Of a DNA stretch of 64,000 nucleotides, positions 1 through 64,000 are shown piece by piece; positions within the stretch are counted from its first letter, which is position 1; every line of letters begins with the position of its first letter. The DNA is taken from the sequence record PQ351811; one strand, written 5' to 3'. This stretch comes from Shigella phage SSG23. The position numbers and the translations under genes were made by a program. Below the pieces are notes generated by a model that saw nothing but the letters and a program-made list of their open reading frames with translations, searched no databases and was not told the DNA's origin.

Positions 1-329
1 ACCGTTACGCAAAACACGGTAAAATTGATGCTGGCGTATTGAGCATGGTTATCGAAAGTAGCAATACCGAAGTAACCGATGTGGTGGAAGCACTTAAAAC
101 TAAACAGTTTGCTAATGTGCGTAAACTTGCGCCACGATATACCAATACATACGCTCAATTTGTCAAGAAACTTTATAATGAGTTGTATACTCAAGTTAAG
201 CCAGCGTCGATTATTCGTCTCACTGAGATCATCGGTGAAAATAATCAGATGTTTGCACACGCGGCTGATAAAGAGATTCACATTGTCTTTTTGTTAATGC
301 AATTAATGGTTGAATTGGAGTTCGTATAA
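1..329 (+). CDS. 44: clamp-loader large subunit (gp44-like), 3' fragment; 5' end outside window
   Basis: Frame open from window edge to TAA 327-329; stop overlaps ATG of next gene (TAATG); lies upstream of 62-regA-43 as in T4. Positional call only. Confidence 0.5.
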   Translation, partial: RYAKHGKIDAGVLSMVIESSNTEVTDVVEALKTKQFANVRKLAPRYTNTYAQFVKKLYNELYTQVKPASIIRLTEIIGENNQMFAHAADKEIHIVFLLMQLMVELEFV

Positions 330-907
330 TGTTAGGTCAATTTTTCGGTGAAGATGATACACAATTAAACGAGCATGAAATTGCATGGCGCTCTCGTGAT
401 TGGGAAAAGGTGTCTGAACTAGCGGACACATTCACCGAGAAAACCGACAATGCATTATTTGCTCTGATGGATCATATCACCTTAGATAAACAGCGCGTTA
501 ATGTGGGAAACAATTCTGCATATAACCAGAGATGGATTAACACCGCTCTTTCCCAGCACGCAGATTGTCTATATAGCGCGTATGTGATGAATTTAATCGG
601 TCATGGCCTCCCAGATCAAATGCATTTTGATTATCTCTTACAGAGTATTTCTAAGGGGAAACGATACGGTAAATGGGCTAAACTAACAGAAGAATTGGAC
701 CAAAAATTGGTTTTAATGGCAGTGGCGAAAGCATATTGTGTAAATATGGATGACGCCCGGTTTTATCTCGATTTGGCTAATGAAAAGGGATATATGGACA
801 AGTTATTGAAGCACATTAAACCGTATGCGACCGATGAACTTTTGGCGGGTGTTACTAAGAATCAGACAGAAAGGAAACGACTTAAAAAGATTATAGAAAG
901 GTGGTAA
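329..907 (+). CDS. 62: clamp-loader small subunit gp62
   Basis: 192 aa; motifs QLNEHEIAW, MNLIGHGL, KRYGKWAKL and C-terminal KRLKK..W resemble T4 gp62 as recalled; T4 synteny. Confidence 0.8.
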   Translation: MLGQFFGEDDTQLNEHEIAWRSRDWEKVSELADTFTEKTDNALFALMDHITLDKQRVNVGNNSAYNQRWINTALSQHADCLYSAYVMNLIGHGLPDQMHFDYLLQSISKGKRYGKWAKLTEELDQKLVLMAVAKAYCVNMDDARFYLDLANEKGYMDKLLKHIKPYATDELLAGVTKNQTERKRLKKIIERW

Positions 908-908
908 A

Positions 909-1271
909 ATGATTGAAATTAATTTGATTAATCCTGAAAACTTCCTTAAAATTAAGGAGACTTTAACCCGCTGCGGCATTGCCAACAATCGAGACAAGAC
1001 GCTGTATCAGTCTTGTCATATTCTCCAGAAGAAGGGGCGTTATTACATCGTTCATTTCAAGGAGTTGTTGAAATTAGATGGTCGTAGTGTTAAAATGACG
1101 TGGGAAGATGAATTACGCCGTAATAACATTGCAAAACTTCTTGCGCAGTGGAATCTATGCACCCTGATTGATAGTGATTTTGAAACTACCGAAGTTAATA
1201 ATTTCCGCGTACTGTCTTTTAAACAGAAAGAAGAGTGGACGCTGATCGAGAAATATCAGATCGGACGCTAA
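909..1271 (+). CDS. regA: translational repressor RegA
   Basis: 120 aa; MIEINLINPENFLKIKETLTRCGIANNRDKTLYQSCHILQKKG near-identical to T4 RegA N-terminus; located between 62 and 43. Confidence 0.9.
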   Translation: MIEINLINPENFLKIKETLTRCGIANNRDKTLYQSCHILQKKGRYYIVHFKELLKLDGRSVKMTWEDELRRNNIAKLLAQWNLCTLIDSDFETTEVNNFRVLSFKQKEEWTLIEKYQIGR

Positions 1272-1292
1272 GATACTGATGGGATAGGGGTG

Positions 1293-1321
1293 TTGACAAA
1301 CTAGTTCGACTCCCCTATAAT
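1293..1321 (+). promoter_or_regulatory. sigma70-like early promoter TTGACA-17-TATAAT upstream of gene 43; spacer flanked by inverted repeat ATAGGGG/CCCCTAT
   Basis: TTGACA 1293-1298, TATAAT 1316-1321, 17-bp spacer; RBS AAGGAG then ATG 1354. Confidence 0.6.
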
Positions 1322-1353
1322 GAGTGTCTTTCGTAAGTGAAGGAGTTTATATT

Positions 1354-4032
1354 ATGTATTTTCTGTCATGTGAGCGAGTAGGTGATAAGATCTACGAGCG
1401 TTATATTGATGATGCTGGACAAGAACAAGAGCGTTACGTTGAATATACGCCAACATTATTTCATCATGCCGCGCCTGGTATGGTTACTAATTATAAAGAT
1501 ATCTATGGCAAGCCTTGCATTGCTAAAAAATTCCCATCTATGAACGAGGCCAACAAATGGCGTAAAAAGATGGGGGAAATGGGGCAAGAGGCACTAGGGA
1601 TGGATGATTTTATCATCTCCTATCTGTCTGATACATATAAAGGTGAGATTCGATATGACCGAAATAAAATCCGTGTAGCATGGGTTGATATTGAGGTCAC
1701 TGCACCGGAATTTCCTAAACCAGAAGAGGCGAAATATCCTATCGATGCAATTACGCATTATGACTCCGTACATGATCGTTTCTTTGTATTTGATTTGAAA
1801 GGAAAAAACGGTGAAATCTGGGAAGCAAGAAAGTCTATTCTTCGACCTGATATTGTAGAGCGCGTTGTTTATAACGTCTATGATACAGAAGATGAATTGC
1901 TATTAGAATACATCCGATTCTTTGAGGAAAATCGACCAGTTGGCTTCACTGGCTGGAACACAGAAACATTCGATATCCCGTATATCATTAAGCGTATCAG
2001 TAATAAGTTTGGAAGTCGAACGGCAAACCGTTTAAGCCCGTGCGGTAAGATTAAATCCCGAATCTCACAGGATGATTTTGGCAACGAGCGTGAAGCATTT
2101 ACGATCATGGGGATCGAAAGCCTTGATTACATTGACCTGTACAAGAAATTTAGCTTTACGACTCAACCAACATATGCATTAGATTATGTTGCTGAATATG
2201 AGACAGGAATCGGTAAGGTTGATTATGATGGTCCGTTAAAGAAATTGCGTGATGACAACCATCAACTTTACATCGATTATAACATCGGCGACGTTGACCG
2301 TGTGCTGGCGATTGATAAAAAACGTGGTTTTATTGATCTGGTGTATAGCCTATGTTTCTATGCAAAAATTAAATTTAACCATGTTTATAATCCGATGAAA
2401 GTATGGGATGCTATTATCTTCGGATCTCTGAAAGCAGAGGGTAAAGTAGTACCGGAAAATAAGATACAGCCTAAGCAGACTTATCCCGGCGCATTTGTAA
2501 AAGAACCTGTGCCGAATGCTTACCGTTGGATGATGAGCTTTGACTTAACAAGTCTTTATCCATCTATTATTCGACAGGTTAATATTTCGCCGGAAACTAT
2601 CGCTGGGTCTTTTGATGCTGCACCGATGCACGAGTATATCAATAAAACTGCCCCGCGTCCGAGTGATGAGTATTCTTGCTCGCCTAACGGATGGATGTAT
2701 CGAAAAGATATTCATGGTATCGTACCGATTGAGATTAAAAAGGTATTCGACCAGCGTAAGCAGTACAAAAACATGATGTTGGCATGTGATCGCAATGCTG
2801 AACTCTGTAAAGCGATTCTACACGATGAAAATCATGTTTATGGGGGAACCATTAGCTATAGCGTTGAAGTTCGTCATGACTTCGATGAAGCGTTTAAATC
2901 TATGCTTTCGGAATTGAGCAAAGATACCCTAGAAAAATTGCTGGAAGAATGTAAAGACGAGTCGATCTTGTGCAACACAAACCAGCTTTCTCGAAAAGTT
3001 TTGATCAACTCCCTTTATGGTGCGTTGGGGAATCCTAAATTCCGCTTTTATGATCTCCGTAACGCTAGTGCGATCACATTGTTTGGTCAGCTTGCAATTC
3101 AGTGGATTGAGCGTAAGATTAACGAATACTTAAACGAGCTTTGCGGAACAACTGATTTTGCATATGTTCGTTATTGTGATACTGACTCCGTTTATGTGCT
3201 GGTTAACAATGTTGTTGATAAGGTTGGCGGGGAAGACCGTTTCGACGATACCGAAAAACTTGTTGACTTCCTTGATAATTTCGGTAAGCATAGAATGGAA
3301 CCGATTATCGACAAGGGATATCGCGAGTTATGCGAGTACATGAACAACTATGAGCACTTGATGTTTATGGACCGTGAGGCAATTGCCGGACCGCCTTTGA
3401 AGTCTGCGGGTATCGGTGGATTCTGGACTGGTAAAAAGCGTTATGCTCTTAATGTTTGGGATATGGAAGGAACGCGCTTTGCTGAACCTAAGCTAAAAAT
3501 CATGGGCTTGGAAACACAACGTAGTTCTACTCCTAAAGCATGTCAGAAATCACTGAAAGAATGTATTCGTCGTATGTTGCAGGAAGGTGAAGAGTCATTG
3601 CAGGAATACTACGGTATTTTTGAGCAAGAATTTAGAAAACTTGACTATCTTGAGGTTGCTGCGGTATCATCTGCAAACAACCTACAGAAATACAGCGATT
3701 CAAACGGGTATCCGATTAAGGGTTGTCCGTATGCGGTTAAGAGTGTATTGTGTTATAATCGTAATGCTCGAAAATTCGGACTAGATCCGATTCGTGAGGG
3801 CGAGAAAGTTATGATCGTACCGCTCAAAGATCGAAATCCGTTTGGAGAAATCTGTTTTGGTTGGTTGTCTGGTACTCGTATTCCGCCAGAAATTGAATCA
3901 GAAGTGTTAAAGTGGTTAGACTGGCCTTTGTTGTTTAATAAGACTTTCGTCAAACCACTGGAGAACATTACCACGGCTGCAAAGCTGCAATATGAAAAAG
4001 TTGCTTCTCTGACTGACCTGTTTGACATTTAA
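1354..4032 (+). CDS. 43: DNA polymerase gp43 (family B)
   Basis: 892 aa from RBS-proximal ATG; long collinear similarity to T4 gp43 (YGKPCIAKKFPSMNEA, DIEV exo motif, SLYPSII, NSLYGALGN, YCDTDS pol motifs). Confidence 0.95.
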   Translation: MYFLSCERVGDKIYERYIDDAGQEQERYVEYTPTLFHHAAPGMVTNYKDIYGKPCIAKKFPSMNEANKWRKKMGEMGQEALGMDDFIISYLSDTYKGEIRYDRNKIRVAWVDIEVTAPEFPKPEEAKYPIDAITHYDSVHDRFFVFDLKGKNGEIWEARKSILRPDIVERVVYNVYDTEDELLLEYIRFFEENRPVGFTGWNTETFDIPYIIKRISNKFGSRTANRLSPCGKIKSRISQDDFGNEREAFTIMGIESLDYIDLYKKFSFTTQPTYALDYVAEYETGIGKVDYDGPLKKLRDDNHQLYIDYNIGDVDRVLAIDKKRGFIDLVYSLCFYAKIKFNHVYNPMKVWDAIIFGSLKAEGKVVPENKIQPKQTYPGAFVKEPVPNAYRWMMSFDLTSLYPSIIRQVNISPETIAGSFDAAPMHEYINKTAPRPSDEYSCSPNGWMYRKDIHGIVPIEIKKVFDQRKQYKNMMLACDRNAELCKAILHDENHVYGGTISYSVEVRHDFDEAFKSMLSELSKDTLEKLLEECKDESILCNTNQLSRKVLINSLYGALGNPKFRFYDLRNASAITLFGQLAIQWIERKINEYLNELCGTTDFAYVRYCDTDSVYVLVNNVVDKVGGEDRFDDTEKLVDFLDNFGKHRMEPIIDKGYRELCEYMNNYEHLMFMDREAIAGPPLKSAGIGGFWTGKKRYALNVWDMEGTRFAEPKLKIMGLETQRSSTPKACQKSLKECIRRMLQEGEESLQEYYGIFEQEFRKLDYLEVAAVSSANNLQKYSDSNGYPIKGCPYAVKSVLCYNRNARKFGLDPIREGEKVMIVPLKDRNPFGEICFGWLSGTRIPPEIESEVLKWLDWPLLFNKTFVKPLENITTAAKLQYEKVASLTDLFDI

Positions 4033-4093
4033 GATAAAGTGTGTATAATGGCGGGTGTTGGGTGACGATACCCGCCAATGTGAGAAATATACT

Positions 4094-4282
4094 ATGAGAG
4101 ACATTGAAAAGATTAAACGTGAACGAGAGGAAGGTATAGAGCATTTCAAGAAAGTTCACGGAAATCACAGCAACGAAGTATTTGTGACGATCGATGTTGA
4201 TGCGATGAAAAAGTTAATTCAAGAGCACTACAAAGATCGAATAACAATGAAGCAATTAAAGTATTACGGATTAACTGAATAG
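4094..4282 (+). CDS. hypothetical small protein
   Basis: 62-aa ORF in the 43-uvsX gap; no motif recognised. Confidence 0.3.
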   Translation: MRDIEKIKREREEGIEHFKKVHGNHSNEVFVTIDVDAMKKLIQEHYKDRITMKQLKYYGLTE

Positions 4283-4293
4283 AGGTATTAATA

Positions 4294-5364
4294 ATGTCTG
4301 TACTGGAAAAACTGAAAAAGAACTCTACCCTGAAAACTACTGCGGTACTGTCTAAATCCAGCTTCTTTAACGAAAAAACAAATACTCGCACTAAGATCCC
4401 GATGCTGAATATTGCGTTTTCTGGTGATCTTAAAAAAGGCTTTCAATCTGGTCTGATTTTCTTTGCTGGTCCGTCTAAGCACTTTAAATCAAACATGGGA
4501 TTAACTTGTGTTAGTGCATACATGAAACAGAATCCTGATGCGGCTTGCTTGTTCTTTGATTCTGAGTTTGGTATTACTTCCGCATATCTGGAATCTATGG
4601 GAGTAGATCCTGATCGCGTGGTGCATGTTCCAATCAAGAACATCGAAGAACTTAAATTTGAAATCATGAACCAGCTTGAGCAAATTACCCGCGAAGATAA
4701 AGTGATTATCTTTATTGACTCAATCGGTAACTTAGCAAGTAAAAAAGAAGTTGAAGACGCGATTAATGAGAAATCCGCGCAGGATATGACGCGAGCTAAA
4801 GCACTTAAAGGCTTGTTCCGTATGGTTACGCCATATCTGACTATGAATGATATCCCGTGCATCGCCATTAACCACACTTACGAAACGCAAGAAATGTTTA
4901 GTAAGACCGTTATGTCCGGCGGTACTGGCGCGATGTATTCAGCCAATGAAGTTTTCATTATCGGTCGTCGTCAGCAGAAAGAAGGAACCGAAATTACTGG
5001 TTATGATTTTATCCTGAATGCGGAAAAATCACGAACCGTTAAAGAAAAATCTAAGTTCCCGATTAGCGTAACCTTTAGCGGTGGTATCGATCCATATTCT
5101 GGCTTGCTGGAATTGGCTGTAGAGTTAGGTTGGGTAGTGAAACCGTCAAACGGCTGGTATTCTCGTTCCATCCTGAATACAGAGACCGGAGAGATGGAAA
5201 CCGAAGAACGCAAGTTCCGTGCTAAAGAAACCAATAGTATTGAGTTCTGGAAACCACTTCTGACAAACGATAAGTTTAACGAAGCAATCAACGATCATTA
5301 TAAGCTGGGACAAGTGATCAGCAATGAAGCAGTTGACAAAGAAATCGAAGATATGTTAGCATAA
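4294..5364 (+). CDS. uvsX: recombinase UvsX (RecA-like)
   Basis: 356 aa; FFNEKTNTRTKIPMLNIAFSG, Walker A FAGPSKHFKSN, DSIGNLASKKE and NHTYETQEMFSKTVMSGGTG match T4 UvsX. Confidence 0.95.
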   Translation: MSVLEKLKKNSTLKTTAVLSKSSFFNEKTNTRTKIPMLNIAFSGDLKKGFQSGLIFFAGPSKHFKSNMGLTCVSAYMKQNPDAACLFFDSEFGITSAYLESMGVDPDRVVHVPIKNIEELKFEIMNQLEQITREDKVIIFIDSIGNLASKKEVEDAINEKSAQDMTRAKALKGLFRMVTPYLTMNDIPCIAINHTYETQEMFSKTVMSGGTGAMYSANEVFIIGRRQQKEGTEITGYDFILNAEKSRTVKEKSKFPISVTFSGGIDPYSGLLELAVELGWVVKPSNGWYSRSILNTETGEMETEERKFRAKETNSIEFWKPLLTNDKFNEAINDHYKLGQVISNEAVDKEIEDMLA

Positions 5365-5375
5365 CAATGGTAGTA

Positions 5376-5397
5376 AAGGGGCTACTTGCCCCTTTTT
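5376..5397 (+). terminator. rho-independent terminator after uvsX
   Basis: Hairpin AAGGGGC-tactt-GCCCCTT followed by T-run. Confidence 0.6.
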
Positions 5398-5419
5398 CAT
5401 ATCTAGAGAGGATTATATT

Positions 5420-5737
5420 ATGGATAAGAAACCAACAAGTTTAGAAGAAGCACACGGCTTGATTCAAGAAGCAATGAAGACAGTTATTCAGGAATTGATA
5501 ATTGTTGATGAAGAGGGAGAGCATCATATTGTCTATATTCATAATGTTGAATACGATCCAGACACTAAAGGTATTGTGGTCGACTACTCCACGCCGTCAG
5601 ATCGTGATGTGGTATATCCTCACGTCATTAAGGCGTTAACCGCGCAGATCAAAGAAGCAGAAGAAAAGTTGAAAAAGGAAACTTTCTGGTATAAACTCAA
5701 GACCTTTGTTATGCGTGTAGTCGGGGGCTATGTATGA
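5420..5737 (+). CDS. hypothetical protein in the gene 40 position
   Basis: 105-aa ORF between uvsX and 41, stop overlaps 41 start; positional only. Confidence 0.4.
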   Translation: MDKKPTSLEEAHGLIQEAMKTVIQELIIVDEEGEHHIVYIHNVEYDPDTKGIVVDYSTPSDRDVVYPHVIKALTAQIKEAEEKLKKETFWYKLKTFVMRVVGGYV

Positions 5738-7146
5738 TTAAAACTATCTTTTCACAGTTGATTTACAATGGCGCATTCTTTACGAATGTATGGCCTCACC
5801 TTAAAGCGGACTACTTCACCGAAGACGAAGAAAAACTGATTTATAAGCTGATTAAAAAGCACGTAGACGAATATTCTAATATTCCTACGCCAACTGCATT
5901 ACAGATTGCTTTAGACAAGGAGAGAGGCAATCAGACAACATATGAAGGGGCTAAAACTCTTCTCGATTCGCTGGAGAATACACCGGAAGACCTTGATTGG
6001 TTAATGAAGGAAACCGAAAAATTTATCCGCGACCGCGCTATGTATAATGCAATGTCACGGGCGCTAGAGATTCAGGCGAACGCACAACTACCAAAAGAGA
6101 AACAGAATAAGAAATTGCCAAGTGAAGGCGCTATTCCTGAGATCATGCAGGAAGCACTATCCATTACGTTTGATTCTGATGTAGGTCATGACTGGTTTAA
6201 TGACTTTGAAAAACGATTCTTGTTATATCAGACTAAAGCGAATAAGATCCCGTTTAAGCTGTCTATTCTGAATAAAATCACGAAAGGCGGGGCAGAGAAA
6301 AAGACATTGAATGTTTTACTTGCTGGTGTAAACGTTGGTAAATCGTTGGGATTGTGTTCTCTTGCTGCGGATTATATGGAATGTGGTTATAATGTTCTGT
6401 ATATCTCAATGGAGATGGCAGAGCATGTCGTAGCCAAACGTATTGACGCAAATTTGCTTGACATTACCTTAGATGAATTGGATGATGGCAATGTTTCCTT
6501 TGCTGAATATTCCGCACGCATGAAACGCGTCAAGAATAAGAAAGCTGGAGAACGTCCAATCGGCAAGCTGATGATCAAACAGTATCCGACTGGTGGCGCG
6601 AACTCCAATCACTTTGAGGCGTTAATGAATGAATTGCGACTCAAGAAACAGTTTAAACCTGATGTTGTGATTGTTGACTATCTGGGGATTTGCGCATCGT
6701 CTCGCTTGCGTGTATACTCTGAAAATAGTTACACACTAGTTAAGGCTATTGCGGAAGAACTTCGCGGATTTTTTGTTAAGTGGGATGTTGTTGGTTGGAC
6801 TGCGGCACAGACTACCCGCGCGGGTTGGGATGCTTCCGACCTTAACATGAGTGATACCGCTGAATCAGCAGGTCTTCCGGCTACAGCCGATTTTATGTTG
6901 GGTGTAATTGAGACCGAAGATCTTGCAAAAATGGGTGTTCAATTACTCAAGCAGATTAAATCTCGTTACGGTGATAAGAACTATTATTCACGGTTTAACG
7001 TTGGTGTGAAAAAAGGCAATCAGCGTTGGTATGAAGTCCCAAACCAGATCGCAGATCAGGAGAATGCACAAGTTAAACCACAAAGCGCACAGCAAGCCGA
7101 GAAACGAGAAAAACTCGACGAGCTAGCAAATAACATGACTTTCTAA
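5734..7146 (+). CDS. 41: replicative helicase gp41 (DnaB-like)
   Basis: 470 aa; Walker A LLAGVNVGKS; size and position as T4 gp41. Confidence 0.9.
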   Translation: MIKTIFSQLIYNGAFFTNVWPHLKADYFTEDEEKLIYKLIKKHVDEYSNIPTPTALQIALDKERGNQTTYEGAKTLLDSLENTPEDLDWLMKETEKFIRDRAMYNAMSRALEIQANAQLPKEKQNKKLPSEGAIPEIMQEALSITFDSDVGHDWFNDFEKRFLLYQTKANKIPFKLSILNKITKGGAEKKTLNVLLAGVNVGKSLGLCSLAADYMECGYNVLYISMEMAEHVVAKRIDANLLDITLDELDDGNVSFAEYSARMKRVKNKKAGERPIGKLMIKQYPTGGANSNHFEALMNELRLKKQFKPDVVIVDYLGICASSRLRVYSENSYTLVKAIAEELRGFFVKWDVVGWTAAQTTRAGWDASDLNMSDTAESAGLPATADFMLGVIETEDLAKMGVQLLKQIKSRYGDKNYYSRFNVGVKKGNQRWYEVPNQIADQENAQVKPQSAQQAEKREKLDELANNMTF

Positions 7147-7196
7147 TAAAATGCGCCCTACGGGGCGCTGGTGAATGATTTGATAGGAGATATAAC

Positions 7197-7832
7197 ATGA
7201 TCGCTAATGCTTTACCGCCAAAATGGATCGTAAGTCGTTTTTATACTCTCAAGGAAGGTAACGCACCTGATGGTCGTCCGATCCGAGATCTGTTTCTGGA
7301 GATGACTACAGCCGAAGCACAGTTTTATAATGATCTGACAGACGATAAGCCATTTCTCGTAAATTCGGTGGACCTTGATGGTAATGTTACGTCAATTATC
7401 GCACATGGTGGGGAAGTGAAAAATATTACTTCCTTGCGTGATCACGGTTGGGAAATTGCTTGTGTATTTCCTGCGGATGTACGCGGATTCTTTGATGAGG
7501 TATCTGATATTAAAGTAAATGCACTGGAACCATATGACGAGAACCCACCACTGAAAGAAGAAAAAGAGTTGACACCGGAAGATGTAGGCAGTATACTACA
7601 ACCCGACCTGTTTAAAAAGATTAGCGGTTTATGGACTATTACCCTGTATCCAACCGCATTAGGTTTAGAATTGGGTATGCCAACTTATTCTGATATTGAT
7701 AATTGGACTAAGCACATTGATAAAGATGTTGAAAAACAGCGAAACAATGCTAAACTACAGTTGAAAGAGAAACGCAAAGATCTTGAACGACAACTGAAAG
7801 AAACAAAACATTTGCTTTCTACGTTCGCTTGA
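7197..7832 (+). CDS. hypothetical protein
   Basis: 211-aa ORF with upstream RBS; no motif recognised. Confidence 0.45.
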   Translation: MIANALPPKWIVSRFYTLKEGNAPDGRPIRDLFLEMTTAEAQFYNDLTDDKPFLVNSVDLDGNVTSIIAHGGEVKNITSLRDHGWEIACVFPADVRGFFDEVSDIKVNALEPYDENPPLKEEKELTPEDVGSILQPDLFKKISGLWTITLYPTALGLELGMPTYSDIDNWTKHIDKDVEKQRNNAKLQLKEKRKDLERQLKETKHLLSTFA

Positions 7833-7862
7833 TCTATAATGAAACTCTAAGGAGACTATATT

Positions 7863-8237
7863 ATGAAAAATATGATTACACCGGAAGATGTAGCATTTAA
7901 AACCGCAAATAACGGAGACATTCTTATCTTTATTAACGGTAAACATGCTGGTATGGTTGAACCGGAAGGACGCTGGGGAGTCGCCGAACTTTATGATGTG
8001 GCTGGTGTAGATCCGAAAACTGCAATTGTTTTTCTGGCTGATAAAGATCAAATGCGTCGAAAAATTGCTGCGCTCTATAATGAAGCAGTATATTTCTACG
8101 AACCGTTTCATCGTATTAAAACGATCTCCCGCGTGACTCGAAAAGATGTTAACGCTTGTATTATCAAGATTGTAGAGAATCAGGATAAACTGACGAAAGA
8201 CCAGATCGTTGACTTACTGAAAGAGATTATTCTATGA
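7863..8237 (+). CDS. hypothetical protein
   Basis: 124-aa ORF, RBS GGAGA upstream. Confidence 0.45.
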   Translation: MKNMITPEDVAFKTANNGDILIFINGKHAGMVEPEGRWGVAELYDVAGVDPKTAIVFLADKDQMRRKIAALYNEAVYFYEPFHRIKTISRVTRKDVNACIIKIVENQDKLTKDQIVDLLKEIIL

Positions 8238-8557
8238 TTGGCTTTAAACAGTTTGTTGAAGAAAATAAACTCAAAGAAGATATGACCGCTGGCGATGCTG
8301 GCGGCAATCCTGAGAAGATCGCAGCAGGGGAAACGAGCGGATCTATTACCAATCGTGGACCTAGCGTAGTGGGTAAAGAAAAACGCAAGAAGGAGAAAGA
8401 CGGTGCTTAGTATCATCATGTTTATCGTTGGCTTGCTGTCCGCTATTATCGGTGTTGTTGTTTTCGGATTATCTGGACACAAAACAAAAACAGAAAAGTT
8501 ATCCGAGATCACAATGTATGTTGGTGTAGTTCTCATTCTGTTATCGGTGGCGCTTAA

Positions 8558-8761
8558 ATGATTACGATGAAATGTCTTAAAAGCACATATGCACTTTTTG
8601 AAGCCGGAAAAGAATATGAATTTACAGAACTTGATCCGGTAGGCCGTTTTCGTGTATTCTCTTACACATCGCCAGATGGTAGTGTCTACAAATTTGGCTT
8701 AGATGAGAACGGAGAGAATGAAAATGAAAGTGTTGGAACTTTCATGAAATTTGAGCTATAA
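8558..8761 (+). CDS. hypothetical protein
   Basis: 67-aa ORF directly upstream of primase gene. Confidence 0.4.
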   Translation: MITMKCLKSTYALFEAGKEYEFTELDPVGRFRVFSYTSPDGSVYKFGLDENGENENESVGTFMKFEL

Positions 8762-8770
8762 GAGGTTATT

Positions 8771-9799
8771 ATGATTTACTACGCAGATTATGAAATAGCG
8801 GAAAAAGCCATATACGGCGAACGAAATTTTAAACGGTTGCATACTAGCTCATTTACGCTGGTCTGTAGTTGTCCGATCTGCGGTGACTCAAAGAAAAATC
8901 ATACTCAAGCGCGATTCCGTATCTATACCTATAAGGATAGTTTGCGTTGTGGTTGTTTCAACTGTAACTACAATCAGCCGTTAGGTGAATTTCTCAAACA
9001 GTATAAGCCGGACCTATTCAGGGAATGGCTTATGGAACGACGGAAGGAACAAGGCGACCACAAGAACACCACGTTCAAGCCACTGAAAAAGGTAGAAAAG
9101 CCGGAGATTAAGAAAGTGCAAACATTGCCTTTCTGCGAGAGATTAGATACTCTTCCGGCTAATCATCCTATAATAAAGTATGTCAGTGATCGTTGCATTC
9201 CCAACGATAAATGGGATCTTCTGTATTTCACGAGAGAATGGCAAAAGGTAGCAAATCACATTAAAGCGGATACCTTCAAGAATCCGCAACCTGAACCGCG
9301 TTTAGTGATTCCTATCTTTAACCGTGAGAACAAGATAGAATCCATTCAGGGGCGAGCATTGAGAAAGGATTACGGAAAGACCAAATATATGACGATTAAA
9401 ACTCATGAGTTAGCGAGTAAGGTCTACGGTCTTGAACGTGCTGATCCGAGCAAACCAGTGTACTTCTTAGAGGGTCCGATAGATTCCCTGTTCATTGATA
9501 ATGGATGTGCTATCACTGGCGGTACTTTGGGATTGGATGAAATTCCTTTCCCTGATCAGCGAGTGTTTGTACTTGACGCCGAACCACGGTCAGCCGATAC
9601 AATGCACCGACTGGAAAAGTTTATCAATGCAGGGGAAAAGATTGTATTGTGGGATCGTTGCCCGTGGCATTCTAAAGACGTTAACGCCATGATTCAGGAC
9701 GAGGGCGCTACACGCGACCAGATCATGGAATATATCAAAGAGAACACCGTACAAGGTCTGATGGCTAAAATGCGGTTTATGAAATATTGTAAATTTTAA
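8771..9799 (+). CDS. 61: DNA primase gp61 (zinc ribbon + TOPRIM)
   Basis: 342 aa; zinc ribbon CSCPICGD...CGCFNC; TOPRIM-like EGPIDSLF...VLDAE; same length as T4 gp61. Confidence 0.85.
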   Translation: MIYYADYEIAEKAIYGERNFKRLHTSSFTLVCSCPICGDSKKNHTQARFRIYTYKDSLRCGCFNCNYNQPLGEFLKQYKPDLFREWLMERRKEQGDHKNTTFKPLKKVEKPEIKKVQTLPFCERLDTLPANHPIIKYVSDRCIPNDKWDLLYFTREWQKVANHIKADTFKNPQPEPRLVIPIFNRENKIESIQGRALRKDYGKTKYMTIKTHELASKVYGLERADPSKPVYFLEGPIDSLFIDNGCAITGGTLGLDEIPFPDQRVFVLDAEPRSADTMHRLEKFINAGEKIVLWDRCPWHSKDVNAMIQDEGATRDQIMEYIKENTVQGLMAKMRFMKYCKF

Positions 9800-9813
9800 T
9801 TAATGAGGTGAAT

Positions 9814-10332
9814 ATGTCAGAATTTAATTCTTGCGCTGGTCTGGTTAGCGACGAAACTATGTCTAAAGCTGGTATTGCGTATTCCGAGGCAATCACTAGC
9901 GGCAAAGATCCGCTGCAAGTAATGTTAGATATGCAAAAAGGCTTACAGGTCGCACTAGCTGATAAATTTGAGTGGGTGCCGCATCCTGATAAGCTGGAAA
10001 CTTGCGGGGAGATCCTTGATTGGATGAAGTTGTGGGATGACGCAATCGACGACGAGACACGAGAACTTTATGTTGCCCTGGGTGGCATGTCAAATGGCAA
10101 AGATGCAAGCGCAATTACTAAAGTGTGGAAGAAGAACCACGGCGAAGCACGAGCGCGTAAATTTGCTGATCTGTCAGATGACGATAAAATCGAAATTGCG
10201 ATGGAATTGATCGATATCTGGCATTTCGTGCTGATTAAAATGCTGGGCTTAGGTTTAACCGCTAAGGATATCTTCAAGCTGTACTACCTGAAAAATGCTG
10301 AAAATTTCGCCCGTCAAGAACGCGGCTACTAA
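9814..10332 (+). CDS. 56: dCTPase/dUTPase gp56 (MazG-like)
   Basis: DPLQVMLDMQ, HPDKLET, IFKLYYLKNAENFARQERGY match T4 gp56 almost residue-for-residue at the C-terminus. Confidence 0.85.
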   Translation: MSEFNSCAGLVSDETMSKAGIAYSEAITSGKDPLQVMLDMQKGLQVALADKFEWVPHPDKLETCGEILDWMKLWDDAIDDETRELYVALGGMSNGKDASAITKVWKKNHGEARARKFADLSDDDKIEIAMELIDIWHFVLIKMLGLGLTAKDIFKLYYLKNAENFARQERGY

Positions 10333-10368
10333 AAATTAGTTGACACTACTCTATAATGGTTTTATTAT

Positions 10369-10398
10369 GCCTCCCGTCGAAAGATTGGAGGCTTTTTA
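10369..10398 (+). terminator. rho-independent terminator after gene 56
   Basis: Hairpin GCCTCCC...GGAGGC followed by TTTTT. Confidence 0.6.
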
Positions 10399-10400
10399 TT

Positions 10401-10904
10401 ATGCAATTCACACCAGAAGAACTTAACATCATTGATGAAGTGATGAACTCTAAAGAAAATATCGATATGTCGATCCTTAATGGATTGATTGAAAAGACTG
10501 AACGGTTAGTGCATCACGAAGCCTTGTATCGCGGTGTGAGCAAAAGAGAAGGCCGTAAGCTGGATACCTTAATTGTGGGTGATTCTTTCGTTGTAGAGCG
10601 TCCTATGAGCTTTACGCCACTACAATCAACAGCAGAGGACTTTGCAACCGATGTTTATGCAACAGGAAAGATTATTGCAGTAAAACCTACCAAGCCTTGC
10701 ATGAATTATTACGAACATGCTATAGACCGAGTGGTGTCTAAAGAGTATGACAATCCGACTACTCGACTGTCTTTGTATGCTATGTTGGCTGATGAGCGCG
10801 AGTGCATATACAAGACAGGGACGACCATGATCCTTGATGAGATCGAGGAAGTTTACGCGTGCAATGGCGACCTGATAGAGATTTACAAATTTTCTTTAAT
10901 TTAA
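10401..10904 (+). CDS. hypothetical protein; possible mono-ADP-ribosyltransferase (ModA/ModB-like)
   Basis: 167 aa; candidate R-S-ExE triad (LYRGVS, S/T-rich LQST, ERECIY) with ART-like spacing; occupies the modA/modB slot between 56 and dda. Confidence 0.3.
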   Translation: MQFTPEELNIIDEVMNSKENIDMSILNGLIEKTERLVHHEALYRGVSKREGRKLDTLIVGDSFVVERPMSFTPLQSTAEDFATDVYATGKIIAVKPTKPCMNYYEHAIDRVVSKEYDNPTTRLSLYAMLADERECIYKTGTTMILDEIEEVYACNGDLIEIYKFSLI

Positions 10905-10906
10905 GT

Positions 10907-10936
10907 GTTGACAGCACAAACCAGATAGACAATAAT
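10907..10936 (+). promoter_or_regulatory. sigma70-like early promoter (PeSL-family leader, no palindrome)
   Basis: TTGACA 10907-10912, A/T-rich -10 about 18 bp downstream, conserved leader cataccaactaaggagaatcaatt before ATG 10966. Confidence 0.45.
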
Positions 10937-10965
10937 ACACACATACCAACTAAGGAGAATCAATT

Positions 10966-11721
10966 ATGAAACTGTTTGCTTTTAAATCTAACGAAGAATT
11001 GGCGCTGGTTGTTTTCCGTTTGAACTCTATCATGGCTGGCGCTTCTCGTCGTAACAAAGACTTCTCTATGAGCTTAGTCACTGTGCGTAACATCTATCGC
11101 CAGACTCATTGCGCATATTCAGGTGAGGCGTTCGGTGAAGGTGATGATGGACTCTCCTTAGAGCGCATTGATTGCAATCTGGGCTATGTTGATGGCAATG
11201 TGATTCCGGTTAAACTGAAATACAATTCTTTCCGTGGTAATCACACTATCGAATCTCTTAAAGAGATCCAGGAACTAGGAACTAACGGTAAACTTTCTGA
11301 TGATGAGATCGCCCTACGTGCAAAGTACATCGAGTGGATCGAACTTAACGAGAATCGCATCAAGAATCAGGAAATGGCGATTGAAGAAAAGAAATTAGCG
11401 GTAGAACGCCACAAAAAGCACAATGAACCGGAGAAAGCAGAGGCAGCAGAGAAAGCAATTAAAAACACTCTCTTCCGTATGGAAGAACGTTATCAGAAAA
11501 TTGCAGATCTCAAGCAAGCCCTTAGCGAAATCAACAAGAAAGAGGAAAAACTTAAGGCTATTGCAAATAATACCGAAATCGTGCTAAAATATACCAGCGT
11601 TTTGATTGAATCTCTTTCTAAGTATGAGAACTTAACGCCAGCACAAAAAGAACGCGTGAAATACGGGCTTCCGATTGATGCGTCGTGGATTGAATTGATG
11701 AAAGCGAAGGTAGGTTTATAA
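10966..11721 (+). CDS. hypothetical protein with coiled-coil C-terminal half (Srd position)
   Basis: 251-aa ORF; charged repeat-rich C-terminus; position between ART-like gene and dda matches T4 srd; no sequence confirmation. Confidence 0.4.
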   Translation: MKLFAFKSNEELALVVFRLNSIMAGASRRNKDFSMSLVTVRNIYRQTHCAYSGEAFGEGDDGLSLERIDCNLGYVDGNVIPVKLKYNSFRGNHTIESLKEIQELGTNGKLSDDEIALRAKYIEWIELNENRIKNQEMAIEEKKLAVERHKKHNEPEKAEAAEKAIKNTLFRMEERYQKIADLKQALSEINKKEEKLKAIANNTEIVLKYTSVLIESLSKYENLTPAQKERVKYGLPIDASWIELMKAKVGL

Positions 11722-12035
11722 TGCATGTATTTGCTGTATGTTATCGTGATAAAGACGGATTCTTTCAATACTCAGTGGACGCGAAAGGTCGCGTCCTAAC
11801 TTGCGAAACACATGATGCAGCGTTAGCGTCAATGTGTGATCAGATAGATTATTGTGAGAGTCTATTGGCAGGTGAACCGAAATACAAGGTTGTGCCTAAA
11901 CGAAAATTTGGTATAATCCGGTCTTCTGAAATTGTTCGGGATGGTGTAGAATACAAAATTCCAGACTATGAAAAAGAGCGGGTACGACGAGAACTCAATA
12001 CTATCTGTGTTCGCAAGGTGAGGATTTTAGGATAA
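11721..12035 (+). CDS. hypothetical protein
   Basis: 104-aa ORF, start overlaps upstream stop (TAATG). Confidence 0.4.
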   Translation: MHVFAVCYRDKDGFFQYSVDAKGRVLTCETHDAALASMCDQIDYCESLLAGEPKYKVVPKRKFGIIRSSEIVRDGVEYKIPDYEKERVRRELNTICVRKVRILG

Positions 12036-13426
12036 TGAGCAGAGTATTAACTTTCGATATGTTGACAGACGGACAAAAACATGCTTTCGATGTTCTGATG
12101 AAACGCATTGAACAAAAGAAACATACAACTGTCCGAGGTGCGGCGGGTACTGGTAAAACCGCAATGATGAAATTCATTGTTCAGGAAATGGTCCGCCGTG
12201 GTGTAACTGGTGTGGTTTTGGCAACGCCTACCCACCAGGCTAAAAAAGTTTTGAGTAAGGCGGTAGGTCGTCAAGCATTTACTTTACATGCTTTATTGCG
12301 TCTTAATCCGACCAATTATGAAGATACTCAAGTATTTGAACAAAAAGATACTCCTAAGCTAGATGATGTTCAGATCATCATTGTTGATGAAGCGAGTATG
12401 GTCGATAAGAAGTTATTTGATATTCTCATGAAGAGTATCAACGGGCGAATTGTTATTATTGCCGTGGGTGATCCGCACCAGTTACGACCAGTTGATCCGA
12501 GCGGTGCAACGTCAATTTCTCCTTTCTTCACGGTTGAAGAGTTTCAGAACGTGGAGTTAACAGAAATTAAAAGGTCTAATGCACCAATAATTGATGTGGC
12601 GACCGCTGTCCGTAACGGTAAATGGGTATTCGAAAAGCAGTGCGGTAACGAGGGTGTATTCCATAGCTCAACTCTACCGGAGTTTATGACTCGTTATTTT
12701 GAAGCAGTGAAAACGCCGGAAGACCTTCTAGAAAACCGTATTCTGGCTTACACTAATAAGAGTGTCGAAAAACTCAATGAAATTGTGCGTAAGCGCATTT
12801 ACAATACAGAAGATCCGGTCATTGTAGATGAAATTCTGGTTACTCAGGAACCGTTGATCGAATATCTGCGAGATGAACGCGGGAAGAAGATTCCTAATGT
12901 GATTTTTAACAACGGTGAGATGATCCGAGTTAAAGAGGTTATACCGCGCGAATTTACATTACGTTGCACGGGGGTAGATCCGCAACCAGTTTTAGGGTAT
13001 ACTCTTAAAGTCGAAAGCGTCGATAATGACGAAGACAAAGAGATCCTGAATCAGAAAGTTGGTTTAGATGCAGTCGGAATCACTACCGACAAACCGGATT
13101 TAGTAGAAATCAATATTCTGACAGAACAACGACAGAAGAACATTTTCTCTATCTACCTGAATACGGTAGCCGGACAATATCGCGAAATGAAGAAAGAGAA
13201 TCCAAACTTTAAACCAGATTGGGATTCTTTCTGGACGATGAAACGTATGTTCCTTAATGTAAAAGCATTACCAGCTTGCACTATTCATAAGTCACAAGGG
13301 ATCAGCGTAGACCGCGTGTTCCTGTATACTCCTTGCATGTGTACAGATAATGTTGACTTTGAACTGGCAATGCAGTTATTATATGTGGGTGTTACCCGTG
13401 CACGTTATCGGGTAGACTATATTTGA
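12035..13426 (+). CDS. dda: DNA helicase Dda (SF1)
   Basis: 463 aa; DMLTDGQKHAFDVLMK, Walker A GAAGTGKT, VDEASMVD, KRSNAPIIDVATAVRNGKW and C-terminal LLYVGVTR match T4 Dda. Confidence 0.9.
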   Translation: MSRVLTFDMLTDGQKHAFDVLMKRIEQKKHTTVRGAAGTGKTAMMKFIVQEMVRRGVTGVVLATPTHQAKKVLSKAVGRQAFTLHALLRLNPTNYEDTQVFEQKDTPKLDDVQIIIVDEASMVDKKLFDILMKSINGRIVIIAVGDPHQLRPVDPSGATSISPFFTVEEFQNVELTEIKRSNAPIIDVATAVRNGKWVFEKQCGNEGVFHSSTLPEFMTRYFEAVKTPEDLLENRILAYTNKSVEKLNEIVRKRIYNTEDPVIVDEILVTQEPLIEYLRDERGKKIPNVIFNNGEMIRVKEVIPREFTLRCTGVDPQPVLGYTLKVESVDNDEDKEILNQKVGLDAVGITTDKPDLVEINILTEQRQKNIFSIYLNTVAGQYREMKKENPNFKPDWDSFWTMKRMFLNVKALPACTIHKSQGISVDRVFLYTPCMCTDNVDFELAMQLLYVGVTRARYRVDYI

Positions 13427-13605
13427 GGAAACTATTATGATTATGCGAAATATCCCCGAATTTGACGAAGTGACGGTACGCCGTCACAATGGAACTGTTA
13501 CCATGTGTTTTAGTTGGGGTCATTATGGATGGAACGTGTCCGGCGACAGTGAAGCTGAATGTATCAATAAAATGATCGAACATTTCACTAAGCGAGGTTT
13601 TTGAT

Positions 13606-13848
13606 ATGGTTGTTATTAACGATATCTCTAAGGTAATTCATCTTGAATCAATTGTCGCGTGGAACCGTCAAAAGATTCATTGTGACTATGCACAACATGT
13701 AATGAATTTTAACAACAAGGTACGCGCATACATGGCAACGGACCGACTGTTAACCGATAATTACGGTAAAGGAATTATTGATTGTAGCGGTTTCATTCTG
13801 GACAAAAACGATCTTGAGTTGTTCCGGCATATAGCGGAGGATATTTAA
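13606..13848 (+). CDS. hypothetical protein
   Basis: 80-aa ORF between dda and dexA. Confidence 0.35.
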   Translation: MVVINDISKVIHLESIVAWNRQKIHCDYAQHVMNFNNKVRAYMATDRLLTDNYGKGIIDCSGFILDKNDLELFRHIAEDI

Positions 13849-13849
13849 A

Positions 13850-14518
13850 ATGCTTCCAGTGGATTTAATGATTGACTTTGAAAGTTTAGGTTATCCGCCT
13901 GATGGGGCGGTAATCAATATGGCGGCAATCGGATTTAAAGAAGATCCACACAATCCACCGACATTTAAAGAACTGGTTGATAATTCCTTTCTGGTAAAAT
14001 TTGATATTCCTTCCCAGAAAGGTGTAAGGATCTTTGATCATGGTGTGGTTGAATGGTGGAAGAATACCGCCTCAGAAGGCATGAGAAAGCAATTAATCAC
14101 AAATGGGACGGAAGTATCAACCAAAGAAGGTTTAGCGCGTTTTAACGCATTCTGTGAATCCGTGGGAGTAGATCCGGTTAAATCCGTAATGTGGTCACGC
14201 GGTAATGCGTTTGATATTCCGTTGCTAGTTGATATGATTCGACGCGCTCATAATACCCGTGAGACGTTCACTCTTGAACCTGTGCGATTCTGGAACATCC
14301 GAGATGTTCGCACCGCCATTGAGCGTACATTAATGCATCGTGGTATGTGTGAGTGTCCGCTACCAATGGGTACATTAGACGGATTCATCGCACATGATGC
14401 AATTCACGATTGCGCTCGCGATATTCTTATGCTAATCTATGCACAACGTTATGCTATGGGTCTGGAAGACCTGCCAGAAAATCCAGACCCAAATTCAGTT
14501 AAGAAACAAAGGGGATAA
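13850..14518 (+). CDS. dexA: exonuclease A (DexA)
   Basis: 222 aa; DFESLG, FDIPSQKG, VEWWKN, FDIPLLVDMIRR, GTLDGFIAHDAIHDCARDILM and ALRYAMGLED-type C-terminus match T4 DexA. Confidence 0.85.
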   Translation: MLPVDLMIDFESLGYPPDGAVINMAAIGFKEDPHNPPTFKELVDNSFLVKFDIPSQKGVRIFDHGVVEWWKNTASEGMRKQLITNGTEVSTKEGLARFNAFCESVGVDPVKSVMWSRGNAFDIPLLVDMIRRAHNTRETFTLEPVRFWNIRDVRTAIERTLMHRGMCECPLPMGTLDGFIAHDAIHDCARDILMLIYAQRYAMGLEDLPENPDPNSVKKQRG

Positions 14519-14519
14519 T

Positions 14520-14693
14520 ATGCCATTATACGATTATTCTTGTGAAGAACACGGTCAATTTCAGAAAATCCGCAAAATTTCCGAGCGTGAAAAGGCAGAA
14601 TGTCCTGAATGTGGGAAAGAATGTAAACAGGGATTAACTGCCCCGCGCGGTATTAATGGCGGGTATTACGATAAAAATGTGCGCGTGTCATGA
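14520..14693 (+). CDS. small zinc-ribbon protein (FmdB-like CxxC...CxxC)
   Basis: 57 aa MPLYDYSCEEHG...CPECGKEC; RBS GGGGA upstream. Confidence 0.45.
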   Translation: MPLYDYSCEEHGQFQKIRKISEREKAECPECGKECKQGLTAPRGINGGYYDKNVRVS

Positions 14694-14702
14694 GTCATAT
14701 AC

Positions 14703-14730
14703 TTGACAATCACTCAATTTTTAATATGAT
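14703..14730 (+). promoter_or_regulatory. candidate sigma70-like promoter upstream of gene 39
   Basis: TTGACA 14703-14708, 16-bp spacer, TATGAT. Confidence 0.4.
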
Positions 14731-14792
14731 TGTTGCAGCCGTCTTTGTGGCGGTTGCAGTAAGTTATGGTTATGTTATGAAGAGGTTTAATA

Positions 14793-16616
14793 ATGAGTGA
14801 GTTCCGCATTTTATCGGATCGTGAACATGTCCTTAAGCGTGCAGGAATGTACATAGGATCAACTACTTATGAAGAACATCAACGTTTCCTGTTCGGTAAG
14901 TGGACAAAAATTTCATACGTTCCTGGACTGGTTAAAATCATTGATGAGATCATCGACAACTCTGTAGATGAGGCGATCCGCACTAACTTTGAATTTGCCA
15001 ATGTGATTAGCGTCGATATCCAAAACAATATTGTTACGGTAACAGACAATGGTCGCGGTATTCCTCAACATATGGTTACTACTCCAGAGGGTACGCAGAT
15101 TCCGCAACCTGTAGCCGCATGGACACGAACAAAAGCCGGGTCTAACTTTGATGATACCAATCGATTAACGCAAGGGATGAACGGCGTAGGATCGTCGTTG
15201 TCAAATTTCTTTAGCGATTGGTTTACTGGTGTAACCTGTGACGGTGAAACAGAAATGACCGTTCAATGCACAAATGGTGCTGAAAATATCACATGGTCAT
15301 CAAAACCATCAAAATTAAAGGGAACAAAGGTTACATTTTGTCCAGACTTCGATCACTTCGAAGGTTATATGATGGACAACTCTGTTTTAGATATCGTTCA
15401 TGATCGTCTGCAATCATTGAGCGTAATATTTCCGAAGATCACGTTTAAGTTTAATGGTAAACGTATTGTTAGTAAGTTCAAGGAGTATGCTAAACTCTAT
15501 AATGATGATCCGTTTGTCATTGAAGATAAAAACTTTTCACTTGCCCTAGTTCCTGCGGTTGAGGGTGAAGGTTTTAAATCTGTATCCTTTGCTAATGGTC
15601 TGTTTACCAAAAACGGGGGAACACACGTTGATTATGTGATGGATGATCTTTGTGAAGAGATTGTAAAACGAATCAAGAAAGAATATAAGGTTGATGTTAC
15701 TAAAGCTGCGGTTAAGTCTGGTTTGACCTGTATCCTTATTGTTCGTGAATTGCCTAACCTTCGTTTTGATTCACAGACAAAAGAGCGATTGACTAACCCG
15801 ACTGGTGATATCAAGCGTCATATTGATCTGGACTTTAAAAAACTGGCTAAGGTCATTGCTAAGAAAGAAAACATTATCATGCCTATTATTGCTGTAGTTC
15901 TAGCACGCAAAGAGGCAGCAGATAAAGCGGCAGCGACTAAGGCAGCAAAGGCAGCAAAACGGGCTAAGGTTGCAAAACACGTTAAAGCTAACCTTATTGG
16001 AACTGACGCAGAAACTACCCTGTTTCTGACGGAAGGTGATTCCGCAATCAACTATCTGATTTCTGTACGTGATCAAGATTTACATGGCGGTTTCCCGTTG
16101 CGAGGTAAAACTCTTACAACGTGGGAACAACCGGAGGCAAAGATCGTTAAGAATGCCGAAATTTTTAACATCATGGCGATCACTGGCTTGCAATTTGGTG
16201 TTGATGCATTGGAAGTTATGCAATACAAAAATATTGCGATTATGACTGACGCGGATACTGACGGGATCGGATCTATTAAGCCTAGTCTGATCTCTTTCTT
16301 TGCACGTTGGCCTGAATTGTTCGAAGATGGACGAATCCGGTTTATCAAAACACCTATTATCATTGCAGAACCAAAGAAAGGTGATGATGTTCGATGGTAT
16401 TATGACCTAGAAGATTTCGAGAACGACCGAGATAATATCAAAGGTTATAACATTCGATATATCAAAGGGTTAGCATCGCTTACAGAATCAGATTATCATC
16501 GCGTGATCAATGATCCTGTCATGGAGATCATCACGTTACCGGAAAACTATAAAGAGCTATTCGATTTGCTCTATAGCGAAGATTCAGACCGCCGTAAAGA
16601 GTGGATGTGTAGCTAA
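14793..16616 (+). CDS. 39: topoisomerase II large subunit, fused gp39+gp60 form (GyrB-like ATPase + TOPRIM)
   Basis: 607 aa continuous ORF; GHKL ATPase motifs (DNGRGIP, GxxGxG-type GMNGVGSS), TOPRIM EGDSA...DADTDG; T4 splits this into 39 (516 aa) and 60. Confidence 0.85.
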   Translation: MSEFRILSDREHVLKRAGMYIGSTTYEEHQRFLFGKWTKISYVPGLVKIIDEIIDNSVDEAIRTNFEFANVISVDIQNNIVTVTDNGRGIPQHMVTTPEGTQIPQPVAAWTRTKAGSNFDDTNRLTQGMNGVGSSLSNFFSDWFTGVTCDGETEMTVQCTNGAENITWSSKPSKLKGTKVTFCPDFDHFEGYMMDNSVLDIVHDRLQSLSVIFPKITFKFNGKRIVSKFKEYAKLYNDDPFVIEDKNFSLALVPAVEGEGFKSVSFANGLFTKNGGTHVDYVMDDLCEEIVKRIKKEYKVDVTKAAVKSGLTCILIVRELPNLRFDSQTKERLTNPTGDIKRHIDLDFKKLAKVIAKKENIIMPIIAVVLARKEAADKAAATKAAKAAKRAKVAKHVKANLIGTDAETTLFLTEGDSAINYLISVRDQDLHGGFPLRGKTLTTWEQPEAKIVKNAEIFNIMAITGLQFGVDALEVMQYKNIAIMTDADTDGIGSIKPSLISFFARWPELFEDGRIRFIKTPIIIAEPKKGDDVRWYYDLEDFENDRDNIKGYNIRYIKGLASLTESDYHRVINDPVMEIITLPENYKELFDLLYSEDSDRRKEWMCS

Positions 16617-16621
16617 AACAC

Positions 16622-16649
16622 TTGACATACAAGGGAGATTCTCTATAAT
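16622..16649 (+). promoter_or_regulatory. sigma70-like early promoter with flanking GGGAG/CTCCC repeat
   Basis: TTGACA 16622-16627, 16-bp spacer, TATAAT 16644-16649. Confidence 0.55.
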
Positions 16650-16683
16650 GGGAGTCTCCCTTTTCTTTTATGAGGATTTAATA

Positions 16684-16983
16684 ATGAGCAAAAAGAATAA
16701 CATGATGATGAGCATGGCAAAGTTCATGGAAGCAGACCTGATCAAAAATACAGTACAGCATGAACGTCAGCGAGAAGCCGCAGTGATTGCAGAACAAGGT
16801 TTTCAGGTTATCCGCAATCCACCTAAAGACACGGTTAAATCGAAATACAGAGACGATTTGAAAGACCATGAAGTACGGGAACTGGTTAATGATCTGCGTG
16901 ACATTGCTATCAAATATCATGGTTATCAGTGCTTAAGAGAACTGATTGCAGAGCGAGTAATGGATGCACTGAAAAAAGATTAA
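16684..16983 (+). CDS. hypothetical protein
   Basis: 99-aa ORF from RBS-proximal ATG; ORF-track upstream extension runs through the promoter. Confidence 0.4.
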   Translation: MSKKNNMMMSMAKFMEADLIKNTVQHERQREAAVIAEQGFQVIRNPPKDTVKSKYRDDLKDHEVRELVNDLRDIAIKYHGYQCLRELIAERVMDALKKD

Positions 16984-16990
16984 AAAGTTG

Positions 16991-17019
16991 TTGACGCTGG
17001 ATCGGGGATATAGCATAAT
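16991..17019 (+). promoter_or_regulatory. PeSL-type promoter TTGACG-17-CATAAT inside palindrome GGGGATAT...ATATCCCC
   Basis: Near-identical copy at 63508-63536. Confidence 0.55.
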
Positions 17020-17040
17020 ATCCCCATCGAAAACAAAAGG

Positions 17041-17244
17041 TTGACTTATATGAAACCGTTTAAGAATGAAGAAACTCAAAAATTTTGTGAAAAAATTGCA
17101 GAAATCTACTTGACAGGAGAGAAGGAAAAGGCTAATATTATGTTCAAAGAGGCAGTTTCCTTGATGAAAGTAGCACGCTGGGAACTGATTGCAATGCAAG
17201 ACCAAATTCGTTATCTAGTAACAAAGGAGAATCAAAATGCGTAA
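17041..17244 (+). CDS. hypothetical protein
   Basis: 67-aa ORF; start uncertain (alternative ATG at 17050). Confidence 0.35.
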   Translation: MTYMKPFKNEETQKFCEKIAEIYLTGEKEKANIMFKEAVSLMKVARWELIAMQDQIRYLVTKENQNA

Positions 17245-17431
17245 CCATTACATCGAACTGGCAAGCCGTAAAGTTTCCGATCTGAAAGGCGTAATTGCTT
17301 ACTATGAAGAAGTCCTGAAAAACGAAATTGCTGATTGGGAACGTAAAGAATACAGCAAGTGCTTAGAGAAAAGCCGCGCTGAATTGGTTGACGCAGAAGC
17401 CCATCTGCAATGGGTGATTGAAAATGTGTAA
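17237..17431 (+). CDS. hypothetical protein
   Basis: 64-aa ORF, RBS AAGGAGA upstream. Confidence 0.35.
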   Translation: MRNHYIELASRKVSDLKGVIAYYEEVLKNEIADWERKEYSKCLEKSRAELVDAEAHLQWVIENV

Positions 17432-17441
17432 GGAGTAGAAA

Positions 17442-17699
17442 ATGAGTCGAAGTTTTGATTTTATGTTCGCCAAGTATCATCGAGACAAGAAATCGATGGA
17501 CCTGTTTATGGAATGTTTGAGGTATGAATATGCTCACCTTCGGAAGAACAAAATTGATCCGCAAGTTTCCTACGAAAACATCAAGAAATATGCGAAAGAA
17601 GTGATTGACAATAATTGCACCGTGACATATAATGCGTTTATTGATTTATGGGCGTGGGATGTAATCTACGCAGAGATGGACAAAGAAGATTTTAATTAA
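17442..17699 (+). CDS. hypothetical protein
   Basis: 85-aa ORF, RBS AGGAG upstream. Confidence 0.35.
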   Translation: MSRSFDFMFAKYHRDKKSMDLFMECLRYEYAHLRKNKIDPQVSYENIKKYAKEVIDNNCTVTYNAFIDLWAWDVIYAEMDKEDFN

Positions 17700-17713
17700 G
17701 TGAGGATTATATT

Positions 17714-19822
17714 ATGAAAATGCATATTGATAATGAAGAAGTATTTGGCAGTGACCTGAGCGGTGCGGTTGATTTTTCACTGAAAGCAAGTAGCAAGGCT
17801 TTTATGGTGCTTTCTAAGAACACATATCAATATTGTGAGCGTGCTTGCGTCCGTGAGTATTCGTGCAATGCTACCGACACTCACAAAGAAGCCGGAACCT
17901 TAGATCGTCCGTTTGATATTCATTTGCCGACTGCAATCGAACCGTATTTCTCTGTACGTGATTATGGTACTGGTATTCCATCTAAGAAAGAATTAGAACA
18001 ACTGTTTACGGTTTACTTTGAATCAACCAAAGACCAGACTAATGACTATATCGGATCTTTTGGTTTGGGTGCGAAGTCTGCTTATAGCTACACCGACACC
18101 TTTACAATCGTGAACTATTACAATGGTCGCGCTTATGGCTTTACTGCATTCGTGCAAAACTCTATGCCGAAAATGGTGCAGATTTTCGACGAACCAACCT
18201 ATGAAGACAATGGTCTGAAAATCACTATTCCGGTGAAAGAGAAAGATATTCAGACATGGCATCGAGAAGCACAATTTGTACTGCGTCATTTTGGGGAACA
18301 TAAACCGAATATCAACGCAATCGAAATTAATTATTTCCCTAGCTTTGATAATTATTATGTGTGTAATGGACGTGATAACGATTCCTATGTGGTATATGCA
18401 ATCATGGGTAAGATCCAGTATCCGATCCCGTATGAATATGTTCGCGGAACATGGTTAGAAGCTGTAAACCGCCAGCACCAGACCATTTACATTAATTTTG
18501 AGTTGGGTGATCTGGACCTGATGCCATCGCGTGAAGAAGTTCACTTGTCAATTGAGACTAAAGCGAACATCGAAAAACGTATTGCAGAAATCAATGAAAT
18601 GATGTTGGAAAAGGTTAAAGAGAAGATCGCCAGCATTGAAACGGAGCGTAAACTCGCGCAATTTATGAGCGAGTATTCATCGACTCAACGCAATATTATT
18701 AGCAAGATGGGTAAGATCGGACAATGGGACGATCCGGTAGCAATCTATAACAAGTTTGTAAATGCTGGTAAAGATTCGCCTAATGACGTAGAAGGTCAAG
18801 TGTATACTCTGTATCGTACTCGACACACAATCAGCAAATTGCGCCCTGCTTTCGTTAGCAGTCAATACAACATTACGCACTTTGTATGGATTCATAAAGA
18901 AGATATTCTATGTGTAATTGATGATACGGATAAACCGAAACTGCGTGCACTGACTCTTAACGGCATGGTCCAGGAATACGGCATCAATAAAAAGGTACTG
19001 GTGTTCCGTCAGAGCAACGAAAAACACATGGAGACTTTCGAGTACATCAAACAGTATTATGATGAATCGGAAATGACCGTGATTAAGGTATCCGAGGCCG
19101 ATGATCTGCGTGCTAAAGCAGTTAAGCCGGAGAAGACCGAACGTGCACAGCGTGAAGCTACTCCTAAGCTGCCTAACGTGTATATCATGGAAAAGATTGG
19201 TGACAGTTGGCATAAAACCAGCCATCATATGAAAGCGGCAGAGATTCGCGAGTTATCAGGCTTGCACATGTTCCGCGTGGGTGATGCATTCGAAAGCCGT
19301 AGCCGTCAATCGATCTATAGTGAAGATACCTTACACACGGCGCTTGACTACTTCGGGGTAACAAAGTATATTATTACCAGAAACGAGACACAAAAATATC
19401 TCGTTGACGAACAACTGGAATGCGCGCTAGAATTTGTTCGCGGTAAGCTGGCTGGTCTGGCTAAGAAGGTTAAGACCAATCATCTGGGGTATGGCGAATA
19501 TCTGGGTGTGATCACTATGTTGTTTCATGACGATGAATTAGAACGCTGTATTCCAGAATTTATTGACAGACTCTATGGTCGTCATTATAATAAAGAGGTT
19601 TCCAAGTTGCTCCTTCGTACTCGTTGGATTATGGACGAAGAAACTAAGAAGATCTGCGATGAAAAATTCACGGCAGCAAACGAACGAATTAAAGCAGTTT
19701 GTGCGAAGTTTAAAGAGAATAGCCCGTTACTGTATGATATTGTAGATAACTGGTATCGTATTCTGCATAATGACAAACGCGCACAAGACTTTATGAAACT
19801 GGTTAAGAATGTTAAATTTTAA
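17714..19822 (+). CDS. rIIA: rIIA protein (membrane-associated, GHKL-type ATPase fold)
   Basis: 702 aa; VRDYGTGIP and IGSFGLGAKSAYSYTDTF match T4 rIIA Bergerat-fold motifs; followed by rIIB. Confidence 0.85.
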   Translation: MKMHIDNEEVFGSDLSGAVDFSLKASSKAFMVLSKNTYQYCERACVREYSCNATDTHKEAGTLDRPFDIHLPTAIEPYFSVRDYGTGIPSKKELEQLFTVYFESTKDQTNDYIGSFGLGAKSAYSYTDTFTIVNYYNGRAYGFTAFVQNSMPKMVQIFDEPTYEDNGLKITIPVKEKDIQTWHREAQFVLRHFGEHKPNINAIEINYFPSFDNYYVCNGRDNDSYVVYAIMGKIQYPIPYEYVRGTWLEAVNRQHQTIYINFELGDLDLMPSREEVHLSIETKANIEKRIAEINEMMLEKVKEKIASIETERKLAQFMSEYSSTQRNIISKMGKIGQWDDPVAIYNKFVNAGKDSPNDVEGQVYTLYRTRHTISKLRPAFVSSQYNITHFVWIHKEDILCVIDDTDKPKLRALTLNGMVQEYGINKKVLVFRQSNEKHMETFEYIKQYYDESEMTVIKVSEADDLRAKAVKPEKTERAQREATPKLPNVYIMEKIGDSWHKTSHHMKAAEIRELSGLHMFRVGDAFESRSRQSIYSEDTLHTALDYFGVTKYIITRNETQKYLVDEQLECALEFVRGKLAGLAKKVKTNHLGYGEYLGVITMLFHDDELERCIPEFIDRLYGRHYNKEVSKLLLRTRWIMDEETKKICDEKFTAANERIKAVCAKFKENSPLLYDIVDNWYRILHNDKRAQDFMKLVKNVKF

Positions 19823-19833
19823 GAGGTGATATT

Positions 19834-19965
19834 ATGACTAAACTGACCGCTATCCAGAAAGAAACTATTCGTAAACAATACGCTCGCGGCTTGACTAAAG
19901 GCGAACTGGCACGAATCTATAATGTATCAGACCGCACAATCCGCAAGGTTGTCGAAGCAAAATAA
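19834..19965 (+). CDS. 43-aa helix-turn-helix peptide resembling the rIIB N-terminal domain
   Basis: MTKLTAIQKETIRKQYARGLTKGELARIYNVSDRTIRKVVEAK; RBS GAGGTGA 6 nt upstream; below ORF-track size cutoff. Confidence 0.45.
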   Translation: MTKLTAIQKETIRKQYARGLTKGELARIYNVSDRTIRKVVEAK

Positions 19966-19977
19966 TTCTGGTATAAT
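19949..19977 (+). promoter_or_regulatory. promoter with extended -10 (TTGTCG-17-TGgTATAAT) upstream of rIIB
   Basis: Overlaps 3' end of the 43-aa HTH ORF. Confidence 0.5.
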
Positions 19978-20026
19978 GATGTGAATCGGGCGGCGATAGT
20001 CGCCCACTAATAGAGGAATGAATACT

Positions 20027-21019
20027 ATGACTAAAGCAAAAATCACCGTCTCTGACCGTAACGTTCAATGCCTGGACTCTGCGAAACAAATCAAACTGGC
20101 TAAACAGTGGGGCGAAGGTAAGTTTACTACCCGCGAAGCACTTGCGGCAGCATTTGGTGTATCTCGTCGCACTGCCTCCCGTGTATTACTGATTCAGAAA
20201 GACGCAGTAGCGGAAGGTCGCAAGGCACTGGAAAACCGTAAAGCACGCCGTAAAACCAGTAAAGGAAAAGGCGGTGAACGCGCAAAAAAGCCCGTGACTA
20301 CTTCCTCAAAAATCGTAGCAATAGCCTCATCTAAATTCATTACTATTACATGTGGTGACATTGTTTATACTGCTGACCCATCACATGTTAACTTTAATGA
20401 AGCACTGGAAGCGATTAAACAAAATGATTTCATCAAAGCTATTACGCTGATTGACATTAAGAAAGCGGTTGAAGTATATTATCACGGCGCTTTCCGTATC
20501 GAAAATGGCATTGTGTATTATCATAATATTGTTCTTGATAATAATCTGACTCGTCGAGTTGTTGAGTCGATTAAAGAGAATAAGCCATATACGCACTATC
20601 TGAACTTCTTTGAGAAGTGCAAGAAAAACCCTAGCCGTAAGGCGGTAGATCGTCTGTTTGACTTCTTAGAGCACAACGACATTGAGATCGGGGAAGATGG
20701 TTGTTTCTATGCATGGAAACGTGTTGATGTTGATTATAAAGATTTCTTTACGCATACGTTTGATAATAGCCCAGGGCGCACGGTTAAAATGAAGCGTAAA
20801 GACGTGGACCCAGATGATGACCGCACTTGCTCTAATGGCCTCCATGTTGCAGCGAAACACTACATTCCGCACTATGGCGGTGGACGAGGCCGAATCATTA
20901 AATGCAAAGTTGATCCGCGTCACGTTGTAAGTATTCCGAAAGATTATGCGAATGCCAAAATGCGCTGTCATCGTTACTATGTGGTTGAAGATGTAACCGA
21001 AGGTTTTAGCCATTACTAA
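20027..21019 (+). CDS. rIIB: rIIB protein
   Basis: C-terminal two thirds match T4 rIIB (NPSRKAVDRLFDFL, FYAWK, FDNSPGRTVKM, CSNGLHV, DYANAKMR, VVEDVTE); start may be 20018 or 20027. Confidence 0.85.
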   Translation: MTKAKITVSDRNVQCLDSAKQIKLAKQWGEGKFTTREALAAAFGVSRRTASRVLLIQKDAVAEGRKALENRKARRKTSKGKGGERAKKPVTTSSKIVAIASSKFITITCGDIVYTADPSHVNFNEALEAIKQNDFIKAITLIDIKKAVEVYYHGAFRIENGIVYYHNIVLDNNLTRRVVESIKENKPYTHYLNFFEKCKKNPSRKAVDRLFDFLEHNDIEIGEDGCFYAWKRVDVDYKDFFTHTFDNSPGRTVKMKRKDVDPDDDRTCSNGLHVAAKHYIPHYGGGRGRIIKCKVDPRHVVSIPKDYANAKMRCHRYYVVEDVTEGFSHY

Positions 21020-21027
21020 CAGAGGAA

Positions 21028-21351
21028 TTGATTATGATTGATATGAAGGTTACTTGCGAAAGTGCACATGTTGAAGTAGAACAGGTATTATATCCATCTC
21101 AACGCGTTACGGTGACTTTAGACGAGGTGGATCTGGCTAATAGTGTTACCGTTGAAGATATTGCTAACGAGTATGACCATGATGAACTGTTAGATGCAAT
21201 CCCTGAACATGTTGTCATTCAGCATGTAGTAAGCAATAATGATCCATCGACTTTCATTAAAGAATATGGCGCTGATGAAATGCTCGATGAAATTGGCGAA
21301 AAGATTGTTATTGCATGGCTTGAAAACAACGGTTATACTGTAGAACAATAA
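21028..21351 (+). CDS. hypothetical acidic protein
   Basis: 107-aa ORF. Confidence 0.4.
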   Translation: MIMIDMKVTCESAHVEVEQVLYPSQRVTVTLDEVDLANSVTVEDIANEYDHDELLDAIPEHVVIQHVVSNNDPSTFIKEYGADEMLDEIGEKIVIAWLENNGYTVEQ

Positions 21352-21358
21352 TCAACAT

Positions 21359-21382
21359 AGGCCGCTTTGCGCGGCCTTTCTT
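21359..21382 (+). terminator. rho-independent terminator
   Basis: Hairpin AGGCCGC-tttgc-GCGGCCT followed by TTCTT. Confidence 0.55.
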
Positions 21383-21396
21383 AGAGGGAATATATT

Positions 21397-21690
21397 ATGA
21401 CGGTCACGATTATTACCAAATACGACGACGAAAATGTGATTTACGGTGATGTGGTTGTTGTTCACGGTCGTAGCATGAAAGTTACTGGTAATTGTAAAGA
21501 TGGTGCTATTATTTGCGGTGAACTTGTGCGAACCGTCAATCCTATCACCGACGAACAAAAGCGAGACATTATCAGAAAATTTAAAGACAGCGGATATTGT
21601 AACGTTGTGGTGATTCAAGAAAAATTTGAAGTAGGACACCTATACACAAACCAGAAAACAATTCCAGTATCAATGATGAAAGGCGGTTAA
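21397..21690 (+). CDS. hypothetical protein
   Basis: 97-aa ORF. Confidence 0.4.
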   Translation: MTVTIITKYDDENVIYGDVVVVHGRSMKVTGNCKDGAIICGELVRTVNPITDEQKRDIIRKFKDSGYCNVVVIQEKFEVGHLYTNQKTIPVSMMKGG

Positions 21691-21692
21691 TA

Positions 21693-22055
21693 ATGCTAGG
21701 TCATTCTAAAATAGAAGATTGCTCATTCAGAGCAATGAAAGATGATTTTTCTGTCCTGTATGCGTCTATCCGAGAATTGTTTGTAGATTTTAAGCAATTC
21801 AGGGAATACAAAGGCGTTAAGATGCGGGAGTGGGTATTCTGGCCTTTCTATATCATTACTCTGTTTTCTATGGTATTTTGTTTTGTCGGGATCACTATCG
21901 CTAGCTTTGTCACTTGCGTTTTCCTGATTATCCGGTGTATCATGTTTGCTTTGATTGCTGCCCCGTTTATTGTTTCAATCCTTCCGTTAAAATGGCTATT
22001 GGATTGGGCTGATAAATCTGATAAAGTAAAGAATGTGATTTGTAAGCGTGTATGA
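21693..22055 (+). CDS. hypothetical membrane protein
   Basis: 120 aa with two long hydrophobic segments (FWPFYIITLFSMVFCFVGITIASFVTCVFLII...). Confidence 0.45.
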   Translation: MLGHSKIEDCSFRAMKDDFSVLYASIRELFVDFKQFREYKGVKMREWVFWPFYIITLFSMVFCFVGITIASFVTCVFLIIRCIMFALIAAPFIVSILPLKWLLDWADKSDKVKNVICKRV

Positions 22056-22062
22056 GGTGAAG

Positions 22063-23427
22063 ATGGATAAAATTAGTCAAATTATAAACACAATTACTTA
22101 CCGTAGCCTTGAAAGCATTGTACACAATGAAGCTAAGGAATATGCGATCTATTCTGCCGAGGAACGCGGGATTCCTCAATTAGTAGATGGGCTTAAACCA
22201 GTGCAACGCTTTGTTATGGAATGTGCTTTGCAAAAGAGTAAAGGCGACCGTAAGAAATTCCGTAAGATGGCAGATATTGGATCTGGTGTTGCTGAGTTGG
22301 GGTATCACCACGGGGAAACTAATGCCGTAGAAGCTGGATCACTCATGGCGAATACATGGAGCAATAATACTCCACTGCTTGACGGTCAAGGTAACTTTGG
22401 ATCGCGTTTAGTCCAGAAAGCGGGGGCAGCACGTTATATCTTTGCTCGTGTGCATGAAAACTTCTTTAAAATCTATAAAGATATGAATTGCGCACCTAAG
22501 CACGAAGATCTGGAACACATCCCGCCAGCATTCTACTTGCCAGTCGTGCCAATGGTATTAGCTAATGGTATTAGTGGTATTGCTACAGGGTACAAAACTG
22601 ACATTTTACCGCATTCACTGGAAAGCCTCATTGAATGCACAGAGCTAGCACTTGCCGGAAAACTGGATAAAGAACCTACTGTTCAATTCCCGAAATTCAC
22701 GGGTAAAGTTATCCCGCGAGATGATCGCGATGGTGTGATTCTTGAGGGTACATATGAACTAAACGGCAAGACTAAGCTGACAATAACGGAAGTTCCTTAT
22801 AAGTTCGACCGTGAAGAATATGTAGCGGTACTGGATGCGCTGGAAGAAAAAGATCTGATTGTATCGTATAATGACCGTTGCTCTAAGGACGGATTCAGAT
22901 TTGAAGTAACCCTGAAACGCGATTATTTCAAAAGTGAAGATGAATCCGCTCGACATGAGCAGATCATGAAGGATTTTAAGTTAACGCAGCTAGTAGCACA
23001 GAATATCGTAGTAGTTAACGAACGTGGTTTAGTTGAAGTATTCGAGAAAGCGAGCGATCTGATCCGTCGATTCGTCGAAATCAGATTAGGCTATGTAGAT
23101 AAACGCATTGAATTGATGCAAGCCGAAACACTGGAAGCATACAATTATGCAATGGCTAAAGCAGAATTTATCGACCGCGTAATTAAGGGCGAAATCGAGC
23201 TACAGGGCAAGAAAAAGGCCGAGGTGATGCAATCCATCAATGGACATGAAAAACTGCGTCCATATGCCGATAAGCTCGTTTCTATGCCATTGTATAGCGT
23301 TACTCAAGAAGAGTATGATCGACTGGTCAAAGATGCCGATAAACATCATAGTGAATATGAGTATTGGACAAAGACGACCGCAATGAAGGAATATAAGAAA
23401 GATCTTAAAGAACTTAAGAAGGGTTGA
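22063..23427 (+). CDS. 52: topoisomerase II medium subunit gp52 (GyrA-like)
   Basis: GLKPVQRFV motif and size match T4 gp52; start chosen at RBS-proximal ATG. Confidence 0.85.
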   Translation: MDKISQIINTITYRSLESIVHNEAKEYAIYSAEERGIPQLVDGLKPVQRFVMECALQKSKGDRKKFRKMADIGSGVAELGYHHGETNAVEAGSLMANTWSNNTPLLDGQGNFGSRLVQKAGAARYIFARVHENFFKIYKDMNCAPKHEDLEHIPPAFYLPVVPMVLANGISGIATGYKTDILPHSLESLIECTELALAGKLDKEPTVQFPKFTGKVIPRDDRDGVILEGTYELNGKTKLTITEVPYKFDREEYVAVLDALEEKDLIVSYNDRCSKDGFRFEVTLKRDYFKSEDESARHEQIMKDFKLTQLVAQNIVVVNERGLVEVFEKASDLIRRFVEIRLGYVDKRIELMQAETLEAYNYAMAKAEFIDRVIKGEIELQGKKKAEVMQSINGHEKLRPYADKLVSMPLYSVTQEEYDRLVKDADKHHSEYEYWTKTTAMKEYKKDLKELKKG

Positions 23428-23633
23428 TTATGAAAGATTATCCCGTAGGTGGTTATGTGGCTTTCGTGTTCAACAATGAAAAGATTGCACCAATGGTCGT
23501 TGAGACTATGGAAGAAGCCAACCGGATCACTATTGAATCTCTGAACAAGTTAGCAGAGATAACAAACACACCAAAACACAGAGCAACGATAGATTATTTG
23601 ATGAAAGAATTTTTGGAGGGAAAGTATGACTGA
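23424..23633 (+). CDS. hypothetical protein
   Basis: 69-aa ORF overlapping gp52 stop. Confidence 0.35.
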   Translation: MIMKDYPVGGYVAFVFNNEKIAPMVVETMEEANRITIESLNKLAEITNTPKHRATIDYLMKEFLEGKYD

Positions 23634-24021
23634 ACGACGCATCACTGCAACTGGTTTGGGTAATCATCATGCATGGATGGTTAATCCAGACAAAAATCCT
23701 TATAAACTGTACGATACAACGATTAAACCGTGGGATAATGGCGTGTGGAAAACATCACCGACAACAGCACCTATTATGACCGATCCGAAACCGATTAGCC
23801 CGATGGCGGAACCAGTACAGATTAAGCCGTTACCATACCAGATAACGACGAATAGCATCGCCAACAAGCAAGAAAATGATATTGATATGATCTACGAGAT
23901 GATTAAACTTTGGCGTGATGTTTATCTGGGTGTTCTTTGCAACACAGATAAAAGTGCACATGCGGCAGCGGTACTTGCATCTCATGCGGTAGACGAAGCC
24001 AAAAAGAAATTTAGCAAGTAA
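23626..24021 (+). CDS. hypothetical protein
   Basis: 131-aa ORF. Confidence 0.4.
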   Translation: MTERRITATGLGNHHAWMVNPDKNPYKLYDTTIKPWDNGVWKTSPTTAPIMTDPKPISPMAEPVQIKPLPYQITTNSIANKQENDIDMIYEMIKLWRDVYLGVLCNTDKSAHAAAVLASHAVDEAKKKFSK

Positions 24022-24030
24022 CTGATTATT

Positions 24031-24059
24031 AAGCCGATCCTTGTGGTCGGCTTTTTTTT
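24031..24059 (+). terminator. rho-independent terminator (AAGCCGATCC-ttgtg-GTCGGCTT + T8)
   Basis: Strong hairpin and T-run; same element in inverted orientation at 34614-34636. Confidence 0.7.
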
Positions 24060-24072
24060 ATTTTAAAAGTTG

Positions 24073-24101
24073 TTGACTTCCATAATCCAACATTGCATAA
24101 T
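24073..24101 (+). promoter_or_regulatory. sigma70-like early promoter TTGACT-17-CATAAT
   Basis: Conserved leader cataccaaacaaaaggagattcaaaa then ATG 24133. Confidence 0.55.
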
Positions 24102-24132
24102 ACACCCATACCAAACAAAAGGAGATTCAAAA

Positions 24133-24339
24133 ATGAAAGTACGTTGCATTGAAACCGATCACATCAATTATAGCTTTAGTGTCGGGTGTGATTATGATGT
24201 TGATATATTCACGGACAATAGCGGAAACACATTTGATGTAGTTCACGGTGACTATATTTGGTTTTACTTTGACAAACAACAACTTACTGCAACCAAACGA
24301 AATGGTGATCCGGTAGCAAAATTTGAAATAATCGAATAA
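24133..24339 (+). CDS. hypothetical protein
   Basis: 68-aa ORF from RBS-proximal ATG. Confidence 0.4.
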   Translation: MKVRCIETDHINYSFSVGCDYDVDIFTDNSGNTFDVVHGDYIWFYFDKQQLTATKRNGDPVAKFEIIE

Positions 24340-24345
24340 AGTCTA

Positions 24346-24374
24346 TTGACACCAGAACAAGGGAGTAGTAACAT
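24346..24374 (+). promoter_or_regulatory. PeSL-type promoter TTGACA-17-TAACAT within palindrome GGGAGTA...TACTCCC
   Basis: Palindrome 24361-24380; conserved leader and RBS before ATG 24406. Confidence 0.55.
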
Positions 24375-24405
24375 ACTCCCATACCAAACAAAAGGAGAAT
24401 CAAAG

Positions 24406-24678
24406 ATGAGCAACAAAAACAGCAAAGTGTTAGCAATTGCAGATAAAGTAGGCTACTGGAAATGTTGGGATGATATGGAGAAATTAGGCGGTCGCTATCT
24501 CGATAACTTAGAGTTGCATTATTGCCAAGCGCGTAATGCAGAAGTTGCGGGAGTAGCAATCGAAGATATTCCGTCTAAAGTCTTCGGATTCTCTAAAGAT
24601 GATACCTTAGAGTATGTTTTTAAGGCTGTAATGGATCAAGCATGGGAAGACGCAGAGACACGCGCTCTTGATTGGTGA
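24406..24678 (+). CDS. hypothetical protein
   Basis: 90-aa ORF. Confidence 0.4.
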   Translation: MSNKNSKVLAIADKVGYWKCWDDMEKLGGRYLDNLELHYCQARNAEVAGVAIEDIPSKVFGFSKDDTLEYVFKAVMDQAWEDAETRALDW

Positions 24679-24853
24679 TAATATGAACTGGTATAAAATT
24701 TGGAAAAATCAGGTGGAGGCTTATCTAGGGTATAAGCCCACCGACGAAGAATTACTCGATGCAATGTACGAAGACGGACTAAATCCGAAAGTAGCCGCGC
24801 AAGAATACGCGGAATGGATGAAGGTCGAAGATAACCTAAAGGGGAAACTATGA
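24668..24853 (+). CDS. hypothetical protein
   Basis: 61-aa ORF; start uncertain (possibly 24683). Confidence 0.3.
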   Translation: MIGDNMNWYKIWKNQVEAYLGYKPTDEELLDAMYEDGLNPKVAAQEYAEWMKVEDNLKGKL

Positions 24854-25074
24854 AGAAAATGATTGCAATTGCTTTGCTGGCTAGTGCATGTACTGTAAAT
24901 GCTAATACCGCAGCGATGGTCGCGGCTGTAACTGCTGCAAATGCTTCCGTTATGGCTTCACAAGAGGCAGCACGCCAGCAAGCACAACAAGAAGCCCAGC
25001 GAAAAGCACATGAGGCGACGAAAAATTTTCACGAAAATAATAAAAAAGAAGTTGACGCCAAAGGTCGTCGGTAG
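24850..25074 (+). CDS. small secreted protein (N-terminal signal peptide)
   Basis: MKKMIAIALLASACTVNA signal-like N-terminus, Ala/Gln-rich mature part; 3' end overlaps next promoter. Confidence 0.4.
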   Translation: MKKMIAIALLASACTVNANTAAMVAAVTAANASVMASQEAARQQAQQEAQRKAHEATKNFHENNKKEVDAKGRR

Positions 25075-25080
25075 TATTAT
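25052..25080 (+). promoter_or_regulatory. PeSL-type promoter TTGACG-17-TATTAT
   Basis: Followed by ACTCCC half-palindrome and conserved leader. Confidence 0.5.
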
Positions 25081-25114
25081 ACTCCCATACCGAAACGAAC
25101 TGGAGGAAATAAAA

Positions 25115-25357
25115 ATGGTTAAAGTTAATGTTATCGAAGTTGCACTGTACGACGCTGGGATCTTCCTGAATGAAAAAGAAGCTGCCGTCCTCGACGAACT
25201 GAAAACTGTTTTTGTTCCTGTAGTAGAAGACGTAGAAGCAATCAAAATCGCTTCTCGTAAACTGTCCCATGAAGCATTTGACATGATTGATCCGGTTTTC
25301 AAAGTTATGCACGAATGCGCGGTTATGATGACCGAAGAAGAAGCGAAAAATTTCTAA
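25115..25357 (+). CDS. hypothetical protein
   Basis: 80-aa ORF from RBS-proximal ATG. Confidence 0.4.
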   Translation: MVKVNVIEVALYDAGIFLNEKEAAVLDELKTVFVPVVEDVEAIKIASRKLSHEAFDMIDPVFKVMHECAVMMTEEEAKNF

Positions 25358-25363
25358 AATTAG

Positions 25364-25392
25364 TTGACGTAAAGAAACGGGAGTAGTAAGAT
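25364..25392 (+). promoter_or_regulatory. PeSL-type promoter TTGACG-17-TAAGAT within palindrome GGGAGTAgtaagaTACTCCC
   Basis: Palindrome 25379-25398; leader ataccaaacgaaaggagaatcac. Confidence 0.55.
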
Positions 25393-25421
25393 ACTCCCAT
25401 ACCAAACGAAAGGAGAATCAC

Positions 25422-25634
25422 ATGAAATCTATCGAGCAAGTAGTAACCGAGTTTATGAGCTACGAAGGAAACCGCATCTTTGGACGTTCTCAAGTTCGCG
25501 AGATCGTAGAAGAAGTTGCGAGAGAGTTTGCGGAATCTGGTCACATTATCACGAAAGACCGTAAAGAAGAAGCAGTAAACCAGATCATGGCTATACAGAA
25601 AATGCGTATTAATTTACGCGTGGGTAAACATTAA
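25422..25634 (+). CDS. hypothetical protein
   Basis: 70-aa ORF. Confidence 0.4.
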   Translation: MKSIEQVVTEFMSYEGNRIFGRSQVREIVEEVAREFAESGHIITKDRKEEAVNQIMAIQKMRINLRVGKH

Positions 25635-25643
25635 AAATAGTTG

Positions 25644-25672
25644 TTGACAGGGGATCGGTGATCCCCTATAAT
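25644..25672 (+). promoter_or_regulatory. PeSL-type promoter TTGACA-[GGGGATCggtGATCCCC]-TATAAT
   Basis: 17-bp palindromic spacer with two GATC sites forms the whole spacer between consensus -35 and -10. Confidence 0.6.
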
Positions 25673-25703
25673 GAACTCATCAAGACAACGAAGGAGAATC
25701 AAA

Positions 25704-25859
25704 ATGAAACATACTCACAAATTAATGGTTAAATTTGAAGGTGCTAAGGGATATGAACGTTACGGTGTATTCTTCTCTGAGGATGATGCATGGGATGCTG
25801 GTTTGGCAACGTTCGCCGAACACAACAACATTGAAGACTTTACTGTAGAAGAAATTTAA
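25704..25859 (+). CDS. hypothetical protein
   Basis: 51-aa ORF from RBS-proximal ATG. Confidence 0.35.
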   Translation: MKHTHKLMVKFEGAKGYERYGVFFSEDDAWDAGLATFAEHNNIEDFTVEEI

Positions 25860-25867
25860 AAAAGTAG

Positions 25868-25896
25868 TTGACACCGGATTATGGGAGTAGTAAGAT
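25868..25896 (+). promoter_or_regulatory. PeSL-type promoter TTGACA-17-TAAGAT within palindrome GGGAGTAgtaagaTACTCCC
   Basis: Palindrome 25883-25902. Confidence 0.55.
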
Positions 25897-25929
25897 ACTC
25901 CCATCAAGAAAAACATTGAGGAATATATT

Positions 25930-26688
25930 ATGAAAAACATTATCGCTGCTATCGTTCTTTCTGCTACTGCTTTCGGTGCTAATGCTGCGTCCTTTGATTG
26001 CACTAAGGCTACTACCAAATCAGAGAAGTTTATTTGTGCTAATGAGTCAATCTCCGCACTGGATTCTAAACTTCATGAAGTATATGTTAAGGCCGTTAAG
26101 ATTGATCCGTCTCTGAAACAAGAGCAACGTAACTGGAATAAAACTGTTCGTGATACTATGATCAATATCGGGCAGATTCAGCCACTGGAGGCTGTATATA
26201 ACGCTCAAATCCAAAACTTGATGAATGTATTACCTAAAGAAGAAACAGCGTCAGAAAGCGATTCAGAGACTTCTGCGAAGGTTGAAAAAGAACAACCGAA
26301 ACAGGAAGCAAAAGTGGTAGAAGAACCGAAGGTTGAAACTTTTACTTATCAATGCAACATTCGCTATGAGTGGAGTATTAAAGATGGAATTTCCACCAAA
26401 ATTAAAGAAGCGCCACTGTATGCCAAATATGGAAATCAACCAGGAGATCTTCAAGTAACAATTAAAAATGGGGAAATGGTCGATTTTGTATACATTGATG
26501 AATACAACGTACACAAAGCAAACGTACAAGAAACCGTTATGACTAAAGGCGGGTTTTATAAAAATGTTGGCAAGAAAGATCTATATGAATACTCCGTTTT
26601 CGAACCAAACGACGGAACTATTCGATTTGAAAAACGTCATCCTACATTCGGTGGCGCAATTGATGTAGATCAATACGTTTGCAAGTAA
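25930..26688 (+). CDS. secreted protein with DUF1311/LprI-like (lysozyme-inhibitor family) N-terminal domain
   Basis: 252 aa; signal peptide MKNIIAAIVLSATAFGANA; FDCTKATTKSEKFICANESISALDSKLHEVY...QEQRNWNKTVRD fits DUF1311 pattern as recalled. Confidence 0.45.
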   Translation: MKNIIAAIVLSATAFGANAASFDCTKATTKSEKFICANESISALDSKLHEVYVKAVKIDPSLKQEQRNWNKTVRDTMINIGQIQPLEAVYNAQIQNLMNVLPKEETASESDSETSAKVEKEQPKQEAKVVEEPKVETFTYQCNIRYEWSIKDGISTKIKEAPLYAKYGNQPGDLQVTIKNGEMVDFVYIDEYNVHKANVQETVMTKGGFYKNVGKKDLYEYSVFEPNDGTIRFEKRHPTFGGAIDVDQYVCK

Positions 26689-26699
26689 GAGGTTAAATT

Positions 26700-26978
26700 A
26701 TGCAATTCAATAACATGAAGATCACAAAAGATTGGTGGGATGCTATGAGAGCTAACGACCGGATCGGAATTGGAAAGGCAGAAAAGACAGTTGTTATTGT
26801 CGAGTATAAAGCGACGCAAGATCTTTTAATTAAGGAACTTATTCGAGCGGGGAGCTATCAAACACCGGAGGGTCTTATTGACATGATGGTTGATAACATG
26901 TATAGTGACGAACCGCCAAACATTAAACAACATTACAAGCAGTATTACCGAAAGTGGCAGAAGTATAACCGAAAATAG
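26700..26978 (+). CDS. hypothetical protein
   Basis: 92-aa ORF. Confidence 0.4.
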   Translation: MQFNNMKITKDWWDAMRANDRIGIGKAEKTVVIVEYKATQDLLIKELIRAGSYQTPEGLIDMMVDNMYSDEPPNIKQHYKQYYRKWQKYNRK

Positions 26979-27001
26979 TTTGTTGACGTGAGGATTATAT
27001 T

Positions 27002-27193
27002 ATGGTAATTTTTAATCGCGATGGTATCATAGTTCGGCAACACCCATTCCTTGAATACTATCAGGTTGAACAATGGGGATACGGGGATTGCTCGCGCTCA
27101 TACGGTCAAAGCTGGAGATACCGTACAGTTTTTGAATCAACTAATATTGACAAAGTACGACAGAAAGTTTTAGAACTTCTTAACGATAAGTGA
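27002..27193 (+). CDS. hypothetical protein
   Basis: 63-aa ORF, RBS GAGGA upstream. Confidence 0.35.
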   Translation: MVIFNRDGIIVRQHPFLEYYQVEQWGYGDCSRSYGQSWRYRTVFESTNIDKVRQKVLELLNDK

Positions 27194-27203
27194 GGATTAC
27201 ATC

Positions 27204-27572
27204 ATGGAAATTCAAAACAATTACGAAAAATGTGTTATTATCAATGATCTGCAACGTCAATTGCACCACTACGAAACCGATTATAAGACAGCAACCAAAA
27301 CCGGAAAACTGAAAGTGTGGGAAGTTTGGTATAACCGAAACTATCTAGGCAGTATCCACAAACTTGATCGCAGTGATGTTTATACAATGCATGTAGGCGC
27401 TTGCGGTGAATCGGATGTAGCATTTAATTTCATGGAAGCACTTGCATTCTATGTAGAATATCTGGTAGACTATATCGAGTTGGAAGAGGAAGTGGTAGAA
27501 TTGCTTCCTCCACCGGAAGAAGCGCCGGAAGCAACTATCCTTAAAGCATTAAAGAAAATCTTTGTTAAGTGA
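27204..27572 (+). CDS. hypothetical protein
   Basis: 122-aa ORF, RBS GAGGA upstream. Confidence 0.4.
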   Translation: MEIQNNYEKCVIINDLQRQLHHYETDYKTATKTGKLKVWEVWYNRNYLGSIHKLDRSDVYTMHVGACGESDVAFNFMEALAFYVEYLVDYIELEEEVVELLPPPEEAPEATILKALKKIFVK

Positions 27573-27580
27573 GGTGAACT

Positions 27581-27913
27581 ATGAAAAATGTACTGATTGT
27601 ATGGGAACTGATTCCAGAAACTACCGAATTGTACATGGTACAGGTTGACGATAAAGAATTTGAAATTCTGAAACGCGTCAACTGCAAATATATTAACATT
27701 GATGACATGACCCCAGAAATGGACTATGTAAACTATGCTCTCATGCAGCCTAGCTGGATTATGGATGAAACTAAAGCAGATGCCGAATCGCTGGGTGTAC
27801 CGGAAGAAGTATTAGCGAAATGGCATCAATTCAAAGTTGAGATAAAAGAGGGTGAACCGTTTATCCCTAGCGGTATGATCGACGCGGTGATCGTAACAGG
27901 TTTTCATCTGTAA
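27581..27913 (+). CDS. hypothetical protein
   Basis: 110-aa ORF. Confidence 0.4.
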   Translation: MKNVLIVWELIPETTELYMVQVDDKEFEILKRVNCKYINIDDMTPEMDYVNYALMQPSWIMDETKADAESLGVPEEVLAKWHQFKVEIKEGEPFIPSGMIDAVIVTGFHL

Positions 27914-27925
27914 GGGTATTCTATA

Positions 27926-28258
27926 ATGTTTAATTATGACAAATATGAATCATGGAAAGCATCCGAACTGAAAGAGGCAGCGCGGTTAATCACACCGCGT
28001 CTTTATCCGGTACTGTTTAGCGCCGATAAAGTAACAAGGGAAGTAAACGAGGCGCTATCGGTTTTAGGTTATCTAATCGATAAAGTAGAGAAAACATCGG
28101 TATTCACAAATAGTGTAGAATATACCCGTTATCGAGTGTTTTTAGATTCCCTGCTCGTTGTCATTAAGGCGCTAAATGATCATAACTACACCATGAACAT
28201 GACGAAAATAATCGACGAAGCAAGAATTATGACAGAGAATATTTTCGGAAGATTTTGA
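27926..28258 (+). CDS. hypothetical protein (paralog of 28374-28688)
   Basis: 110 aa; C-terminus IIDEARIMTENIFGRF resembles IIIDARKLAENVYGKF of the next-but-one ORF. Confidence 0.4.
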   Translation: MFNYDKYESWKASELKEAARLITPRLYPVLFSADKVTREVNEALSVLGYLIDKVEKTSVFTNSVEYTRYRVFLDSLLVVIKALNDHNYTMNMTKIIDEARIMTENIFGRF

Positions 28259-28373
28259 TTATGAAAGATGATGAATCATTGAAAATTGCACTGGTTATTC
28301 TATTACAAGGTATAGAATTAGCAAACCACGAAAAAATGTTGATACAACAACGTGAAATTATGAGAGGTTGATT

Positions 28374-28688
28374 ATGAGTGATATTAAAACCGATGAAGAA
28401 ATGCAGGATATTGCAAAGGAATTAACCACCATCATGATCCGTCGCGGATCGTATAATGCAAAAACCATTATCGATGAAGTCAATACAGCGATTAAGGCAA
28501 TCGAGAAAGTAAAGTCAGACGTTGCATTTGAAAGATACACATGGGAAGATATTCGCAATCGAAGCCGCTATAATTTCTTTGTTGATTGTATTATGTCAAT
28601 GGTTGAACATTACGGGCATAGCATGAATGACATTATCATCGATGCACGTAAGCTGGCAGAGAATGTTTACGGGAAGTTTCCAGAATGA
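28374..28688 (+). CDS. hypothetical protein (paralog of 27926-28258)
   Basis: 104 aa. Confidence 0.4.
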   Translation: MSDIKTDEEMQDIAKELTTIMIRRGSYNAKTIIDEVNTAIKAIEKVKSDVAFERYTWEDIRNRSRYNFFVDCIMSMVEHYGHSMNDIIIDARKLAENVYGKFPE

Positions 28689-28933
28689 AATTAGAGCAAG
28701 CGATTGTTTATTTTGAGATGGGCTATGATATTGCTCGTGTAGAATGGGAAGATGGTGATTTTGTTCGATTGATTGATCTTCCAGAAACAGCTATTGCACT
28801 GGTCAAAGTAGAAAACGGCGTACAACGAAATTACGCGTTTTCTGACGAAGACAAACAAGCCGATGACTGGTACGCTACCTGTTTTCATCATACAGCGTCA
28901 AAATTCGATTCAGGCGCGTCTATGCGTCAATAA
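28685..28933 (+). CDS. hypothetical protein
   Basis: 82-aa ORF. Confidence 0.4.
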   Translation: MKLEQAIVYFEMGYDIARVEWEDGDFVRLIDLPETAIALVKVENGVQRNYAFSDEDKQADDWYATCFHHTASKFDSGASMRQ

Positions 28934-28937
28934 AAAA

Positions 28938-28965
28938 GAAGGGGAGGCCGAAAGGCTTCCCCTTT
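28938..28965. terminator. bidirectional terminator hairpin between convergent plus-strand block and holin gene
   Basis: AAGGGGAGGCC-gaaa-GGCTTCCCCTT with A-run upstream and T-run downstream. Confidence 0.6.
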
Positions 28966-28968
28966 AAG

Positions 28969-29625
28969 TTATCTAATCCTTCCGAGGATTCTGGCAGATT
29001 GATTACAAAGAGTATCTAAATTCTCGATATCAATATCTGGTTTATTCTTCCATGCAATGGCAATACTACCAGAATAGACATTATCGAGATTGAATATAGG
29101 ACAAGAATACATGAATCCTATATCGATATTCTCTAATTTTTTCTCCCTCGATGGAATATACTGGAAATCTTTATCGGTAAAATAGGATTTACCTAAAAGA
29201 TGCCTACGATATTCTTCACTCGTTTTATTGATAGGGAATCCGCCTAAATTCTTTTCATCGATTGTATGCGGTAGCTTTCCTTCATATGCCACCAAATCAA
29301 CAAAATAGTTTAGGTTTTTCGGACGAAAACTAAAAACAGCAGAAAAATCGGCATCAGCCGACACATGAACTATCTGTAACTGCTCCTGTGCTGCATTATC
29401 AAAATTGCGGTCTTTCTCTACCTGGAGAACGTGAGCATAAGTCTCATAACGAGTCTCTTTATACAAAGCAAACAACTCGTTTTTGCTATAAACGACAAAT
29501 GCTAATATGGACAACACGACGGCAGCAAAAACACGAAGTACGAGCAACTCCGTGCTTTTAGTTGTGAAAATAGCGCGCAGGACATTTGAGATAGCAAAGT
29601 CTTTCTCTTTTTCAGAAACTTGCAT
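28969..29625 (-). CDS. t: holin T
   Basis: 218 aa; single TM then EQLQIVHVSADADFSAVFSFRPKNLNYFVDLVAYEGKLP and ARILGR match T4 holin T. Confidence 0.85.
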   Translation of the reverse strand: MQVSEKEKDFAISNVLRAIFTTKSTELLVLRVFAAVVLSILAFVVYSKNELFALYKETRYETYAHVLQVEKDRNFDNAAQEQLQIVHVSADADFSAVFSFRPKNLNYFVDLVAYEGKLPHTIDEKNLGGFPINKTSEEYRRHLLGKSYFTDKDFQYIPSREKKLENIDIGFMYSCPIFNLDNVYSGSIAIAWKNKPDIDIENLDTLCNQSARILGRIR

Positions 29626-29658
29626 ATAATGCCCTAAGATAACTATGACAGTGTACTC

Positions 29659-29898
29659 TTATTTAGGTACTTGACTATCACTAGGTTTATCTTGCTCGTT
29701 GCTATCTTCCGACTGATCTTTATTAAACTCCTTATAAAGTTCTTCCACAAAACGGTCATCAATTGGCGTATTGGTATAAGCCGCAAGACGACGAGCGCAA
29801 TAGAAGAAAATTTTAGTGAGCATCTTTTCACTAATTAACTTTGATAATAGTTTCATTCCGAAACTAGACAAAGCACCAATGACGATATTATAGACCAT
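29659..29898 (-). CDS. hypothetical small protein between gene 37 and t (not gp38-like in size)
   Basis: 79 aa, hydrophobic/amphipathic N-terminus, acidic C-terminus. Confidence 0.35.
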   Translation of the reverse strand: MVYNIVIGALSSFGMKLLSKLISEKMLTKIFFYCARRLAAYTNTPIDDRFVEELYKEFNKDQSEDSNEQDKPSDSQVPK

Positions 29899-29940
29899 AG
29901 CCGTTTCTCCTTAGTAGTTTCCCTTCCCTGGGAGTTTTCC

Positions 29941-32883
29941 TTAATTCTTTTTAAGTTCCGCTAGTTCAGCTTTAACGGCTTTCAATTCTTCGCTCATTTC
30001 CTGAAACGCCTTAATTAAAAGAGCGTTGACAGCAGAGTTAGAAATTGTTAATATCTCTTCTGGTTTATCTGGATCGCCGACCTTAGAAGTTGTTACGGCT
30101 TCCGGCAATTCTTTTTCAAGATCCTGTGCAATAATACCAACTTCATGAGCAATGACAGTACGGTCAGTTAAAGATTTAACCTTATCGTAGGTGTATACAG
30201 TCAAGCGATTAACTTTATCGGTGGCATTCTCTTTATACTCTTCCTTGTTGATTTTAAGGCGAGCATCAGAACGAATATACACATCGTTAAACGAACCGTT
30301 ACGACCTACCGACATATCACCGGAGGCGTTAAAGTCAAAGTTGGCGTCATGAACGTTTAGGCGAGCTAAAGCATTGGTAATAGTACCACTAGGAACATGT
30401 ACACCCATTGCTGCGATATGATATTTACCCCAATGCGTCGCTTTCCATACGTTATGTGCCGAGTCAACGGATTGAGGACACCCAACCATAAGGCCAGCAG
30501 CACGGTCACGCCAGCTAGCCCAACTACCGCCAGCAACTTCACCACGAATCAGGCCATTACCGCCACCAGTTACAGTACCAGCTTCCAATTGGATCATTTT
30601 ATCTGCAAATTTCCACGTCTGGGCTTGTTTCTGACCACGGAAGCGAATAACACCAGCATCATCGGAATACATCAAACCTAGTTCTAAACCGTCTGGATCT
30701 CTAAACCAGATATGCTTATTACCAGTGCGACGAAATTCAATATCAGCACCGTTCAAAAGAATATTGCCGCCAGTGTGAATTGCTTGAGGCTTAACAGTAC
30801 CGTTGATGGCAAACTCAATTGCAGAAGTACCCGGACCGCCAGGCCGTTGAGTATACCAATGCCAACCACTTTCATCTACACACTCGAAAACCTGTTTACG
30901 GGAACCACTATTACCCCATGCACGAATGTTAAAGCCAGATGTGGCTGTACCCTTGCCCCACGTTAATTTCCCTTCTGTGGTTAAATCCCCTCGGAAGTGA
31001 GCAAGCAATCCACCATCAGCATTACGTTCGGTTGTAAAATGTGTTCCTTTCGTGTCTTCAAATTGTAAAACATTATATCGTCCAGCGTTACTATTCCCCC
31101 AATGGTTAATAGTGAAAGAATCCATCGACTGATTCCCACCCGCAGAGAAAGTAAGCAATCCTTTTTCTAAGAATACATTGTTGCTAAAACGAGCAGCACG
31201 GCTATCTCTTTCGAGAACTAATGCGCCTTCGTTACCATCACCACCTAAAGTAACTTTACCATTTGTCAAATCGTAGATGAATGGTCGGTTGCCGTTCCAT
31301 CCACCAAAACGGTCATTTTCTTCTGTGGAAAGAAGATAAATTTTCGTACCGTCATTACGCCAGAATGCACCGTAATTACCAAAGATCATGCGATATGCAT
31401 CTGAGTTAGCGGAATAGTATTGTCCGTTGGTATATACAATTTTTGTTTTTCCTGTAGTCAAATTTACTTGTCCACTACCTTCCAAATCAAATGAGTTAGC
31501 ACCAACATCATTACGCCACACAAAACCATCACTAGTACCATCCGCATGACCGATATAACCACTACGTTGGTTTTTACCATCACGACGATCCCACCACGCC
31601 ATATAGGCAGCTTGATCAGTCTGGCGATGTAAAGTCATCGCATTACCACTACCGTGCAATTCCATTTTACCAGTAATTACATATCCTTTATAGCTACCAG
31701 GTATAGCACTATTAGAATCAACTCTAAGAACTTCCGTAGAATCTGTAACACCAGTAGCAAGACGATATACAGCACCCTGAACGGTTTCATGCCAAACCAT
31801 TTCATTATAGTTACTACGGAATTTACGAATATATTTCCTACCAGTACCTCTATCATTACTCAAGTGAACAATATCATAGCTATTTTGTGTGTTGTCGTCA
31901 AAACTCAACACACCTCGTTTGTTTTCGGTGTTGAAAAGAGTTACAGCGCGACCGCCAATAACATTATCGCCAGCAGGACGTTCAGCAACAAAATCTGGAA
32001 CGTCATGCACTGTTAAATTAACATCAACACTTTTACCAAATTCAACAATAACGTTATCAGTATAACGCTGATATTTCACATAGATATCATAGTTATCGCC
32101 AGAAGTGTTAACAGCCAAAACATCAAATGATTTGTTTGTATTTCGGCGATATGCAATAACGTTAACACCTTTAGGGCGATTATTTCCACTACGAATAACA
32201 ATTTCTACAATATCAACTTGATCGTATGCAGTAACGTTATATCCGTTGCCGCCATGAATACGGAAAAATACGCTACGCCCATTTTGTGGAATCATTGCAG
32301 TTGCTAATTTAAAATAGCCTTCAACGGTATCAACAGGAACTGTAGCAAGTTTAACGTTCTTAACAAACATTCTATCTACTTCTTGTTTGCTATAAACGTT
32401 CAATTCTCCTGGAGTTGGCTTATCACCTTCGTGATACATGCGGTAACTGAATCTCTTGTTGCCATCCTTATCAAAACCATAGGTTTTAACCTGAGAGGAA
32501 CTAGAACCATATTGAAATTCAAACCCGCGACCGTGTGCTTTACCGTTAGAATGAGGAATGTTCAGAATCAAGTTAGACCAACCATCAGCATTATTCGTTC
32601 GAAACGCACCAAATTTGTCAAGGTCGCGAGCGGTTGAATCGTCCATATAGTTAGCGGTTTTACCTAAAATATAGTTGTCGCCGTCAACCTTACCAGCGAA
32701 TCTAACTTGTCGGTCATAAACCGGAGGACAACTTAAATTGATAATAGCACCGGAATCATTTTTAGTAAGAAGATATTGATCCGCAAGGTTGATTGCCAAT
32801 TCCCCCGGATTCATCGTACCAGCATCAGGTCGACGACCTTTAGTGCTAGTGCGTTTAAATTGGATTCTGCTTAAATCTGCCAT
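29941..32883 (-). CDS. 37: long tail fibre distal subunit gp37 with C-terminal intramolecular chaperone (peptidase S74-like) domain
   Basis: 980 aa; N-terminus MADLSRIQFKR...GELAINL matches T4 gp37; C-terminal about 110 aa has SDARLKIN and GIIAQDLEKELPEAV. Confidence 0.8.
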   Translation of the reverse strand: MADLSRIQFKRTSTKGRRPDAGTMNPGELAINLADQYLLTKNDSGAIINLSCPPVYDRQVRFAGKVDGDNYILGKTANYMDDSTARDLDKFGAFRTNNADGWSNLILNIPHSNGKAHGRGFEFQYGSSSSQVKTYGFDKDGNKRFSYRMYHEGDKPTPGELNVYSKQEVDRMFVKNVKLATVPVDTVEGYFKLATAMIPQNGRSVFFRIHGGNGYNVTAYDQVDIVEIVIRSGNNRPKGVNVIAYRRNTNKSFDVLAVNTSGDNYDIYVKYQRYTDNVIVEFGKSVDVNLTVHDVPDFVAERPAGDNVIGGRAVTLFNTENKRGVLSFDDNTQNSYDIVHLSNDRGTGRKYIRKFRSNYNEMVWHETVQGAVYRLATGVTDSTEVLRVDSNSAIPGSYKGYVITGKMELHGSGNAMTLHRQTDQAAYMAWWDRRDGKNQRSGYIGHADGTSDGFVWRNDVGANSFDLEGSGQVNLTTGKTKIVYTNGQYYSANSDAYRMIFGNYGAFWRNDGTKIYLLSTEENDRFGGWNGNRPFIYDLTNGKVTLGGDGNEGALVLERDSRAARFSNNVFLEKGLLTFSAGGNQSMDSFTINHWGNSNAGRYNVLQFEDTKGTHFTTERNADGGLLAHFRGDLTTEGKLTWGKGTATSGFNIRAWGNSGSRKQVFECVDESGWHWYTQRPGGPGTSAIEFAINGTVKPQAIHTGGNILLNGADIEFRRTGNKHIWFRDPDGLELGLMYSDDAGVIRFRGQKQAQTWKFADKMIQLEAGTVTGGGNGLIRGEVAGGSWASWRDRAAGLMVGCPQSVDSAHNVWKATHWGKYHIAAMGVHVPSGTITNALARLNVHDANFDFNASGDMSVGRNGSFNDVYIRSDARLKINKEEYKENATDKVNRLTVYTYDKVKSLTDRTVIAHEVGIIAQDLEKELPEAVTTSKVGDPDKPEEILTISNSAVNALLIKAFQEMSEELKAVKAELAELKKN

Positions 32884-32920
32884 TTGATAAAATCCTTAAA
32901 CGGTTATTAGAATAATATTA

Positions 32921-32948
32921 TTTAGAAAAGCGGGGAGATAATCCCCGC
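32921..32948 (-). terminator. terminator-like hairpin between genes 36 and 37
   Basis: GCGGGGA-gataa-TCCCCGC; U-run on minus strand. Confidence 0.45.
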
Positions 32949-32953
32949 TAAAA

Positions 32954-34444
32954 TTAGAAAGTACCAAAATCAATCACCGCATTAAGTGGAACCGCGCCAA
33001 CCTCTGCGGGTGTCGGTTTATGGCCTTCGTGGTAAAGTTCATAGCGATCTGTGTCTTGAGTATTTCCACGCGCTTTAATGAAAACAGCTTTAGAATCGTG
33101 TGTAATACCCAATTTTTCGGTGGCTTTGATATCGCTGATACGGTGAATCATAGCCGTGCCATCGGCACTATTTAACCCAGCATAGTAGTTATCACCGTTA
33201 TATGCACCTCTAGCCGTTTTAACGCCATTTGCAGCCGGAACAGTTAACGGTCCTGTCATGGTGTCGCCAGTTACGTTAACATAGCGAATATCGGCTAATT
33301 TACGGTGATCTACATAGTTCCATGCAGTCCACGATTCATTAGAACAGGAACGCCAGCACATCGGATGGTCAATAGATTCAGGATAATACACCTGAACAAT
33401 TCGACGAGTACCGACCGCATCTTCTGGGCGGTATACCATCAAAACGCCGTTATAATAGCTATCAGACGGTTTATTAGTACCTGATCCAGCATTTTCCACA
33501 CGATAGATACCGCGATTAATAAGAGTGTTCCAATCAACGTTTCCAATGATGGTTGGATTTGCTACCATTGATTTTTTCTCAAAGTAGCTCAAACGAACCA
33601 ATTCATTAGGACCAGCAGGATCGTTTGTCGCCAACATTCTAGGCGCTTGCAAGTTACCTTCCATAATATCACCAGCACGTTTAACCTGTGCATCATTGGT
33701 GACATTACCTAGACCAACATCGGCTTTAGTTGGTTTATTGTTGGTGTGATAAAAACGACCTTCTTTGCCATTAACAAAAATGGTAGGCTCATCTTTACTT
33801 CGGAATACCAACGTATCAAGAACGTTACCATAATAGATTTTAGTGGCATCAAAATTAATTAAATCACGTCCCCTTGCAATTAATTTCGAATCAACCGATA
33901 ATTTAACTGTGACAGTGTTTAAATTATATGTTCCTGAGAGAGTATCACCGCGACGGGAGACTAAATCCAAATCATTATTCGTCGGTTTATTGACAGGGCT
34001 ATAGACGCGCTGACCTGTGTCTTTAATGGTTGTCCCTTCGATAGTCCCTTTAGACTTAAATTCGCCCGTTGTGGTGTCAATATAAGCCATGATAACACCA
34101 TCACGGGCATTAACAAAGCCGATTGACTTCCATGAATGCAAACCCCAGCTTACACCGTCAAAATTAGCGGCATCGCTCTGTCCTTTAAAAATACCGTTCT
34201 TTTTGGTTTCCCCAGCCGATGCACTACCTACGCTTAAACCTTCCTCAAAATGAACTTGCTTTTGAAATGTACCACCCTCGGATGCACTAACAGCATCAAA
34301 ATCGGTAGCCGAAGGTCTATCAAAAGCGGTATAGATTTTATGACCTTTGTAGAAAAGCTGATCTCCCGCTGGCTGGATCGTCAAGTTTCCTTGCGTCCAA
34401 ATGGGAGATCCGCCTACAGTAGATCCATGTTTCAAATCTGCCAT
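32954..34444 (-). CDS. 36: long tail fibre hinge subunit gp36 (enlarged, 496 aa)
   Basis: N-terminus MADLKHGSTVGGSPIWTQGNLTIQPAGD matches T4 gp36 (MADLKVGSTTGGSVIWHQGNF...); much longer than T4 gp36. Confidence 0.7.
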   Translation of the reverse strand: MADLKHGSTVGGSPIWTQGNLTIQPAGDQLFYKGHKIYTAFDRPSATDFDAVSASEGGTFQKQVHFEEGLSVGSASAGETKKNGIFKGQSDAANFDGVSWGLHSWKSIGFVNARDGVIMAYIDTTTGEFKSKGTIEGTTIKDTGQRVYSPVNKPTNNDLDLVSRRGDTLSGTYNLNTVTVKLSVDSKLIARGRDLINFDATKIYYGNVLDTLVFRSKDEPTIFVNGKEGRFYHTNNKPTKADVGLGNVTNDAQVKRAGDIMEGNLQAPRMLATNDPAGPNELVRLSYFEKKSMVANPTIIGNVDWNTLINRGIYRVENAGSGTNKPSDSYYNGVLMVYRPEDAVGTRRIVQVYYPESIDHPMCWRSCSNESWTAWNYVDHRKLADIRYVNVTGDTMTGPLTVPAANGVKTARGAYNGDNYYAGLNSADGTAMIHRISDIKATEKLGITHDSKAVFIKARGNTQDTDRYELYHEGHKPTPAEVGAVPLNAVIDFGTF

Positions 34445-34477
34445 AAAGTAACCTCAAAAATTAGTTATAGTTCCGAG

Positions 34478-34485
34478 TATTTATA
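34478..34485 (-). promoter_or_regulatory. T4-type late promoter TATAAATA upstream of gene 36
   Basis: Plus-strand TATTTATA 34478-34485, about 34 nt upstream of start codon at 34444. Confidence 0.6.
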
Positions 34486-34603
34486 GAATGTTAACAAAAT
34501 ATCGCTTCGCGACGTGCCGTAGGCACTGACTATTTTTTAACCGAAACAAACTTTTCTATATTCTAAAGATCTTTCTTCGTTTTGGCTACGTTTTAACCAA
34601 CTG

Positions 34604-34636
34604 TATAAAAATAAAGCCGACCACATGGATCGGCTT
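34604..34636 (-). terminator. rho-independent terminator after gene 35 (minus strand)
   Basis: Hairpin 34614-34636 nearly identical (1 mismatch in 23) to reverse complement of terminator at 24031-24053; U-run on minus strand. Confidence 0.6.
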
Positions 34637-34646
34637 GTTAAAAATG

Positions 34647-35786
34647 TTAATCAACATCGAACTCTTTAAAGTTGTTGGATGTGATATGTTTATTATCTCT
34701 AGGCAGCTTAAGAAGACTCATTACAGGGTTAGTAAAATCACCGTTATCCTGAATATGAGTTGTTCTAACACCATTAACACCAAAGGAAGTAGGACCAGTC
34801 GTTTTGACAACCCCACTGATCGGCGTTATTAGTATGTTTCTAACTTTAACAATACCTTCATTGGAGTTGGTTGGATATCTAACGCAACCAGTTACTACAC
34901 TATCAACTCCTTCCGGTACAGTATAAACAGCTTCAAACTTTTCCCATTGATCTTTTTTGCTGGCATTGTATCGAACACCAGTTTTGTATTGTCCATCAGT
35001 AAAATAGTTGTGATAGAAACGCGCTGTTACGTTAGCTGCGGCTGCGGCACTATCACGGAACAATTCAAAAGATATTGATAGTTTGTCACCCGCCTTTATG
35101 TTAAAATCTTCAAGTGGTGCGCTGATCTCATCATGAGGCCATTGTATTAGCTCGAAATGTTCGGCATCTTCGCTAACATACTCAACCGGATAATCTAAAA
35201 ATCTCTGTGGTGTTCCTGTGATCGCAAGATCATCTATAGTATCATAAACCTTCTCAATTTGTATAGACGAATCTTGTCCTTCCCCGTGGGTCGCTTGCAT
35301 ACCCTCACAAACAATTTTACCCATTTTCGTAGAATAAATTGCTGCATATGATACACGAGGCATTTGCTGTAACAAAATATGGTTAGGGAATGATACAGCC
35401 CCCAGCTTAGAGAATACATCATCGCTTACCGGGTCTGCAAACAATTCTCCATGCGTTGCCATCGCAATGATATAGTCACCTTTCAGCAAAGAAAGATAAT
35501 CACGCATTGCCAAAACAGCACCCCGACCATAGAATACCTTTTCTTCGTGTAGTTGTCCAGTTTGGGTAAGAACTTTAAAATTTAGGCCAGTTTCATAGCC
35601 AGTCCCGACGATCTCCACTCCATTAAATCTAATCCTTGCTGGTTTGGTAGAATCCGCATTAGATCCGCGTACTTCCAGCTTATACATCACAGAGTTGTTT
35701 TCTGAAATGCTTGTAAATGTCGCGGAGTCCTCATCGAAATGCGCAAATTTAATTCCAGTGTTGCGTAATTCTATCTCTTGTGTCAT
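34647..35786 (-). CDS. 35: tail fibre protein in the gp35 (hinge connector) position
   Basis: 379 aa between gp34 and gp36 homologs, same size class as T4 gp35; not sequence-confirmed. Confidence 0.5.
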   Translation of the reverse strand: MTQEIELRNTGIKFAHFDEDSATFTSISENNSVMYKLEVRGSNADSTKPARIRFNGVEIVGTGYETGLNFKVLTQTGQLHEEKVFYGRGAVLAMRDYLSLLKGDYIIAMATHGELFADPVSDDVFSKLGAVSFPNHILLQQMPRVSYAAIYSTKMGKIVCEGMQATHGEGQDSSIQIEKVYDTIDDLAITGTPQRFLDYPVEYVSEDAEHFELIQWPHDEISAPLEDFNIKAGDKLSISFELFRDSAAAAANVTARFYHNYFTDGQYKTGVRYNASKKDQWEKFEAVYTVPEGVDSVVTGCVRYPTNSNEGIVKVRNILITPISGVVKTTGPTSFGVNGVRTTHIQDNGDFTNPVMSLLKLPRDNKHITSNNFKEFDVD

Positions 35787-35819
35787 AATAACCCCATAGG
35801 GGGCTTTCGCCCCCTTTAA

Positions 35820-38800
35820 TTAGTCTTCCCAGATAAAGTCTACGGTACGAGTCAGATTATTGGCGATGATTTTAACATTACCAACTTTGATCCAATCACG
35901 AACCGTCATAGAGTTCATTAAACCACCTTCCGCAACCACTGCCCCGATTTCCTGAGCGGTAGGCTTATTCTGTTTGGTGTAAATTTCACCCCAGGCGGTC
36001 CATTGACCACCAGTACCGGAACGGATATAATGTTTATGAGTACCATCAGGGGACCAAAGCTGGGTAAGCCCGTCCTCGTCAGTGCCCCATTGCATCAGAG
36101 TACCGTTTTTCTTCTCTGGATAAGTATCTTTGATGTTCTTGGTAGTAACGCGCATATTCCAGAAACCGATATTACCGATTGCCGGAGCGGTTGCCGCGCT
36201 AGCTTCATGCTTAACAGAAACAATAGGCGCATTATCCATAATCAGCTTACCGACCATTGTATCGCCAGCATTCTTAACAAACTGACGGTTAAGAACTTCG
36301 TCAGCGTTTCCTGCGTGTACGATCTGATATTTCTGTCCGGCGATCTCTGTAGTTAACGTTTGATAACCTGCCTTGATGTTAACACTTCCACCGTGACCGA
36401 TATTCAACATACCATCAGGGGAACGAGTCATTGCCGGATTAGACTGGTCAACAATGTATAAACCGCCTTGTTTCGCATACAGGTTACGACCTGCAATAAA
36501 GTCTCGATATGCTGCCGCGTCGCCATTATGTTCCATAGCAAAGGCGTAATGCTCGACAAATCCAGAATCGTTAATCTTACCAAAAGCGATAGCATCACTA
36601 TCAACAACTTGCGCTGTTCCAGTACCACCAACGATAATAGACCATGAGTTTTCCATACCTTCCGATGCGGTTGTGCCGTGCAGAGTAATTCCGGTGTGAC
36701 CGTCAACTCCACGCTCACCCAATACCAGATGACCATTACTCGGATCATCAGTCGAGTTCTTAGTCACAAACAGAGTTTCAAAGGAACCAGATTTTAAGCA
36801 CTCTAAATCGCCCTTCACGTTAACGTTTTTATTAAACGTGTAATTGCTCTCAATGGTCTGGTCAATGTCTCTACGCGCCCATTTAGCGGCCTCTACGTTA
36901 CCCAATTTCAAACTATTCTGAGCGGTTGCCATCTTAGGTAAGAAATTAGCAAGTGCGTAGTTTAATCCTTTAGGGGTAACAGCTATTCCGTCATGCTGGT
37001 AATTTCCTAGTTCTTGAGTAGAACCTTGCAGATTATCACCAACAAAACAGTTTTCCTGAGTAGCAACTTTCAAGAAACCACGACGCGCTTCGGTTGCTTT
37101 CCATGTATCCTCTGTCTGAACAACATATTTGAAGTTCTTCGGAGAAATTGCTACATTGTCCAGTGTACCAGCGACGGTTTCGGCTTGAGTACCAACTCGG
37201 ATAATACCTTCTTTAACTTCGGTGGCCTTTTTGCCTTGCAGCTTTTTAGGGGTAATGATCGTGGCGTCATCTTTTCCCGCATCGGTAAGCTGAGTAGTAG
37301 CAACTTTAGCGACACCTTTTGTATCTTCGGTTGCATCAAGACCGCTGATCATGATACCTTGCCACAAATCACCAGTAAGGTTAAGCCCCTGAGTCGGATC
37401 TACTTTCAAACGCTGTGCATTCTCAAAGAAGGTTTTAATCTTCAATGGGGTAGAAATGCGAGCGTCGTCACGACCTGCGTCAAATTCCGGCTGAGTTGCA
37501 ATTTCTGCTAAACCGTGTAGAGTTTCCGTCGCACGGCGAGTATGCAGCTTTTTAGGCGTGATGATATGGTTATCACTCTGACCTAAGTTTGTTTCTTCCT
37601 GAGTTGCAATTTCAGCGATACCAGTACGCGATTCGGTAGCAGTACGTTTCGTTAGCGTGCGAGTAGTGATCAGCAATGCATCTTGCGGGGTTGATTCTGT
37701 AGCCCCTTGCACTTCCGCGTCAGTTGCCAGATAGCCAACACCACGGGAAGTTTCGGTCGCCTTGACCTCGTTGATGTTTTGTGGTGTAACAATTTTAGCA
37801 TGGTCATTGATGTTATAGATCCCTGTACCAGCTTCGCCACGTCGAGCGGCAGCACGACCGCCTACCTGAACAATTTCAGCAATACCAGCGAGGTCTTCGG
37901 AAGCGCGACGTTCTTCTAATTTCTTAGGAGTAATAGCGCGGGTATCGTCTAAACCTTCATTGGTTTCGTGCTGGGTTGCAATTTCCATCACACCACGACG
38001 GGCTTCGGTAGCAACACAGTCATTTAACTTTTTAGGTGTAACGATAACATCATCCAGGAAGCTGGAACCAGTATCTTGATGCGTTTCCGCCTGAGTAGCA
38101 ATACGAGCAATACCGCGTCGAGTTTCGTTGGCGGTTTTATTAGCCAGCATTTTTGGCGTTACTGCAACTTCGTCGCTAGGATTCTCTTCATGGTTTTTAT
38201 TCGTTTCATTCTGGGTAGCCAGTGCAATTACACCAACACGCTCTTTGCGAGTCGGATCTACTCGTTCTACGATCGGGTGAGCGTGTGCTACCAACCAGTG
38301 TTTCTTACCATCATCACCTTCTGAATAAGAGAACTCCAGATAAGGTACATAATCATTTGCAGCGTTGAACGACAATTCAGACACTTCCTTCCACGTCTCG
38401 GTCCCGTTGAATGGGTACTCGCTACGTTTCGGAAACTGAACCATGTTTTTCTGCATAAGGATTTTTGTATCCTCTGCGGCGGTGATAATACGGCAATTCT
38501 GGTTTCCGTGCATATACTGCATAGAAACTTGGATACGATCACCAGGCTCGACGTTGGTCGGTAGCGTCAGAGTAACATCATGATCACCAAATACAGCAAC
38601 ATAGCTATTAGGTTGCAAGCGAGTGTCATCGATGATCGGTTTAAGACGAACAGACTGATCACCATCCCACACACGCCATAAGTTTTCCGGCTTATCAAAG
38701 ATGAATACACCATGACCGCTACGCTTACCGATAATCTCTTTTAGACCGAACGTGCCGATTGATTGTTCTTCTGCGTGCTCATGGACTTTAACCGTAACGT

Positions 38801-39560
38801 GGTTGGTTGCGGTTAATCCGTCAAGGTCTGTAGTCTGGATCATGTCGCCATTGTTGGCAAACTTAGGAAGCACTAAGGTAATATTACCCAATGAACTACG
38901 ACGAAATACTTGATCACCATTCTGCATTTGAATAGCATCAATTGCTGGCTGTGCGTACACACCGCGCGGCTCTGTTCCCGTCTGATAAACGTGCCAACGA
39001 TTGCGAACAAAGATGAAATAGTTCATTGCATAAGGGGTAGTGCAATGCCATTTTCGGTTATACACATTACCGTTATGATAGAACTCATGCCCTGAACTCA
39101 AGAACGATAATTCGTTAACACCACACTTGCCACCGATATCTTTTACTGTTATAGTGTCTCCCTCTGCTGGTTTATTTGGCATAGAGAAAGTCAAGTTTGC
39201 AAATTGACCATCTGCTGCGATATAATCACCAGACTTTAAAGGAGTATCACCGGAAGTTGCTGCAACATAGTCCCAACGTGGGTCCGTGCGCAGTGCTTGC
39301 CATTTAGTCGGGTCAAAATCACCTGCTGGCTTTGTGATATCTTCTTTTGCATAATACGGGCGGTTTTGATAGATTGTAGTTCCGTATTGATCATAACCGC
39401 GAGTTGTGTCATACTGAGTAATACCATTATGGTAATTGAAAAATTCAACGTTGACCGCATCGGTGTTGACATTCTTATCAGCCAATGCTACATTGACGAC
39501 CTTTTCATTACCAGCGTCAAAGCCAAATGTGGCCTTGAAATGTTGAGAAAAATCTGCCAT
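35820..39560 (-). CDS. 34: long tail fibre proximal subunit gp34
   Basis: 1246 aa; N-terminus and repeated ...ITPKKL.../...TETRRG(I/V)A(E/R)IAT... modules match T4 gp34; C-terminus ...VDFIWED. Confidence 0.9.
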   Translation of the reverse strand: MADFSQHFKATFGFDAGNEKVVNVALADKNVNTDAVNVEFFNYHNGITQYDTTRGYDQYGTTIYQNRPYYAKEDITKPAGDFDPTKWQALRTDPRWDYVAATSGDTPLKSGDYIAADGQFANLTFSMPNKPAEGDTITVKDIGGKCGVNELSFLSSGHEFYHNGNVYNRKWHCTTPYAMNYFIFVRNRWHVYQTGTEPRGVYAQPAIDAIQMQNGDQVFRRSSLGNITLVLPKFANNGDMIQTTDLDGLTATNHVTVKVHEHAEEQSIGTFGLKEIIGKRSGHGVFIFDKPENLWRVWDGDQSVRLKPIIDDTRLQPNSYVAVFGDHDVTLTLPTNVEPGDRIQVSMQYMHGNQNCRIITAAEDTKILMQKNMVQFPKRSEYPFNGTETWKEVSELSFNAANDYVPYLEFSYSEGDDGKKHWLVAHAHPIVERVDPTRKERVGVIALATQNETNKNHEENPSDEVAVTPKMLANKTANETRRGIARIATQAETHQDTGSSFLDDVIVTPKKLNDCVATEARRGVMEIATQHETNEGLDDTRAITPKKLEERRASEDLAGIAEIVQVGGRAAARRGEAGTGIYNINDHAKIVTPQNINEVKATETSRGVGYLATDAEVQGATESTPQDALLITTRTLTKRTATESRTGIAEIATQEETNLGQSDNHIITPKKLHTRRATETLHGLAEIATQPEFDAGRDDARISTPLKIKTFFENAQRLKVDPTQGLNLTGDLWQGIMISGLDATEDTKGVAKVATTQLTDAGKDDATIITPKKLQGKKATEVKEGIIRVGTQAETVAGTLDNVAISPKNFKYVVQTEDTWKATEARRGFLKVATQENCFVGDNLQGSTQELGNYQHDGIAVTPKGLNYALANFLPKMATAQNSLKLGNVEAAKWARRDIDQTIESNYTFNKNVNVKGDLECLKSGSFETLFVTKNSTDDPSNGHLVLGERGVDGHTGITLHGTTASEGMENSWSIIVGGTGTAQVVDSDAIAFGKINDSGFVEHYAFAMEHNGDAAAYRDFIAGRNLYAKQGGLYIVDQSNPAMTRSPDGMLNIGHGGSVNIKAGYQTLTTEIAGQKYQIVHAGNADEVLNRQFVKNAGDTMVGKLIMDNAPIVSVKHEASAATAPAIGNIGFWNMRVTTKNIKDTYPEKKNGTLMQWGTDEDGLTQLWSPDGTHKHYIRSGTGGQWTAWGEIYTKQNKPTAQEIGAVVAEGGLMNSMTVRDWIKVGNVKIIANNLTRTVDFIWED

Positions 39561-39588
39561 TATTGGGTCTCCTTTTATAGTATGTTCA

Positions 39589-39596
39589 TATTTATA
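39589..39596 (-). promoter_or_regulatory. T4-type late promoter TATAAATA upstream of gene 34
   Basis: Plus-strand TATTTATA 39589-39596, about 29 nt upstream of start codon at 39560. Confidence 0.6.
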
Positions 39597-39634
39597 AAAT
39601 GAGGCTTGATAGAAACAAAAGAGGATGATATACT

Positions 39635-39820
39635 ATGGTTAAAGTTGATTTGTCAGACGGCGCAAAATGGATAGTTGACAGAATCCCAGATAAGGATTAC
39701 AATTATTTCCGTGCCGAATTAAACAATGCAATTCTGCGAGTTATGGAGAAATACGGGTATGATCGTGAAGTATCTAACTCGTTTGGCGAATATGTTGTTG
39801 TGAGAGTGGAGAGAACTTAA
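39635..39820 (+). CDS. hypothetical protein
   Basis: 61-aa ORF directly upstream of rnh. Confidence 0.3.
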   Translation: MVKVDLSDGAKWIVDRIPDKDYNYFRAELNNAILRVMEKYGYDREVSNSFGEYVVVRVERT

Positions 39821-39822
39821 TT

Positions 39823-40770
39823 ATGACGTATAACCCGTTTACAAAAACTACCGCTACACTTAATGATTTCTTCGATGATCCAGAAGATAAACTGCCGGAA
39901 GGTGTGCATTTGATTGATATGTCGCAGCTTATGATTGCTACTATCTCTCATACATTTAAGCCGGAAGATCCGATTAATGAAGGTATGATTCGTCATCTTA
40001 TCCTTGACACCATGCGTTATAATATGACAAAATTCAAAGAGCAATACCCGATTACGGTACTTGCCTTTGACTCTAGCAAAGGTTACTGGCGACGTGATAT
40101 CGCACCATATTACAAACGTAACCGCAAGGAAAAGCGAGACGCAGATCCGCGTGATTGGGATATGATCTTTGCGGCGATCAATAAGATCACCGAAGAGTTT
40201 AAAGAGAACATGCCTTATCACGTTATTAAGGTTGACAAAATTGAAGCAGATGATATAATCGCTGTGTTAACTAAAAAGTTTTCTGTAGAAGGTCGCCAGG
40301 TGCTAATCAACTCCGGCGATGGTGACTACACACAGTTGCACAAATACAAAAACGTGAAACAGTGGGCACCAGTACAGAAAGCATGGAAGAAGTGCAAATA
40401 TGGTAGCCCATACAAAGACCTTATGGTAAAATGTGTTAAGGGCGACGCAAAAGACGGTGTAGCCTCTGTCAAATGTCGTAGTGATTTTATTATCTCTCGA
40501 CTGGAAGGGGAGCGAGCTAAACCAATTGCAACCAAATGGTTAGAGCAAATTTTCGATGTCGAAGATCCAAAGTCTTTGATGACAGAGGAAGAAGCACGAC
40601 GCTTTGACGAAAACCGCGAACTTATTGATTTTGAATTTATTCCTGATAACATCGAATATGAAATTTTGTTAGCCTGGGAGAAATCTAAACCAGCACCACG
40701 CGGTAAAATTTATAACTATTTTGTAACAAATGCGTTAGTTAAAATGTTGCAGAAAATTGGTGAGTTCTAA
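39823..40770 (+). CDS. rnh: RNase H / 5'-3' exonuclease (FEN family)
   Basis: 315 aa; VRHLILD, GYWRRDIAPYYK, MPYHVIKVDKIEADDIIAVL, DGDYTQLHKYKNVKQW, PRGKIYNYFV and C-terminal ..KIGEF match T4 Rnh. Confidence 0.9.
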   Translation: MTYNPFTKTTATLNDFFDDPEDKLPEGVHLIDMSQLMIATISHTFKPEDPINEGMIRHLILDTMRYNMTKFKEQYPITVLAFDSSKGYWRRDIAPYYKRNRKEKRDADPRDWDMIFAAINKITEEFKENMPYHVIKVDKIEADDIIAVLTKKFSVEGRQVLINSGDGDYTQLHKYKNVKQWAPVQKAWKKCKYGSPYKDLMVKCVKGDAKDGVASVKCRSDFIISRLEGERAKPIATKWLEQIFDVEDPKSLMTEEEARRFDENRELIDFEFIPDNIEYEILLAWEKSKPAPRGKIYNYFVTNALVKMLQKIGEF

Positions 40771-40780
40771 GGGTTGACAC

Positions 40781-41377
40781 ATGAAAGAACTTGAATTAAA
40801 ATACTATGCTCATTCACAGGAAGGTGTAGAAACAATCTGTGATTTGTGGGTGGCAATGTATGACGGGTACAATCTCATAGACCGAGATAACATATTAAAA
40901 CACGAATTTTATTATGATACCGAAGATCATGCACTGCGTCGAAAAGGAATTTATGCTCGACTTGACGTTAACAGATCATTGATCATGGTCAAAATAGGTG
41001 ATAGTGAATCTGGACTATTCAACCGAGAAGAAATTACTTTTTCAACAATGGATGATTTCTATCACTATGTTGATAGTCTAGGCGTAAACTCCGACCTTAT
41101 CGTCCCTTTACTGCAAGTTATGACATATCGCAAGTCATTGACACTTGACCTTGAGGGTGCTATAGTGGAAATGTGCAAAGACACTTTCTATTATTGCAAA
41201 GTAGGCGAAGGAATGGGCGACGCTCACTATGAACTTGAGTTCGAGTTAAAATCAGGTGATGAAAAAGCACTTGACATTATCCGAGAAATGATGCTAGAAT
41301 ATGTCGGCGATGATTTAAGTCCTAGCGAAATCTCAAAAGCTGAACGTGGTTTTCAATTAATGATTAAAGAGGGTTAA
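40781..41377 (+). CDS. CYTH-domain (triphosphate tunnel metalloenzyme) protein
   Basis: 198 aa; N-terminal ExExK (ELELKY), YYDTEDHALRRKGIYARLD, NREEIT, YELEFELK fit CYTH (CyaB/ThTPase) signature as recalled. Confidence 0.55.
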   Translation: MKELELKYYAHSQEGVETICDLWVAMYDGYNLIDRDNILKHEFYYDTEDHALRRKGIYARLDVNRSLIMVKIGDSESGLFNREEITFSTMDDFYHYVDSLGVNSDLIVPLLQVMTYRKSLTLDLEGAIVEMCKDTFYYCKVGEGMGDAHYELEFELKSGDEKALDIIREMMLEYVGDDLSPSEISKAERGFQLMIKEG

Positions 41378-41381
41378 TATT

Positions 41382-41657
41382 ATGACTGAACAGAAAAAAG
41401 AAAAAGTAGTATTTGACGAAGCAGTACACGGAAATACCCTGGCACAACTGATTAAAGAAGCCAGCGATCAGAAAACCATTCAAGAAGCATACGGCGATAA
41501 GATCAAAGAGATCAAACAGCGTGCTAAAGAAGAATTAGGAGTAGATGGTAAAATGTGGGGCATTCTGTTTAAACTGTATCACCAGCAACAGCGCGAAACC
41601 TTCGAAGCGGAACGCGATGAAGCGGTAGAACTCTATGATCGGGTGTTCAATGCTTAA
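41382..41657 (+). CDS. hypothetical protein in the dsbA position
   Basis: 91-aa ORF upstream of 33; positional only. Confidence 0.35.
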   Translation: MTEQKKEKVVFDEAVHGNTLAQLIKEASDQKTIQEAYGDKIKEIKQRAKEELGVDGKMWGILFKLYHQQQRETFEAERDEAVELYDRVFNA

Positions 41658-41904
41658 TGAACATGCGGTAAAGGCCGCGAACAAAACAGCAAACGGTCTT
41701 GCAATCGAAAAACTGGTCGTTGAAGAGGGATTGACTTATCTTGAAGCGACAACGCAGTTTGTAGAGGAAAACTCTATCGAATATGGTCACTATCAGAAAT
41801 ATATTCCGGTGTCCATTATTGACAAGATCACACAAGAATGTATAGTAAATAGAACGCTCAGGAAGGGAGTGATCGACGAACCGACCAACACTCTCGATAT
41901 TTAA
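41650..41904 (+). CDS. 33: late transcription co-activator gp33
   Basis: EKLVVEEGLTYLEATTQFVEENSI...YIPVSIIDKI and C-terminal PTNTLDI match T4 gp33; start uncertain. Confidence 0.8.
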   Translation: MLNEHAVKAANKTANGLAIEKLVVEEGLTYLEATTQFVEENSIEYGHYQKYIPVSIIDKITQECIVNRTLRKGVIDEPTNTLDI

Positions 41905-41913
41905 GGGGTATGT

Positions 41914-42594
41914 ATGATCAGAAACCGTCTTCCTCCAGATCCAGATATGCGAATTAATGCTAAATCTGTGTATATGTTATATTGCATGATGAAAGCTCAT
42001 ATGAACGGGCGTTATGATTGTGTAAAATATAATTGGAGGATGCGGTTATCTGATGCCGCATTCAATAAACGCAGAGATAAGTATTATTTCGCGAAATTAG
42101 CGGAAAAGTACAATCTAAGAGAATTATACTTCCTATTCCTAAGCAATCTGGTAGCTAATACCGATGCATGGGTAGGTGAAATCACTGATGTTGACGCATA
42201 CGGATTTTACATGGAGTATATCGGTAAGATCACTGATGCGGCAACACGATTTGACGATGACATTAAAAGTCTTGTATACTTCTCCGAGAAACGCGGGGTT
42301 ACTCTTAAAGAGCTAATTACATACAATCCCGCAACCGAAACTAGCGGTATCTTTAAGCTACTGCAAAATCGGATTATATCGTTTGAGTCGTTTATGTTGT
42401 TAGATAGCTTTCTAAATATAATCGACGAACACGACAAGGTAGCCAAAGACTTGATTTGGCAAACTTATAGTGTTAAAATGAAGGCGTACAAGAAACTACT
42501 TGTTATTGACGCCACAAAAGCAAGAGCATTATTTGTTAAAGTAGTTAAAGAGTGTAAAGAAATATCTCAATTAAAAGCCGAAACAAATAGTTGA
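41914..42594 (+). CDS. 59: helicase loader gp59
   Basis: 226 aa; KSVYMLYCMMKAHMNGRYDCVKYNWRMRLSDAAFNKRRDKYYF, LVANTDAW, IFKLLQNRIISFESFMLLDSFLNIIDEHD match T4 gp59. Confidence 0.9.
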   Translation: MIRNRLPPDPDMRINAKSVYMLYCMMKAHMNGRYDCVKYNWRMRLSDAAFNKRRDKYYFAKLAEKYNLRELYFLFLSNLVANTDAWVGEITDVDAYGFYMEYIGKITDAATRFDDDIKSLVYFSEKRGVTLKELITYNPATETSGIFKLLQNRIISFESFMLLDSFLNIIDEHDKVAKDLIWQTYSVKMKAYKKLLVIDATKARALFVKVVKECKEISQLKAETNS

Positions 42595-42618
42595 CAAGTA
42601 AATCTAAATCTGTATAAT
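42591..42618 (+). promoter_or_regulatory. sigma70-like promoter with extended -10 (TTGACA-16-TGtTATAAT) upstream of gene 32
   Basis: -35 overlaps the gp59 stop codon. Confidence 0.55.
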
Positions 42619-42654
42619 AGTCTAGTAAATTAATCAAAAGAAGGAATAGTGAAT

Positions 42655-43596
42655 ATGTTTAAACGCCAAGATTCTTCCAAACTGCAAGCTCAACTGGCCG
42701 CACTGAAAGGTGGCAACGGTTTCTCTAAAGAAGATCCGAAAGAGTGGAAGATTAAGACTGATGCAGCAGGTAACGGTGAAGCCCTGATTCGCTTCCTGCC
42801 GTCTAAGACAGAAGACGGTCTGCCGATTGTGAAACTGGTAAACCATTCCTTCAAAGTTAATGGAAAATGGTATTGGGAAAACTGCTCCAGCACCCACGGT
42901 GATTTTGATTCTTGCCCTGTGTGCAAATATATTAACGAAAAAGATTTGTACAATACCGATAAAACCGAATGGCAACTGATCAAGCGTAAAGCGTCTTACT
43001 ACGCAAATATTCTGGTACTGAAAGATCCTCAAGCACCGGAAAACGAAGGCAAGGTATTTAAATTCCGCTTCGGTCAGAAAATTTATGATAAGATCGTTGC
43101 AATGGTGAACGTGAATACCGATATGGGCGAAGTTCCGGTCGATGTAACTTGTGTGTTCTCCGGTGCTAACTTCCTCCTGAAAGCTAAGAAGGTTGATAAA
43201 CACCAGAACTATGATGATTCTCGTTTCATGCAGCAATCACAGCTTCCGAAAATTGAAGACGAAGCATACCAGAAATATCTGATGGAAAACATGGTTGATC
43301 TGGGTGAGATTGTAGCACCTAGCCAGTTTAAACCGTTTGACGAACTGGAAACCAAATTTAAGAAAACTATGGGTGTGTCTATGGTAGCGGGTGCTGCGGC
43401 TTCCAGTGCTGCGGCGGCGATTAACAGCCAGCTTGATGATTTTGATGCTCAGATGAATGCATTCGATTCTGGTATTACCGCAGCTAGCACGGCGTCAGAT
43501 TCTTCCGCTGATGACCTGATGGCATCTCTGGACCTGGGTGGCGGTACTTCCTCCGCTTCTGATCTGGATGACCTGGATTCTCTGTTAGCGATGTAA
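42655..43596 (+). CDS. 32: single-stranded DNA-binding protein gp32
   Basis: [67 protein letters not shown] and acidic Ser/Asp-rich C-terminus match T4 gp32. Confidence 0.9.
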
Positions 43597-43607
43597 TGAA
43601 TTTTTAT

Positions 43608-43632
43608 AGCCTCCCTTCGGGGAGGCTTTTTT
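43608..43632 (+). terminator. rho-independent terminator after gene 32
   Basis: AGCCTCCC-ttcg-GGGAGGCT followed by T6. Confidence 0.7.
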
Positions 43633-43658
43633 ATTACCTAAAAATTTATGAAAAGGTG

Positions 43659-43686
43659 TTGACATGTTGGTGAGGTAATGTATAAT
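43659..43686 (+). promoter_or_regulatory. sigma70-like early promoter TTGACA-16-TATAAT
   Basis: Consensus hexamers; leader ends ggaggattaaca before ATG 43716. Confidence 0.55.
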
Positions 43687-43715
43687 GAACTCATCGAAAC
43701 AATGGAGGATTAACA

Positions 43716-44045
43716 ATGTTTTTGAATGCTACCCTTTCCCAGAAAAGTGATAAAATCGAACTTCTGTATGTCATTGCTGATGTGGACGTACAACGAAGAA
43801 ATATAGATTTAAAAATTCACAAATATTATACTATGAGTGAATATCATGAAATCGAGATCCCACATAGTGTGTATCCTGCATTATTGTTAGGAAAAGGAAA
43901 TCTAAGTGAATATTCTTTGAAAGTCATCAAAGATTCTAAATCAATGCTTGCTCATATGGAAAAAGATTTTCTTGATGAAATTTCCGCGCTAGTTATTAAA
44001 CTGAAAGAAGAAACAGCACCGCTTTTCATGGAACAAAAAGGTTGA
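43716..44045 (+). CDS. hypothetical protein
   Basis: 109-aa ORF. Confidence 0.4.
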   Translation: MFLNATLSQKSDKIELLYVIADVDVQRRNIDLKIHKYYTMSEYHEIEIPHSVYPALLLGKGNLSEYSLKVIKDSKSMLAHMEKDFLDEISALVIKLKEETAPLFMEQKG

Positions 44046-44069
44046 CTCCGAACACAGATGATGTATAAT
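44042..44069 (+). promoter_or_regulatory. sigma70-like promoter TTGACT-16-TGtTATAAT
   Basis: -35 overlaps stop of preceding ORF. Confidence 0.5.
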
Positions 44070-44100
44070 ACAAACATCAAAACAAAGAGAGGATTATATT

Positions 44101-44430
44101 ATGTGGACAGTAGAACAAATCGTAGATGAAACAGTAAGTATTATCGCATGTGGCACTATTGAAGAATGCCTTAAAGCCGCTAACCGTGAATGTATTATGG
44201 TTTATGAAGCCCGTCGCGGTGATGGTACTGTGTTAACCAGCGACTATCGATATGAACCAAAAATGATTACCTTTCGTTTTTGGGAAAATGGTGTTAATGT
44301 TGGGGTATCTCACTTAAAACGTTTTCGTGATTATTCTGACCGTTATTTCATCACACCGGATAATGGTCAAGAATTTAAGACAGCAATCACCGAAGAAAAT
44401 GTAAACGAAAACTTCTTTAAACTGATTTGA
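44101..44430 (+). CDS. hypothetical protein
   Basis: 109-aa ORF. Confidence 0.4.
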   Translation: MWTVEQIVDETVSIIACGTIEECLKAANRECIMVYEARRGDGTVLTSDYRYEPKMITFRFWENGVNVGVSHLKRFRDYSDRYFITPDNGQEFKTAITEENVNENFFKLI

Positions 44431-44444
44431 TAGGAGATTATATT

Positions 44445-45014
44445 ATGATTCAATGTGTATTTGCGATTGGTGACACTAAAATGTCAGATGAAAATTGGGC
44501 GTTTGGTTTTAAAGGTGGCTTACCGTGGGGTCGTCCAATCAAAAAGGATATGGAAAACTTCCAAATGCGCACTATGACGCGGTTTAGCGATGCTGCGGTA
44601 GTAATGGGGCGTAATACCTTTGAAAGTCTTCCTAAAGCTCTTGCAGGACGTCTTAATGTGGTTATTAGCACCGATGCCAGTAAGCCGACACCAAAAGCTA
44701 AAAACGGCGACCAGCCAGATGTGTATACTGGAATTGAATTAAAGGATCTGTTAAAAGCCCTTGAGAAAACGCAAGGTTTGGTAAGCGTTATCGGTGGACC
44801 TTCCCTGATTGAAAAAGCAGTTGAGTTTGCGGACCGTATTGTGTTAACGTATGTTCAACGTTCAGGAATCAACGATCCGTTTGAATATGATGTTGGTATC
44901 TCTAAGGAAATGATTCAGGAATTGTATTTTGACTTTGCAACAAAAGAAGAACATAATTACTTCCTTGATGATTACCTGATCAGTGAGCAAATTTTAGAAC
45001 GTAAGAAGGCGTAA
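44445..45014 (+). CDS. frd: dihydrofolate reductase
   Basis: AFGFKGGLPWG, MGRNTFESLP, VSVIGGPSL DHFR motifs; adjacent to td as in T4. Confidence 0.85.
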   Translation: MIQCVFAIGDTKMSDENWAFGFKGGLPWGRPIKKDMENFQMRTMTRFSDAAVVMGRNTFESLPKALAGRLNVVISTDASKPTPKAKNGDQPDVYTGIELKDLLKALEKTQGLVSVIGGPSLIEKAVEFADRIVLTYVQRSGINDPFEYDVGISKEMIQELYFDFATKEEHNYFLDDYLISEQILERKKA

Positions 45015-45015
45015 C

Positions 45016-45108
45016 ATGAAAATTCTGACAGATTATGAGTGTAAACATTGCGGTGAATCTTTGATGTTTGCTGGTAGTCGGTGTTTACATTGTGGGAGGG
45101 AACAATAA
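45016..45108 (+). CDS. 30-aa zinc-ribbon-like peptide
   Basis: MKILTDYECKHCGESLMFAGSRCLHCGREQ; CxxC...CxxC; stop overlaps next ATG. Confidence 0.3.
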   Translation: MKILTDYECKHCGESLMFAGSRCLHCGREQ

Positions 45109-45377
45109 TGAAAATAACCATTATTCAATTATGGTCGGCTACCAGTGAAAACTACGCAGTAGCCGTAGATTATTACGGTTTACAATATCTCTATGATGAA
45201 GCGAGCGCATCATGGCTTCCGGTGCAAGAAAATAGCGATATCTCAAGACCTGCTACTGTATTCGATCCGGGCGTTGTCTTTATCAATATTGACGAGACAG
45301 TAGCAAAACTGCGTAAGAAAGCAATCAATAAGAAAAAGGTGATGTGGGATGAAAGAATATTTGAAACTATTGCGTGA
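45108..45377 (+). CDS. hypothetical protein
   Basis: 89-aa ORF; 3' end overlaps td start. Confidence 0.35.
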   Translation: MKITIIQLWSATSENYAVAVDYYGLQYLYDEASASWLPVQENSDISRPATVFDPGVVFINIDETVAKLRKKAINKKKVMWDERIFETIA

Positions 45378-46581
45378 TGTTCTTGATAATGGCTGGCCTC
45401 GTGAAGACCGAACGGGGGTAGGTACGCTCTCTAAATTCGGCGCAGAGATGCGAATTGACTTAAGCAAGGGTTTCCCCTTACTGACAACTAAAAAGATGGC
45501 TACAGCCTCTGTAATTGGCGAGTTGCTATGGTTTATGGAAGGGTCGCTGGACCGCCGTCGCTTACAGGAAATTACACGCGGTAAATTCGATGACGAAGCC
45601 TTTGATATTTGGCGCGGTAACTGTCTTGATATGAAAGAAAAGAATCCTTTGCGATTCAACGGCTATAATGTTGGCAATATGTATGGTATGGCGTGGCGAC
45701 GCAAGCCGATTCATCCACACGGTGAAATCAAAATTAAGCGCGTTAAGAGCAAATATACACATACATTTAAGCACCCGTGGGTAGAAGACTTTACGCCAAC
45801 CAACGACACAGAAGACCGTTTATGTGCTATCTGGCGTGGTATGCGTTATGAAGAGTTTGATTCTGAATATAATCAATTCTTAGTAGCAGACCACTGGAAG
45901 ACTCAATCCAATTTTGTTAATGATGCATACTGCTTGTGGGGATTCCAGGAATGGGTAGATGATGGTTATTTCGGTTATCTGCTTGATAGTGATTATCTGG
46001 GTGGGGATATGTTCGCACCGGATACCACAATCTTTGTTAATATGGACGTAGACACATCAAGCCCTAAAGACGATGAAGAATATATCTATCGCCCGAAGAT
46101 TTGGGAAGACCAGTTACAAAACGTGATTGAACAAATTAAAAATAATCCAACGGATCGCCGGATCATTATTGACTCATGGAACGTACAAGGAACACATAAT
46201 GCTGTATTAGGTGTATGTCATCCTTTCGTGCAATTCTACGTCAATGAAGGTAAACTGTCCTGTATGTGGTTTCAGCGAAGCGTAGACAGCTTTTTGGGCT
46301 TGCCCTTTAACGTCGCCAGCTATGCGCTGTTAACTCACATCATAGCGAAAATGTGCGACCTTGAGGTTGGCGAACTGATTTTCTCCGGCGGAGATACTCA
46401 CATTTACAAAAACCACTTTGACCAAGTTATGGAGCAATTAAACCGTGTTCCGTTTGATAAACCAACAATTGAGTTGCCGGAATTTAAATCTTTAGATGAG
46501 GTATTGACAAAAACTCCGAAAGACTTTAAAATTCACAACTATCAAAGCCACCCGGCAATCACCGCTCAAATGGCAGTATAA
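45349..46581 (+). CDS. td: thymidylate synthase (ThyA family) with large internal insertion
   Basis: 410 aa; both ends collinear with E. coli ThyA/T4 Td (DRTGVGTLS, FPLLTTKK, catalytic VCHPFVQFY, LGLPFNVASYALL, GGDTHIY); about 125 aa inserted after YGMAWRR. Confidence 0.85.
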   Translation: MKEYLKLLRDVLDNGWPREDRTGVGTLSKFGAEMRIDLSKGFPLLTTKKMATASVIGELLWFMEGSLDRRRLQEITRGKFDDEAFDIWRGNCLDMKEKNPLRFNGYNVGNMYGMAWRRKPIHPHGEIKIKRVKSKYTHTFKHPWVEDFTPTNDTEDRLCAIWRGMRYEEFDSEYNQFLVADHWKTQSNFVNDAYCLWGFQEWVDDGYFGYLLDSDYLGGDMFAPDTTIFVNMDVDTSSPKDDEEYIYRPKIWEDQLQNVIEQIKNNPTDRRIIIDSWNVQGTHNAVLGVCHPFVQFYVNEGKLSCMWFQRSVDSFLGLPFNVASYALLTHIIAKMCDLEVGELIFSGGDTHIYKNHFDQVMEQLNRVPFDKPTIELPEFKSLDEVLTKTPKDFKIHNYQSHPAITAQMAV

Positions 46582-46587
46582 ACAAAT

Positions 46588-46605
46588 GCGGGGAGAAATC
46601 CCCGC
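46588..46605 (+). repeat. GC-rich stem-loop GCGGGGA-gaaa-TCCCCGC
   Basis: Same stem-loop inside promoter at 49189-49206; related copies 32930, 53189, 57904. Confidence 0.5.
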
Positions 46606-46617
46606 AAGGAGTATCAA

Positions 46618-46920
46618 ATGAAAATATGCCGCGTTGTAAACAAGTACAATAGCGATTTTGATGTTAATATTCAGCGTGGTACTATGTGGGGAAATCCATA
46701 CACCGCCAAAGAATACGGACGAGAGAAAGCTATTGCATTATACAAAGAGTGGTTGTATAATAAGATTCGAAATGGTGAGATAACACGAGCGCATTTAGAA
46801 GTATTAAGACATATGCGCTTAGGTTGTACTTGCTACCCTAAGAAATGCCACGGTGAAGTATTGGCGGATCTCGTTAATAGAGTTTTCGGCGATACTCCAG
46901 AAAATACGCTTGATATATGA
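46618..46920 (+). CDS. DUF4326-family protein with gp33-like C-terminal tail
   Basis: 100 aa; GNPYT and LGCTCYPKKCHGEVL fit DUF4326 pattern as recalled; C-terminus DTPENTLDI closely matches gp33 C-terminus DEPTNTLDI. Confidence 0.5.
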   Translation: MKICRVVNKYNSDFDVNIQRGTMWGNPYTAKEYGREKAIALYKEWLYNKIRNGEITRAHLEVLRHMRLGCTCYPKKCHGEVLADLVNRVFGDTPENTLDI

Positions 46921-46931
46921 AGTGAGGTAAT

Positions 46932-49175
46932 ATGATTAAAAATGTTGTTAAGTCTTCCGGTCTGACTGTTCCGTTTGAAAAAGAAAAAGTAATGAAAATT
47001 CTGGAAGCGGCAGCCGAAGGTCATAACGTTGATCCATATGAATTGTTTGATATGGTTGAACCGCTTCTGACAGAAGGTATGTCTACCAACGATATCCAGA
47101 AAGTATTGATTAAGGTCGCCGCAGATAACATTACTGTAGAAACACCTGATTATCAATATGTAGCAAGTAACCTTGCAATGTTCGCGCTTCGTAAATCAGT
47201 ATATGGTCAATTCCAACCGATTGATTTTTACAGCCATATTGAGCGTAATATTGCAACCGGAAAATATGATCGCGAAATTCTGCAAAAGTATTCCCGTGAA
47301 GAAGTGGAATATCTGGAGAAATTCATCGATCATAAACTTGATTTTAAAATGACCTATGCTGGTGCGATGCAGTTAAAAGAGAAATATCTTGTTCAGGATC
47401 GCAGCACTAAGAAAATCATTGAAACACCGCAATTTGCGTATATGCTGATCGGTATGTGCTTACATCAAGAAGAGACAGAAAATCGACTTGAACATGTGAT
47501 TGATTTTTATAATGCTGTTGCGAATAAGCAAATTTCTCTGCCTACTCCGATTATGGCGGGTGTGCGTACCCCGACACGACAATTTAGTTCGTGTGTGGTG
47601 ATTGAAAGTGATGACTCATTGCAGGGCATCAATGAAACAGCAAATGCAATCATCAAGTATATTAGTAAGCGTGCTGGTATCGGCATCAATGCTGGTATGA
47701 TTCGCGCGGAAGGATCTAAGATCGGGCATGGTGAAGTTCGTCATACTGGCGTTATCCCGTTCTGGAAACATTTTCAGACTGCCGTTAAGTCATGTTCACA
47801 AGGCGGTATTCGTGGCGGGGCAGCGACTCTCTATTACCCAATGTGGCATTTAGAGTTTGAAAGTCTTATTGTGTTGAAGAACAACAAAGGGGTAGAAGAT
47901 AACCGCATCCGTCATCTTGATTACGGCGTACAGATTAATAACCTGATGGTAGAGCGATTCCTTAAACGCGATTACATTACTCTGTTTAGTCCAGATGTTG
48001 CGGGTGGCTTGTTGTGGGATCTGTACTTCCGAGATGAGGAAGGATTCCGCCAGCTTTACGAAAAACTGGAAAAAGATCCGAGTGTGCGTAAAACTCGTGT
48101 TAAAGCCGAAGACCTGTTTTTAGCGGTGGCAATTGAACGTTTTAACACTGGTCGAATCTATCCAGCGTTCACAGACAACATGAACAATCACGGGGCGTTT
48201 ATTCGTAATGTAGCACCGATTAAACAATCTAACCTGTGTTGTGAAATTGCTCTGCCGACAAAACCGATGGGTCGTGATGATTCAGAGATCAGCCTATGCA
48301 CTTTGGCAGCATATGTTTTAGGTAATTTCGATATCGAAAACATGGAAGAAGTAGAACGCATTGCTATGGTTATGGTGCGTGCGCTTGACAACTTGTTAGA
48401 TTATCAGGATTATCCTGTAAAACAAGCACTGACAGCCAAAAAACGTCGCTCTCTGGGTGTTGGCGTGACTAACTTTGCATCATATCTGGCGGATAATTTC
48501 TTCACATATGAAGACGCTAACGAGTTTACGCATAAAACGTTTGAACGCTTGCAATATGCTCTGATTAAGGCTAGTGTGCAACTGGCTAAAGAGAAGGGTG
48601 CTTGCGAACTGATGCACGAAACACGTTATGGTCGCGGTGAACTTCCTATTGACTGGTACAAAAAGACAGTAGATGAACTGGTTGATCCGGTGTATGAGAT
48701 GGATTGGGAAGAACTGCGCGAAGACCTGAAAAAATATGGCATTCGTAACAGTACGCTTTCGGCGCTGATGCCTTGTGAGTCGTCTTCTCAGGTGTCTAAC
48801 AGCACAAACGGTATTGAACCGCCTCGCGGGATTGTATCGGTTAAAGGATCAAAGGAAGGACAATTTAATCAGGTTATTCCGAACGTAGAGAATAATGCTG
48901 ATGTTATTGACCTGCTTTGGACACTGATCAAGAAAGGTAACAAGCCTTATCTGACACTGGCAGCGATCATGCAGAAGTTTGTAGATCAGGCGATTAGTTC
49001 CAATACATCCTACGATCCAAGCACTTATAAGACTGGTAAAGTCGATATTGCTGATGTATTAGATGATATGTTGTTTGCTCAATATTACGGCCTCAAGACA
49101 CTGTATTACGCTAACGTGCGTGATGGTGCTGATGGTACGGAAGACGCTAGCGAATGTTCATCTTGCAAACTGTAA
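46932..49175 (+). CDS. nrdA: ribonucleotide reductase large subunit NrdA (class Ia)
   Basis: 747 aa; N-terminal ATP-cone, active-site region NLCCEI, C-terminal CxxC tail (CSSCKL). Confidence 0.9.
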   Translation: MIKNVVKSSGLTVPFEKEKVMKILEAAAEGHNVDPYELFDMVEPLLTEGMSTNDIQKVLIKVAADNITVETPDYQYVASNLAMFALRKSVYGQFQPIDFYSHIERNIATGKYDREILQKYSREEVEYLEKFIDHKLDFKMTYAGAMQLKEKYLVQDRSTKKIIETPQFAYMLIGMCLHQEETENRLEHVIDFYNAVANKQISLPTPIMAGVRTPTRQFSSCVVIESDDSLQGINETANAIIKYISKRAGIGINAGMIRAEGSKIGHGEVRHTGVIPFWKHFQTAVKSCSQGGIRGGAATLYYPMWHLEFESLIVLKNNKGVEDNRIRHLDYGVQINNLMVERFLKRDYITLFSPDVAGGLLWDLYFRDEEGFRQLYEKLEKDPSVRKTRVKAEDLFLAVAIERFNTGRIYPAFTDNMNNHGAFIRNVAPIKQSNLCCEIALPTKPMGRDDSEISLCTLAAYVLGNFDIENMEEVERIAMVMVRALDNLLDYQDYPVKQALTAKKRRSLGVGVTNFASYLADNFFTYEDANEFTHKTFERLQYALIKASVQLAKEKGACELMHETRYGRGELPIDWYKKTVDELVDPVYEMDWEELREDLKKYGIRNSTLSALMPCESSSQVSNSTNGIEPPRGIVSVKGSKEGQFNQVIPNVENNADVIDLLWTLIKKGNKPYLTLAAIMQKFVDQAISSNTSYDPSTYKTGKVDIADVLDDMLFAQYYGLKTLYYANVRDGADGTEDASECSSCKL

Positions 49176-49183
49176 AATAAGTG

Positions 49184-49212
49184 TTGACGCGGGGAGAAAT
49201 CCCCGCTATAAT
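49184..49212 (+). promoter_or_regulatory. PeSL-type promoter TTGACG-[GCGGGGAgaaaTCCCCGC]-TATAAT
   Basis: Palindromic 17-bp spacer 49189-49206. Confidence 0.6.
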
Positions 49213-49243
49213 ACAACCATCAAAAACAAATGAGGATTTTATT

Positions 49244-49411
49244 ATGACCAAATTAAAATGTGTTGCTGTAGATTTTGAGCTAGCTGATAGCTTTGTTGTC
49301 GGTGATGAATATGATGCTCGACATGATGGGACTTGCTACTACGTTAAGGATGAATACGGCGTAGAATGGGCTATTCTTCCTGATGATAAATGTTTTGAGG
49401 TTGTCGGATAA
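49244..49411 (+). CDS. hypothetical protein
   Basis: 55-aa ORF from RBS-proximal ATG. Confidence 0.3.
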   Translation: MTKLKCVAVDFELADSFVVGDEYDARHDGTCYYVKDEYGVEWAILPDDKCFEVVG

Positions 49412-49584
49412 TGGCTACTGTATGGTTATTGATTGCAATAAGCAATTCAATGTATAATTACGGAAATATGTCAAGCATTGAATTTGCCACAAAGCAGGAT
49501 TGCGTTAAAGCTCGCGAGATTATCCGCGAAGACAATAAACGCTTTATGAATCTGTATTGCATTGAAAAGCAGAAGGTGAACTAA
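49411..49584 (+). CDS. 57-aa micro-protein (tandem paralog A)
   Basis: MATVWLLIAISNSMYNYGNMSSIEFATKQDC...; start overlaps upstream stop (TAATG); below ORF-track cutoff. Confidence 0.35.
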   Translation: MATVWLLIAISNSMYNYGNMSSIEFATKQDCVKAREIIREDNKRFMNLYCIEKQKVN

Positions 49585-49751
49585 TGGCTACATTATGGTT
49601 ATTGCTTTCCGTTAGTGTCGGCGTATATAATAAAGGAACTGTTACCAGCGTAGAGTTTTCATCACATCAAAGTTGTTTTGAAGCCATGCAGGAATTGCAA
49701 CAGGATAGCGAAATAAACAGAAATACTAAGTTCTTTTGTGTTAAAAAGTGA
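49584..49751 (+). CDS. 55-aa micro-protein (tandem paralog B)
   Basis: MATLWLLLSVSVGVYNKGTVTSVEFSSHQSC...; start overlaps stop of paralog A. Confidence 0.35.
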   Translation: MATLWLLLSVSVGVYNKGTVTSVEFSSHQSCFEAMQELQQDSEINRNTKFFCVKK

Positions 49752-49820
49752 TAGTGAGGTGAATTAATCCTTCTTCTGGATACCTGATAAATAATGGTAT
49801 ACAGAAAAGAGGATTTATTC

Positions 49821-50468
49821 ATGAACTTACAAAAACTACACGACGCAATCATAGAAAAAGCGAAGATAAGAGGAACCGTTGAAGGATATAAGGAAACACA
49901 TCATATTTTACCGCGATCTATGGGTGGCGGTGATGAAGTCGATAACCTGATTGATTTGACAGCCAAAGAACATTTTGTGATTCATCACCTGCTAGCAAAA
50001 ATTCATGGTGGACCTATGGCGCAAGCATTTGGTATGATGTGTTTGGCAAAAAATGCTAAGACCAATAAAAGAGATTATGTTGTTTCGTCTAGGGTATATG
50101 AACAAGCTAGGGTACTGATATCTGAACAAAGAAAGGGTAAGCCTATGAAAGAAGAAACGCGAAGAAAGATTAGCGAATCTTCGAAAGGTGTATTGAAATC
50201 AGAAGAGACAAAAGCTAAAATGCGTAAACCAAAAACAAAGGAGCACGCGTTAAACATTTCAAAAGCTAGAATGGGAAGTAAAAATCCTATGTTTGGGAAA
50301 CCATCGCCAACTAAAGGAATACCACATAGCGAGGAAATGAGAAAGCTGATTGCACAAAGGACAAAGGAAGCAACAATGGCAGATCCTTGTCCGCATTGCG
50401 GTAAAATTACCAATAAAGGCAATGCTCTACGATGGCACTTTGATAACTGCAAAATGAGGAATATGTGA
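49821..50468 (+). CDS. HNH homing endonuclease (MobE-like; HNH + NUMOD3 repeats + C-terminal zinc finger)
   Basis: ETHHILPRSMGGGDEVDNLIDLTAKEHFVIH; repeated basic K-rich motifs; CPHCGK; inserted between nrdA and nrdB like T4 mobE. Confidence 0.75.
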   Translation: MNLQKLHDAIIEKAKIRGTVEGYKETHHILPRSMGGGDEVDNLIDLTAKEHFVIHHLLAKIHGGPMAQAFGMMCLAKNAKTNKRDYVVSSRVYEQARVLISEQRKGKPMKEETRRKISESSKGVLKSEETKAKMRKPKTKEHALNISKARMGSKNPMFGKPSPTKGIPHSEEMRKLIAQRTKEATMADPCPHCGKITNKGNALRWHFDNCKMRNM

Positions 50469-51635
50469 ATGGGAAATACGGTATTTAATCGTGAACATGT
50501 TGATATTATGAATGAACCGATGTTTCTGGGTAGCGGTTTAGGTATCGCTCGTTATGACATTCAGCGTCATCAAGTATTTGAAGAACTAATTGAAAAATCT
50601 CTGTCATTTTTCTGGCGTCCAGAAGAGATTTCACTTGCAACTGACCGCATTCAATATCTGAATATGGGCGATGTTGAAAAACGTTTCTTTACAGAAAACT
50701 TGAAGTATCAGACATTACTTGATTCTATTCAAGGTCGCGCACCATCCGCAGCATTTGGTCCAATTGTATCTGATCCGACTCTCGATACATGGTTGCAAAC
50801 ATGGACATTCAGCGAGACAATTCATAGCCGCAGTTATACTCACATTATGCGTAACTGTTTCATTGATCCGGCTAGTGAGTTTGACCAGATCATCGATAAC
50901 CCTGCTATCATGAAGCGAGCGGAATCTATCGGGCAATATTATGATGATGTTCTTTATTGGATTCGTAAGTATGAGAATGCAAAAGAAGATCTCCGCTATT
51001 GGGAAGAACGAGACGACCAGACAGCATTAGATGATGCAAGAAGAGTTTTTGAAGATACAAAACGAGATCTGATGGCGTCGATTTATCTGTGTGCACACTG
51101 CGTTAATGCACTGGAAGCAATCCGTTTTTATGTATCCTTTGCATGTACTTTCAGCTTTGCCGAACGTGGTTTACTGGAAGGTAACGCGAAGATCATGAAA
51201 TTTATTGCGCGTGATGAACAACTTCACTTAAAAGGTACACAATACATTATTCGTCAATGGCAAACGGGGGCTGACGGTGATGAGTGGAAACAGATTGCGG
51301 AAGAACTTGAAGACGAAGCAACGAAAATCTTTCTGGATGTTGTCGAGCAAGAAAAAGAATGGGTAGACCACCTATTCGCAATGGGGGCAATTCCTAACCT
51401 GTCACCGGAAATTCTGAAAACCTATGTAGAATACCTGGCAGATTCCCGTATGCGTGCTGCCGGACTGAAAAGCCCGTTTAGTGTTCGTCGTCATCCTTTA
51501 CCGTGGATGCGTAAGTGGTTAAACTCTGACGAAGTTCAAAACGCGGCGCAAGAAGTAGAGATCATGTATCTGGTATCTCAGGTTAATACCGATTTAACAG
51601 ACGACGACTACAACCGATTCGGGAAATATCTATGA
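50469..51635 (+). CDS. nrdB: ribonucleotide reductase small subunit NrdB
   Basis: 388 aa; VDIMNEPMFLGSGLGIARYDIQRHQVFEEL matches T4 NrdB N-terminus; uninterrupted (no intron). Confidence 0.9.
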   Translation: MGNTVFNREHVDIMNEPMFLGSGLGIARYDIQRHQVFEELIEKSLSFFWRPEEISLATDRIQYLNMGDVEKRFFTENLKYQTLLDSIQGRAPSAAFGPIVSDPTLDTWLQTWTFSETIHSRSYTHIMRNCFIDPASEFDQIIDNPAIMKRAESIGQYYDDVLYWIRKYENAKEDLRYWEERDDQTALDDARRVFEDTKRDLMASIYLCAHCVNALEAIRFYVSFACTFSFAERGLLEGNAKIMKFIARDEQLHLKGTQYIIRQWQTGADGDEWKQIAEELEDEATKIFLDVVEQEKEWVDHLFAMGAIPNLSPEILKTYVEYLADSRMRAAGLKSPFSVRRHPLPWMRKWLNSDEVQNAAQEVEIMYLVSQVNTDLTDDDYNRFGKYL

Positions 51636-52108
51636 TATATTTTGTCGATTTAGATTTTACGATCACAGATCCAACGCATCGACTAGCTAAGATGCCAACC
51701 GAAAATCTTGATAAAGTCGAGTCATGGATCGAATATAACAAGGCATGTGGGGGAGATTCCCCCATTTACGATGTAATTCGTGTTATCAATGCTCTTTCTG
51801 ACAACGGTCATTTGATTTACATCCTCACCGGACGAAGTTCACATGCTTACATAGAAACGGTGGAATGGCTGATCGCTAATGATGTGTGTTTCGATAAAAT
51901 CTTTATGAGAGGTCGCAATGATTCCCGTAAAGACTATCACATCAAATTAGAGGTAATTAAATCCTTTGATAAAGATGAAGTTGTCGGAGTCTTTGAGGAT
52001 AACCCGGAAGTGATTAAAGTTCTCAGAGAAAACGGCTATCGTGTCTTTGACGTAGGAAATCACAAAGACAAGACACGAGCGGATATTGCAAATCACGGTC
52101 ATGATTAA
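51632..52108 (+). CDS. HAD-superfamily phosphatase-like protein
   Basis: 158 aa; N-terminal DLDFT (DxDxT) motif and later GRSS... region. Confidence 0.45.
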   Translation: MIYFVDLDFTITDPTHRLAKMPTENLDKVESWIEYNKACGGDSPIYDVIRVINALSDNGHLIYILTGRSSHAYIETVEWLIANDVCFDKIFMRGRNDSRKDYHIKLEVIKSFDKDEVVGVFEDNPEVIKVLRENGYRVFDVGNHKDKTRADIANHGHD

Positions 52109-52118
52109 TGTTTGTTCA

Positions 52119-52145
52119 AAGTCGCCCATAGTGGCGACTTTTTTG
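52119..52145 (+). terminator. rho-independent terminator
   Basis: AAGTCGCC-catagt-GGCGACTT followed by T-run. Confidence 0.7.
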
Positions 52146-52155
52146 TTATTGGGTG

Positions 52156-52184
52156 TTGACAATCGGATCTTGCCATAGCATAAT
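52156..52184 (+). promoter_or_regulatory. sigma70-like early promoter TTGACA-17-CATAAT
   Basis: Leader acatcgaaacggaggaacat before ATG 52209. Confidence 0.55.
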
Positions 52185-52208
52185 ACGCACATCGAAACGG
52201 AGGAACAT

Positions 52209-52427
52209 ATGGAAACAGAAGAACAAGTCATTGCATATTTTCATCGTAAAAAGATGAAACTTAGAATCGAAAAACAGTACATCAATCACTATATTGACCG
52301 AGTCCACTTAACAAGTACACCTTACCTATTCCGGTTGATAAACCCTCGAAAACGGTGGGATAAGTTGGATAGAAACACAAAAATAATTGATAAACTCACC
52401 CAATGGTGGAATGAATACAACAAGTAA
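52209..52427 (+). CDS. hypothetical protein
   Basis: 72-aa ORF; stop lies in the A-run of the following PeSL. Confidence 0.4.
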   Translation: METEEQVIAYFHRKKMKLRIEKQYINHYIDRVHLTSTPYLFRLINPRKRWDKLDRNTKIIDKLTQWWNEYNK

Positions 52428-52478
52428 AAAAGTAGTTGACACTGAATAACGGGGGTAGTAATATACCCCCATCGAAAC
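52427..52478 (+). repeat. PeSL copy 1: 52-bp promoter/stem-loop cassette (TTGACA-17-TAATAT, palindrome GGGGGTA...TACCCCC)
   Basis: 52 bp identical to 52703-52754. Confidence 0.7.
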
Positions 52479-52492
52479 AAAGGAGAATCAAA

Positions 52493-52711
52493 ATGAAATT
52501 TATCTGCACCGACTCTATCAGCAAACACTTTGTAGTAGGCGAAGTATACGAATCTACTACCATTCGTCAGCGTGACCTGATGGGTCGCCTTTACAATCAG
52601 CCAGTATTCATTATTGGTGAAGAATTGTTCTACATTGAAAACCGTCCGTGGGTTGCTTTCAATAAACGAGGACGCAAGGTAGCAAAATTCGAACTTGTCA
52701 TTAAAAAGTAG
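52493..52711 (+). CDS. hypothetical protein flanked by identical PeSLs
   Basis: 72-aa ORF from RBS-proximal ATG; stop TAG inside second PeSL copy. Confidence 0.45.
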   Translation: MKFICTDSISKHFVVGEVYESTTIRQRDLMGRLYNQPVFIIGEELFYIENRPWVAFNKRGRKVAKFELVIKK

Positions 52712-52754
52712 TTGACACTGAATAACGGGGGTAGTAATATACCCCCATCGAAAC
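52703..52754 (+). repeat. PeSL copy 2: 52-bp promoter/stem-loop cassette
   Basis: 52-bp exact direct repeat of 52427-52478. Confidence 0.7.
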
Positions 52755-52781
52755 GAAACTAACTTACTAAGGAGTATCAAG

Positions 52782-53180
52782 ATGATTAAATTTCAAACTC
52801 GCAAAGACGTTCTGGACTTCGTTAAAGTTTTCGGTTACGCTGCATTGCAACATGCAATGGACAAAATGACCATCACCCCAGATCAGACTATGCTGATCCG
52901 TATGGTTAAAGCAACCGCCTACAAAAACGACATTACCCTCTCAGAAATCAACGACGGTAATACTGTCCGCGAGGTGATTGTTTCTTTCGAATCACCGAAA
53001 ATTGGCGGTTTTCATACCACGATGTTAGGCGAAATCACTGTCACTGTATACGGGCAAGGTGGCGGAGTGTTCACCGTAAAAGAAGCGATGGAAAACGGGA
53101 CACTGAACAAAGAAAAACTGGAATTTGTCCTGAAAATCATCAAGGAGCGTAACGAAGCTCGCGATATTCTGGAAAGTTAA
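52782..53180 (+). CDS. hypothetical protein
   Basis: 132-aa ORF. Confidence 0.4.
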   Translation: MIKFQTRKDVLDFVKVFGYAALQHAMDKMTITPDQTMLIRMVKATAYKNDITLSEINDGNTVREVIVSFESPKIGGFHTTMLGEITVTVYGQGGGVFTVKEAMENGTLNKEKLEFVLKIIKERNEARDILES

Positions 53181-53230
53181 TAAGGTGGGCGGGAGAAATC
53201 CCGCCTTTGTTGTGACGTGAGGAAAGGATA

Positions 53231-53692
53231 ATGATTAATGAGCTAATAGAAAACTATGGATTCGTTAAATATTCATGTTTAGAGTGTAAAGATGGTGATG
53301 TGATTCTACCGCCTCAGAAGAACCGTTTAAATGTTCTTTACGCTATTGTGGTTGATGATGAACTGGTATATATTGGTCAGACTGTTAATCTAAGAAAGCG
53401 GATCAATTATTACCGGACTAGCATTAACAGACAGACACCAACGGCGGATACTCGCAAGAGTAAGAATATTCATAAGGCGCTAGAGGAAGGGAAGACAGTA
53501 ACATTCTATTACCGCCAGTGCTTTGAGTTGTACATCGAGAATCCAACGGGTAAGGATATTATAAGCACTGCCGATATCGAAGAACCTGTTTTGATCACCA
53601 AATTTAAACCAGAATGGAACACAAATTATGTCAACAAAAGAAAACAACAAAAAAGTTTTAGCATTGTTCAAAAATCTGATGACACTATGTGA
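53231..53692 (+). CDS. denA: endonuclease II (DenA; GIY-YIG family)
   Basis: YGFVKY..., NVLYAIVVDDELVYIGQTVNLRKRINYYRTSINR, ARQCF match T4 DenA; about 17 aa longer at C-terminus. Confidence 0.85.
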   Translation: MINELIENYGFVKYSCLECKDGDVILPPQKNRLNVLYAIVVDDELVYIGQTVNLRKRINYYRTSINRQTPTADTRKSKNIHKALEEGKTVTFYYRQCFELYIENPTGKDIISTADIEEPVLITKFKPEWNTNYVNKRKQQKSFSIVQKSDDTM

Positions 53693-54797
53693 CGGATCTG
53701 ATACGTTCTATTACAAAGATGAAATTACGGCAATGCAAACCCGTATGCGCATTTTTAGTTATCTGTACTTGAGCAAACCTGAAATGTGGAATAAACCAGA
53801 TGCGTTAGAGTGTCGCGGGATCATGTTTGAAATCGATGATAAAGACCGACCAGTCCGCATTGCATCTCGTCCTATGGAGAAGTTTTTTAATTTAGGCGAG
53901 AATGACCGCGCTCGCTTTAAGCCGGAAGAGGTGGAAATGGTCATGGACAAAATGGACGGTAGTCTAGTAAGCACATACATTGATAACGGCTATGTTCAGT
54001 TGAAGTCTAAAGCGGCCTTGTACTCAAGCCAGGCAGAGAGAGCAAACGGTCTTCTGTATTCAGAGAAGTATGCGGAACTACGTGCTAAGATCGCCGATAT
54101 TGGATCTGATTATACTTTCAACTTTGAATATACAGCACCAAGCAACCGAATTGTTGTAGAATACAACGAACCGTCGCTAACACTTCTGAATGTACGCCAT
54201 AACGTCACAGGAGAGTATGTACCGCATCAAATTCTATTCGCCGATGCAATCCTGCGTCCTCATCTGGTAAATGCGTTACAGGTTGATTCAGCGCGGTTTA
54301 GCAATATTCTTGATGAAGTTCGGACCGCAGAAGGTATCGAGGGAATTGTTGCACGAACCAAAGACGGTCAGATGTTCAAGGTGAAAAGTGAATGGTATAT
54401 TGGTGTGCATAACATTAAAAACACATCGATGTTTCCTAATAACCTGATCTACTATGTCGTAGAAAGCGAAACCGATGATTTGCGTGCTGCATATGAAGGT
54501 GAACCGGAAGCACTGGAACGAATCGAGCTATTCGAGGAAGCATTCAGGTCTATTCTTCGCAATGCCTTCACGACAGCAACAGAATTTTATAACGCACACG
54601 CGGGAGAAGACAGAAAGACATATGCATCCAATGCGACTATCGAATCACGTAAACATGGTGATGCACAAGCATATATTTTCATGTGTCTGATGATTGCATT
54701 TGATGGTCTTGATTATGACCGTATTCTGGCTTCAATGAAAACTTACTATCTACGGAATTATAAGAAACTGATTCCGGCTGATAAGATTGATTGGTAA
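53628..54797 (+). CDS. 63: RNA ligase 1 (gp63)
   Basis: DALECRGIMFE, PVRIASRPMEKFFNL, KMDGSLVSTY (ligase lysine motif), LLNVR.NVTGEY, KLIPADKIDW-type end match T4 Rnl1; start overlaps denA 3' end. Confidence 0.9.
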   Translation: MSTKENNKKVLALFKNLMTLCDGSDTFYYKDEITAMQTRMRIFSYLYLSKPEMWNKPDALECRGIMFEIDDKDRPVRIASRPMEKFFNLGENDRARFKPEEVEMVMDKMDGSLVSTYIDNGYVQLKSKAALYSSQAERANGLLYSEKYAELRAKIADIGSDYTFNFEYTAPSNRIVVEYNEPSLTLLNVRHNVTGEYVPHQILFADAILRPHLVNALQVDSARFSNILDEVRTAEGIEGIVARTKDGQMFKVKSEWYIGVHNIKNTSMFPNNLIYYVVESETDDLRAAYEGEPEALERIELFEEAFRSILRNAFTTATEFYNAHAGEDRKTYASNATIESRKHGDAQAYIFMCLMIAFDGLDYDRILASMKTYYLRNYKKLIPADKIDW

Positions 54798-54839
54798 TAA
54801 TAAGCGGGGCTTGCCCCGCCTATTGTCGTTGGGGGTAAT

Positions 54840-55163
54840 ATGTCAAAGCTGATATACGTTGTTATCATATCTGTGTTGCTGGGGGTAGGCGGCAATATGT
54901 GGTGGGAAAATAAGAAGGAGGTGGACCGATTAAATCAGGAATTTACAGAGTATAAGAAAAAGACAGATGAAAAGATGAAGGTCGTAGACTCACTACAAAA
55001 GGAGATGTACGGGATAAGAACTAAGTTCGCGGAAGAACAAAACAAAGCAATGAAAGACGCTACGCGAGGCTATGTAGTAGCACAAAAACCTAAGTTGGTA
55101 GAGAAACAGCTTAATGATTCATTTAAGGAGTTTACCGAAGAATTAAAGGAGGCGACTAAATGA
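54840..55163 (+). CDS. putative i-spanin (N-terminal TM + coiled coil)
   Basis: 107 aa; TM LIYVVIISVLLGVGG then charged helical region; position next to pseT as T4 pseT.3. Confidence 0.45.
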   Translation: MSKLIYVVIISVLLGVGGNMWWENKKEVDRLNQEFTEYKKKTDEKMKVVDSLQKEMYGIRTKFAEEQNKAMKDATRGYVVAQKPKLVEKQLNDSFKEFTEELKEATK

Positions 55164-55612
55164 GCATAGAAATATTGCCTACGCAAGAGCAGATAAGCAA
55201 TTTTAATCTGGTTGATTATCTGGGGATAGGTGCAAGCATTATTATCCTGATGGTGTTTTCAATTTTCGTAATACATTGGATGTTTAAGAAAGCACATAAG
55301 AATTTCCAGACCGCCATAATCCATGTTTTTGCTGTACCGATTGTATTTGCGCTTTCTTCATGTACAATGGACCATTATTCACAGGAACCGAAATTACATC
55401 CACCACTACCAGCACCAATAGAAAAAGTTGACATTGACCTGAATGTGGATACAATAGACGGTAAGCCTAGAGTTTCTATGTCGTGGGAGGACTCCCAAAA
55501 ATTTAGAGTCTGGTTGGCTGATATTAAGAGATATACACTTGAAAGTAAGTTGATCATGTGTTATTATCGCAAAGAACTCAATGAGGAACGGTGTAAACCG
55601 AAGGAGAAATAA
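55160..55612 (+). CDS. putative o-spanin (lipoprotein); start uncertain
   Basis: Internal signal plus lipobox FALSSC; possible true start at an internal ATG near 55280. Confidence 0.4.
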   Translation: MSIEILPTQEQISNFNLVDYLGIGASIIILMVFSIFVIHWMFKKAHKNFQTAIIHVFAVPIVFALSSCTMDHYSQEPKLHPPLPAPIEKVDIDLNVDTIDGKPRVSMSWEDSQKFRVWLADIKRYTLESKLIMCYYRKELNEERCKPKEK

Positions 55613-56490
55613 TGCCGAAATGTGAAGTGATTTTAACCGTTGGTTGTTCTGGGTCCGGTAAAACTACATGGGCTATGGAAACATGTAAACGGTTTAGTAA
55701 TTATCGTAATGTGAATCGTGATGATCTTCGTCTTATGTTGTTTGGTGTTGACTCACCTTTGAAATACAAATATACTAAGGAAAAGGAAAAGCTGGTAGAG
55801 TCTATTCAGAGAATGATTGCTCGCGAGACTCTATCACGCGGATTGAGTATCATTATCTCTGATACCAACCTGAAAGAAAAACATCGTGTATTCTACAAAG
55901 AACTTGCAAAAGAATTTAACGCGGTGTATACTGAACAAGTGTTCAATGAACCGTTTGAGACACTAAAGAAACGTAATTTCTATCGCGGCGAGAAAGCAAT
56001 TCCGCTATCTCATTTGCGTAACCAATTTTATCTGATGCAGGAATATATGGGTCAAGAAGTATACAAACCGAATACCATGCTGCCAAAGGCAGTGATCTTT
56101 GATATTGATGGAACATTAGCGGATAAGGGCGGTCGTCATCCGTTTGACTGGACAAAGGTCAAAGAAGATAAACCGCGTCCGCAAGTGATCGAAATGCTTA
56201 AACTGTATCGTGATAATGGTTATCGTATCATTACATGCTCAGGGCGTGAGGATGTTTGCGAAGAAGATACGCTGCAATGGTTGCGTGAACAGGGTATTGA
56301 ACCTAGCGATCACTTCCAGCGTGAAACTAATGATCGACGTCCAGACCATGAAGTCAAGAAAGAAATTTTCTTCTCTGAAATTGCACCGCGTTATCATGTT
56401 GTTTTGGCGGTAGATGACCGTGATCAAGTGGTTGACATGTACCGCGCAATCGGTGTAGAATGTTTTCAGGTTAACTACGGAGACTTTTAA
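55612..56490 (+). CDS. pseT: polynucleotide 5'-kinase/3'-phosphatase
   Basis: 292 aa; Walker A GCSGSGKTTWA, IISDTNL, HAD DIDGTLA, CSGRE, VVLAVDDRDQVVDMYRAIGVECFQV...GDF match T4 Pnk. Confidence 0.9.
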   Translation: MPKCEVILTVGCSGSGKTTWAMETCKRFSNYRNVNRDDLRLMLFGVDSPLKYKYTKEKEKLVESIQRMIARETLSRGLSIIISDTNLKEKHRVFYKELAKEFNAVYTEQVFNEPFETLKKRNFYRGEKAIPLSHLRNQFYLMQEYMGQEVYKPNTMLPKAVIFDIDGTLADKGGRHPFDWTKVKEDKPRPQVIEMLKLYRDNGYRIITCSGREDVCEEDTLQWLREQGIEPSDHFQRETNDRRPDHEVKKEIFFSEIAPRYHVVLAVDDRDQVVDMYRAIGVECFQVNYGDF

Positions 56491-56693
56491 TGTTTACCGA
56501 TAAAATTAAGAAATTAGGCGAATCACTTGCTAAACGTGGTTTTAATGTTGAGATTGAACCAGCACCAATTAACCCGTTTAGCGATGAGCGTCGTAGTGTA
56601 TATGTCATTATGAGCAATGATCATGGTGTGAATACATTCAATGTAAAACAGTATAGCGACGGGTCAGTAGAATACTTTCGCGTATACGGTTAA
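56490..56693 (+). CDS. hypothetical protein
   Basis: 67-aa ORF. Confidence 0.35.
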   Translation: MFTDKIKKLGESLAKRGFNVEIEPAPINPFSDERRSVYVIMSNDHGVNTFNVKQYSDGSVEYFRVYG

Positions 56694-56714
56694 TTGATAT
56701 GTGAGGATTATATT

Positions 56715-57221
56715 ATGTTATCACAAACTTACATGCAGATCGCCTATCTGATCGCAAAGAACTCTAAATGTGTTTCGTGGAAGGTAGGCGCACTAATTGA
56801 AAAAGACGGTCGAATCATTTCTACTGGATTTAATGGCACTCCGGCAGGGCAAGTAAATTGTAGCTGTCATGCACATAAAAGCGGTTGGCTGGATGATGAA
56901 GGTAAAATGATCCCTGAAAAGCGACCGGAACATAGCGCATGGTCACAGAAAAACGAGATCCACGCTGAATTAAATGCTATTTTGTTTGCTGCCCGTAATG
57001 GTGTATCGATTGAAGGGGCTAGTATGTGGTGCACTGCTTCACCGTGTCCAGATTGCGCTAAAGCAATTGCAAACAGTGGCATTAAACATCTATACTATTG
57101 CGATACATACGACCGAAATGGTGGGCGTGATTGGGCTGATATTTTGGATAAAGCCGACATTACGGTTACGCGTATTCCAAAAGCATTATTGACTGATTTG
57201 AAGGGTATTGATAATGACTGA
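56715..57221 (+). CDS. cd: dCMP deaminase
   Basis: QIAYLIAKNSKCVSWKVGALIEKDGRIISTGFNGTPAG, HAELNAILFAARNG, SPCPDCAKAIANSGIK match T4 Cd. Confidence 0.85.
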   Translation: MLSQTYMQIAYLIAKNSKCVSWKVGALIEKDGRIISTGFNGTPAGQVNCSCHAHKSGWLDDEGKMIPEKRPEHSAWSQKNEIHAELNAILFAARNGVSIEGASMWCTASPCPDCAKAIANSGIKHLYYCDTYDRNGGRDWADILDKADITVTRIPKALLTDLKGIDND

Positions 57222-57528
57222 ACAAATTGATAATATCGTACTTCGTGAAGCACTCAAGAAAATGTTTTCGGTCGGTACTCACTCTTTGCAGTTTACTAAG
57301 AAAGATGGTACTGTCCGAGATATGATCGCCACGCGAGATCCGGCACTGATGCCATTTGAAACATACGAAAAGTGGTTAGTGCCTAATGTTGATAAACCGC
57401 GTAAAGAATCAGAAACATCTTTGCCAGTATATGAAATTGCAGTTGAAGGTTTTCGTAGCTTCGGGCTTGATAGTCTGATTCATGTAAACGGCTTAACGCC
57501 AGCGCAGATCATCGAAATTTATAAATAA
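57214..57528 (+). CDS. hypothetical protein
   Basis: 104-aa ORF overlapping cd stop. Confidence 0.4.
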   Translation: MTEQIDNIVLREALKKMFSVGTHSLQFTKKDGTVRDMIATRDPALMPFETYEKWLVPNVDKPRKESETSLPVYEIAVEGFRSFGLDSLIHVNGLTPAQIIEIYK

Positions 57529-57569
57529 TTCATCATTAAACTGTATTGATTTGAAGAGGTAATAAAATT

Positions 57570-57893
57570 ATGACCGTTAAGACTCCTAAAGCACTTGGTG
57601 ATTATGTAATTATCGAAGCTAAAGCAGAAAGCGCAGGGACCGAAGTAAAAAGCTCTATGGGGATCATTATTGAGCAAAAGCGCAATATGGGCGAGATTCC
57701 GCTGGTAGGTAAGATTATTGATATTGGTGAAACTGTAGATAAAGAATTGCTGGGTAAAACTGTTCTACTGCCACACGGCAAGATGAATAAAGTTCCTCAC
57801 CCAGACGTTATTAACGGCGTTAAGAAGGAAGAAGAGATCGATCTTAAATGGACTGTAACACACAAACAGAATATTGTGGTAGTTTACGGTTAA
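57570..57893 (+). CDS. 31: co-chaperonin gp31 (GroES-like)
   Basis: 107 aa; GDYVIIEA..., mobile-loop-like region, KVPHPDV matches T4 gp31 NVPHPFV; position next to cd. Confidence 0.75.
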   Translation: MTVKTPKALGDYVIIEAKAESAGTEVKSSMGIIIEQKRNMGEIPLVGKIIDIGETVDKELLGKTVLLPHGKMNKVPHPDVINGVKKEEEIDLKWTVTHKQNIVVVYG

Positions 57894-57975
57894 TGATTTT
57901 AAACGGCGGGAATTATCCCGCCTATATTTTGGCTATATGATTTTGTAAGTTATTGATTATTAAGGAATTTTTATT

Positions 57976-58140
57976 ATGAAAACTATGAATGTAAACATCC
58001 ACGAAATCCATACCGAAGTATTCACCGAAGAAGACCAGTTTGGTGTATGGGTAAATCCTCACTCGATTACTATCGATATTCCTCATGACGATTACGATCC
58101 GTTCTCTATGATTAGCGAGATTAGTTTCAATGACTTCTGA
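57976..58140 (+). CDS. hypothetical 54-aa protein
   Basis: RBS-preceded ATG; below ORF-track cutoff. Confidence 0.3.
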   Translation: MKTMNVNIHEIHTEVFTEEDQFGVWVNPHSITIDIPHDDYDPFSMISEISFNDF

Positions 58141-58609
58141 AATTGATATCTATGCGGGTGGACCTTATCCATCTGGCGAGTTGAGTAATTTCAATAAAAG
58201 ACCATTCCGTCTATTTGGTTGCGATATTAACAGCACAGAAGGATTTTTACAGGGGCTAAGATTTAAGAACCCTCAGAGACAAAGAGAAATCTTTTTGATG
58301 CACGGTGGCAAAGCAAAAAGAACCGGAAGGACTGAAAAGATAGAGAATCACATGCTATATTTTCAGGGTCGCCCGATTCATCGAATGAGTGAGCATTATT
58401 ACAGACTGGTACATCTGGCATTTGTTACGATGGCACGGAATAACCCAGAATTTTGTAAAGCATTACTCGCTACCGGAAATAAGAAATTGCGTCATAGCAT
58501 AGGTGGAACTGATCCGTTAAAGACCATATTGACCGAATCGGAATTTTGTAGTATCCTCAATGATATTCGTGAACGTTTAACAAAACGAGGTGAAAATGTC
58601 AATTCTTAA
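58130..58609 (+). CDS. NADAR-like (YbiA/DUF1768 family) protein
   Basis: 159 aa; ELSNF, STEGFLQGLRF (cf. YbiA DFSNF...TSEHYFQAQKF), KALLATGNKKL fit NADAR pattern as recalled. Confidence 0.5.
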   Translation: MTSEIDIYAGGPYPSGELSNFNKRPFRLFGCDINSTEGFLQGLRFKNPQRQREIFLMHGGKAKRTGRTEKIENHMLYFQGRPIHRMSEHYYRLVHLAFVTMARNNPEFCKALLATGNKKLRHSIGGTDPLKTILTESEFCSILNDIRERLTKRGENVNS

Positions 58610-60092
58610 TATCATTAATCAGCTTGCAGCGACCGACAAAACATCGCTGAAAGAAAAGATCCTGAAAGAATCTGCAAGCAATGAAACGCTGAAAGAATGC
58701 TTTTATCTGGCATATTGCAAACAGGTTACGTTTGGCGTAAAGAAATACGATAAACCGTCGCGTTATTCATCTGTGTTGTCTTTATCCGGTGCATTACAGG
58801 TCTTTAAAAATAAACTTGCCACGCGTCAAGTAACTGGTAATGCCGCATTACAGCTAGTTACCGATACTCTGACTTGCTTGTCAGAAGATGATGCTAAAGT
58901 TGCAATGATGGTCCTGAATCGTGATCTGGAATGCGGTTGTTCCGCTACCACAGCAAACAAGGTATGGAAGAAGCTGATTCCTCAGCAGCCGTGCCATCTT
59001 GCATCGTCATGTTCTGATAAGACTATTGCCAATATCAAATATCCGGCGTATGCACAACTTAAAAGCGATGGCGCTCGTGGTATGGCTGATATTGACGGGG
59101 AAACATTAGCAATCTATACCCGTTCAGGTAATACCTATCAGGGGCTGGATGATTTGTTTGCTGTTTTAGAGCGTCTACGAGGCCGTGGAGTTGTTTTAGA
59201 TGGTGAGTTGGTATATATGCCTACCCTTTCGCAAACACCAGCGCAGAACTTCGTTGATAGCGTTTATGATGGTACTCTGTCATGGATATTTGAAGAAGAG
59301 GAAATGCCATTAACGCCAGTAGCGGAAGCAGTGAAAGAATCAGTTGTTGCAGATCGTCAGACCGGAAATGGTATCCTTAACAAATCACTGAAAGGAACTA
59401 TTCCGAAAGAAGAAGCCCAATGTATTGTATACACCGTCTGGGATGTTATCGACCGTGATGTGTATTACGGAAACGAGAAAGCAACGAAGCAGTATAAAGA
59501 TCGATTTGAGGAACTAAAACAGATTGTTGAAGAACTTAACGATCCTCGTGTTCAGATAATCGAAAATACTGTAGTTAACAATATCGATGAGGCTCGCGAA
59601 GTATATCATCGCTATGTAAACATGGGATTAGAAGGTATTATCCTTAAAAATTTACATGGTGTATTTGAAGATCGTCGCAGTAAAGATCAGGTTAAATTTA
59701 AAGAAGTGATTGACTTCGACGCGGAAATTGTTGATGTATATCCGCATAGTAAAGATCCTAACAAGGTAGGCGGTTTTACTGTCCGTAGTGCGTGCGGACG
59801 AATGACGACTAACACCGGATCGGGATTGACCGACACCACAACCGAAAAAGATGATGATGGTATTGAACGTGTAATTCCGTTCGATCGTCGAAATGAACTC
59901 GACCGAGAAATGTTATGGGCTGACCGTCATAACCTGATTGGAAAAGTCATTGAGATGACATGCAACGGGTATATCCGCAGCAAATCACGTAAAGAAGATG
60001 AACCGGAGTTCTCTTTATTTCTCCCGATCATCAAACGTATTCGCTACGACAAGACCACTGCAAATACAGTAAAAGAGGTATTCGATGTGTGA
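58596..60092 (+). CDS. 30: ATP-dependent DNA ligase gp30
   Basis: NRDLECG, ANKVW, YPAYAQLKSDGARG (ligase KxDG), VLDGELVY, GIANKSLKGTI, EGIILKN, KFKEV match T4 gp30. Confidence 0.9.
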   Translation: MSILNIINQLAATDKTSLKEKILKESASNETLKECFYLAYCKQVTFGVKKYDKPSRYSSVLSLSGALQVFKNKLATRQVTGNAALQLVTDTLTCLSEDDAKVAMMVLNRDLECGCSATTANKVWKKLIPQQPCHLASSCSDKTIANIKYPAYAQLKSDGARGMADIDGETLAIYTRSGNTYQGLDDLFAVLERLRGRGVVLDGELVYMPTLSQTPAQNFVDSVYDGTLSWIFEEEEMPLTPVAEAVKESVVADRQTGNGILNKSLKGTIPKEEAQCIVYTVWDVIDRDVYYGNEKATKQYKDRFEELKQIVEELNDPRVQIIENTVVNNIDEAREVYHRYVNMGLEGIILKNLHGVFEDRRSKDQVKFKEVIDFDAEIVDVYPHSKDPNKVGGFTVRSACGRMTTNTGSGLTDTTTEKDDDGIERVIPFDRRNELDREMLWADRHNLIGKVIEMTCNGYIRSKSRKEDEPEFSLFLPIIKRIRYDKTTANTVKEVFDV

Positions 60093-60561
60093 TAATGAAG
60101 GGGCGAAAGCCCCTAAACCTAAAAAATTGTCAAAGAAAGAGCAACGCCAGATCCTGAAAATGAAATACGGTGGACGTTGTGCCTATTGTGGCGAGGAACT
60201 AGGGGATCGCTGGCACGCAGACCACATCAAACCAGTATTGCGACGCTCAAAAGTAGTCTATGATGAAAGTGGACGAATTGCCCGTAATGATGATGGATCG
60301 TGGAAGTATAAGGTTGTAGGAATGCATAAACCGGAGCACGATATACTTGATAACATGAATCCGGCTTGTGTGCAATGCAATCTTTACAAAAGCTGTATGG
60401 GCTTAGAATACTGGCGTAAGTGTATACGCGAGAACTTCCAGAAGTACATTCAACGTAACATGGGATTACGTGCGGCTAAACGCTTTGGCTTACTTTCAAT
60501 CCACGATCAGCCAGTAGAATTTTATTTCGAAAAGTACGAGCGCGAGCATCAAGAAAAATAA
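60085..60561 (+). CDS. HNH endonuclease (free-standing)
   Basis: 158 aa; CAYCGEEL...HADHIKPV...NMNPACVQCNLYK classical HNH motif. Confidence 0.7.
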   Translation: MCDNEGAKAPKPKKLSKKEQRQILKMKYGGRCAYCGEELGDRWHADHIKPVLRRSKVVYDESGRIARNDDGSWKYKVVGMHKPEHDILDNMNPACVQCNLYKSCMGLEYWRKCIRENFQKYIQRNMGLRAAKRFGLLSIHDQPVEFYFEKYEREHQEK

Positions 60562-60574
60562 TTCAAAAAAGTTG

Positions 60575-60603
60575 TTGACAGGGGATCGCCGATCCCCTAT
60601 ACT
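60575..60603 (+). promoter_or_regulatory. PeSL-type promoter TTGACA-[GGGGATCgccGATCCCC]-TATACT
   Basis: Palindromic 17-bp spacer with two GATC sites. Confidence 0.6.
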
Positions 60604-60637
60604 GCACACATACCGAAACGAACTAGGAGAATCAATT

Positions 60638-60817
60638 ATGAACTTCAACGAAATCATCGCTAAAATCCGCTACAACGAAGAAACCATTGAACTGATGCAA
60701 AACAATATCACCAATGGTTATATGATTGCAGCGTCACAAGAAATCATTGATTTGACAGTAGCAGAAAATGCTCAGTTGAAACATCAACTTTCAACGGCTG
60801 GCGTGATTGTTATGTAA
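60638..60817 (+). CDS. hypothetical protein
   Basis: 59-aa ORF from RBS-proximal ATG. Confidence 0.4.
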   Translation: MNFNEIIAKIRYNEETIELMQNNITNGYMIAASQEIIDLTVAENAQLKHQLSTAGVIVM

Positions 60818-60834
60818 TAAAGAGAGGTGACTAA

Positions 60835-61167
60835 ATGGCAAAAGTTCAGGTAGGCGAGGTCTTCAAAATGGAAGACCACACCGTGGAAGAGATGAAAGGC
60901 GCGGTATTGAAAGTAACTAATTCAATGTGGCGTAGTGTGCTTTACATCAACTTTATCGACGGTGATGTGTGGTGGGCTAGTGATAACGTTAAATGGGGCG
61001 TTAAATGGGACGAAGAAGGCAATATGGCCATCAAGTTCTACAAAGGTCATACTCACTGGTTAGGAACAGAGGATGTTGTAGAAGTTCTGGCGGTTGATGT
61101 TATGCCAGGAGAGATCGAAAGTCTTAGCGGAACCGCAAAAGAAGCATTGACACGCCATTTTGTGTGA
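60835..61167 (+). CDS. hypothetical protein, member of HxHW...LAVDV paralog family
   Basis: 110 aa; ...GHTHWLGTEDVVEVLAVDV... Confidence 0.45.
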   Translation: MAKVQVGEVFKMEDHTVEEMKGAVLKVTNSMWRSVLYINFIDGDVWWASDNVKWGVKWDEEGNMAIKFYKGHTHWLGTEDVVEVLAVDVMPGEIESLSGTAKEALTRHFV

Positions 61168-61224
61168 TGTAATATAACAATCATTGGGAGGGGTAATACT
61201 CTCCCACAAATTGAGGATAATATT

Positions 61225-61416
61225 ATGTGTGGTCTTAAAATGGTTGCTGAATATAAGCAAACTGGTAATGTCATGATGTATCGTCGCAATGCTAACGAAG
61301 ACTGGAAACCTTCCAACCGAATTAAATCCATTCAGACGTTTATGAATAACATCAAAGAAAACCTTTTCGTTAAGCGTGCTGGTGTTGGACATTGGGAAGT
61401 TTACGAAGTTGTATAA
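61225..61416 (+). CDS. hypothetical protein
   Basis: 63-aa ORF, RBS GAGGA upstream. Confidence 0.4.
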   Translation: MCGLKMVAEYKQTGNVMMYRRNANEDWKPSNRIKSIQTFMNNIKENLFVKRAGVGHWEVYEVV

Positions 61417-61432
61417 TTTTGAGGAAATTGTT

Positions 61433-61726
61433 ATGGAACATACTAATTTGTTTGTAGCCGAACCTTTCGTTGAAGGCAATAAAAATCTGGCTAATACCGT
61501 TATTCTTTATGAAGATTGGATCTTTTACATCGACGAGCATTTAGATGTATTTTGTCGCACAGATAAAAGCGACCAATTTCCAATTGAAAAAAATCGAACA
61601 TCAAATCATTGGTACGGCGGGAATGACGAAACCGACCTAGCTATTGTTCTCGAATCAGGCGTAGAATCTGAACATGCCAATGAAGTGGCAGACAAATTTA
61701 TGAAATACGCATATAAAGCATTATAA
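61433..61726 (+). CDS. hypothetical protein
   Basis: 97-aa ORF from RBS-proximal ATG. Confidence 0.4.
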   Translation: MEHTNLFVAEPFVEGNKNLANTVILYEDWIFYIDEHLDVFCRTDKSDQFPIEKNRTSNHWYGGNDETDLAIVLESGVESEHANEVADKFMKYAYKAL

Positions 61727-61731
61727 AGTTG

Positions 61732-61760
61732 TTGACAGGGGATCACAGATCCCCTATAAT
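61732..61760 (+). promoter_or_regulatory. PeSL-type promoter TTGACA-[GGGGATCacaGATCCCC]-TATAAT
   Basis: Palindromic spacer 61738-61754 with two GATC sites. Confidence 0.6.
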
Positions 61761-61794
61761 GCACACATACCAACGAGATATAGGAGAATCAAAA

Positions 61795-61962
61795 ATGTTC
61801 CAGACTAAAGAAGAATGTGAAGCATACATTGTAGCAAACCACGGTGAAGACTACCTGAAATTCGATATCGTAGTAGCACAGAAGATCACCGGAATGGTTG
61901 CAAAATATCTGGGTGTTAAAGAAGGTTACTATCCGAGCAACGCACCAGAAATTAACAAATAA
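61795..61962 (+). CDS. hypothetical protein
   Basis: 55-aa ORF from RBS-proximal ATG. Confidence 0.35.
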   Translation: MFQTKEECEAYIVANHGEDYLKFDIVVAQKITGMVAKYLGVKEGYYPSNAPEINK

Positions 61963-61965
61963 TAG

Positions 61966-61994
61966 TTGACAATGATTAACGGGAGTAGTAAGAT
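61966..61994 (+). promoter_or_regulatory. PeSL-type promoter TTGACA-17-TAAGAT within palindrome GGGAGTAgtaagaTACTCCC
   Basis: Same module as 25364 and 25868. Confidence 0.55.
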
Positions 61995-62026
61995 ACTCCC
62001 ATCAAGAAAACAAACGGAGAATCAAA

Positions 62027-62206
62027 ATGAAAGCTATCGAAGTTCAGAAGTACATGGAAATCATCGTTGAAGGTAAAGCACATTTAGTGTTGACTACTCA
62101 CGTAGGATATGATAAAAATGTACATATGCTGGTAGACAATATCGGTTGGATGAAGTTTAATCCTAACGAGAATATACAAGCTCAAGAAATGACCATCCCT
62201 TTCTAA
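62027..62206 (+). CDS. hypothetical 59-aa protein
   Basis: RBS ACGGAGA then ATG; below ORF-track cutoff. Confidence 0.35.
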   Translation: MKAIEVQKYMEIIVEGKAHLVLTTHVGYDKNVHMLVDNIGWMKFNPNENIQAQEMTIPF

Positions 62207-62218
62207 GAGGAATATATT

Positions 62219-62497
62219 ATGATGCGAATTACTGCAACACTGGATAAGACACACAAAGAAAGATTTTTCGGTATGATCTTAAAAACGCCGATTTTCGATA
62301 ATTACCTTTATGTTGACTATGAAGGCCATATTAGCTATAAATGTAAAAATGATATTCGTGATTCCTTTGGTGATAAATCACAAGCTGATATTCATGACCA
62401 CTGGTGGACCTTCGACGAACCTTTACGGATTATCGCAGTTGATGTAAAAACAATAAAAGAAGCTGATAAGGTAGTTAACGATTATGAGCAAATTTAA
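62219..62497 (+). CDS. hypothetical protein, member of HxHW...(I/L)AVDV paralog family
   Basis: 92 aa; ...IHDHWWTFDEPLRIIAVDV... Confidence 0.45.
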   Translation: MMRITATLDKTHKERFFGMILKTPIFDNYLYVDYEGHISYKCKNDIRDSFGDKSQADIHDHWWTFDEPLRIIAVDVKTIKEADKVVNDYEQI

Positions 62498-62693
62498 AGA
62501 CTACAAAGCATATCAACAGATCCTGCGAGTATATGACGCGGAGTTCGCCGAAAAGATGATGGAAGATGCATCAAAATGCCCGTCCTTTTCTGGAAACAAG
62601 AATCATTATTCGACCGGGATTGTATCGTGGAAAGAAACCGCATATACTAAACAATGGATAGATGTGTTTTCAAAAACTCTTGAATGGTGTTAA
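62484..62693 (+). CDS. hypothetical protein (MSKFKDY tandem paralog 1)
   Basis: 69 aa. Confidence 0.4.
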   Translation: MSKFKDYKAYQQILRVYDAEFAEKMMEDASKCPSFSGNKNHYSTGIVSWKETAYTKQWIDVFSKTLEWC

Positions 62694-62695
62694 TT

Positions 62696-62911
62696 ATGAG
62701 CAAATTTAAAGATTATCGAGCATATAAAGCGATCTGCGATATATTCGATGAAAAGACCGCTCATGCAATGATGGAAGATGCAGAACAATATGAATCATTC
62801 GTCAATTCCAAAGATTGCGCAGTAAACGGGATTGTGTGTTGGAAAGATACAAAGTATGAAGAAAAATGGATTACCGTGTATTACGGAGAACTAGAATATG
62901 AAATTAACTAA
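62696..62911 (+). CDS. hypothetical protein (MSKFKDY tandem paralog 2)
   Basis: 71 aa. Confidence 0.4.
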   Translation: MSKFKDYRAYKAICDIFDEKTAHAMMEDAEQYESFVNSKDCAVNGIVCWKDTKYEEKWITVYYGELEYEIN

Positions 62912-63218
62912 AAAGATTTTTCCAGAATTGCGTAACTGTCTGTTACTGGTTACTGAATATAAGCCGTATACGATCTACTTGTACGTTGATGAAAATCTGA
63001 AAATCCGTTACTATGATTATACTTCTCCAGTGATGAAATCATTTGCTCACTCGATCGCAAATAACTGTATGAATCATAATCATTGGGTATCAGAAACGGA
63101 TGACGATGCGTCAGAAGTTGTAGTGGTTGCATGGAATCTATCACCAGCGGAAGCAGATCAAGCACGCATTAAGCATTATGCGAAAAACAATTGGTTTGAC
63201 CTTATAAGTGAGGACTAA
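62898..63218 (+). CDS. hypothetical protein, divergent member of HxHW paralog family
   Basis: 106 aa; ...NHNHWVSETDDDASEVVVVAWN... Confidence 0.4.
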   Translation: MKLTKKIFPELRNCLLLVTEYKPYTIYLYVDENLKIRYYDYTSPVMKSFAHSIANNCMNHNHWVSETDDDASEVVVVAWNLSPAEADQARIKHYAKNNWFDLISED

Positions 63219-63222
63219 TATT

Positions 63223-63501
63223 ATGTTCAAAGTAGGTGATAAGTTTATTCTTAGTCGTGATATTCTCCCTAATCTGAAAGGTTGTATCATCAATCCTAGT
63301 AAAAATTCATGGTTTTATCTGTTTATCGATGATGATCTAAATGTACGCGCCGAATATAAAGAAGGTCTTCGTACTGGTCTAGGCTTCTTTCACGATCATG
63401 ACCATAGCCATTGGCTAAACGGTGGATTCGAAGCAACGGTGTTAGCGGTTGATGTGACTTACACCAACATCATAGAAAAATATCAAAAAATTATTTTATA
63501 A
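63223..63501 (+). CDS. hypothetical protein, member of HxHW...LAVDV paralog family
   Basis: 92 aa; ...HDHSHWLNGGFEATVLAVDV... Confidence 0.45.
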   Translation: MFKVGDKFILSRDILPNLKGCIINPSKNSWFYLFIDDDLNVRAEYKEGLRTGLGFFHDHDHSHWLNGGFEATVLAVDVTYTNIIEKYQKIIL

Positions 63502-63507
63502 AAAGTG

Positions 63508-63536
63508 TTGACACCGGATAGGGGATATAGCATAAT
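63508..63536 (+). promoter_or_regulatory. PeSL-type promoter TTGACA-17-CATAAT inside palindrome GGGGATAT...ATATCCCC
   Basis: Near-identical to 16991-17019. Confidence 0.55.
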
Positions 63537-63582
63537 ATCCCCATCGAAACGAGATACACTTTCTAACTAGGAGAATCAAATT

Positions 63583-63870
63583 ATGGCATACATCACTATC
63601 ACTCTGAAAGTTAACAAATTCGCTCACGCTGCACACGAAACCGACAATGCAATCCGCAACAATAAGTTTGCACGTCTGGTACGCGATGCAGTAGCTAAAG
63701 AGTTCAACTTCAAATTTGCAGATGGTAAAGTTATCACTAAATGGACTCATGACGGCGAAACTAAAGTAGAACTTGCTGACAACTTCGCAAATCAGGAATA
63801 TGCGCACCGTCGCATTAATGAAATTATCAGCGATGAACTCTACTACGGCGTACAGGAAGGACTGTTTTAA
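63583..63870 (+). CDS. hypothetical protein
   Basis: 95-aa ORF. Confidence 0.4.
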   Translation: MAYITITLKVNKFAHAAHETDNAIRNNKFARLVRDAVAKEFNFKFADGKVITKWTHDGETKVELADNFANQEYAHRRINEIISDELYYGVQEGLF

Positions 63871-63874
63871 TATA

Positions 63875-63898
63875 AAGGGGGCTTTAAAGCCCCCTTTT
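63875..63898 (+). terminator. rho-independent terminator
   Basis: AAGGGGG-ctttaaag-CCCCCTT followed by T-run. Confidence 0.7.
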
Positions 63899-63923
63899 CA
63901 TCCAACTATTGAGGATAATACTA

Positions 63924-64000
63924 TGAAAGATATTACTTTTGAGTTTACCCGCGAAATTCTCCCAATGCTTCGAAAGTCTCTACTTAAGCTAGAGAACAGT
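63924..64000 (+). CDS. hypothetical protein, 5' fragment (continues beyond window)
   Basis: RBS GAGGA then ATG 63924; open to window end. Confidence 0.3.

Follow-up and report, generated by a model that had tools for sequence, protein, structure and literature searches.

Gene content downstream of the DNA ligase gene

The block studied here, positions 60575-63582, lies in a 64,000-nucleotide stretch of the Shigella phage SSG23 genome (PQ351811; 'the window'), which shows 100% identity with Shigella phage SFHK24 (Krischvirus, RB49/phi1 group). It belongs to hyperplastic region 3 (HPR3), the interval between gene 30 and alt, and is collinear with ORF212 to ORF198 of phi1. As the original prediction had stated, the block is preceded by gene 30 and an HNH gene. 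Gene 30 (58596..60092, + strand), the left anchor of HPR3, is annotated as an ATP-dependent DNA ligase in SFHK24 and phi1 and is free of indels across 16 relatives; the HNH endonuclease gene (60085..60561, + strand; Pfam HNH, E = 7e-6; phrog_2118, E = 5.7e-55; pN/pS = 0.03) is the homologue of phi1 ORF212.

About 13 small ORFs had been predicted to follow. Eleven are complete within 60575-63582, and 13 are reached only by counting to the end of the window, where the last one is truncated. All lie on the + strand. The first four are o209 (60638..60817), a 59 aa ORFan matching phrog_14803 with pN/pS of 0.01; o208 (60835..61167; 110 aa), which carries in-frame 12- or 30-nt indels in relatives; o207 (61225..61416), a 63 aa ORFan; and o206 (61433..61726), a 97 aa ORFan matching phrog_15965 with pN/pS of 0.27. 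They are followed by o205 (61795..61962; 55 aa) and by a tightly packed six-gene unit (62027..63501) in which each start overlaps or abuts the previous stop: o204 (62027-62206), o203 (62219-62497), o202 (62484-62693), o201 (62696-62911), o200 (62898-63218) and o199 (63223-63501). The next gene, o198 (63583..63870; 95 aa; pN/pS 0.01), belongs to phrog_7474, a PHROG shared with ORF210, which is absent here.

Two paralogue families had been noted in the block, and both are recovered: an HxHW family (o208, o203, o200 and o199, plus o197) and the o202/o201 pair, with 47% identity. Two more paralogue pairs have a partner outside the window, namely o205/o191 (87% amino-acid identity) and o198/ORF210. 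Across all 12 small ORFs from o209 to o198, pN/pS ranges from 0.01 to 0.32, and these ORFs are under purifying selection. A Pfam search assigned no family to the small ORFs downstream of the stem-loop elements described below, HNH being the sole match; their products are likely to be early accessory proteins with the host as target.

Four promoter-early stem-loops

Promoter-early stem-loops (PeSLs) were defined in HPR3 of RB49 and phi1 by Arbiol et al. 2010 (PMC2839356). A sigma-70 scan finds, on the + strand, all four of the PeSL-type promoters that had been predicted at 60575, 61732, 61966 and 63508, and the designation as PeSLs is borne out by the elements themselves, which carry every sequence-level feature of the RB49/phi1 PeSLs (PMC2839356, PMC4122927) and are orthologous to those of phi1/RB49 HPR3. 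Each unit spans ~70-100 bp and keeps the same order: an A-rich tract, a near-consensus sigma-70 promoter, a G(n)...C(n) hairpin that either fills the spacer or overlaps the -10 box, a short conserved leader, GGAG and ATG. The A-rich tract before the -35 (TAATTCAAAAAAGTTG, TAAAGTTG, TAATAG and TATAAAAAGTG) carries the stop codon of the preceding gene, and all four elements end in (A)GGAGAATCAA-N1-3-ATG, the Shine-Dalgarno sequence and start codon of a small ORFan. The similarity among PeSL copies lies mostly in parts that are conserved for promoter or ribosome-binding-site function anyway.

In the two class A elements the palindrome makes up the entire 17-nt spacer, in line with the two GGGGATC...GATCCCC spacers reported earlier; these are the elements at 60575 and 61732. 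PeSL1 (60565..60637, + strand) has an A-rich upstream tract, its -35 at 60575-60580, the palindromic spacer GGGGATC-GCC-GATCCCC at 60581-60597, the -10 at 60598-60603, a predicted transcription start at ~60610, a GGAG ribosome-binding site and the ATG at 60638; its promoter, TTGACA-17-TATACT, agrees with the consensus at 11 of 12 positions. PeSL2 (61725..61794, + strand), the orthologue of phi1 PeSL206/205, matches at 12 of 12 (TTGACA-17-TATAAT), with the -35 at 61732-61737, the spacer GGGGATC-ACA-GATCCCC at 61738-61754, the -10 at 61755-61760 and a predicted start at ~61767.

In class B the hairpin overlaps the -10 box. PeSL3 (61957..62026, + strand; phi1 PeSL205/204) has its -35 at 61966-61971 and -10 at 61989-61994 (TTGACA-17-TAAGAT, 10 of 12 positions), a GGGAGTA/TACTCCC hairpin at 61981-62000 (z = -4.3) and a predicted start at ~62001. 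For PeSL4 (63499..63582, + strand; phi1 PeSL199/198) the corresponding positions are 63508-63513 and 63531-63536 (TTGACA-17-CATAAT, 11 of 12 positions), with the hairpin GGGGATAT/ATATCCCC at 63521-63542 and a predicted start at ~63543. Stems are 7-8 bp long with 4-5 G-C pairs, and the RNA folding energy, computed over 51-58 nt of context, is -13.4 to -15.1 kcal/mol (z = -2.5 to -4.3).

A possible fifth, weaker element lies inside the 3' end of o208 (61147..61206, + strand), where TTGACA-17-TAATAT (10 of 12 positions) is followed, downstream of the -10, by a hairpin GGGAGGGG...CTCTCCC at 61185-61206 (-15.7 kcal/mol, z = -3.4). It is kept in 14 of the 16 relatives, those that retain o207, and carries no promoter annotation in GEC-3S.

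Predicted transcription of the block

The PeSL promoters and hairpins of this phage would be expected to act as in phi1 and RB49. In phi1, a lacZ fusion of PeSL206/205 gave ~13,000 Miller units, the activity of a strong promoter (PMC2839356); the orthologous PeSL2 differs from it in the loop, in the -10 (TATAAT versus TATACT), in the base after the -10, in one A of the run before the ATG and in one base of the A-rich tract. Host RNA polymerase would be predicted to fire the PeSL promoters immediately upon infection, giving four early transcription units: o209-o206, o205, o204-o199 and o198. The late promoter motif (TATAAATA) is absent from the block.

In all four PeSLs transcription is predicted to begin immediately 3' of the hairpin, which would therefore be transcribed only by read-through from upstream. 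Such read-through RNA may be attenuated or terminated at the hairpin, or have its 3' end stabilised there, which would insulate each unit. The sole stem-loop assayed for attenuation, PeSL211/210, attenuated transcription in one lacZ assay (PMC2839356), and its GGGGATC/GATCCCC stem is identical to those of PeSL1 and PeSL2. The PeSL hairpins are GC-rich, as in canonical rho-independent terminators, and a U run after the stem is absent in all four, where the stems are followed by TATACTGC, TATAATGC, ATCAAGAA and ATCGAAAC (UAUAAU or AUCAAG in the RNA). Lacking a U tract, they fall outside the canonical intrinsic-terminator rule, and a terminator scan reports none of the four. By comparison, a hairpin with a T run occurs only at ~63874..63898 (+ strand; AAAGGGGGC...GCCCCCTTT), where an intrinsic-terminator-like structure closes the o198 unit; GEC-3S has a terminator annotated at the orthologous site, and the pairing is kept in relatives despite sequence changes.

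Gene-content variation among relatives

The block had been called hyperplastic, and this description fits with a reservation. Four gene-scale polymorphisms occur among the 16 relatives (the ORF210 cassette, ORF211, a 268-bp ORF at 60835, and loss or replacement of o207), and the block holds several highly divergent alleles, compared with none in the 2.5 kb upstream. However, PeSL1 at 60575, where ORF210 and ORF211 vary, is the only indel junction among the four PeSLs, and no gene-content difference is marked at PeSL2, PeSL3 or PeSL4 in these relatives. Because of this, and because o209 to o198 are otherwise kept by essentially all relatives, under purifying selection, the interior of the block is PeSL-rich yet fairly stable, the variable spots being its left edge and the stretch just beyond the window end (ORFs 197-191).

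The window lacks ORF210 and has a single PeSL at 60575 in place of two, whereas a 393-397-bp ORF210 cassette lies between two PeSLs in 12 of the 16 relatives. PeSL1 is a chimera, with the left flank and half of phi1 PeSL212/210 and the right of PeSL210/209, which is what excision of ORF210 predicts. In RB49 and phi1 this ORFan excises as a ~400-bp mini-circle whose PeSL crossover points have been sequenced, and the RB49 crossover was mapped within the loop (PMC2839356). Of 55 phage records with o209, 44 also have ORF210, and on a tree of the flanks the genomes without it fall in at least three clades. Similarly, the PeSL2-o205 cassette is duplicated as PeSL-o191 ~3.3 kb downstream, beyond the window, bounded exactly by PeSLs, and o191 is absent from JK32 and UPWr_E1, likewise with a chimeric PeSL.

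Crossing over between PeSLs is possible since the elements are dispersed direct repeats. The phage recombination machinery could cross over between copies, and PeSL-bounded gene cassettes could be deleted, duplicated or inserted via circular intermediates. No PeSL is present at the junctions of two of the four gene-scale indels (60835 and o207), and PeSLs are therefore neither necessary for rearrangement nor always used in it.

Hairpin variation and alternative readings

Across the 16 relatives the -35, -10, leader and ribosome-binding site of orthologous PeSLs are nearly invariant, and the hairpins keep their structure but not their sequence. Stems alternate between GGGGATC/GATCCCC and GGGGAG/CTCCCC, between GGGAGTA/TACTCCC and GGGGGTA/TACCCCC, and between GGGGATAT/ATATCCCC and GGGTGTAT/ATACACCC, the last with a G-U intermediate; in the PeSL4 stem, two of eight pairs show compensatory changes and 100% of cells are paired. 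Loops of three nucleotides come in reverse-complement pairs at shared orthologous sites (ACC 18 versus GGT 15; ACA 2 versus TGT 1), and spacer/stem cores have been exchanged between non-orthologous PeSLs ~4 kb apart, with the PeSL4 core exchanged with that of another PeSL. We found no earlier description of loop inversion in PeSLs in the literature; the inversions and the swapping of cores between copies are minor additions to the known picture.

One reading of this variation, a serious possibility that we nonetheless hold to be unlikely, is that the hairpins work mainly at the DNA level, extruding as hairpins or cruciforms during replication and becoming sites of template switching or breakage and hot spots of recombination, with attenuation secondary. 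The ACC/GGT and ACA/TGT pairs differ at all three bases, the signature of an inverted palindrome centre; for the hairpins as single-stranded DNA the folding energy is -5.4 to -7.2 kcal/mol (z = -3.4 to -4.3), and the RB49 mini-circle crossover falls inside the loop. However, with stems of only 7-8 bp duplex DNA is unlikely to extrude cruciforms, conversion among the PeSLs could have spread mirror alleles that arose by just one inversion, and the GGC/GCC loop pair is uninformative because only one base differs. A bolder and distinctly doubtful form of this idea makes the PeSLs an integrase-free, integron-like system, in which replication extrudes the hairpins, template switching flips the loops, and both core exchange and cassette excision are seeded there. 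Mirror loop alleles, core swaps over ~4 kb and at least three independent changes in ORF210 presence are consistent with it, and the adjacent HNH protein, weakly endonuclease VII-like, could take part as a structure-specific nuclease.

It is also improbable, but well worth weighing, that the elements are ordinary early promoters with transcript-end hairpins and no special role in plasticity, their copies kept alike by selection and rearrangements using any short homology. The positions that do not vary coincide exactly with those that serve as promoter, leader and ribosome-binding site, three of four PeSLs show no gene-content change in the 16 relatives, the 268-bp ORF at 60835 sits at a plain gene junction, and the short ribosome-binding-site motif TTGAGGAnAAT..ATG, not a PeSL, borders both the deletion of o207 in UPWr_E1 and its replacement in FL15. 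Against this stand the ORF210 and o191 polymorphisms, with ambiguous breakpoints within PeSLs and chimeric elements left behind, the o205/o191 duplication that starts and ends at PeSLs, the cores swapped among non-orthologous copies, and the mini-circles with PeSL crossovers sequenced in RB49 and phi1 (PMC2839356).

A third reading is quite improbable: the palindromes would work as double-stranded DNA and not as RNA hairpins, either as operators bound by a dimeric protein of phage or host, such as a repressor that turns off early promoters, or, by way of their two GATC sites, as Dam-methylation-sensitive switches. They do occupy the very place, in the spacer or over the -10 box, from which a repressor would keep RNA polymerase out, and the GGGG...CCCC ends show conservation; with neither MotA nor middle promoters, RB49-type phages need another mechanism of early shut-off (PMC1524935); the same region holds a DNA methyltransferase gene; and Arbiol et al. 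speculated on a stem-loop-binding protein (PMC2839356). But the half-sites vary by element and orthologue (GGGGATC, GGGGAG, GGGAGTA, GGGGATAT, GGGTGTAT) with only complementarity kept, loop length and orientation are free to vary, the hairpin shifts relative to the promoter in five subclasses (PMC2839356), and a GGGGAGG-TTAA-ACTCCCC allele without GATC occupies the same site in 7 of 17 genomes compared.

Finally, a chance or compositional origin, suggested by the many promoter-like hexamers of AT-rich phage DNA and by loose-threshold promoter-like sites in the region that are not in significant excess (33 versus 25.9 +/- 4.6 in shuffles), is refuted and has next to no probability, given 12 strict promoter-plus-hairpin composites on the + (coding) strand and 0 on the - strand versus 0.025 expected (200 Markov simulations), 3 matches to the exact class-A pattern in the window versus 0.00 in shuffles (n=100), and conservation of the elements in >50 phage genomes. 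Four of the 12 composites sit in this 3-kb block (4.7% of the window; binomial P = 0.0018), and the elements form two repeat families, D1 with 9 copies and D4 with 3.

The block is very probably the proximal HPR3 (gene 30 to alt) of an RB49-like T4-type phage, organised by four PeSLs. The original observation at 60575-63582 is real and correctly read; it is also ordinary and already known, because work published in 2010 had described the composite element and tested it in close relatives.

Comparison with known systems

The closest counterparts are the PeSLs of RB49 and phi1 (PMC2839356), found in the same genus and locus, where PeSL210/209 (here fused with 212/210), 206/205, 205/204 and 199/198 are orthologues. 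They share the TTGACA-N17-TATAAT-type promoter, the G(n)-loop-C(n) hairpin, the A-rich upstream tract and GGAG, and of the five subclasses of hairpin position described, the two commonest are those represented here. The window PeSLs are set apart by one chimeric element in place of the two that flank ORF210 in phi1 and RB49, by GCC and ACA loops and by a perfect TATAAT in PeSL2 where phi1 has TATACT; there is no difference in kind.

The PeSLs/PmSLs of T4/PST and KVP40/nt-1 (Comeau et al. 2014, PMC4122927) likewise place a promoter and stem-loop 5' of small variable genes of hyperplastic regions, with a proposed role as linkers for modular shuffling. However, their promoter consensus is TTTACW...TAYWAT or TTGYVH...TAWWAT, their stems are AT-richer (AGNA...TCNT or A3-4G3...C3T3-4), and the stem-loop is usually upstream of the promoter (PMC4122927). 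They are analogues and not homologues of the window PeSLs.

Integron cassettes and their attC sites are also small, mostly single-gene cassettes between imperfect palindromic hairpin repeats, in arrays of genes without known function, excised as small circles with possible reinsertion. Here no integrase or attI is present, and general homologous recombination is presumed; the Pfam matches in the block gave HNH only and no integrase-like ORF, and Arbiol et al. likewise found no integrase in RB49 and phi1 (PMC2839356). Each PeSL would bring its own strong promoter, in contrast to integron cassettes, which have none and are transcribed from a common Pc.

Lambdoid morons (Hendrix et al. 2000, discussed in PMC2839356) resemble the PeSL cassettes as autonomous promoter-gene-terminator units with accessory functions between phage genes. 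Unlike them, morons have no conserved repeats at their flanks, frequently lie on the opposite strand and are believed to be acquired via illegitimate recombination, whereas here the regulatory element itself supplies the homology.

Small hairpin-associated inversions at palindromes or quasipalindromes arise by template switching in E. coli, and hairpin-loop inversions are found in plastid non-coding DNA. As in those cases, the loop of a short perfect inverted repeat occurs in both orientations among close relatives with unchanged flanks; in contrast to them, the palindrome here is the spacer of a predicted strong promoter, in a phage.

The block within hyperplastic region 3

Over bases 60000–64000 the window matches Shigella phage SFHK24 (PQ351812), a T4-type Krischvirus of the RB49/phi1 group, at 100% identity, and over 50 further Krischvirus genomes at 91–96%. 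The annotated gene order reads rnlA, pseT, cd, gene 31, 30.3, gene 30 (DNA ligase), an HNH endonuclease gene, approximately 23 small hypothetical genes, a DNA methyltransferase gene and alt, which bears out the original prediction that gene 30 and the HNH gene precede the block. In phi1 numbering the block spans ORF209 to ORF199 (the window ORFs are designated o209, o208 and so on), and it constitutes the proximal portion of hyperplastic region 3 (HPR3), where Arbiol et al. 2010 defined and tested promoter-early stem-loops (PeSLs) (PMC2839356). The HNH protein (60085–60561), directly upstream of the first element, has HNH as its main family, with no solved-structure relatives below E = 0.1. 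It also has weak secondary PHROGs matches named ‘endonuclease VII’ (E = 8.5e-10 and 6e-7), a likeness that would matter only if PeSL hairpins are substrates for a structure-specific nuclease.

Four PeSL elements

The promoter scan recovered all four of the predicted PeSL-type promoters, all on the + strand: PeSL1 (-35 start at 60575; TTGACA-17-TATACT, 11/12 matches to consensus), PeSL2 (61732; TTGACA-17-TATAAT, 12/12), PeSL3 (61966; TTGACA-17-TAAGAT, 10/12) and PeSL4 (63508; TTGACA-17-CATAAT, 11/12). As had been noted from the sequence, two of them carry GGGGATC...GATCCCC spacers; in PeSL1 and PeSL2 (class A) the palindrome GGGGATC-NNN-GATCCCC makes up the entire 17-nt spacer. In PeSL3 and PeSL4 (class B), a 7–8-bp hairpin with G/C ends overlaps the -10 box. 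Every element opens with the preceding gene's stop codon and an A-rich tract, continues through the -35 box, then the spacer or hairpin, then the -10 box, and closes with a conserved ~30-nt leader, (A)GGAGAATCAA and ATG. All sequence-level characters of RB49/phi1-type PeSLs are present in the four elements, which are orthologues of published PeSLs. The PeSL reading of the block is correct and well read, and it is already known.

Several observations show that these elements are not chance occurrences. The class-A pattern has three matches in the window against 0.00 expected. The window also has 12 strict composites of promoter and hairpin where 0.025 are expected; all of them are on the + strand, and four fall in this 3-kb block (P = 0.0018). 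Folding energies of the four hairpins are -13.4 to -15.1 kcal/mol for RNA (z = -2.5 to -4.3) and -5.4 to -7.2 kcal/mol for single-stranded DNA, and the hairpin elements belong to dispersed repeat families of nine and three copies. A search of Rfam over 60000–64000 gave no match at E ≤ 1. Across the whole window, strong sigma-70-like sites (≥10/12) number 62 on the + strand versus nine on the - strand. Further PeSL clusters lie at 16622–16991, at 24346–25868, which is probably the ‘first block’ of the original prediction, and at 52436–52712, where two copies 276 bp apart are 98% identical.

Predicted transcription units

None of the four elements has a U tract, and they are therefore not canonical intrinsic terminators. 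The predicted transcription starts are A residues ~7 nt past each -10 box, near 60610, 61767, 62001 and 63543, each just 3′ of its own hairpin. The hairpin would thus be absent from the transcript of its own element and present only in read-through RNA, where it would attenuate or terminate upstream transcription and insulate each unit, fitting the published idea. The phi1 orthologue of PeSL2 drove ~13,000 Miller units, and the hairpin tested as an attenuator shares its stem with PeSL1 and PeSL2 (PMC2839356).

Four units are predicted on this basis: o209, o208, o207 and o206 from PeSL1; o205 from PeSL2; the six genes o204 to o199, whose starts abut or overlap the preceding stops, from PeSL3; and o198 from PeSL4. 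The only canonical terminator of the block lies at ~63874–63898, 3′ of o198. For annotation, these four units and one terminator provide a predicted transcription map for 12 unannotated early genes. No T4-type late promoter (TATAAATA) was found in the ORFan block, and MotA and middle promoters are absent from RB49-type phages (PMC1524935); therefore, early-only expression is expected. The sole + strand TATAAATA late promoter of the window is at 57520–57527, ~50 nt upstream of gene 31 (head co-chaperonin).

A weaker, conserved TTGACA-17-TAATAT (10/12) lies at 61147–61206, inside the 3′ end of o208; 3′ of its -10 box comes the hairpin GGGAGGGG..CTCTCCC. This may be a fifth PeSL, of a rarer ‘downstream’ subclass; the GEC-3S annotation gives no promoter at the equivalent site.

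Gene-content changes among relatives

Comparing the block with 16 related Krischvirus genomes by BLAST and global alignment, we found several gene-scale differences, one of which concerns ORF210, a phi1/RB49 ORFan. The ORF210 cassette (393–397 bp) is present in 12 of the 16 relatives and absent from the window, ELT3, JK32, Makalu_003 and UPWr_E1. Relatives with ORF210 have it flanked by two PeSLs, and window bases 60548–60622 align to both; the window's single PeSL1 combines a left flank as in PeSL212/210 with a right flank as in PeSL210/209. The insert size agrees with the mini-circle of ~400 bp for which Arbiol et al. obtained sequence in infections by RB49 and phi1 (PMC2839356), and the case is a textbook one. 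The ORF210-less arrangement, as the mini-circle experiments predicted, is found in about one-fifth of sequenced Krischvirus genomes, the window included; among phage records holding o209, 44 of 55 have ORF210.

In a crude tree of the left flank, genomes lacking ORF210 are spread over at least three clades. The left-flank and right-flank trees disagree, a sign of either repeated events or recombination at the ORF210 junction. A recent horizontal sweep of the cassette, suggested by its ≥99% identity to phi1 in 41 of 44 records, was rejected: within the same 12 genomes its diversity (0.011) is similar to that of o209 (0.008) and not far below that of the HNH gene (0.018).

A further PeSL-bounded change lies outside the window. 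PeSL2 and o205 (61725–61963) are duplicated ~3.3 kb downstream as a PeSL and o191 (SFHK24, L001 10981–11218), with 85% nucleotide and 87% amino-acid identity and homology running from the PeSL to the stop codon. Both JK32 and UPWr_E1 lack o191 and have a chimeric PeSL before o190. ORF211 (349 bp) is found in four relatives, directly 3′ of the HNH gene, and strongly divergent alleles occur within o208, o206, o203 and o201.

Other events map elsewhere. Three relatives have an extra 268-bp ORF, encoding 88 aa with no match in Pfam or the PHROGs, inserted at 60835 precisely where o209 gives way to o208 (L014 3233–3499, L015 3584–3850 and L017 2838–3104), a plain gene junction with no PeSL. The o207 gene is precisely deleted in UPWr_E1 (L017 3425–3500) and replaced in FL15 by an unrelated 53-aa ORF (L015 4150–4400); the junctions (window 61207–61227 and 61414–61435) lie in a short ribosome-binding-site motif, TTGAGGAnAAT..ATG, common to o207 and o206. 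As judged from these junctions, the motif is a second, shorter, non-PeSL ‘linker’ for gene-precise deletion or replacement. It also precedes o197 (63904–63925). At PeSL2, PeSL3 and PeSL4, no gene-content change was seen among the 16 relatives. With these three elements static, the o207 events in the ribosome-binding-site motif and the 60835 insertion at a plain junction, a universal plasticity role for PeSLs is not supported. The o207 gene is naturally dispensable, as are ORF210, ORF211 and o191, none of which three is in the window.

Hairpin variation, with probable core exchange and loop inversion

Across 17 genomes (the window and its 16 relatives), the -35 box, -10 box, leader and ribosome-binding site are near-invariant, and variation concentrates in the loops, the non-stem part of the spacer and the paired stem positions. 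The PeSL1 stem is either GGGGATC/GATCCCC or GGGGAG/CTCCCC, and class-B stems are GGGAGTA/TACTCCC or GGGGGTA/TACCCCC. For PeSL4 the alleles are GGGGATAT/ATATCCCC or GGGTGTAT/ATACACCC, and ECD7 carries a G-U intermediate; no cell of this stem comparison is unpaired, and two of eight pairs have changes on both sides. That complementarity is kept while the sequence changes argues against a sequence-specific operator. The two class-A GATC sites are not conserved, and Dam/GATC regulation was rejected as a required class-A feature given a GGGGAGG-TTAA-ACTCCCC allele without GATC at the same site.

Part of the apparent stem covariation probably reflects whole-core transfer between PeSL copies, not stepwise compensation, because the alternative PeSL4 stem recurs at another PeSL, whose spacer the W115 PeSL4 nearly shares. 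Eleven of the 16 relatives carry the alternative stem, GGGTGTAT..ATACACCC, at PeSL4 (window 63514–63542), and SFHK24 has it in the PeSL preceding o185 (L001 13612–13650, ~67611 in window numbering). The spacer of the W115 PeSL4 (L010 5890–5940) is nearly identical to the one in this SFHK24 element (CGCGAGA versus CGCGATA). These matches suggest that PeSL cores have been exchanged between copies ~4 kb apart, with gene content unchanged.

The class-A loops vary in another way. At the loop sites (window 60588–60590 and 61745–61747, with orthologous sites in L002–L017 and L018–L036), the 3-nt loops of orthologous PeSLs occur as reverse-complement pairs: ACC in 18 cases versus GGT in 15, and ACA in two versus TGT in one. 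All three bases differ within each of these pairs and the flanks are nearly identical; the pair GGC (six) versus GCC (three) differs by one base and is uninformative. Searches to widen the loop-allele sample gave seven stretches from two contigs in IMG/VR and 12 from metagenomes. Loop orientation differs even among near-identical genomes, MIZ6 and W115 for example. Mirror loops at one and the same orthologous PeSL indicate that the palindrome centre has been inverted, either through template switching or through copy-to-copy conversion. Loop inversion was not found in either of the two PeSL papers (PMC2839356, PMC4122927), the only ones among the phage papers searched to use that term. Class-B loops, which contain the -10 box, have one variable position in one genome, JK32 (PeSL3 and PeSL4, 17 genomes).

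The small genes

The original count of about 13 small ORFs stands if counted to the window end; within 60575–63582, 11 are complete. Both of the predicted paralogue families are real, one with an invariant H-x-H-W (o208, o203, o200, o199 and also o197) and the other the pair o202/o201. All 12 small ORFs have low pN/pS (0.01–0.32), with o209 and o198 under constraint equal to that of the ligase, and they are real genes retained across the genus. In Pfam, 11 of the 12 have no family and none has a match over threshold; o199 matches PROCT under the curated cut-off (17.7 versus 23.6 bits). PADLOC gave no match for the 10 small ORFs searched, and the PHROGs matches are all of ‘unknown function’. 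The HxHW family has 73 matches, apparently confined to Krischvirus-like contigs, and a confident AlphaFold2 model with no significant structural neighbours. By analogy with early ORFans of other T4-type phages, the small ORFs probably encode accessory proteins acting on the host.

Both o198 (63583–63870) and phi1 ORF210 (L003 6650–6961) match phrog_7474 over their full length (~1e-43), and pairwise BLASTP between them is not significant. Their shared PHROG makes them probable distant paralogues, such that a distant paralogue would stay when ORF210 is lost. GenBank has SFHK24 CDS0244 (window 63800–64000; L001 9801–10229) begin within o198, which it overlaps by 71 nt. Judged by relatives and by the ribosome-binding-site motif, this gene starts at 63923 and encodes 101 aa, and the deposited start is probably wrong.

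Comparison with known systems

PeSL cassettes functionally resemble integron cassettes, though identity with them was rejected as there is no integrase. PeSLs are among the few concrete mechanisms proposed for accessory-gene shuffling in T4-type phages, and HPR3 of RB49 and phi1 is the experimental model behind that proposal (PMC2839356). To this model the ORF210-less genomes bring new, natural-population support for the excision product, along with a limit: most PeSLs of the block are static genus-wide, and short ribosome-binding-site homology serves for other gene-precise indels. Together with the mirror loops, the probable core exchange between copies and the ribosome-binding-site linker, these genomes are small additions that leave the current understanding of PeSLs unchanged.

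Follow-up and report, generated by a model that had tools for sequence, protein, structure and literature searches.

The 64,000-nucleotide window of Shigella phage SSG23 (PQ351811) that was analyzed ends in a cluster of small genes. One flank of the cluster is formed by the DNA ligase gene gp30 (58590-60092) and an HNH endonuclease gene next to it (60085-60561), and the other by the alt ADP-ribosyltransferase gene, which lies downstream, outside the window. Over the 3.5 kb surrounding the cluster, the sequence is 100% identical to that of Shigella phage SFHK24 (PQ351812.1; position in that record = window position + 76161), and the cluster region shares 92-95% identity with 57 other records of Krischvirus, the group of RB49-like, T4-type myoviruses in the Straboviridae to which the phage belongs. 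In RB49 and phi1, the slot between ligase and alt has been described by the Krisch laboratory as a hyperplastic region (HPR; PMC2839356). The position of the cluster between gp30 ligase/HNH and alt, the differences in gene content among relatives, and the promoter cassettes described below identify it as a hyperplastic region of the RB49 type; a hyperplastic region had been proposed in the initial annotation. Scans of the window for tRNA genes and Rfam families gave no matches.

Six genes in the cluster, all on the plus strand and extending over 3.4 kb from the start of A to the end of F6 (60835-64228 in window numbering), almost certainly constitute a single paralogous family. Paralog A (60835-61167; 110 aa; orthologue of RB49ORF208c; phrog_16486) has the motifs LYINFID ... 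GHTHW ... VLAVDV. Paralog E (61433-61726; 97 aa; RB49ORF206c; phrog_15965) aligns with the family over its full length and has the motifs WIFYID ... SNHW ... LAIVLESGV; the canonical HNHW ... VLASDV is seen in the orthologues of E from other phages. Next are paralog B (62219-62497; 92 aa; RB49ORF203c; phrog_15972), with YLYVD ... IHDHWW ... IIAVDV, and paralog C (62898-63218; 106 aa; RB49ORF200c; phrog_9345), with YLYVD ... NHNHW ... VVVAWNLSPAEAD. Paralog D (63223-63501; 92 aa; RB49ORF199c; phrog_17255), the member that was modeled with AlphaFold2 (AF2), has FYLFID ... HDHSHW ... VLAVDV. The 5' part of the sixth gene, F6 (RB49ORF197c orthologue), lies at 63923-64000; the full gene encodes 101 aa and stops past the window end, at the equivalent of position 64228. 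Its motifs are VYFYITED ... HGHTHW ... VIAIDV, with the C-terminal motif stretch VIAIDVTPEHAD. A GAGG ribosome-binding site precedes the F6 ATG at 63923, and the GenBank start of this gene (CDS0244; window position 63800) is probably too far upstream.

The initial annotation had given A, B, C, and D with exact coordinates and motifs, and all four are annotated as coding sequences for hypothetical proteins in GenBank PQ351812.1. It had described a family of four; the membership of these genes stands, and the number rises to six with the addition of E and F6, which had been missed. The family proteins are small (92-110 aa), soluble, and single domain. Most members are acidic, with pI values of 4.1 to 6.4, and the net charge in the E subfamily is as low as -16. 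No signal peptide or hydrophobic segment was visible in the family sequences.

Perfect or near-perfect promoters of the form TTGACA-N17-TATAAT/TATACT are located at 60574, 61731, 61965, and 63507, and in all four cassettes a GC-rich hairpin lies inside or overlaps the spacer (folding z-scores, -2.2 to -4.3). The plus-strand PeSL cassette at 60568-60640, TTGACA-GGGGATCGCCGATCCCC-TATACT, heads a unit consisting of the gene at 60638 and A. A second plus-strand PeSL cassette at 61725-61797 is 85% identical to the first and is the counterpart of RB49 PeSL206/205, a very strong promoter that yielded approximately 13,000 Miller units in lacZ assays (Arbiol et al., PMC2839356). The early promoter and stem-loop at 61965-62001 (plus strand) head a longer unit that runs from the gene at 62027 through B, the genes at 62484 and 62696, and C to D; from B through D the genes are tightly packed and partly overlapping. 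Another early promoter with a stem-loop, at 63507-63543 (plus strand), heads the gene at 63583 and F6. This arrangement, a sigma-70 consensus early promoter with a GC-rich stem-loop upstream of the cluster genes, is the one reported for the hyperplastic regions of RB49 and phi1, in which small ORFans are preceded by a sigma-70-like promoter and a stem-loop (Arbiol, Comeau, Krisch et al. 2010, PMC2839356; 2014, PMC4122927). Each of the six family genes has a strong ribosome-binding site, and no T4-type late promoter consensus was detected within the cluster. From the PeSL-type early promoters, the strong ribosome-binding sites, and the lack of a late consensus, we infer that every member of the family would be expressed early.

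Because PHROGs assigns A, B, C, and D to four separate families with only weak cross-matches, and because BLASTP between some pairs of members was marginal (for example, A-C and B-E), the significance of the similarity was evaluated by several independent routes. Paralogs C and F6 were 35% identical in plain BLASTP. When HMMs built from single groups were compared with the 632 six-frame ORFs of the window, the other members ranked at or near the top, and for the B and E HMMs the four next-best matches were exactly the other four members. Alignment of the subfamily profiles with hhalign gave P values from 3e-6 (A-D) to 2e-2 and was colinear every time. In searches of the 2056 six-frame ORFs of the whole 168.8-kb genome, profiles from which one subfamily had been left out regained the missing paralog at E values of 2e-7 to 2e-19 (A, 2e-7; E, 1e-7; B, 1.3e-13; C, 5.8e-14; D, 1.3e-13), and an F6-free profile picked up F6 at 7e-16; the best unrelated ORF had an E value of at least 0.12. 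The HxHW tetrapeptide pattern occurs in 5 of the same 2056 ORFs, every one of them a family member, and the composite full motif was found in none of 200 shuffles. BFVD models for paralogs encoded by other Krischvirus phages, which were produced independently of the AF2 model of D, matched that model with TM scores of 0.64 to 0.73 at 19-26% sequence identity. The agreement of the leave-one-out, hhalign, motif, and structure results therefore demonstrates that the similarity reflects homology rather than chance, which bears out the earlier claim.

A combined family profile detected no additional members elsewhere in the genome. An ORF at 27578-27910 had a marginal match to the A profile (E = 0.68) that was absent with the combined profile. 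Two other candidates from the exhaustive database search, P0066 and P0067 (a repeat protein and a 1242-aa protein), were judged to be false positives.

The members share an ordered pattern of elements. The N-terminal part consists of a strand-helix-strand, followed by a strand with [LIF]Y[ILV]x[FIV]D at its end and then a hairpin. The C-terminal part has, in order, a variable-length loop, a one-turn helix with H-x-H-W, and a hydrophobic strand, [VI][LIV]A-x-[DN]-V, after which P-x-E-A-D opens a C-terminal helix. All 28 diverse members of an alignment have H63 and W64 (D numbering). H61 is nearly invariant, missing in E of SFHK24 and in the database protein P0055, and D36 is common but not universal, with exceptions that include F6 and the C-terminal domain of P0054, a natural tandem fusion.

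The AF2 model of D, computed from a 21-sequence alignment, was confident (pLDDT, 89; pTM, 0.83) and had the same order of elements as the alignment pattern; structure prediction, a check suggested with the initial annotation, revealed the beta-rich N-terminal segment that had been described there. Each member is predicted to form a compact alpha/beta domain in which four short strands and a helix precede the variable loop, and the [VI][LIV]A-x-[DN]-V strand is buried in the model. The tandem fusion P0054 was modeled with AF2 without an alignment as a proxy for dimer packing, and the result was unusable (pLDDT, 34).

HMMER was run exhaustively on 1.84 billion (1.84e9) representative proteins and returned approximately 18 true members, the fusion P0054 among them, and all came from Krischvirus or uncultured relatives. 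Word-indexed searches of 5.8 billion clusters gave Krischvirus-like sequences only, and in 50,697 records from cultured phages, Krischvirus alone carried the family. Homologues were thus not found outside the phage group, and the family is a database orphan; the HMM construction and database search that had been recommended at the outset confirmed the family with this narrow distribution.

The family is conserved in 53-58 phage records, and all eight RB49-type genomes have exactly six members in identical order. Beyond the RB49 type there is gene turnover with occasional slot replacement. In JSE, diverged C-like alleles occupy both the C and D slots and F6 is frameshifted; an extra 88-aa gene of JSE, found in nine records, encodes a structural relative without the Trp. 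In one uncultured relative, whose ligase is 72% identical, there are two members only, both E-like, in a shuffled neighborhood.

The paralogs are 20-35% identical to one another, and their divergence is, judged from the sequences, ancient. In pairwise NG86 comparisons, dN/dS was 0.08 to 0.22 for the six family genes and 0.02 to 0.07 for the ligase, pseT, cd, and gp31 genes; the orthologues are under purifying selection that is moderately relaxed compared with core genes. Raised dS values in E, F6, and the gene at 62696, which is unrelated to the family, suggest allele exchange. Within orthologous groups, substitutions and indels cluster in the loop ahead of HxHW and right behind HxHW. The earlier description of the proteins as diversifying is therefore appropriate for the ancient divergence, the variation of the pre-HxHW loop, and the slot replacement in JSE, but not for the RB49-type genomes, in which the order of the six genes is fixed and the low dN/dS indicates constraint.

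Comparisons with Pfam, NCBIfam, PADLOC, and PDB sequences yielded no family-wide match. None of the six paralogs matched PADLOC-DB defense-system HMMs at E ≤ 1, a profile search returned no PDB sequence at E ≤ 10, and the best Foldseek match in the PDB had an E value of about 0.8 (0.81). The domain can therefore not be filed under any characterized family, and it may represent a new fold or an unrecognizable variant of a small barrel. Comparison with known anti-defense proteins reached no significant sequence or fold link: DUF2829 (Tad2) had no Pfam match at E ≤ 10, and AcrIIA7 had no significant sequence or fold similarity. The fold similarity and adjacent cognate toxin gene expected of a T6SS immunity protein of the Tis1 type were not found. 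A role in host interaction or anti-defense, as suggested in the initial annotation, is proposed from the genomic context. Isolated sub-threshold matches to Pfam PROCT, TTL, and DUF7840 were not common to the members, and a match of the database protein P0050 to T4_Y03C (E = 0.1) was not colinear and was judged to be due to chance.

The PeSL-flanked ORFan cassettes of RB49 and phi1 (PMC2839356, PMC4122927) resemble the family genes in genus, in type of region, and in shuffling or replacement between relatives. However, those studies treat the ORFs as unrelated orphans and do not mention these six, which are shown here to be one paralogous family. Searches of the accessible literature library with the RB49 ORF names of the six paralogs likewise found no mention of them. 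The positional counterparts in T4 are the 30.1-30.9 and alt.-x ORFs, which are likewise small early genes and occupy the same slot between gp30 and alt. Homology to these T4 ORFs was not detected, as the exhaustive profile search returned zero T4-type sequences. The six genes constitute a narrowly distributed new protein family and are otherwise typical T4-type early accessory ORFans.

Our tentatively preferred interpretation, plausible but well short of established, is that the family members are early proteins which, without acting as enzymes, bind and modulate factors of the host or of competitors, with each paralog having its own target. The six anciently duplicated genes would be transcribed immediately after infection from the PeSL sigma-70-type early promoters, and their products would have no catalytic machinery and would act stoichiometrically as binders. 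The conserved HxHW turn may serve as an anchor common to all paralogs, and the variable loop beside it may determine the factor, from host or competitor, that a given paralog recognizes. The outcome would be a battery of host-takeover or counter-defense modulators. We infer this mode of binding and this class of target because six diverged copies have each been kept under purifying selection; because a domain of this small size and high variability offers no obvious active site; because the proteins are acidic and soluble; because the genes are in immediate-early accessory transcription units; and because the variability maps beside the conserved motif and slot replacement is seen in relatives.

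A more specific proposal, which we regard as doubtful, is that the paralogs form a multitarget counter-defense battery: a fold-novel, immediate-early family with a putative His-x-His-Trp pocket and a hypervariable specificity loop. Every paralog would have an immune target of its own, either a host protein that it neutralizes or a signal that it sequesters, and host range would be retuned when slots are replaced between species of Krischvirus.

The main rival to the interpretation as binding proteins is a ligand or metal pocket. In this alternative, which seems rather unlikely, the His-x-His-Trp motif and the acidic residue of the YxxD turn would form a pocket, probably at an oligomer interface, for sequestration of a small molecule or metal. 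By analogy with the Acb2 sponge and with Tad2, a sponge that binds gcADPR or His-ADPR and blocks Thoeris, the pocket might hold a metal or an immune signal derived from nucleotides, and the ligand would differ from paralog to paralog. However, the residues required are not uniformly retained: the first His is lost in SFHK24 E and P0055, Asp is not conserved in F6 and the P0054 C-terminal domain, and Trp is absent from the 88-aa structural relative in JSE. Furthermore, there was no match to DUF2829 even at E ≤ 10, and the structural scores were below significance.

It is improbable that the proteins are regulators with a KOW/SH3-like barrel that bind nucleic acid or the transcription or translation machinery. 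The suggestion comes from one database label in nr, "KOW2-KOW3 domains of Spt5," which was traced to a VGD...KG pattern in A and D alone; the other four paralogs (B, C, E, and F6) lack the pattern. Its spacing differs from that in KOW domains, and in the model of D a helix is found at that place. At E ≤ 10, none of the 28 members was matched by the Pfam KOW profile (PF00467), and helices are part of the predicted topology but are absent from KOW/SH3-like barrels (NusG/Spt5, ribosomal eL14/L2). In addition, the acidity of most members is unfavorable for direct binding of nucleic acid.

Two further possibilities are very unlikely. Family genes could be the immunity, antidote, or chaperone partners of small ORFs immediately upstream in two-gene modules (60638 with A, 61225 with E, 62027 with B, and 63583 with F6). 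However, the upstream ORFs are unrelated to one another, C and D are without such a partner, and in the relative L015 different ORFs precede the family genes and the homologues of 60638 and 63583 are located elsewhere. Alternatively, the pattern of HxH plus an acidic residue, together with a marginal match to Cupin_2 in 1 of 28 members (E = 0.2), could point to small enzymes with an HxH(+D) metal center and cupin-, HIT-, or amidohydrolase-like chemistry. Against such chemistry, no Pfam, NCBIfam, or PDB match extends across the family, and the domain is very small. Asp is not invariant, one subfamily can dispense with the first His, and in the model of D the motif is on a helical turn, not in a cupin strand.

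Finally, chance resemblance, or nonfunctional ORFs moved by PeSL shuffling, might be suspected from the weak pairwise BLAST matches (A-C and B-E) and the PHROGs split, but this barely conceivable explanation is refuted, as far as computational evidence extends, by the leave-one-out profiles (2e-7 to 2e-19, compared to at least 0.12 for nonmembers) and by dN/dS, and also conflicts with the colinear alignments, the structural agreement (TM score, ~0.7), the strong ribosome-binding sites, and the conservation across phage records.

Krischvirus phages, among them RB49, phi1, and JSE as well as many therapy candidates, are in wide use, and about half of their genes are annotated as hypothetical. 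The results presented here collapse six ORFan unknowns of one hyperplastic region into one family and correct a classification in which PHROGs spreads that family over at least five groups. The family assignment supplies a precise motif and a loop as targets for mutagenesis, and the compact 3.4-kb array is a unit for deletion or transplantation tests of host-takeover or anti-defense phenotypes. Should the proteins prove to be inhibitors or sponges, the anti-defense repertoire would gain a new fold; otherwise, they would represent an ordinary family of accessory genes.

Early promoter and stem-loop (PeSL) cassettes, in which the stem-loop is GC-rich, are present in the window at 60568-60640 and 61725-61797, and these two are 85% identical over the 73 nt compared. 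Further copies are located at 61965-61994, 63507-63543, 25643, 52435 and 52711. A peptide, 'MLTGD[RH]RSPI[LM]HTY', that seemed to be common to the first two cassettes was rejected as an artefact of reading an ORF from a TTG start. The cassette at 61725-61797, which is the counterpart of the experimentally tested PeSL206/205 of phage RB49, lies directly upstream of a 55-aa gene (61795-61962). The hyperplastic region holds a second copy of this gene outside the window (PQ351812.1 141210-141377, equivalent to 10550-10717 of locus L001), and the copies are 87% identical. This gene pair looks like a cassette duplication.

A second paralog pair (62484-62693 and 62696-62911; phrog_8471) shares one operon with genes of the HxHW family. 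The products, of 69 and 71 aa, are 47% identical, and a repeated sequence, ATTATGAGCAAATTTAAAGA, contains the start of each gene. The strong between-genome divergence of the 62696-62911 gene (dS of about 1.2; minimum amino acid identity, 0.61) suggests allele replacement at this position.

The sixth HxHW family member, F6, was deposited as CDS0244 (63800-64000) with a start that produces an overlap of ∼70 nt with the preceding gene. The true start is likely ATG 63923, because a GAGG ribosome-binding site precedes it and the N termini of orthologues agree (MKD[IN][TI]FEF...). In phage JSE (NC_012740), stretches related to the family are located at 8874-9262, 9591-10273, 11234-11525 and 12112-12378. 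The F6 orthologue in JSE is split by a frameshift, the orthologue of paralog E is annotated as two pieces, and the positions of paralogs C and D are occupied by diverged C-like alleles. An additional 88-aa JSE gene, EpJSE_00215, occurs in nine phage records; it is related in structure to the six-paralog family and lacks HxHW.

The last 8 nt of the DNA ligase gene are also part of an HNH endonuclease gene (60085-60561), which is kept in all eight compared genomes and also in the distant relative L015, in which its identity (87%) exceeds that of the ligase (72%); such conservation is unusual for a homing-type gene. In the same hyperplastic region, 3′ of the window, a DNA methyltransferase gene is followed, two genes further on, by an ORF with a GmrSD_N/DUF262 domain (PQ351812.1 141951-143516; L001 11291-12856), a domain assignment based on the Pfam match of the homologue in locus L012. 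It is possible that these genes form a phage-borne restriction-related module.

In P0054, a metagenomic family member of 203 aa, two family domains are naturally joined in a single polypeptide, with a D-like N-terminal half and an E/C-like C-terminal half. An AF2 model of P0054 from the single sequence was uninformative. The natural two-domain fusion hints that the family domain may work as a dimer.

Follow-up and report, generated by a model that had tools for sequence, protein, structure and literature searches.

A diverged tandem gene pair of the PHROG 8471 family in the hyperplastic early region of Shigella phage SSG23 and related Krischvirus genomes

The gene pair and its genomic setting

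The stretch of DNA that was analysed (64,000 nucleotides of Shigella phage SSG23, sequence record PQ351811; hereafter the window) ends in 2.3 kb that match Shigella phage SFHK24 at 100% identity; about 57 other genomes of the genus Krischvirus (RB49-like, T4-type) match them at 92-97%. Here, in the hyperplastic early region between the DNA ligase gene and alt, lie two small genes of the same strand, called copy A and copy B in this work, with a spacer of only 2 nt between the stop of A and the start of B (Table 1). A sequence-only reading had described them as adjacent ORFs of 69 and 71 aa that share an MSKFKDY start, and on both counts it was confirmed. Its common motif, G(I/V)V(S/C)WK(E/D)T(A/K)Y, is likewise present, as GIVSWKETAY in A and GIVCWKDTKY in B, although the "(I/V)" ambiguity is superfluous, since both copies have I. 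Pairwise alignment, which that reading had proposed as a check, gave a similarity far beyond chance (BLASTP, 32/68 identities or 47%, gap-free over 68 of 69 residues, E 2e-21), with 57% identity between the coding DNAs. Both proteins match the PHROG 8471 profile (phrog_8471) over positions 3-71 of 71, with E 1e-35 for A and 1.4e-35 for B, and an HMM of the family, hereafter family X, finds exactly two copies in the 64-kb window, A and B.

The period from one start to the other is 212 bp. An identical block of 20 nt is present at both starts and is a substrate for unequal recombination between A and B; in addition, the residues MMEDA found in the two proteins are encoded by a common 15-mer. In the deposited annotation of SFHK24, B begins at an in-frame ATG at 62684, 12 nt further upstream, which makes it a protein of 75 aa. 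The corresponding codon in relatives is ATG, GTG or TTG, whereas the ATTATG start is kept and aligns with the start of A, so that 62696 is the better start for B. The same two genes are found at the same position in RB49 (RB49p202 and RB49p201; NP_891773 and NP_891772) and in phi1 (ORF202 and ORF201), as in other Krischvirus genomes, with A 87-96% identical to that of the window; all are annotated as "hypothetical protein", and our literature search found no publication discussing RB49p202/p201 or their orthologues.

Table 1. Features of the ligase-alt region in the window.
Feature	Position	Strand	Remarks
DNA ligase (gene 30)	58590-60092		
HNH endonuclease ORF	60085-60561		158 aa; annotated in SFHK24 and RB49; 8-nt overlap with the end of the DNA ligase gene (3')
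First PeSL cassette	60568-60640		85% identity with the cassette at 61725-61797
Y-family ORF	60835-61167		
Y-family ORF	61376-61726		
PeSL206/205	61725-61797	+	promoter/stem-loop cassette; 12/12 promoter match
g205 (RB49p205 orthologue)	61795-61962	+	first gene of the unit; 55 aa; no assigned function
g204 (RB49p204 orthologue)	62027-62206	+	second gene of the unit; 59 aa; no assigned function
g203 (RB49p203 orthologue)	62219-62497	+	third gene of the unit; 92 aa; Y family (Y HMM E 1.6e-33)
Identical 20-nt block ATTATGAGCAAATTTAAAGA, first copy	62481-62500	+	at the start of A
Copy A (RB49p202 / phi1 ORF202 orthologue)	62484-62693	+	69 aa plus stop; conserved paralog
Allelic divergence island relative to RB49	62600-62905	+	60-77% nt identity, background 95-100% (sliding window)
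Identical 20-nt block ATTATGAGCAAATTTAAAGA, second copy	62693-62712	+	at the start of B
Copy B, allele B1 (RB49p201 / phi1 ORF201 position)	62696-62911	+	71 aa; variable, exchangeable paralog
g200 (RB49p200 orthologue)	62898-63218	+	sixth gene of the unit; 106 aa; Y family
g199 (RB49p199 orthologue)	63223-63501	+	seventh gene of the unit; 92 aa; Y family
Third PeSL	~63495-63585	+	TTGACA, 17 nt, CATAAT; stem-loop GGGGATAT...ATATCCCC; 11/12 promoter match
Y-family ORF	63923 onward		cut by the end of the window

The pair belongs to a group of seven packed genes (g205, g204, g203, A, B, g200 and g199) that fills the interval between the second and the third of the promoter/stem-loop cassettes (PeSLs) of this region. 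The upstream cassette, PeSL206/205, is 93-97% identical to that of RB49; its promoter reads TTGACA-17-TATAAT, and a GC-rich stem of 8 bp lies between the two boxes (61732-61760), the stem-loop folding at -15.1 kcal/mol (z -2.65). In a lacZ reporter, PeSL206/205 of phi1/RB49 reached about 13,000 Miller units, and the stem-loop of a PeSL was found to be a strong terminator (Arbiol et al. 2010, PMC2839356). The downstream cassette folds at -20.2 kcal/mol (z -3.26); by its sequence it is predicted to close the seven-gene unit and to drive the gene that follows. Within the unit, the 3' end of g203 overlaps the start of A by 14 nt, and the 3' end of B overlaps the start of g200, again by 14 nt. As in a PeSL-driven early module, a sigma70-type promoter with its stem-loop thus stands directly upstream, in the hyperplastic region. 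We infer that the seven genes would yield one early transcript with coupled translation, and the promoter sequence, together with the reporter assay on the orthologous PeSL, points to early transcription of A and B.

Several further features of this region are worth recording. Krischvirus and a T4-like metagenome contig to which it is otherwise unrelated (L008, 3675-3752) share a PeSL-like stretch of 78 nt at about 91% identity, and the one long stretch that resembles that contig at the DNA level is the HNH endonuclease ORF. The gene g205 occurs a second time further downstream, with 88-89% identity, at a distance of about 4.3 kb in RB49 (RB49p191; L002, 10419-10586) and of about 3.3 kb in ECD7 (L005, 5567-5734), a position that falls past the end of the window.

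A second family of larger paralogs, Y (92-116 aa), is interleaved with A and B. Its proteins share the motifs YLY[VI]D, H-x-H-W and V[LI]AVDV and fall into PHROGs 15972, 9345, 17255 and 16486, which have no assigned function. The Y HMM matched four ORFs of the window directly; the ORF at 61376-61726 was placed in the family via matches to its orthologues in two other loci (L027 and L030), and the cut ORF at 63923 via its likeness to RB49p197 and matches in L028-L030.

Alleles, copy number and age of the pair

By tblastn the family was found in 56 phage records, all of them Krischvirus, and in 53 of the 56 it occurs at two places. The two copies differ markedly in their variability. Orthologues of A are 87-100% identical across the genus, while B is divided into at least four allele lineages, and the entropy of B (0.45-0.71) exceeds that of A (0.14-0.17). 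The allele of the window, B1, is also that of Phi1, GEC-3S, ECD7, phiS and ELT4, whose B is 93-99% identical to that of the window; B1 has 58% amino acid identity (dN 0.35, dS 1.46) to the RB49-type allele, B2, which starts with MGIQSQFKDY, and each of the two is nearly invariant over many phages, with 97-100% identity within an allele. Two further types known from metagenomes (P0008, P0009) are 63-81% identical to the others, and chimeric forms exist as well, namely P0008, P0010 and the B2 of phage Skers, which has an MSKFKDY start. RB49 itself carries alleles other than those of the window, A2 (85 aa) and B2. Compared with RB49, the island of allelic divergence comprises codons 39-69 of A and the whole of B, and breaks off abruptly where the next gene begins; in codons 39-68 of A, dS between SFHK24 and RB49 is saturated and dN is 0.117.

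The RB49-type allele of A (A2; L002, 6785-7042, also in L017, L021 and L022) has lost the stop and gained 16 residues; it overlaps the start of B2, and co-occurs with B2 and a longer A-B junction. A deeply divergent allele is also found for g203 in Phi1 (L015) and GEC-3S (L024), at 1220-1504, with 56-57% amino acid identity, g203 being 95-100% identical elsewhere; this form is another allelic cassette in the A/B unit.

Such polymorphism invites comparison with the PeSL-bounded ORFan modules of RB49 and phi1 (PMC2839356; Comeau et al. 2014, PMC4122927), which lie in the same hyperplastic region, use the same cassettes and, like the A/B locus, show presence/absence and replacement polymorphism among close relatives. 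Unlike in PeSL-module exchange, however, the break-points at the A/B locus lie inside the coding sequence of A and at a gene-gene junction, not at PeSLs, and unlike in the duplication of a PeSL-flanked module, it is a gene within a module that has been duplicated.

Copy number, the other point that the sequence-only reading had marked for comparative genomics, does vary: genomes with A and B, with A only and with B only were all found, whereas three copies occur in no genome and zero copies in none of those examined. Phages JSE and vB-Eco-KMB43 have A only. Their B slot (L003, 2713-3036 and 3051-3386, in JSE; L004 in KMB43) holds an additional Y-family gene instead, joined at the TAATTATG junction that precedes B elsewhere, and the sharing of this junction indicates that families X (A/B) and Y swap at one site. 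The B-only state is seen in one metagenome contig of 6.4 kb (MAVA01000018.1, L027), which could be mis-assembled; it carries B1, whose junction with g203 falls within the shared 20-nt block, just as would be expected if one 212-bp unit had been lost by unequal recombination.

The dN/dS ratios, taken in the annotated frames, are low throughout: 0.04-0.13 among A orthologues, 0.0-0.2 within B alleles, 0.24 between B1 and B2, and 0.26 between A and B. Both copies are intact and, as these ratios show, selectively maintained under purifying selection.

The earlier reading had taken the two genes for a recent tandem duplication with divergence. The tandem duplication with divergence holds. The copies are adjacent, co-oriented and significantly similar, and they are closer to one another (46-50% identity) than to any outgroup (at most 45%), although in a neighbour-joining tree (62 columns), where bootstrap support is 100% for A as a clade and likewise for B, the node uniting the two has only 43%. 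Related phage lineages outside Krischvirus have a single copy in every case. The word "recent" fails, since the A-B dS is 1.98 or, through saturation, cannot be computed, as against a background of 0.06-0.22 for the flanking genes (SFHK24 versus RB49), the two paralogs are shared by 53 of the 56 records, and B has itself already split into several lineages. The tandem arrangement is thus older than the radiation of the sequenced Krischvirus genomes.

The PHROG 8471 family, its conserved core and predicted fold

Word-indexed searches over 5.8 billion proteins and an exhaustive HMMER search over 1.84 billion representatives delimit family X as about 35 clusters among the 5.8 billion proteins, all of 61-96 aa and unnamed, and returned neither domain fusions nor named homologues. 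PHROG 8471 is matched by 11 of the 11 members of the family alignment, the distant ones included, and the distant members are all single-copy. One of them (P0014) lies in a different T4-like contig (L008), again between ligase and alt, the DNA-level likeness of that contig to Krischvirus amounting to little more than a PeSL; another (P0013) is on a short contig (L007). The remaining carriers are Autographiviridae, where the gene belongs to the early left-end region and in some contigs is near SAM lyase genes: Koutsourovirus (Enterobacter phage SDFMU_Pec and several contigs of about 44 kb), Pokrovskaiavirus (fHe-Yen3-01, gp5, and ISAO8), Serratia phage Kaonashi and Aeromonas phages (Aerosvirus). 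The only relatives in BFVD are the uncharacterised fHe-Yen3-01 gp5 and phiAS7 gp15, both confirmed by the family HMM, and no member turned up in a pattern scan that covered 185,579 species of bacteria and archaea through representative genomes.

Most members of the Melnykvirinae type have a conserved basic N-terminal extension (M[IT]K[RN]KRKINKQ...), for example P0017, P0029, P0030, fHe-Yen3-01 gp5 (L025, 3069-3344) and phiAS7 gp15 (L026, 9495-9770); it is missing in P0016 and in the T4-like and Koutsourovirus members. As to the Y family, a member is found directly downstream of P0013 (L007, 344-649) and two are near P0014 in the T4-like contig L008, while none is present in the X loci of Autographiviridae. 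A strict functional link between X and Y was rejected on this pattern, Y adjoining X in T4-like contigs and being missing from the Autographiviridae loci.

Searches for known relatives were negative. Neither A, B nor the distant members had a match in Pfam, NCBIfam or PADLOC; a PDB sequence search with two profiles gave only an insignificant match to an RxLR effector; the PDB fold search had no significant match for the models of A and B; and no likeness in sequence or fold to a characterised member of the known anti-defence or defence families was found. The motifs of family X were not found in the supplements of the accessory-gene screen of Silas et al., and Krischvirus is not covered by the HIDEN-SEQ preprint.

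Across the family, A22, M25, A29, V47 and W58 are invariant, and M26, F35, I46, W49 and T52 nearly so. Variation is concentrated elsewhere, as is seen best in the Koutsourovirus clade, in which mean entropy is 0.28 for residues 1-30, 1.78 for residues 31-45 and 1.21 for residues 46-62, and median dN is 0.05 in codons 1-32 versus 0.69 in codons 33-59. In the Koutsourovirus-like genes (L014 and L032-L036; about 87-170) this corresponds to an island of about 100 nt with about 48% identity, between flanks of 84-96%. Recent positive selection is not demonstrable in this clade: the variable segment, too, keeps a dN/dS below 1, and its dS is likewise raised. Raised dS combined with dN/dS below 1 suggests old alleles that are kept and shuffled, as under balancing or diversifying selection, and the pattern would fit recombination-shuffled old alleles and, equally, relaxed constraint on a loop. 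A diversity-generating retroelement (DGR) as the origin of the segment was rejected, with no template repeat and no reverse transcriptase nearby; direct repeats of 40 nt or more were absent from both loci searched (L033 and L014), and no neighbouring gene of the hypervariable X loci had a reverse-transcriptase Pfam match.

AlphaFold2 (AF2) models of A (from a 10-sequence alignment) and B (from a 29-sequence alignment) both have a pLDDT of 93 and a pTM of 0.8; for B the value is 93.1, and five of five models exceed 91. The two proteins are predicted to have one four-helix topology, with helices at about 8-14, 19-30, 43-50 and 55-68 and a loop at 31-42. By these positions, the variable segment corresponds to the loop and helices 3-4 of the predicted fold.

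Origin and possible role of the pair

The explanation that we favour as a whole, and to which we give slightly better than an even chance, is that A and B are old, selected paralogs, B being a cassette, that serve as an early host-binding factor. Its evolutionary side, that is, an old pair with a conserved A and a cassette-like B, and with gain, loss and swap driven by recombination, is well supported. The cassette, represented by alleles B1-B4 or by no B, is swapped by homologous recombination while A is conserved; the break-points fall in A's conserved 5' portion and where the following gene begins, and unequal recombination in the shared 20 nt can delete one unit.

On its own, the functional side falls somewhat short of an even chance. 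It holds that the products would be early counter-defence or host-takeover factors, or the target of a host sensor, with two specificities. Produced immediately after infection from the early promoter, they would work stoichiometrically, through binding to a host macromolecule; the scaffold would consist of helices 1-2 together with the invariant I/V-W-T-Y-W skeleton, and the loop at 31-45 together with exposed positions of helices 3-4 would make up a specificity surface under long-term diversifying or balancing selection. The A/B pair would then give Krischvirus two specificities, one fixed and one swappable. The cassette behaviour of B suggests a role in the phage-host arms race. One might speculate further that PHROG 8471 is a new family of early effectors with a small four-helix fold of its own, transferred horizontally between T4-like (Straboviridae) and T7-like (Autographiviridae) phages of enterobacteria, whose hypervariable loop and helix-3/4 surface tracks a polymorphic component of host immunity and which Krischvirus has doubled so as to have a fixed and an exchangeable specificity, a possible but doubtful extension.

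Alternatively, two alleles that had already diverged might have been brought by co-infecting phages and put in tandem by unequal or illegitimate recombination, in which case most of the A-B divergence would be older than the tandem arrangement. Recombination has indeed made the region a mosaic in which alleles are sharply bounded and cassettes exchangeable, A-only and B-only genomes exist, the node uniting A and B has a bootstrap of just 43%, and PeSL-mediated shuffling is documented for the genus (PMC2839356). Such an origin is nevertheless unlikely in our judgement, as A and B resemble each other more than either resembles any single-copy relative, as the 20-nt block at their 5' ends is identical and their junctions are built alike, and as no single-copy Krischvirus has a B-like gene in an independent context, the deletion-type contig MAVA01000018.1 apart.

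The function could also be a different one. That family X consists of small nucleic-acid-binding regulators of early gene expression or DNA metabolism, and not of host-protein binders, would agree with the basic N-terminal extension of the Melnykvirinae members, but we think it rather improbable.

It might also be argued that B is redundant and drifting towards loss, with A the only functional copy, given that JSE and KMB43 have no B, that metagenomes contain frameshifted or truncated variants (P0011, and P0012 for A) and that B is the more variable of the two. We find this improbable. B is intact in every examined two-copy locus (14 from Krischvirus isolates or viral contigs, the window included, and three from metagenome contigs), its dN/dS is low both within alleles and between B1 and B2, its core residues are invariant, its AF2 models are confident in five of five runs, and one contig has retained B and lost A. 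As for a recent tandem duplication that is only now diverging, the adjacency of the genes, the 212-bp period and the identical 5' ends speak for it, but it is hardly credible in view of the saturated A-B dS against a background of 0.06-0.22, the orthology of both copies in 53 of 56 records, and the split of B itself into at least four old alleles.

The favoured explanation, old paralogs with an exchangeable B, recalls the gene accordions formed by counter-defence genes. Srikant, Guegler and Laub (in 2022) reportedly observed segmental amplification of T4 dmd-tifA against toxIN, and Elde and colleagues (in 2012) are said to have observed amplification of K3L in a poxvirus. In these cases, as in A/B, small early accessory genes change in tandem copy number when short homologies recombine, and the copies then diverge. 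They differ in that the accordions are recent, near-identical, under acute selection and have a known target, whereas A/B is ancient, 47% identical and present in at most two copies. The other comparison is with SAM lyase, Ocr and Alt, the early anti-restriction or host-takeover proteins of T7-like and T4-like phages. Family X occupies the same niche of early, non-essential, small genes, lying close to SAM lyase in contigs of Autographiviridae and, in T4-like phages, upstream of alt, but has no likeness in sequence, profile or fold to a solved or curated family.

Diverged tandem ORFans in the hyperplastic region of a T4-type phage are in themselves ordinary, and these are already present, as "hypothetical", in dozens of deposited genomes. 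Family X is found in phage sequences only (lytic isolates of the T4 and T7 types and metagenome contigs that are phage-like), always in early regions, and combines an invariant core with a sharply delimited hypervariable surface. Tiny as a family and with confidently predicted structures, it is a concrete candidate for anti-defence or host-takeover screens, and the natural variants with A and B, A only, B only and alleles B1-B4 make a direct comparison of host range possible.
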